Of a stretch of DNA of 6,659 nucleotides, positions 1 through 6,659 are shown piece after piece (positions within the stretch are counted from its first letter, which is position 1; every line of letters starts with the position of its first letter). Where the stretch lies: the IMG/VR virus record IMGVR_UViG_648276660_000002. One strand, 5' to 3'. The position numbers and the translations under genes were made by a program. Source of the DNA: a virus (Duplodnaviria > Heunggongvirae > Uroviricota > Caudoviricetes). Under the pieces are notes generated by a model. It did not search any database, was not told the DNA's origin, and saw only the letters and a list, made by a program, of their open reading frames with translations.

Positions 1-92
1 GTCGGCTCCTGTTTAGTTACGAGCGACATTGCTCCGTGTATTCACTCATTGGAATGAATACACAGTGCAGTGTTTATTCTGTTGTTTATGCC

Positions 93-121
93 AAAAATAA
101 AGGCTACCATCAGGCAGCCTT
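93..121 (-). terminator. Putative intrinsic terminator on the leftward transcript, overlapping the ral stop codon
   Basis: On the minus strand, plus coords 113-121 and 100-108 pair as a 9-bp stem (one G-U pair) with a 4-nt loop, followed by a U-rich tract (plus 93-99 is AAAAATAA). Read by eye; no folding energy computed. Confidence 0.4.
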
Positions 122-310
122 GTTATTCTGTTTACCAAGTTCTCTGGCAATCATTGCCGTCGTTCGTATTGCCCATTTATCGACATATTTCCCATCTTCC
201 ATTACAGGAAACATTTCTTCAGGCTTAACCATGCATTCCGATTGCAGCTTGCATCCATTGCATCGTTTGAATTGTCCACACCATTGATTCTTATCAATAG
301 TCGTAGTCAT
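110..310 (-). CDS. ral: Restriction-alleviation protein Ral-like, 66 aa
   Basis: 66-aa ORF directly downstream of N in the PL operon, start MTTTIDKNQW, with CGQFKRCNGCKLQSEC cysteine cluster. Size, position and sequence match my recollection of lambda Ral (memory, not searched). ATG at 310..308 is preceded by AGGA. Confidence 0.8.
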   Translation of the reverse strand: MTTTIDKNQWCGQFKRCNGCKLQSECMVKPEEMFPVMEDGKYVDKWAIRTTAMIARELGKQNNKAA

Positions 311-388
311 ACGGATAGTCCTGGTATTGTTCCATCACATCCTGCGGATGCTCTTCGAACTCTTCAAATTCTTCTTCCATATATCACC

Positions 389-715
389 TCAAATAAGTGG
401 TTTGCTGCCTAATTTCATTTTCTGGCGACCAACACAAGTCACCCCCATTTCACTGCGTGGCTTGCTGTACCATGTGCGCTGATTCTTGCGCTCAATACGT
501 TGCAGGTTGCTTTCAATCTGTTCGTGGTATTCAGCCAGCACCGTAAGGTCTATCGGATTCAGTGCGCTTTCTACTCGTGATTTCGGTTTGCGATTCAGCG
601 AGAGAATAGGGCGGTTAACTGGTTTTGCGCTTACCCCAACCAACAGGGGATTTGCTGCTTTCCATTGAGCCTGTTTCTCTGCGCGACGTTCGCGGCGGCG
701 TGTTTGTGCATCCAT
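389..715 (-). CDS. N: Antitermination protein N (lambda-type), 108 aa
   Basis: From the internal Met (ATG at 715..713, preceded by AGGAG 7 nt upstream) the protein reads MDAQTRRRERRAEKQAQWKAANPLLVGVSAKPVNRPILSLNRKPK..., the arginine-rich boxB-binding N-terminus of lambda N. The ORF-track extension to 805 would run through nutL and is rejected. Confidence 0.93.
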   Translation of the reverse strand: MDAQTRRRERRAEKQAQWKAANPLLVGVSAKPVNRPILSLNRKPKSRVESALNPIDLTVLAEYHEQIESNLQRIERKNQRTWYSKPRSEMGVTCVGRQKMKLGSKPLI

Positions 716-825
716 CTGGATTCTCCTGTCAGTTAGCTTTGAGTAACGCGCCGTGATGCTTATCTCCACGGTTGCTGTCTTGCAGCTGCATTTCGCGCTA
801 CTCAAAGCTTTCTGCTTTGAATGCT

Positions 826-856
826 GCCCTTCTTCAGGGCTTAATTTTTAAGAGCG
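826..856 (-). promoter_or_regulatory. nutL (boxB 826..840, boxA 849..856)
   Basis: Minus strand reads CGCTCTTA (boxA), spacer, GCCCTGAAGAAGGGC (boxB hairpin: 5-bp GC stem, purine-rich loop), between PL and N; matches the lambda nutL consensus. Confidence 0.85.
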
Positions 857-897
857 TCACCTTCATGGTGGTTAGTGCGTCCTGCTGATGGCTTAAA

Positions 898-968
898 ATT
901 ACAAGAAAGATTGTATGTTGTAAACAAGAAATATTGTAAATGGAGGTGCAAAAAACAAACTCCATTGT
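898..968 (-). promoter_or_regulatory. OL operators with PL promoter (OL1 901..914, OL2 924..937, OL3 955..968)
   Basis: Three 14-bp sites of the 434-operator form ACAA-N6-TTGT: ACAAGAAAGATTGT, ACAAGAAATATTGT, ACAAACTCCATTGT. A TACAAT hexamer on the minus strand (plus 910..915) at the OL2-OL1 gap is a candidate PL -10. Exact -35/-10 assignment is uncertain. Confidence 0.8.
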
Positions 969-990
969 TTTTAAACGGAAAATAGTTTGT
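950..990 (-). terminator. Possible terminator at the end of the cI operon, overlapping OL3
   Basis: Perfect 7-bp inverted repeat ACAAACT (955..961) / AGTTTGT (984..990), followed on the minus strand by TTTTT (plus 950..954), 29 bp past the stop of the 1019..1423 ORF. The 22-nt loop is long for an intrinsic terminator, hence low confidence. Confidence 0.3.
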
Positions 991-1018
991 TTTTGGGTTA
1001 CTGAGATTGAGGTGGGGA

Positions 1019-2371
<1,353 letters not shown>

Positions 2372-2379
2372 GACATTCC

Positions 2380-2411
2380 CGCTCTTACACATCCCAGCCC
2401 TGAAAAAGGGC
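2380..2411 (+). promoter_or_regulatory. nutR (boxA 2380..2387, boxB 2397..2411)
   Basis: CGCTCTTA followed 9 nt later by GCCCTGAAAAAGGGC, immediately downstream of cro; matches lambda nutR boxA/boxB. Confidence 0.85.
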
Positions 2412-2487
2412 ATTACCAGAAACAAATCTCTATGGTTTTGCGTTTCTTTGCGAAGCCAACTCTATCTAATCATTAAGGAAATTATCT

Positions 2488-2769
2488 ATGGGTACTATTG
2501 CAACTAAAAGCAAGAAAGCGGCTCGCATCGAGTCAGCCTTGCTGAACAAACTGGCACTGATGGGGCAGAAGACATTCGCTCGAGCAATGGGGGTTCCTGA
2601 ATATCAGGTAAGCCGATGGAAGAATGGTTTCTTCTCGCAGGTAAGCATGATGCTGGCTGTTCTGGAATACGGAATCGAAGACGATGAAATGGCTGAGCTG
2701 ACTAAGCGGCTTGCCAATTACCTGACAAAAGAAAAAGCCCCGAAGAACGGCGAATTCTTCGAGGCCTGA
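2488..2769 (+). CDS. cII: CII transcriptional activator, 93 aa
   Basis: The segment [15 protein letters not shown]...[10 protein letters not shown]...[18 protein letters not shown] parallels lambda CII ([16 protein letters not shown]...SQISRWK...SMLLAVLEWGVVDDDMARL, from memory). AAGGA sits 8 nt upstream of the ATG. Confidence 0.9.
2500..2513 (-). promoter_or_regulatory. Candidate CII-binding site (TTGC-N6-TTGC) of a PRE-type leftward promoter
   Basis: Plus strand reads GCAA-CTAAAA-GCAA, i.e. TTGC-N6-TTGC on the minus strand, within cII codons 5-9, the same place as the lambda PRE -35 region. The -10 was not located. Confidence 0.5.
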
Positions 2770-2803
2770 TGTAGAAAGACTGGATCAATCCACAGGAGTC
2801 ATT

Positions 2804-2947
2804 ATGACAAAACAACTCAGTCCTTACCAGGACAAAATTCACAAACACATACTACGTGATCGCTTCCTGTCCAGCTTCAAGCAGCCTGGTCGATTCCGGG
2901 CTGAGTTGGAAAAAGTGAAGCTGATGCAGAAGGAGAAAGGTCATGAG
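2804..2947 (+). CDS. Small basic ORF, 47 aa ([48 protein letters not shown]), between cII and the O-like gene
   Basis: AGGAG at 2794..2798, 5 nt before the ATG. The stop overlaps the O-like start (ATGAGTAA). Below the ORF-track size cutoff; found by manual translation. Function unknown. Confidence 0.4.
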
Positions 2948-3803
2948 TAATCTTGCAACCGTAACACATTTAAGGCCTTCACAACGGCCTGTGGAGCGTC
3001 GTGTGGCAGAAGTTGAAGATGGTTATACCCGTCTTGCAAATGCCCTGTATGAAGAGCTTATCGGCGCAGATTTAACGAAAAATCAGAGCAAGGTTGCCCA
3101 CGCCATATGCCGTAAAACATACGGCTACGGTAAAAAGATGGATCGCATCTCTGATAGTCAGTTAGCTCAAATTACCAGGCTGCCAAGACAGAAGGTAAAC
3201 AAGGCCAAGAATGAGCTTATCGCGATGAAGGTTATCCTTCGCGAAGGCCAGCAAATCGGTCCTAACAAGAACATCGAAGAATGGCAAATCGAAGGGTGTC
3301 ACTACTCTGGTGATAATGTCACTACATTGGTGACAAAAAGTGTCACCAAAACGGTGACAGCGCTGTCACCAAAACAGGGACACACAAAAGAAACTATTAC
3401 AAAAGAAAAAAGAAATAATAAAAACACTATGTCCGAAAGTGTTCGGACGGAGTGTGAAAAATCACCTGACCGTCACGAAGAAATCGACAAGGCATTCGAG
3501 GAAATATTCTGGTGTGCAGGCATGCGGAAAGCCGGGAAGAAAAACGCAGCTTCGGCATTCAGAACACAGTTCAGGGAATGGCGTAAAACTACCAGGGGTA
3601 CGGCAAGCGAGTTTGCTACGATGCTGGCAGAAGACATCGCATGCAGGAATGGTAAGCAGTTCGGATTCGACAGGTTGTTACCATCGAGCTACCTGAACGG
3701 TCAACGCTGGAACGACGAGAAGCCAGAAACTATTCAACCACAATCCAAACCATCATCCGCAATCACCGTATCGAAAACTGGCTACGTGTTTTTCGACAGG
3801 TGA
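2943..3803 (+). CDS. O: Replication initiator, lambda O-like N-terminal origin-binding domain with divergent C-terminus, 286 aa
   Basis: N-domain matches lambda O in motifs [50 protein letters not shown]. The gene contains the iteron/AT-rich origin. The C-terminal third does not resemble the P-binding domain of lambda O as I recall it. Confidence 0.88.
3309..3428. other. Origin of replication inside the O-like gene: palindromic iterons (3309..3370) plus AT-rich region (3381..3428)
   Basis: GGTGAtaatGTCAC (3309..3322), GGTGACAaaaagTGTCACC (3329..3347), GGTGACAgcgcTGTCACC (3353..3370), then ACAAAAGAAACTATTACAAAAGAAAAAAGAAATAATAAAAACA. Same layout as ori-lambda. Confidence 0.75.
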
Positions 3804-3910
3804 ACCATGAAATCAAAAATCAAATCGCTACTGGTCGCTGGTTATAACCACGGCTGGTTAAGTATTTCTTTTGTCGATTTCTGGTTTAAAAATCTCAATC
3901 TGAGGGAATC

Positions 3911-5791
3911 ATGACGCCAAGTGAACTTAGCGACCTGCTTTGGGCGCAGGTTGACAGGGTGGCTCCGCACCTGTTGCCAAACGGCAAGAAAGAGGGGCAT
4001 GAGTGGGTTGCCGGTAACGTCAACGGCGACAAGGGAAACAGCCTTAAGGTCAACCTTAGCGGCAAGAAAAAATGGGCTGATTTCGCCGAGGGAGACGGCG
4101 GTGACATGCTTGATTTGTGGATGGCATGTCGTGGAATTAACCTGCATCAGGCTATGCAGGAAGCGAAAGCATTTCTCGGTATCAAGGATGACGATCACCA
4201 TTTCGATGCCAAACGTGAGAAAAAATTCTCCAGACCTGATCGCAAGAAAATCGCCCGCTACGTTACCAGAACAGAATCCCATCTTGAGTACCTGCAATCG
4301 CGTGGCATATCGCCAGAAATCGTAAAGCGCTACGAGGTTGTCAGCGGCAAGGTGTGGAATGGAGAGCGGGAACTGGATGCTCTGGTGATTCCGTACAAAC
4401 GCGATGGTGAGTTGTTGCAGGTCAAGCGAATCAGCACTGAGCGCCCGGACGGGAAGAAAGTCATTATGGCAGAAGGTGATTGCGAACCTTGTCTGTTCGG
4501 ATGGCAGGCTCTGGACGCTGGCGTGAGGGCGGTTGTGCTTTGCGAAGGCGAAATTGATTGTATGAGCTATGCGCAATACGGCATCTCGGCGTTATCCGTG
4601 CCGTTTGGTGGCGGGAAAGGCGCTAAGCAGCAGTGGATTGAGTTTGAGTATCACAACCTCGACAGGTTTGAGGAAATATTCATCTCGATGGACGTTGATG
4701 ATGTTGGTCGTGAAGCCGCAAGGGAAATCGCAAGCCGACTCGGTGAACATCGTTGCCGTCTTGTTACTCTGCCGTACAAAGACATCAACGAATGCCTGAT
4801 GAACGGTGTTACCGAGGATGAAATCTGGCAGTACATCGGCACGGCATCCTACTTCGATCCTGAAGAACTCTACAGCGCGCGAGAGTTTTACCAGGACACT
4901 ATCAACGCTTTCTACGGCAAGCAGCAGTATCTGTTTAATCCACCGTGGGAATCTCTGGCAGATAAATTCCAGTTCCGTGAGGCCGAGTTGACGCTGGTCA
5001 ATGGTGTGAACGGTCACGGAAAAACGGAGGTTGTCGGGCATATGGCACTTGAGGCAATGCGTCAGGGTGTGAAGACGTGCATCGCGTCACTTGAGCTGAA
5101 GCCTGGTATTCTCCTTAAGCGCCTTACCCGTCAGGCGACGTGCTGCAAGATGCCGCCAGTGCTGGAAATTGACTCTGCATTTAAATTTTATGACGAAAGA
5201 CTTTGGGTGTTTGGCCTGACCGGAACGGCGAAAGCCGACAGGCTGATCGAAATATTCGACTACGCTCGCCGCCGATACGGGATCCAGTTATTCATCATCG
5301 ACAGCCTGATGAAATGTGGCATAGGCGACGATGACTATAACGGGCAGAAGGCGTTTGTTGACTCGATTTGCGACTTCAAAAACAAAACAAACTCCCACGT
5401 CATTCTCGTTACTCACTCCAGAAAAGGAGACAGCGAAGAAAAACCAACCGGGAAAATGGACGTAAAAGGCTCTGGAGCGATAACAGACCTGACAGACAAC
5501 CTTTTCATCATCTGGCGTAACAAGGCTCGCGAGAGAGCGTTACAGAGAGTTCAGAGTGGTGAAAAGATGTCAGAGAAGGACGAACAGCTACTGGCATCTC
5601 CGGCATCTGTTTTGATGCTTGAAAAACAACGTAACGGCGAAGGTTGGGAAGGTGGTGTCCCGTTGTTCCTTGACGAGCAATCGCACCAGTTCCTGCAACT
5701 TGAATCAGGATCGCCATATAGCTACATCGCCAATATGCCGAAATCGGAATATGACGAGGCGTGGCGACAGGAAAACGTGACGGAGTATTAA
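3911..5791 (+). CDS. Bifunctional primase-helicase: DnaG-type Toprim primase fused to a RecA-fold, probably SF4 DnaB/T7-gp4-like, helicase; 626 aa
   Basis: Toprim acidic motifs CEGEID (4541..4558) and DVDD (4691..4702); Walker A GVNGHGKTE (about 5003..5029); Walker B LFIIDSL (5288..5308). GAGGG upstream of the ATG. Occupies the slot of lambda P. Confidence 0.9.
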   Translation: MTPSELSDLLWAQVDRVAPHLLPNGKKEGHEWVAGNVNGDKGNSLKVNLSGKKKWADFAEGDGGDMLDLWMACRGINLHQAMQEAKAFLGIKDDDHHFDAKREKKFSRPDRKKIARYVTRTESHLEYLQSRGISPEIVKRYEVVSGKVWNGERELDALVIPYKRDGELLQVKRISTERPDGKKVIMAEGDCEPCLFGWQALDAGVRAVVLCEGEIDCMSYAQYGISALSVPFGGGKGAKQQWIEFEYHNLDRFEEIFISMDVDDVGREAAREIASRLGEHRCRLVTLPYKDINECLMNGVTEDEIWQYIGTASYFDPEELYSAREFYQDTINAFYGKQQYLFNPPWESLADKFQFREAELTLVNGVNGHGKTEVVGHMALEAMRQGVKTCIASLELKPGILLKRLTRQATCCKMPPVLEIDSAFKFYDERLWVFGLTGTAKADRLIEIFDYARRRYGIQLFIIDSLMKCGIGDDDYNGQKAFVDSICDFKNKTNSHVILVTHSRKGDSEEKPTGKMDVKGSGAITDLTDNLFIIWRNKARERALQRVQSGEKMSEKDEQLLASPASVLMLEKQRNGEGWEGGVPLFLDEQSHQFLQLESGSPYSYIANMPKSEYDEAWRQENVTEY

Positions 5792-5820
5792 ATGACCATC
5801 TACATCACTGAGCTTGTAAC

Positions 5821-5852
5821 AGGCCTGCTGGTAATCGCAGGCCTTTTTATTT
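5821..5852 (+). terminator. Intrinsic terminator after the primase-helicase gene (tR2-like position)
   Basis: Perfect 8-bp stem AGGCCTGC (5821..5828) / GCAGGCCT (5837..5844), 8-nt loop, followed by TTTTATTT (5845..5852). Confidence 0.6.
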
Positions 5853-5867
5853 GGGGGAGAGTAAATC

Positions 5868-6074
5868 GTGGTTGAGTTAATTTTCTCTGCATTGAGGATT
5901 CTCGGTGCTATGTGGATGGTGGTGACGTTCATTGTGGTTGCCAGCAGTTTTATCCGGTTGGTGGGTGAAGGTAAAGACATGGTGGGTGTGCTTTTCGGTA
6001 GCATTCTAATGTGGGTGATTATCGGTGTTGCGCCTGTCGCTGTAGCAAAAATGGCGTGGCGTTTTGTGAGTTGA
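5868..6074 (+). CDS. Small hydrophobic protein with two predicted transmembrane segments, 68 aa, GTG start
   Basis: MVELIFSALRILGAMWMVVTFIVVASSFIRLVGEGKDMVGVLFGSILMWVIIGVAPVAVAKMAWRFVS. GGGGAGAG lies 6 nt upstream of GTG 5868. G-rich first codon positions look coding. Function unknown. Confidence 0.4.
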   Translation: MVELIFSALRILGAMWMVVTFIVVASSFIRLVGEGKDMVGVLFGSILMWVIIGVAPVAVAKMAWRFVS

Positions 6075-6091
6075 ACTGAGGGTAAGTACCG

Positions 6092-6406
6092 ATGGACGAA
6101 TCAAGAAAGCAGTTTGAGGAATACGTTGCCAAAAAATTGAGATTACCATTCGAGATGATAACCGAGGCAAGAAATGGTGATAGGTACTTCGCATTTTCAA
6201 GCATGGATATTCGTCACTCCTTAAATGAGTGGTGGACTTTATGGCAGGCATCGCGAGCAGCTATTGAAATAACCGCGCCAAAGTTTATCGACAGCAGAGA
6301 AGCATTAGCCAAAGGGTTTACTGTTGATTATTCCAATGGCTTCGGTGATGCAATGGATGCTTATGAGGAAAACATCAGCGCTGCTGGAGTCAAAGTGAAG
6401 GAGTGA
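6092..6406 (+). CDS. Hypothetical protein, 104 aa, in the ren/nin position
   Basis: ORF with GAGGG about 10 nt upstream, same strand as the operon. Not recognisable as lambda Ren from memory. Confidence 0.6.
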   Translation: MDESRKQFEEYVAKKLRLPFEMITEARNGDRYFAFSSMDIRHSLNEWWTLWQASRAAIEITAPKFIDSREALAKGFTVDYSNGFGDAMDAYEENISAAGVKVKE

Positions 6407-6408
6407 GT

Positions 6409-6573
6409 ATGAGCGCATACGAAGAAATCATGTTAGCCCTGCGATTCTTTTTCGGTGTGGAAGAAGATGAAAACGTAAATGAGATTATCGGGCAAGACCA
6501 TGACCCGATAGGGACTATTGCAGCTGCACTTGACGATTACAGGAGCGTAAATGGTGAGGAAACTAACGTTTGA
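6409..6573 (+). CDS. Small highly acidic protein, 54 aa (MSAYEEIMLALRFFFGVEEDENVNEIIGQDHDPIGTIAAALDDYRSVNGEETNV)
   Basis: ATG 2 nt after the stop of the 104-aa ORF, with GGAG upstream; its 3' end overlaps the ninB start by 23 nt. Found by manual translation, below the ORF-track cutoff. 13 of 54 residues are D/E and only 2 are K/R. Confidence 0.4.
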   Translation: MSAYEEIMLALRFFFGVEEDENVNEIIGQDHDPIGTIAAALDDYRSVNGEETNV

Positions 6574-6659
6574 ACTAAGAAGCCCCATCCATCAGCAGAA
6601 CGCCATTCAAGCTATCCAGCAAATTCTTCCAGACCCAACCAAACCAATCGTAGTAACCA
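6551..6659 (+). CDS. ninB: NinB (Orf-family recombination mediator), N-terminal fragment; continues past the window end
   Basis: MVRKLTFELRSPIHQQNAIQAIQQILPDPTKPIVVT matches lambda NinB N-terminus (MKKLTFEIRSPAHQQNAIHAVQQILPDPTKPIVVT, from memory). AGGAG 5 nt upstream of the ATG. Confidence 0.8.
   Translation, partial: MVRKLTFELRSPIHQQNAIQAIQQILPDPTKPIVVT

Follow-up and report, generated by a model that had tools for sequence, protein, structure and literature searches.

In phage lambda, the C-terminus of the initiator O binds the P-DnaB complex, and a step mediated by DnaK/DnaJ/GrpE releases P. Phage P22 encodes in its gene 18/gene 12 pair an O-related lambdoid initiator together with a phage replicative helicase, which is not a DnaB loader (PMC8022706, PMC10307801). 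This helicase, gp12, is DnaB-type and cooperates with the DnaG of the host (Wickner 1984, cited via PMC8022706). A further arrangement is found in Salmonella phage ES18 (gp59-gp60-gp61), with the same gene order in epsilon34, g341c, SEN22, Sf101, and mEp043. The ES18 record carries the annotations "similar to lambda gpO", "similar to lambda ori", and "putative primase/helicase; similar to phage T7 gene 4", and the arrangement has been described in PMC2629481 and PMC10307801; our basis for treating ES18 as previously described is the GenBank annotation together with these later open-access papers. In the literature searched, we found no experiment on any member of the module.

We analyzed a stretch of 6,659 nucleotides (IMG/VR record IMGVR_UViG_648276660_000002), hereafter the window. 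It comes from a lambda-like prophage of E. coli MS 198-1 and carries the replication cassette, an ES18-type module. Sf101 and mEp043 match the whole stretch at 98.8-98.9% DNA identity (~99%). Located after cII, in the same position as the lambda module, a DUF2740-like ORF is followed by an O-like initiator gene with an internal origin, a 35-aa ORF, and a gene for a 626-aa primase-helicase:

2943..3803, plus strand: origin-binding initiator, 286 aa, with a lambda-O-type N-domain, an origin-encoded linker, and a non-lambda C-domain (Pfam, BLASTP)
3807..3914, plus strand: 35-aa ORF, equivalent of ES18 gp60, PHROG 21848 (conservation; PHROG E=4e-26)
3911..5791, plus strand: bifunctional primase-helicase of the T7 gp4/Twinkle family, 626 aa (PHROG 239, PDB profile, Foldseek)

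The window shows the ES18-type, Eru5-related order of a PHROG 33384 C-domain, a PHROG 21848 ORF, and a PHROG 239 primase-helicase. Among the Eru classes of Stx phages, Eru1-3 were considered as a match and rejected in favor of Eru5. The first-pass annotation had regarded the pairing of a lambda-O-like initiator with a Toprim primase-helicase as a mosaic. The arrangement is real but common, and it is not a new mosaic, being known from ES18 and from a number of Shiga-toxin phages; among 5426 complete E. coli genomes, 296 (~5%) carry the ES18-type module.

The initiator, labeled "replication protein" in RefSeq, contains the origin within its own gene, as in lambda. Its parts are as follows:

3000..3284, plus strand: O N-terminal DNA-binding domain, aa 20-114 (Pfam PF04492, NCBIfam TIGR01610)
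3297..3382, unstranded: four 19-bp iterons TGTCAC-N7-GTGACA, each internally dyad-symmetric, predicted sites of the O N-domain (motif scan, lambda alignment)
3383..3423, unstranded: A-rich (A/T-rich) block for unwinding, almost the same sequence as in ori-lambda (lambda and ES18 origins aligned)
3424..3455, unstranded: inverted repeat on the right-hand side of the A-rich block (repeat search; 14-nt arms, 86% complementary)
3474..3728, plus strand: helical domain in the C-terminal part of O (aa 178-262), a candidate for partner recruitment (AlphaFold, PHROG 33384)

Searches with Pfam, NCBIfam, and PHROG matched all three domains proposed by the first-pass annotation, namely the O N-domain, the Toprim domain, and the helicase. 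For the initiator, Phage_rep_O aligned to aa 20-114 (E=1.1e-37), phage_O_Nterm (TIGR01610) matched at E=1.7e-30, and BLASTP found 49% identity to lambda O across aa 1-157 only and nothing past aa 157, which confirms the lambda-O-type N-domain. The window origin can be aligned to ori-lambda column by column. The iterons (3297-3315, 3317-3335, 3341-3359, and 3364-3382) occupy the same columns as the four dyad-symmetric iterons of lambda, which differ in sequence, and are followed, as in lambda, by the A-rich block and a palindrome. The motif occurs four times in the window compared to 0.29 expected occurrences, four copies were reached in 0 of 200 shuffles, and none was found in the rest of the window outside 3297-3382. 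The expectation of an ori-lambda-like origin held; the stretch 3309..3370 named with it covers only the middle of the iteron array.

In ES18, the iterons are almost identical to those of lambda and the N-domain is only 48% identical to that of the window; the N-domain and iterons of the window differ in specificity from those of ES18. The inverted repeat is kept in ES18. DNA similarity sets in at ~3370 of the window for ES18 and at ~3419 for the Stx2 phages, and the mosaic joints fall in the zone of the A-rich block.

The C-domain (PHROG 33384, E=9e-88) is modeled as four helices with a pLDDT of 85-92, in an initiator model of moderate overall confidence (mean pLDDT 58), and is followed by a conserved tail up to aa 286. 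A comparison of its profile with the lambda O C-terminus by hhalign returned a probability of 0.1%, which, together with the end of BLASTP similarity at aa 157, agrees with the earlier proposal that the C-terminus is not lambda-like. With the E limit relaxed to 10, neither the C-domain nor the 35-aa ORF matched any Pfam or NCBIfam family.

We found that the C-domain (at least 95% identical), the 35-aa ORF, and the primase-helicase (94-99%) lie in near-identical form behind three unrelated or divergent N-domains, i.e. the window type, the ES18/lambda-iteron type, and the HTH_36 type of phi24B. The identities to the window are 95% (C-domain), 97% (small ORF), and 94% (primase-helicase) for ES18, compared to 95%, 71%, and 96-99% (exteins) for the Eru5 unit (reference Stx2a_F403; phi24B, Min27), whose initiator has HTH_36 in place of Phage_rep_O. 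A fourth N-type is present in Fraca and CharmingMan, where the C-domain, small ORF, and primase-helicase have diverged jointly, with identities of 50-55%, 48-51%, and 60%, respectively. This diversity of N-domains emerged from a tblastn search of a phage collection; the search for related loci by the C-domain returned near-identical IMG/VR loci only, among which the primase-helicase is present in 79 of the 79 with room downstream, a narrow sample because all 80 retrieved carry the window-type N-domain. Further away, the primase-helicase gene of Vibrio phage 1.116.O (60% identical protein) is immediately preceded by an initiator gene that contains the C-domain core, and no C-domain was detectable in the upstream initiators of the Pseudomonas primase-helicase relatives (39-43% identical). 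Adjacency, instead of physical interaction, may be the cause of such neighbor-gene linkage.

The partner gene encodes the following catalytic domains:

4535..4798, plus strand: Toprim catalytic core of the primase, aa 209-296 (Pfam Toprim_2, E=3e-12)
4973..5692, plus strand: SF4 RecA-type helicase domain, aa 355-594 (Pfam AAA_25, DnaB_C; T7 gp4 alignment)

The protein matches PHROG 239, "DNA primase/helicase", at E=1.5e-171, and among PDB sequences the chains of T7 gp4 (E=2.7e-23, aa 192-539) and Twinkle (E=6.5e-14), so that the proposed fusion of a Toprim primase with a Walker A/B helicase in 626 aa is well founded. The Toprim motifs EGEID at 212, DVDD at 261, and KDINE at 290 align with EGEID, DMDE, and KDAN of T7 gp4. 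The helicase part shows Walker A GHGKT at 368, Walker B IIDSL at 462, THSRK at 501, and KGSGA at 519, and the T7 gp4 helicase domain from the PDB could be aligned over aa 356-539. AAA_25 (E=2e-6, 28 bits) reaches its gathering score of 27. Assignment to the DnaB family failed in Pfam, where DnaB_C (E=3e-5, 23.9 bits) stays below its cut-off of 27 and the DnaB N-domain is absent. Foldseek, starting from a model with a mean pLDDT of only 65 (again moderate overall confidence), placed T7 gp4, Twinkle, and Aquifex DnaG at the top (5ikn and 1q57, E~1e-17, probability 1.0; primase fragment 6n9u, TM 0.78).

The enzyme joins a Toprim RNA-polymerase domain to a RecA-type helicase of SF4 and in this resembles T7 gp4 and mitochondrial Twinkle. 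It differs from T7 gp4 (~23% identity) in lacking the Cys4 zinc ribbon, and whereas the T7 origin is transcription-primed, the window enzyme stands under an origin-binding initiator in a temperate phage. It likewise differs from P22 gp12, which has no primase domain, in being gp4-type with a fused Toprim primase. In phi24B, an intein of 342 aa that is absent from the window protein interrupts the Walker A motif of the primase-helicase; the DNA matches to other Eru5-type phages contain additional sequence of comparable extent. Searches of the window ORFs against Pfam, PHROG, and NCBIfam gave no match to a P-like or DnaC-like loader, and none is annotated in the flanking prophage.

Two further elements frame the genes:

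2100..2128, plus strand: pR-like promoter TTGACA-17-GAAAAT upstream of cro (consensus scan, 10/12 matches)
5821..5852, plus strand: intrinsic-terminator-like hairpin and T-run (8-bp stem, 6 GC pairs, then TTTTATTT)

The promoter sits between the divergent genes cI (1420-2052, minus strand) and cro (2156-2371) and is presumed to be the source of a rightward transcript via cro, cII, O, and the primase-helicase gene. The hairpin starts 30 nt past the primase-helicase stop codon, and the record of phage g341c has a "terminator" feature somewhere under its matched replication-region stretch.

We consider it likely that, in ES18-type modules, the initiator brings in the phage-encoded gp4-like primase-helicase in place of a P-loaded DnaB. 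Loss of repressor would release pR-like rightward transcription of cro, cII, the DUF2740 protein, the initiator, the 35-aa protein, and the primase-helicase. The lambda-O-type N-domain would then bind the four iterons in its own gene and destabilize the adjacent A-rich block, as in lambda. Where lambda has P, the window has the 35-aa ORF and the gp4-like enzyme, and the helical C-domain with its tail, unrelated in sequence to that of lambda, would recruit the hexameric primase-helicase. By analogy with T7 gp4, the latter might load itself on the opened single strand without a loader, unwind the duplex, and synthesize RNA primers through its Toprim domain. The ~12.7-kb prophage stretch examined has no annotated DNA polymerase, and host DNA polymerase III therefore presumably extends the primers. 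Such a module would bypass P, DnaB, DnaC, and probably DnaG, as well as the DnaK/DnaJ/GrpE step. The suggestion of the first-pass annotation that a phage primase-helicase is recruited by the initiator, with no P-mediated loading of DnaB, is reasonable as a prediction. No loader is encoded in the window, and the C-domain stays with the primase-helicase behind four N-domains; the P22 18/12 pair, which likewise joins an O-related initiator to a phage replicative helicase, is its classical precedent. The predicted independence of the module from DnaB and DnaG is plausible.

The N-terminal part of the enzyme is as follows:

3968..4186, plus strand: zinc-ribbon-like N-domain without Cys/His ligands, aa 20-92 (weak profile matches, column counts)

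The motif WADFAEGDGGDMLDLWM (aa 55-71), in which a zinc ribbon that had lost its cysteines had been suspected, lies inside a segment in register with the DnaG zinc ribbon. Pfam Zn_ribbon_DnaG aligned residues 26-92 to model positions 26-92 (E=0.066), the NCBIfam dnaG model aligned aa 26-143 to positions 27-155, and hhalign against the E. coli DnaG N-terminus gave only E=0.004 at a probability of 8%. The homology rests on the one register that these several weak matches have in common. The same hhalign comparison with the T7 gp4 N-terminus gave no match, and a profile of 26 N-domain sequences found no zinc-binding domain among all PDB sequences, the best match being the unrelated RluF (E=0.14). 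The fold itself is weakly supported (pLDDT 50-77). Zinc ligands of the Cys4 or CHC2 type are absent; the window has approximately the G35/N36 boundary, N38, D57 (third ligand position), and E60 in their place. Among 2803 cluster representatives matching at E<=0.001, the 150 best-scoring ones contain no conserved Cys and no Cys/His at the four ligand positions. The domain is thus cysteine-less and ribbon-like as suspected, and its state is an old, family-wide trait rather than a recent loss.

The zinc domain of T7 gp4 is required for template-directed priming; as the window protein has no zinc ligands, its primase activity is not assured. It is conceivable, although unlikely, that the module has a working replicative helicase but a dead or crippled primase, such that DnaB and P would be bypassed and host DnaG would still prime. 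The missing Cys/His in the window protein and the best 150 representatives would fit this reading. The zinc domain reads priming sites in DnaG-type primases (PMC4417153), and metazoan Twinkle, a gp4 homologue, is described as having helicase activity only, owing to changes in its primase domain (PMC3610141). However, the Toprim acidic residues E212/E214, D261/D263, and D291 occupy the same alignment positions as the catalytic residues of T7 gp4. Moreover, P23, G25, G42, S44, W55, D57, D65, and L69 of the N-domain are invariant in the 26 sequences (39-61% identity to the window protein), F58 and G64 being almost invariant among the sequences compared, and this strong constraint argues that the N-domain is still functional. 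In addition, gp4-type helicases are not known to have a docking domain for DnaG.

The small ORF between the two genes had been missed by the first-pass annotation and is left unannotated in RefSeq. It begins 4 nt past the stop codon of O, and its own stop codon shares an ATGA with the start of the primase-helicase gene. It is exactly 35 codons long in the window and in each of ES18, phi24B, Fraca, and CharmingMan, whose versions are 97, 71, 51, and 48% identical in aa to that of the window; the ATGA overlap is the same in all five diverged modules, and the protein shows the conserved motif LxAGYNxGxL..FV..F..(D/N)LR. A reading of the 108 nt that separate O from the primase-helicase gene as a non-coding spacer was rejected, given that frame and overlap are kept at 48-51% aa identity. 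The ORF was found in 80 of 80 IMG/VR loci. It is a conserved part of the module and is coupled translationally. The same constancy, along with a PHROG family of its own, could indicate that the 35-aa protein, and not the C-domain alone, couples the initiator to the primase-helicase as an adaptor or loader, i.e. a miniature counterpart of P. We regard this as quite doubtful: the ORF is absent in Vibrio phage 1.116.O as well as in phita81A and CF3a of Pseudomonas, all of which have an initiator gene that directly overlaps the primase-helicase gene, and in some relatives a gene for a homing endonuclease lies between the ORF and the primase-helicase gene, which implies that tight coupling can be lost. 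Its role may be limited to translational coupling, and T7 gp4 is not known to need a loader.

Recruitment of the primase-helicase by the C-domain, the reading that we prefer, does not make this domain a dedicated adaptor, since its core also occurs in the initiator preceding a DnaC-like loader gene in Pseudomonas phage Skulduggery, and in Vibrio D65 and PVA1, where the next ORF weakly matches P-like loaders (PHROG E ~2e-4); the jackhmmer E-values for the core in relatives stem from a 12-sequence file and are rankings only, not database-scale. These neighbors, and the "primosomal protein" label on some relatives (PHROG, RAST), would suit a route by which host DnaB still initiates via DnaC or a primosome-like pathway involving a DnaT-like C-domain, with the phage enzyme late or auxiliary (rolling-circle, restart), but this is highly improbable given that neither window nor flanking prophage encodes a loader, that the primase-helicase gene takes the exact position of P and P22 gene 12 in strict linkage to the initiator, and that it attracts an intein and a homing endonuclease, as is typical of essential replication genes.

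At the level of sequence comparison, the additions of this analysis are the 35-aa ORF as a module member and the joint travel of C-domain, small ORF, and primase-helicase behind four N-domains. A bolder combination, in which the zinc-free ribbon-like domain of this large family of prophage enzymes would be a working template reader in priming, the 35-aa protein a dedicated coupling factor between initiator and helicase, and the lambdoid replicon fully independent of DnaB, DnaC, DnaG, and the DnaK system, is offered only tentatively.

Overall, the module represents a clean natural case of domain shuffling at a conserved origin segment, and it offers a cysteine-less relative of the primase zinc ribbon for biochemistry. 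Stx2a phages of clinical relevance (phi24B, Min27, Eru5 type) replicate by means of this module, and a link has been drawn between how efficiently a phage replicates and how much Shiga toxin is produced (PMC8044961). Such Stx2a phages are often treated as lambda-like O/P phages, and some Eru5 records mislabel the primase-helicase gene "P"; the dependence on host factors derived from lambda may therefore not apply to them.

The window (6659 bp) is 100% identical to a chromosomal prophage of E. coli MS 198-1 (NZ_CP146687.1 1657507-1664165) and shows the layout of a classical lambdoid immunity and replication region. The minus strand carries ral, N, a small ORF whose product looks secreted, and a LexA-like cI; the plus strand carries cro, cII and a DUF2740 ORF, then the genes for the initiator O and a primase-helicase, and after these nin-region genes. 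The features relevant to this analysis are the following:

1019-1423, minus strand: PHROG 2651 ORF with a signal-peptide-like N-terminus, the first ORF after cI and oriented like it
2804-2950, plus strand: DUF2740 ORF, 48 aa, between cII and O, overlapping the O start
2943-3803, plus strand: initiator O, 286 aa
3297-3315, 3317-3335, 3341-3359 and 3364-3382, within the O gene: four 19-bp iterons, TGTCAC-N7-GTGACA
3383-3423: A-rich block right after the iterons
3424-3455: 14-nt inverted repeat past the A-rich block
3807-3914, plus strand: 35-aa ORF
3911-5791, plus strand: primase-helicase, 626 aa
5731-5788 (aa 607-626): conserved acidic C-terminal tail of the primase-helicase with an aromatic last residue, ...SEYDEAWRQENVTEY / ...ANMPKSEYDEAWRQENVTEY
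5821-5852, plus strand: terminator-like element, a strong hairpin (AGGCCTGC...GCAGGCCT) with a T-run, 30 nt past the primase-helicase stop
5868-6074, plus strand: very hydrophobic ORF, 68 aa, PHROG 1165, two predicted membrane-spanning stretches

Several of these features lie outside the replication genes proper. The DUF2740 ORF is labelled "tail protein" by PHROG 1913 and in RefSeq phage records, which is almost certainly a propagated misannotation because the gene sits in the early right operon. The position directly downstream of cI is occupied by rexAB in lambda; the ORF at 1019-1423 may be a moron that is expressed from the prophage and encodes a secreted protein or a lipoprotein. The hairpin resembles tR2-type terminators, which must be read through by N antitermination, and a "terminator" feature is listed somewhere under the stretch of phage g341c that matches the window. 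The hydrophobic ORF begins immediately past the hairpin, at the start of the nin region.

As proposed in the first-pass annotation, the initiator carries a lambda-O-type N-domain: aa 20-114 match Pfam Phage_rep_O (E=1.1e-37), NCBIfam phage_O_Nterm is matched with E=1.7e-30, and identity to lambda O is 49% over aa 1-157. Sequence comparison revealed no similarity to lambda O past aa 157, and when a profile of the C-terminal 127 residues was compared with the C-terminus of lambda O, hhalign returned a probability of 0.1%, in agreement with the view that this part of the protein is not lambda-like. The postulated ori-lambda-like origin is present as well, but the interval assigned to it (3309..3370) covers only the middle of the array, since the four iterons span 3297-3382. 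The iteron pattern is absent from the rest of the window, and four copies were reached in 0 of 200 shuffles. In an alignment, the iterons share columns with those of ori-lambda and of the ES18 origin. The A-rich block of lambda is nearly identical to that of the window, whereas the iteron sequence differs.

The gene downstream had been described as a Toprim primase fused to a Walker A/B helicase, a description with which domain search and motif alignment to T7 gp4 agree. We found Toprim_2 at aa 209-296 (E=3e-12), AAA_25 (E=2e-6) and a sub-threshold match to DnaB_C, and the protein belongs to PHROG 239 "DNA primase/helicase" (E=1.5e-171). Its best matches among PDB sequences are T7 gp4 (E=2.7e-23, aa 192-539) and Twinkle (E=6.5e-14), and Foldseek with the AlphaFold model (mean pLDDT 65) placed T7 gp4, Twinkle and Aquifex DnaG on top. 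Both the primase motifs (EGEID at 212, DVDD at 261, KDINE at 290) and the helicase motifs (Walker A GHGKT at 368, Walker B IIDSL at 462, THSRK at 501, KGSGA at 519) align to T7 gp4. The acidic tail resembles that of T7 gp4, which binds T7 DNA polymerase; speculatively, a protein of the host or the phage may be contacted by it. Clusters of this primase-helicase occur across Enterobacterales.

In all DnaG-type primases, a zinc-binding domain precedes the RNA-polymerase domain. In the window enzyme, residues ~20-92 sit ahead of the RNA-polymerase domain and match the DnaG zinc region weakly in three comparisons: Pfam Zn_ribbon_DnaG (E=0.066, aa 26-92 onto model positions 26-92), the NCBIfam dnaG model (aa 26-143 to positions 27-155; E=1.3e-9 for the whole protein) and hhalign of a 26-sequence N-domain profile against the E. 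coli DnaG N-terminus (E=0.004). All three share one register, in which DnaG zinc ligands 3 and 4 fall on D57 and position 60 and ligands 1 and 2 near G35/N36 and N38. The low-confidence prediction of short strands and then two helices (pLDDT 50-77) would fit a ribbon-plus-helices domain. A profile search of PDB sequences with the N-domain retrieved no zinc-binding domain. HMMER, with aa 1-130 as query against 1.84 billion cluster representatives, yielded 2803 relatives at E<=0.001. Among the best 150 of these, no conserved cysteine was found at any ligand column, and W55 (140/148), D57 (145/148), F58, G64 and D65 are almost invariant. Judged from these sequences, the absence of cysteines is not recent decay. 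The first-pass description of a zinc-ribbon-like region that has lost its cysteines is right, but what it describes is a domain variant of long standing in a large family, under strong constraint and presumably functional. Priming by a zinc-free N-domain is the least certain point: the conserved Toprim residues and the strong constraint on the N-domain argue for it, and metazoan Twinkle shows that gp4 relatives are able to lose primase activity (PMC3610141).

The 108-nt "gap" between O and the primase-helicase, overlooked in the first-pass annotation, is in fact a 35-codon ORF, which starts 4 nt past the O stop, contains the ribosome-binding site of the primase-helicase (GAGGGA) and ends in an ATGA overlap with its start. 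It corresponds to ES18 gp60 (PHROG 21848). Exactly 35 codons and the motif LxAGYNxGxL..FV..F..(D/N)LR are retained in phages ES18 (97%), phi24B (71%), Fraca (51%) and CharmingMan (48%). The ORF is absent from Vibrio phage 1.116.O and two Pseudomonas phages, in which the initiator gene directly overlaps the primase-helicase gene. In a few near-identical prophages (L004, also L013, L016, L039 and L075), a 164-aa HNH-type homing-endonuclease ORF is inserted precisely at the junction of the 35-aa ORF with the primase-helicase gene (L004 5492-5986), and the primase-helicase starts at a new upstream ATG (630 aa).

DNA matches to the window begin at ~3370 for ES18, epsilon34 and g341c and at ~3419 for Stx2 phages, both joints lying within or beside the conserved A-rich origin segment. 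The origin itself appears to be the crossover point for O domain swapping. The A-rich block is nearly identical among lambda, ES18 and the window prophage, and N-domain/C-domain joints fall there (window 3370-3423); the lambda record (L084 858-867) lists misc_recomb sites just to its right. In protein alignments, the same C-domain (at least 95% identical) stands behind three N-domains, those of the window, of ES18 and of phi24B, the last being an unrelated HTH_36 type. The ES18-type N-domain is reported in the epsilon34 paper to be 94% identical to lambda gpO aa 17-148 (PMC2629481). The 35-aa ORF and then the primase-helicase follow behind all three types. Fraca and CharmingMan have a fourth N-type, and identity has dropped in parallel for their C-domain (50-55%), their small ORF (48-51%) and their primase-helicase (60%). 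Of the IMG/VR loci, all 79 that extend far enough past the C-domain contain the primase-helicase, a narrow sample since these loci are near-identical to the window. Adjacency alone could produce such linkage; the pattern supports a functional unit of C-domain, 35-aa ORF and primase-helicase.

The C-domain core (O aa ~181-259) is a confidently predicted helical bundle (pLDDT 85-92), which fold search left unclassified. Pseudomonas phage Skulduggery has an initiator with this core followed by a DnaC-like loader gene, and in Vibrio phages D65 and PVA1 such initiators are followed by ORFs weakly matching P-like loaders (PHROG E ~2e-4). The initiators accompanying Pseudomonas relatives of the primase-helicase have no detectable C-domain. 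This distribution makes the core look like a domain that organises replisomes in general; any specificity for a partner would then reside in surfaces that vary or in the tail, which is conserved (aa 260-286).

With lambda as a model, the O N-domain would bind the iterons and open the A-rich block, and the C-domain and tail would recruit the phage gp4-like hexamer. T7 gp4 loads onto single-stranded DNA without a loader; by analogy, the hexamer would do likewise, unwind and prime, with primers presumably extended by host Pol III. A phage ssb gene and no DNA polymerase gene is annotated in the ~12.7-kb prophage stretch examined. We found no P-like or DnaC-like loader gene with Pfam, PHROG and NCBIfam on the window ORFs or in the annotation of the flanking prophage; the module should therefore bypass P, DnaB, DnaC and the chaperone-dependent release of P, and probably DnaG. 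The earlier reading is supported in part: it is correct as regards the domains, and its functional proposal, that a phage helicase-primase is recruited and host dependence lowered, is plausible. The literature searched yielded no experiments on host-factor dependence or on the enzyme.

This gene arrangement has been published before, as the ES18-type module. In the GenBank record of ES18, gp59 is noted as "similar to lambda gpO", a rep_origin as "similar to lambda ori" and gp61 as "putative primase/helicase; similar to phage T7 gene 4", while gp60 has no assigned function; a description of this region is also given in the epsilon34 paper (PMC2629481). "Eru5" of Stx phages is the same unit of C-domain and primase-helicase, and its reference phage Stx2a_F403 is among the DNA matches of the window (PMC8951638). 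The pairing of an O-type initiator with a phage helicase has its classical precedent in genes 18 and 12 of P22 (PMC8022706, PMC10307801). In phi24B, the primase-helicase (L003 2996-5902) reaches 968 aa because a 342-aa intein with Hint and LAGLIDADG domains interrupts Walker A (...GHGK/ACPLNEP...YVATHN/TEVV, slashes marking its ends); an Ala as its first residue and the THN/T at its end suggest that it is of class-3 type. In phi24B this gene wrongly bears the name "P", and in Min27 it is divided into "P" and "DNA primase". Among 5426 complete E. coli genomes, 296 contain the stretch comprising the O C-domain, small ORF and primase-helicase with at least 95% identity. What keeps the module of interest is how the zinc-free primase N-domain works biochemically, which role the 35-aa ORF plays and what follows for the replication of Stx phages.

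Follow-up and report, generated by a model that had tools for sequence, protein, structure and literature searches.

The DUF2740 gene orf48 between cII and the replication initiator of a lambdoid phage, and its probable coupling to the initiator

The short reading frame that separates the cII-like gene from the O-like replication initiator in the window (the whole 6,659-nt stretch of phage DNA analysed here) is, with hardly any doubt, a genuine 48-aa protein gene, namely the orf48 of phage P22, called hkaW in HK620 and DUF2740 in Pfam. The locus, where the lysis-lysogeny switch (cII/oop) meets the genes for the start of replication, is among the most closely studied in phage biology. The gene itself is already known: the curated P22 genome annotates the ORF together with the promoter and terminator of oop, and Hayes et al. 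2012 described orf48 as sited between oop and gene 18 in P22 and absent from lambda (PMC3349717). That paper thus states outright what the initial annotation had proposed, that the window carries an extra gene relative to lambda. Our analysis adds evidence of purifying selection on the frame, an invariant overlap with the initiator, independence from the family of the flanking initiator and cII genes, and grounds for regarding the 'tail protein' label attached to the family as wrong.

The best explanation of these results, to which as a whole (gene identity, coupling and accessory factor) we give a probability of about 0.55, is that orf48 is an early-right operon gene of lambdoid phages, starting at the joint that lambda uses for O. 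Ribosomes on the pR transcript would end orf48 on top of the initiator start codon, and termination-reinitiation coupling would then cause both proteins to be made together. The product, basic and folded as two helices, would serve at the start of phage replication as an accessory factor that can be dispensed with. It would act on something invariant between phages, either a host protein or nucleic acid, and not on a particular initiator. Translational coupling to the initiator is the likely part of this reading, whilst the accessory role in replication, with a host protein or nucleic acid as the invariant target, is put forward tentatively. As lambda replicates without orf48, the protein is not a core replication factor.

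The window covers immunity and replication genes of lambdoid type, whose order was taken from Pfam, PHROG and ORF calls. The phage records nearest to it are those of Shigella phage Sf101, at 98.2% identity across 88% of its length, and coliphage mEp043. The features referred to below are as follows.

392-718, minus strand: N
About 1022-1423, minus strand: phrog_2651 gene (phrog_2651 E 1e-58; ORF 1019-1495, probable start 1423)
1423-2052, minus strand: cI
2156-2371, plus strand: cro
2488-2769, plus strand: cII-like gene, the predicted target of the oop-like RNA (Pfam Phage_CII, E 7.6e-30)
2727-2793, minus strand: predicted oop-like antisense RNA of about 67 nt (from folding, related loci and the P22 read)
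2735-2767, minus strand: oop-like intrinsic terminator hairpin, 14 pairs then TTTCTTTTGT (terminator scan)
2794-2798, plus strand: Shine-Dalgarno (SD) AGGAG of orf48, within the conserved joint block (from sequence)
2801-2829, minus strand: predicted pO promoter (-35 TGGTAA at 2829-2824, 17-nt spacer, TG at 2809-2808, -10 CATAAT at 2806-2801)
2804-2950, plus strand: orf48 / DUF2740 coding sequence (ATG at 2804, 48 codons, TAA at 2948-2950; ORF list, Pfam PF10872, tblastn)
2930-2950, plus strand: putative coupling junction (SD AAGGAG at 2930-2935, 7-nt spacer, initiator ATG at 2943, orf48 TAA at 2948-2950)
2943-3803, plus strand: O-like replication initiator (Pfam Phage_rep_O, E 1.1e-37)
3807-3914, plus strand: 35-aa ORF (MKSKIKSLLVAGYNHGWLSISFVDFWFKNLNLRES; phrog_21848, E 4e-26)
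3911-5791, plus strand: Toprim/DnaB-type primase-helicase

The frame had been described as a 47-aa ORF at 2804-2947. The ORF exists but encodes 48 aa, 2947 being the end of its last sense codon. Its other claimed properties were all confirmed. An AGGAG lies at 2794-2798 with the ATG five bases further on, and the O-like ATG at 2943 falls inside the frame, leaving 8 nt, ATGAGTAA (2943-2950), common to both genes. The product is rich in Lys and Arg (8 Lys and 4 Arg, 12 of 48 residues or 25%), with a computed pI of 10.1 and a net charge of about +5.8. Since 77 ORFs of at least 30 aa were listed in the window, the size of orf48 alone is unremarkable; it is the DUF2740 match (99 bits) and the codon-substitution pattern that place it above chance.

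Against Pfam DUF2740 (PF10872), orf48 scored E 8.9e-29 and 99.4 bits over model positions 1-43 of 43, with a gathering cut-off of 27 bits, and every homologue of the window gene was annotated DUF2740. The P22 orf48 (BK000583.1) showed 85.4% identity to the window ORF over 48 aa in a tblastn search, the HK620 hkaW and HK022 copies were 100% identical to it, and the phage L record calls its homologue 'orf48 in P22'. High identity, synteny and a frame selected as protein thus all identify the window gene as the orthologue of P22 orf48. Across P22, HK620, HK022 and phage L the gene has the same length, the same position behind cII/c1 and the oop promoter, and the same 8-nt ATGAGTAA overlap, with 85-100% amino acid identity. 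In the P22 record, where orf48 is annotated 'unknown', the oop terminator likewise lies over the end of c1, the oop promoter lies over the start of orf48 and gene 18 overlaps orf48 by 8 nt. The window copy differs from that of P22 in being the E. coli/Shigella variant (MTKQ...LMQKEKGHE), with nothing of substance otherwise; downstream, P22 has genes 18 and 12 whereas the window has a Phage_rep_O initiator and the primase-helicase. Overall, tblastn found orf48 in 127 phage records, including P22, HK620, HK022, HK630 and the Stx1 and Stx2-II converting phages, and megablast found it in 400 of 5,426 complete E. coli genomes (about 7%), where PGAP names it 'DUF2740 family protein'.

PHROG 1913 also matched orf48 (HMM E 2.7e-28) and bears the label 'tail protein'. 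We rejected a tail role, as the gene belongs to the early-right operon and overlaps a replication initiator across 227 loci; 'tail protein' is almost certainly a misannotation of the orf48 family. Many RefSeq phage records repeat it, for example NC_019706, NC_002730, NC_027398 and NC_014900. Our literature search found no functional study of orf48 or DUF2740, and outside the P22 and lambda papers the name 'orf48' refers to unrelated genes.

The start of orf48 lies in a block at about 2780-2814, ACTGGATC.ATC.ACAGGAGT.ATTATGACAAA, which was common to the window, lambda, P22 and HK97 in a four-phage alignment. On its top strand this joint carries an SD and ATG ACA AA, and on its bottom strand the -10 and start of the oop promoter. 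Lambda shares the joint, an antisense oop that terminates within the 3' end of cII, and a pO -10 CATAAT on the start codon, but there the joint ATG starts O itself, with no ORF between. In lambda O does follow closely after cII, as the initial annotation had it (the end of cII is at 38653, the start of O at 38686). In HK97 the equivalent slot holds gp53, a basic 53-aa ORF with the joint start MTK and a 14-nt overlap with O. It has no similarity to orf48 past the first three codons and so forms a separate family. About 650 further E. coli genomes matched orf48 partially, and all seven rows sampled from them (H76-H82) proved to be the 34-35-nt joint alone, six of them at a gene named 'replication protein', the arrangement seen in lambda. 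These partial matches illustrate a short, highly conserved module boundary.

To compare the gene across phages, 228 related loci were fetched by protein similarity and, with the window, gave 229 sequences. The intact 47-48-aa ORF was present in 227 of these, the two exceptions being truncated or without a start, a count biased towards intact copies because the loci were retrieved through similarity to the protein. They comprised 56 unique 147-nt sequences, encoding 24 of 25 distinct proteins. The final 13 nt of orf48, AGGTCATGAGTAA, which contain the initiator start codon, were invariant across the 56 unique sequences, and the junction ATG within ATGAGTAA was present in 227 of 227 loci. Downstream lay a gene of one of two initiator sequence families, either Phage_rep_O (including P22 gp18) or a protein of ~299 aa, phrog_345, for which there was no significant Pfam match. 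In even the most distant members (P0057 and P0063, 46 aa) the overlapping gene was a phrog_345 initiator, with a DnaB-type helicase after it. Where another gene was inserted after cII (a 178-aa ORF in L219, a 249-aa ORF in L232), DUF2740 still overlapped the initiator. The gene thus travels with the initiator gene and not with cII/oop, and its sequence is nearly the same whichever initiator family or cII type flanks it. The main orf48 type (>92% identity) occurred in 85 and 65 unique combinations with the two initiator families, and its upstream partners fell into at least 10 gene clusters.

The inserted genes were themselves of some interest. The 178-aa ORF (L219 1955-2491, and 11 similar loci) showed a weak match to DNA polymerase III beta, the sliding clamp, and is labelled 'RusA-like' by PHROG 3007, which looks inconsistent with the clamp match. 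The 249-aa ORF (L232 3255-4004), between cII and orf48, belongs to phrog_874.

The SD in front of the initiator (AAGGAG, at a spacing of 7 nt) is itself good and is not covered by mRNA structure (z = -0.9); folding of the mRNA at both ends of orf48 gave no significant structure (z about -0.8 to -0.9), and thus no sign that coupling is enforced by structure. Because the initiator SD is good and unoccluded, coupling is plausible but not obligatory.

Conservation and codon-substitution analysis, proposed in the initial annotation as a check on the frame, came out in favour of a protein, with the frame kept in 227 loci, a third-position bias and a low pN/pS. Among the 56 unique sequences, variable columns at the three codon positions numbered 14/12/29 over the whole of orf48. 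Taken from summed pairwise Nei-Gojobori counts, in which pairs are not independent and no tree-based model is used, pN/pS for the whole gene was 0.32 in frame, whereas the two other sense frames gave 1.45 and 1.00 and the antisense frames 0.45-1.1. In codons 13-41, chosen to exclude the overlapping pO promoter and the initiator ribosome-binding site, the pattern was sharper (7/6/19 variable columns; pN/pS 0.19 in frame against 2.27 and 1.31 in the other sense frames). Divergence of orf48 was low overall (pS about 0.25) and many codons were invariant even in the third position, which could reflect nucleotide-level constraint or recombinational homogenisation. The substitution pattern argues for purifying selection on orf48. 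The pN/pS of 0.19 in codons 13-41, together with retention of the gene in loci without an adjacent oop, indicates that the ORF is not incidental.

The same conservation could be read without an active peptide. Here orf48 would be an adapter or spacer only, an open frame that delivers ribosomes from the joint to a foreign initiator, conserved through overlapping DNA and RNA signals and through use as a homologous 'linker' in module exchange. There are signals at both ends (pO over codons 1-9 and the invariant last 13 nt), mosaic breakpoints fall exactly at the orf48 ends (matches 11-463 and 292-613 of the query), the same orf48 is found between unrelated modules, HK97 fills the slot with a non-homologous 53-aa ORF that has the MTK start and the O overlap, and lambda has no such ORF. 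However, codons 13-41, which are clear of these signals, have the pN/pS of 0.19 with third-position variation, and relatives at about 40-60% identity retain the orf48 length and its charged motifs. Furthermore, frame and protein are both kept where the start is not ATTATG and oop is not adjacent. We therefore consider a purely passive spacer unlikely.

Nor do we favour a role in which the orf48 protein is dedicated to the initiator and binds O/gp18 as its chaperone, co-initiator or inhibitor; this too has a low probability. The constant adjacency and the initiator overlap form a layout typical of interacting pairs made in a fixed ratio. Against this, the same orf48 variant (>92% identity) precedes two initiator families with no Pfam domain in common, and the helicases differ too, with a primase-helicase in the window and DnaB-like proteins elsewhere. 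The orf48 type showed no co-variation with the downstream gene, minor types accounting for the Cramer's V of 0.42. In one locus (L204; IMGVR_UViG_2751185946_000004) orf48 is followed not by an initiator but by an overlapping 60-aa ORF with a ClpX zinc finger (zf-C4_ClpX, E 1e-15), which begins MSN through the same ATGAGTAA junction.

AlphaFold2 predicted two helices in the orf48 product, at residues 7-23 and 28-44 (mean pLDDT 79, pTM 0.36, from a 33-sequence alignment). The family has near-invariant charged motifs, DK.HK.I.RDR and a second motif of 11 residues. The suggestion that the ORF encodes a small regulator or nucleic-acid-binding protein was borne out as far as a conserved basic small protein is concerned; for the role itself, neither sequence nor fold searches returned a functional relative. 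A profile search of 1.84 billion representatives gave 20 matches, with no fused domains hinting at function. These were DUF2740 fragments or repeats of low meaning, and the informative ones were small enterobacterial proteins of the same family. One apparent cII-orf48 fusion (P0056) was rejected as a read-through artefact. In a profile search of PDB sequences the only match was PhnI, at a sub-threshold E of 0.11, and we treated it as chance or convergence. The likeness is between orf48 residues 21-48 (window 2864-2947), FVSHLKLPHYVDFQAELELLKRLQQEKNH, and the extreme C-terminus of E. coli PhnI. Convergence may account for part of it, should the end of phnI likewise carry an SD and an overlapping phnJ start.

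In the replication control of ColE1, pairing of the antisense RNA is modulated by Rop/Rom, a small helical-hairpin protein. It offers a loose analogy only, that of a small two-helix protein beside an antisense RNA and a replication gene. We found no structural similarity of orf48 to the Rop hairpin and rejected membership of a Rop/Rom-like four-helix-bundle family. A related view holds that the orf48 protein is a regulatory factor and not a passive leader, either a Rop-like modulator of OOP-cII pairing or of pR/pO collision, or a binder of a conserved host replication or transcription protein. Either role would link the start of replication to the lysis-lysogeny switch in the many lambdoid phages with orf48, as a control layer that lambda lacks, but we regard this as quite improbable.

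The initial annotation had also raised the possibility that the interval holds an oop-like antisense RNA and that the ORF is incidental. The RNA gene appears to be present, whilst the incidental ORF is contradicted by the pN/pS and by retention where oop is not adjacent. The predicted RNA is complementary to the cII 3' end (cII ends at 2769) and to the cII-orf48 spacer, and the minus-strand stretch 2793-2727 had a folding energy of -27.2 kcal/mol (z = -4.86), with the RNA 5' end (2793 or 2790) placed by reference to lambda and P22. A terminator scan located the hairpin at 2767-2735 on the minus strand, to the left of the ORF; the promoter was placed by homology to lambda and P22, and its -35, TGGTAA, has 3 of 6 consensus bases, the consensus promoter scan making no call. 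In position, the predicted pO corresponds to what P22 BK000583.1 annotates as 'promoter oop'. The terminator overlaps the cII stop codon region and has an annotated counterpart in the P22 and phage L records. The lambda oop RNA is 77 nt, longer than the roughly 67 nt predicted in the window, and has a different hairpin sequence.

Comparison of the related loci was in line with this assignment. The sequence ATTATG at the orf48 start (CATAAT on the minus strand) was found in 200 of 227 loci, and in 199 of these 200 a hairpin and U-tract lay 64-82 nt from the predicted RNA start. With each unique sequence folded separately, at least nine distinct terminator stem sequences were seen among the ATTATG loci, the lambda oop sequence among them. 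Two characters of a lambda-type OOP are present at the locus, an overlap with the end of cII and a conserved Rho-independent terminator with compensatory changes. Codon 2 (2807-2809) was always NCA in ATTATG loci (Thr, Pro, Ala or Ser), its first base free and its CA fixed. On our reading, the minus strand thereby retains a TG just one base ahead of CATAAT, the mark of an extended -10 promoter, which would constrain a protein residue. RNA from related phages is on record: OOP-BTP1 RNA was detected in BTP1 (PMC7067206), and the P22 oop RNA is represented by a 63-nt RNA-seq read (PMC13397905). The first 30 nt of that read are identical to the window. A search of the whole window with Rfam gave nothing for oop, its sole match being a chance-level Mu-gpT-DE inside the O-like gene.

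That the interval is nothing more than an oop-like RNA with its promoter, and the ORF a chance frame, has a very small probability: the RNA gene is clearly there and its promoter lies over the ORF start, but the predicted RNA itself sits to the left of the ORF, the promoter covers just 26 of its 147 nt (codons 1-9), the codon-position pattern and pN/pS fit the frame of orf48 alone, and the ORF persists without an adjacent oop.

Three further features of the window deserve mention. The phrog_2651 gene, without a Pfam or NCBIfam match, lies downstream of cI in the rex/sieB position. Starting it at an internal Met gives an ATGA overlap with the cI stop and a signal-peptide-like start, which suggests a secreted, prophage-expressed 'moron' co-transcribed with the repressor.

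Within the O-like gene, 3297-3382 holds four iterons, TGTCAC-N7-GGTGACA, spaced 20-24 nt apart, and these are followed by an A-rich tract with repeated ACAAAAGAAA (region 3297-3428). The replication origin is thus likely to lie inside the O-like gene, at 3297-3428. In lambda, Olszewski 2014 found ori to be crippled by even 6-10 bp inserted between pO and ori (PMC3985674). In the window orf48 lengthens the distance between pO and the initiator gene by about 140 bp, so such a spacing rule for pO and ori cannot be general.

Finally, the stop codon of the 35-aa ORF overlaps the start of the primase-helicase gene (ATGA, 3911-3914), making it a second conserved micro-ORF apparently coupled to a replication gene.

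Follow-up and report, generated by a model that had tools for sequence, protein, structure and literature searches.

The window, i.e., the whole stretch of 6659 bases analysed here, is 100% identical to a prophage of E. coli MS 198-1. In the PGAP annotation, the genes of this prophage run in the order Ral, N, a small hypothetical gene, cI (LexA family), cro, cII, DUF2740, O, primase/helicase, three small hypothetical genes, NinB, NinE, NinX, NinF, antirepressor, DUF1364, RusA, NinH, Q and holin, which is a lambda-like order. The N gene is annotated on the minus strand (nt 389-715) and a nutL boxB (GCCCTGAAGAAGGGC), identical to that of lambda, was found on the same strand at nt 826-840. On the plus strand, nutR (nt 2380-2411) is made of boxA (CGCTCTTA, nt 2380-2387) and boxB (GCCCTGAAAAAGGGC, nt 2397-2411), both identical to their lambda counterparts. 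The lambda-identical nutR and nutL boxB thus indicate that the prophage uses lambda-type N antitermination. Further downstream, a replication gene (nt 3911-5791, plus strand) codes for a 626 aa primase/helicase with Toprim and DnaB_C/AAA_25 domains (phrog_239, E = 1.5e-171; "toprim domain-containing protein" in PGAP). It is followed, on the same strand, by a 27-codon ORF (nt 5792-5875), by a 68-codon ORF (nt 5868-6074), by two small accessory ORFs (nt 6092-6573) of 104 aa (phrog_343) and 54-56 aa (phrog_1603) and by ninB, which starts at nt 6551/6554 and continues past the end of the window. A minus-strand ORF of 99 aa (nt 5705-6004) was set aside, since the conservation pattern is accounted for by the plus-strand genes.

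Some other elements of the window were also recorded. A strong 14-bp hairpin with a T-run lies on the minus strand (nt 2735-2767) inside the 3' end of the cII-like gene (nt 2488-2769), placed like the terminator of the lambda OOP antisense RNA and with no match in Rfam. Just downstream of the cI-like repressor, a minus-strand ORF (nt 1019-1423), annotated by PGAP as a 134-aa hypothetical protein (nt 1152-1556 of L214, the source genome NZ_CP146687.1), has a signal-peptide-like N-terminus and occupies the slot of rexAB in lambda; it may be a moron coding for a secreted protein or lipoprotein expressed in the lysogen. At E ≤ 1, Rfam gave no match in the region, the sole match (nt 3149-3203) being at chance level.

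The 27-codon ORF (MTIYITELVTGLLVIAGLFIWGRVNRG) opens with an ATG (nt 5792-5794) immediately after the TAA stop of the primase/helicase (nt 5789-5791), its upstream coupling partner, in a TAAATG junction, and closes with a TGA (nt 5873-5875). Both direct reading and the ORF listing bear out the original prediction of an ORF that starts at the helicase stop (TAAATG). A GGAG Shine-Dalgarno (SD) motif is located 6 nt 5' of the ATG (nt 5782-5785), with an anti-SD pairing of -6.1 kcal/mol, in the top 8% of the background and equal to the value at the helicase gene's own start. At the 3' end, the junction GTGGTTGA (nt 5868-5875) contains the GTG of the 68-codon ORF (nt 5868-5870) 5 nt upstream of the stop, so that the predicted overlap of this stop with the start of a two-TM ORF was also found.

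The encoded peptide is 100% identical to NinA of HK620 (NP_112059.1/Q9AZ16) and matches phrog_5907 (E = 1.1e-18). ninA is annotated in P22 (record M10074.1 of Backhaus & Petri), HK620, Sf101, Lahn3, mEp234, ECP1 and PhiR12_4, with O, primase/helicase and NinA arranged in Sf101 as in the window. The window ORF aligns with the ren-ninB spacer of lambda, and its product differs from lambda NinA, over residues 1-23, by I9V only. As in lambda, P22 and HK620, the start touches the upstream stop and the ORF ends at the start of the next gene, its stop overlapping it. The upstream junction is ATGA in the lambda/P22-type ninA and TAAATG in the window, and the tail, which varies with the downstream gene, is GKS in the 26-aa NinA of lambda, P22 and Sf101 versus VNRG in the 27-aa NinA of the window. 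On this sequence evidence, the ORF at nt 5792-5875 is ninA. A 27-codon ORF by itself is not beyond chance, whereas a terminator and a start/stop geometry kept across many phages are. [quoted passage not shown] In HK620 (L208, nt 1285-1490), NinA has the VNRG tail of the window and about 200 nt without an annotated gene precede ninB; what is left of the 68-aa gene, or a copy that escaped annotation, may lie in this gap.

Inside ninA, a hairpin is formed by the stem arm AGGCCTGC (nt 5821-5828), the 8-nt loop TGGTAATC and the arm GCAGGCCT (nt 5837-5844), and is followed by the U-tract TTTTATTT (nt 5845-5852). The stem counts 8 bp, 6 of them G-C, and was recognised as terminator-like by a consensus scan; folded alone, nt 5821-5852 gave -15.2 kcal/mol (z = -4.0), and none of 200 shuffled sequences folded as well. 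Codons 10-18 of ninA correspond to the hairpin and codons 18-21 to the U-tract, in accordance with the earlier proposal that the central codons are themselves the terminator stem. The U-tract is directly followed by GGGGGAGAG (nt 5853-5861), the SD of the gene placed after the terminator, here the 68-aa ORF, with an anti-SD pairing of -8.8 kcal/mol (top 0.5% of the background); in lambda the same bases precede ninB.

The sequence at nt 5821-5852 is base-for-base that of lambda tR2. In an alignment of the window with lambda (NC_001416, the copy being the ren-ninB spacer that holds tR2), H-19B, Stx2-86, HK022 and mEp235, an uninterrupted run of 43 or more bases, starting with the stem and including GGGGGAGAG, shows no variation (columns A60-G102), and the equivalent bases are labelled "tR2" in the HK620 and Lahn3 records and "rho-independent terminator" in that of mEp235. 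The element lies in the pR operon, 3' of the replication genes and 5' of ninB and Q, with N and nutR present, i.e., in the same place and under the same N/nutR system as in lambda. Only the neighbours differ, with ren upstream in lambda versus the primase/helicase in the window, and with ninB next in lambda versus three small accessory ORFs before ninB in the window. Judged by identity and placement, the hairpin and U-tract are lambda tR2. Its location within ninA is the ordinary arrangement for a lambda-like prophage, tR2 and ninA having been known since the early 1980s; the original prediction had missed both the canonical terminator and the named gene. Residues 11-23 of NinA (GLLVIAGLFIWGR) are encoded by the stem, loop, U-tract and SD, and since these elements dictate them, the hydrophobicity of the peptide is largely imposed by nucleic-acid signals.

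The arrangement was followed in 200 IMG/VR loci, 80 retrieved with the 68-aa protein and 120 by exact matching of the terminator, which together with annotated phage records gave 161 distinct tR2 contexts. Invariance of the terminator is overstated for about half of this set, because those loci were gathered by exact terminator match; in the protein-anchored half, one core mismatch was present in 4 of 78 loci. A start codon exactly 30 nt before the stem was found in 154 of the 161 contexts (ATG in 152, GTG in 2), and the ATG to GTG change, seen in the ren context, leaves the Ren protein unchanged and ninA with a start codon. The other seven contexts, of the HK022 type, have no ninA start, and their upstream TAA abuts the stem; they comprise HK022 itself (L002, nt 1490-1530) and six IMG/VR contexts (L029, L040, L057, L091, L159 and L186), all with tR2 kept. 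Therefore, neither tR2 nor the downstream gene depends absolutely on ninA.

The 30 nt located 5' of the ninA ATG belong to seven unrelated families, namely lambda ren, the P22 gene-12 type, a DnaB-like helicase, Stx2-86 orf69, the primase/helicase of the window and two others. In all seven, the upstream stop overlaps or abuts the ninA start (ATGA in five, TGATG and TAAATG in the remaining ones) and sits 29-30 nt from the stem; an SD-like element is likewise present in all seven, 6-9 nt 5' of the start, with anti-SD pairing of -5.9 to -11.6 kcal/mol, in the top 0-9% of a background drawn from the interior of the O and helicase genes. On the downstream side, no fewer than eight different genes were seen, i.e., ninB, members of the 68-aa family and ORFs that begin with VADWQ, MNLDK, VNDSY, MSTIA, MKDLL and MMRKK. 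Their starts are placed at -5 to +3 nt relative to the ninA stop, and NinA accordingly ranges from 24 to 31 aa, its tail being fitted to the start of the next gene. The chance of each downstream start/stop coincidence can be put at 0.15 or less and that of all eight below 1e-6, as an estimate and not a computed test.

Codons 2-10 are the sole ninA codons free of both the terminator and the SD of the next gene. They show 9 synonymous and 6 conservative non-synonymous alleles, against about 26% synonymous expected (binomial p = 0.005), and synonymous to non-synonymous ratios of 6:9 and 1:14 in the other two frames. The test has n = 15, tallies alleles and not events and ignores transition bias, and the synonymous bias points to selection on the frame in a suggestive manner only. 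Clear evidence that the ninA frame is maintained by selection as a translational link comes instead from the comparison of contexts, because the geometry of start, SD and stop is kept across unrelated upstream and downstream genes. The same comparison shows the block of about 85 bp containing ninA and tR2 as a joint common to many different replication and nin modules.

The ORF that follows ninA in the window (nt 5868-6074, plus strand) matches phrog_1165 over its full length (residues 1-68 of 68, E = 6.4e-36) and belongs to an already catalogued hypothetical family, being a hypothetical protein in HK022 (gp58), Stx2-86 (orf70; ORF69 in Lahn2), mEp235 (gp46) and PGAP (WP_000229810.1). The phage members are 68-aa proteins with 85-99% identity, and in HK022, Stx2-86 and mEp235 the junction with ninA is GTGGYTGA as in the window. 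Apart from the shorter start annotated for mEp235 gp46, which the conservation of residues 1-14 speaks against, nothing notable sets these phage members apart from the window. Among 5426 complete E. coli genomes, 521 (~10%) carry the gene, which also occurs in prophages of Salmonella, Erwinia, Pantoea and Izhakiella. It is intact at exactly 68 codons in 49 of 52 distinct alleles, which fall into two clades with about 54% protein identity. Between the clades, pN/pS was 0.53 (JC-corrected omega 0.36) versus 0.89 and 1.0 in the alternative frames; by this synonymous versus non-synonymous comparison, the ORF looks like a real gene.

GTG 5868 is the sole workable start, because of an in-frame TAA (nt 5862-5864) and of the conservation of residues 7-14. 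A later ATG start (M15/M17, as in the mEp235 annotation) was ruled out by the conservation of residues 7-14 in distant homologues and by a pN/pS of 0.32-0.66 in codons 2-14. In these homologues, which come from prophages of Erwinia, Pantoea and Izhakiella and show 31-39% identity, W16, W49, G53, K61 and W64 are conserved. In the Erwinia locus, the sole one inspected of four, the homologue lies in an ATGA-linked chain after O-type replication genes and upstream of a 148-aa ORF, taken as putative ninB-like, and no terminator-like site was found upstream of it. This nin-type setting without a terminator indicates that the 68-aa family belongs to the nin region without being bound to ninA/tR2.

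A search of 5.8 billion proteins retrieved 194 relatives of the 68-aa protein, all the named ones being "hypothetical" or "uncharacterized" and none having a Pfam domain, and an exhaustive search of 1.84 billion representatives returned only 14 clusters and no link to a larger family. Nothing specific to the protein was found in the literature. In agreement with the two transmembrane segments of the original prediction, the Kyte-Doolittle profile has two hydrophobic spans, peaking above 1.6 at about residues 4-29 and 38-60, and the AlphaFold2 model is a helical hairpin with helices at residues 2-33 and 38-67 (pLDDT 89), joined by a short charged loop (EGKD) and ending in a basic C-terminus (K61, R65). 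From this model, the product would be an inner-membrane helical hairpin, probably with an N-in/C-in topology by the positive-inside rule. As the gene lies behind tR2 in an N-dependent delayed-early operon, it would be expressed in the lytic phase and not from the repressed prophage, and we infer that its product is a dispensable delayed-early accessory protein.

Some alleles depart from this pattern. In the last ~63 nt of the ORF (nt 6012-6074), synonymous sites are much more conserved than elsewhere (pS 0.25 vs 0.79), and the 3' third of the ORF is also found by itself in other E. coli genomes (H110-H115), both features pointing to recombination that left a mosaic joint within the gene. Codon 15 is an in-frame TGA in some clade-B alleles, i.e., in H-19B (L004, about nt 1575-1620) and in two IMG/VR contexts, and one clade-A allele is frameshifted; the gene is therefore occasionally pseudogenised.

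The original prediction also suggested that small hydrophobic proteins in this slot could be toxin-like or exclusion cargo. More broadly, NinA and/or the 68-aa protein might act on membranes as toxin-like or exclusion effectors or as modulators of host membrane proteins, in accordance with their strong hydrophobicity (GRAVY 1.13 and 1.53, respectively), with the Trp, Gly and Lys residues invariant in the 68-aa family across Escherichia, Salmonella, Erwinia, Pantoea and Izhakiella, with its spread among the complete E. coli genomes and with the amino-acid-level conservation in NinA codons 2-10. However, neither NinA nor the 68-aa protein had a match in Pfam, NCBIfam or PADLOC, i.e., to any defence, toxin or annotated family, and a Foldseek search of the 68-aa model against viral structures retrieved generic helical hairpins only, none at E ≤ 0.001. 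Neither a promoter of their own nor an antisense partner was detected, a scan of both strands near nt 5700-6100 giving no sigma-70-like match. Moreover, lambda is without the 68-aa gene, pseudogenised alleles exist, genes of the nin region have been described as nonessential (PMC8022706) and a loss of DNA from this region was reported for Sf6 under laboratory evolution (PMC5630979). We thus regard an effector role as rather unlikely; with no family match, no nearby promoter and an expression that would be lytic, the cargo proposal found no support. A type I or other small membrane toxin, which has its own promoter and a cis-antisense RNA or antitoxin partner, was rejected, as no promoter-like site was seen near nt 5700-6100 on either strand and no match was found in Rfam or PADLOC.

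Termination at tR2 without N blocks the expression of the nin genes and Q. In lambda, pR transcripts that pass tR1 stop at tR2 when N is lacking, and N loaded at nutR suppresses this termination (PMC7084815). In the window, transcripts passing tR1 would likewise end, without N, at the hairpin and U-tract of nt 5821-5852, leaving the nin genes and Q blocked, and with N loaded at nutR (nt 2380-2411) RNA polymerase would pass tR2. How translation bears on this step was addressed by Li et al. (PMC4824070), who studied lambda tR2 with its natural upstream sequence and found the terminator nearly fully repressed with a translated stop few bp upstream (efficiency <10% at 5 bp) and maximally efficient (~0.9) once the upstream stop was more than 27-30 nt away. 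The first ten codons of ninA may thus serve as a spacer that holds the upstream stop 29-30 nt from the stem, so that tR2 would stay efficient because this stop sits just past the ~27-nt range of repression by ribosomes. In the HK022-type contexts, where the TAA abuts the stem, terminating ribosomes should repress tR2, as predicted from PMC4824070.

On read-through mRNA, ninA may also act as a relay. Ribosomes ending the primase/helicase would restart at ATG 5792 by means of the SD GGAG, cross the hairpin, halt at the TGA at nt 5873-5875 and restart at GTG 5868 by means of the SD GGGGGAG to produce the 68-aa protein. Of the translational coupling originally predicted, the geometry is real and kept by selection across contexts, and the relay itself is what this geometry suggests; the next gene's own strong SD (-8.8 kcal/mol) might make coupling unneeded. 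We consider it quite probable that the region is a tR2/ninA junction, with ninA as spacer and relay, in the early-right (pR) operon of a lambda-type phage, and that the gene after it codes for an accessory small membrane protein.

A further function can be envisaged for ninA on the transcripts that end at tR2, where it has no stop codon and would give rise to non-stop ribosome complexes, as in the reporters carrying the lambda sequence. The lambda NinA initiation site was active in these reporters ("not weak"), and non-stop translation on tR2-terminated transcripts halved the upstream reporter, expression being restored by mutation of the RBS or the ATG (PMC4824070). Without N, relayed ribosomes would then run off the 3' end near codon 20, causing trans-translation and decay of the O-primase/helicase mRNA and keeping the replication genes low until N acts. 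The halved reporter fits such a post-transcriptional shut-off but does not establish it in the phage, and that ninA was selected as a device of this kind seems to us unlikely. A specific membrane target of NinA or of the 68-aa protein would be a weaker alternative.

According to another explanation, the region acts as a terminator only, ninA being an accidental open frame and at most the 68-aa ORF being translated. This would account for the lack of ninA in PGAP and in many phage records and for the HK022-type phages that keep tR2 without a ninA start, and the terminator and SD do fix 11-13 of the 27 ninA codons. It is hardly compatible, however, with the persistence of start, SD and stop-start overlaps in unrelated contexts, 7 of them upstream and at least 8 downstream, with an ATG to GTG variant that is still a start codon, with a variation in codons 2-10 biased to third positions and with the active initiation of lambda ninA in the reporter (PMC4824070), and we hold it to be very unlikely.

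Least probable of all, to the point of being nearly discarded, is that ninA is a leader-peptide attenuator in which translating ribosomes prevent the hairpin and tune read-through of tR2: the hairpin does lie physically inside ninA, as the short ORF of pyrBI, trp and his covers an intrinsic terminator, and nearby ribosomes do strongly repress tR2, but unlike those attenuators ninA/tR2 has no competing antiterminator fold or other alternative structure and no series of regulatory codons. On the identical lambda sequence, translation from the natural NinA start was shown, by silencing this start, to lower efficiency by only ~10%, and within 30 nt of the start codon the first ribosome has not yet reached RNA polymerase (PMC4824070). 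In phages of this type, read-through is under the control of N/nut, present here as well. A choice between terminator and antiterminator decided by ribosomes was thus rejected, as it is already largely refuted for the lambda sequence, and with it the proposal that translation opposes terminator formation.

For a tR2/ninA junction with ninA as spacer and relay, the relevance is small beyond correct annotation, automatic annotation by PGAP omitting ninA here, and the hydrophobic 27-aa peptide would mostly reflect, at the protein level, the sequence of a terminator and a ribosome-binding site. The 68-aa family, on the other hand, is a widespread, uncharacterised small membrane protein that could merit a simple genetic test.
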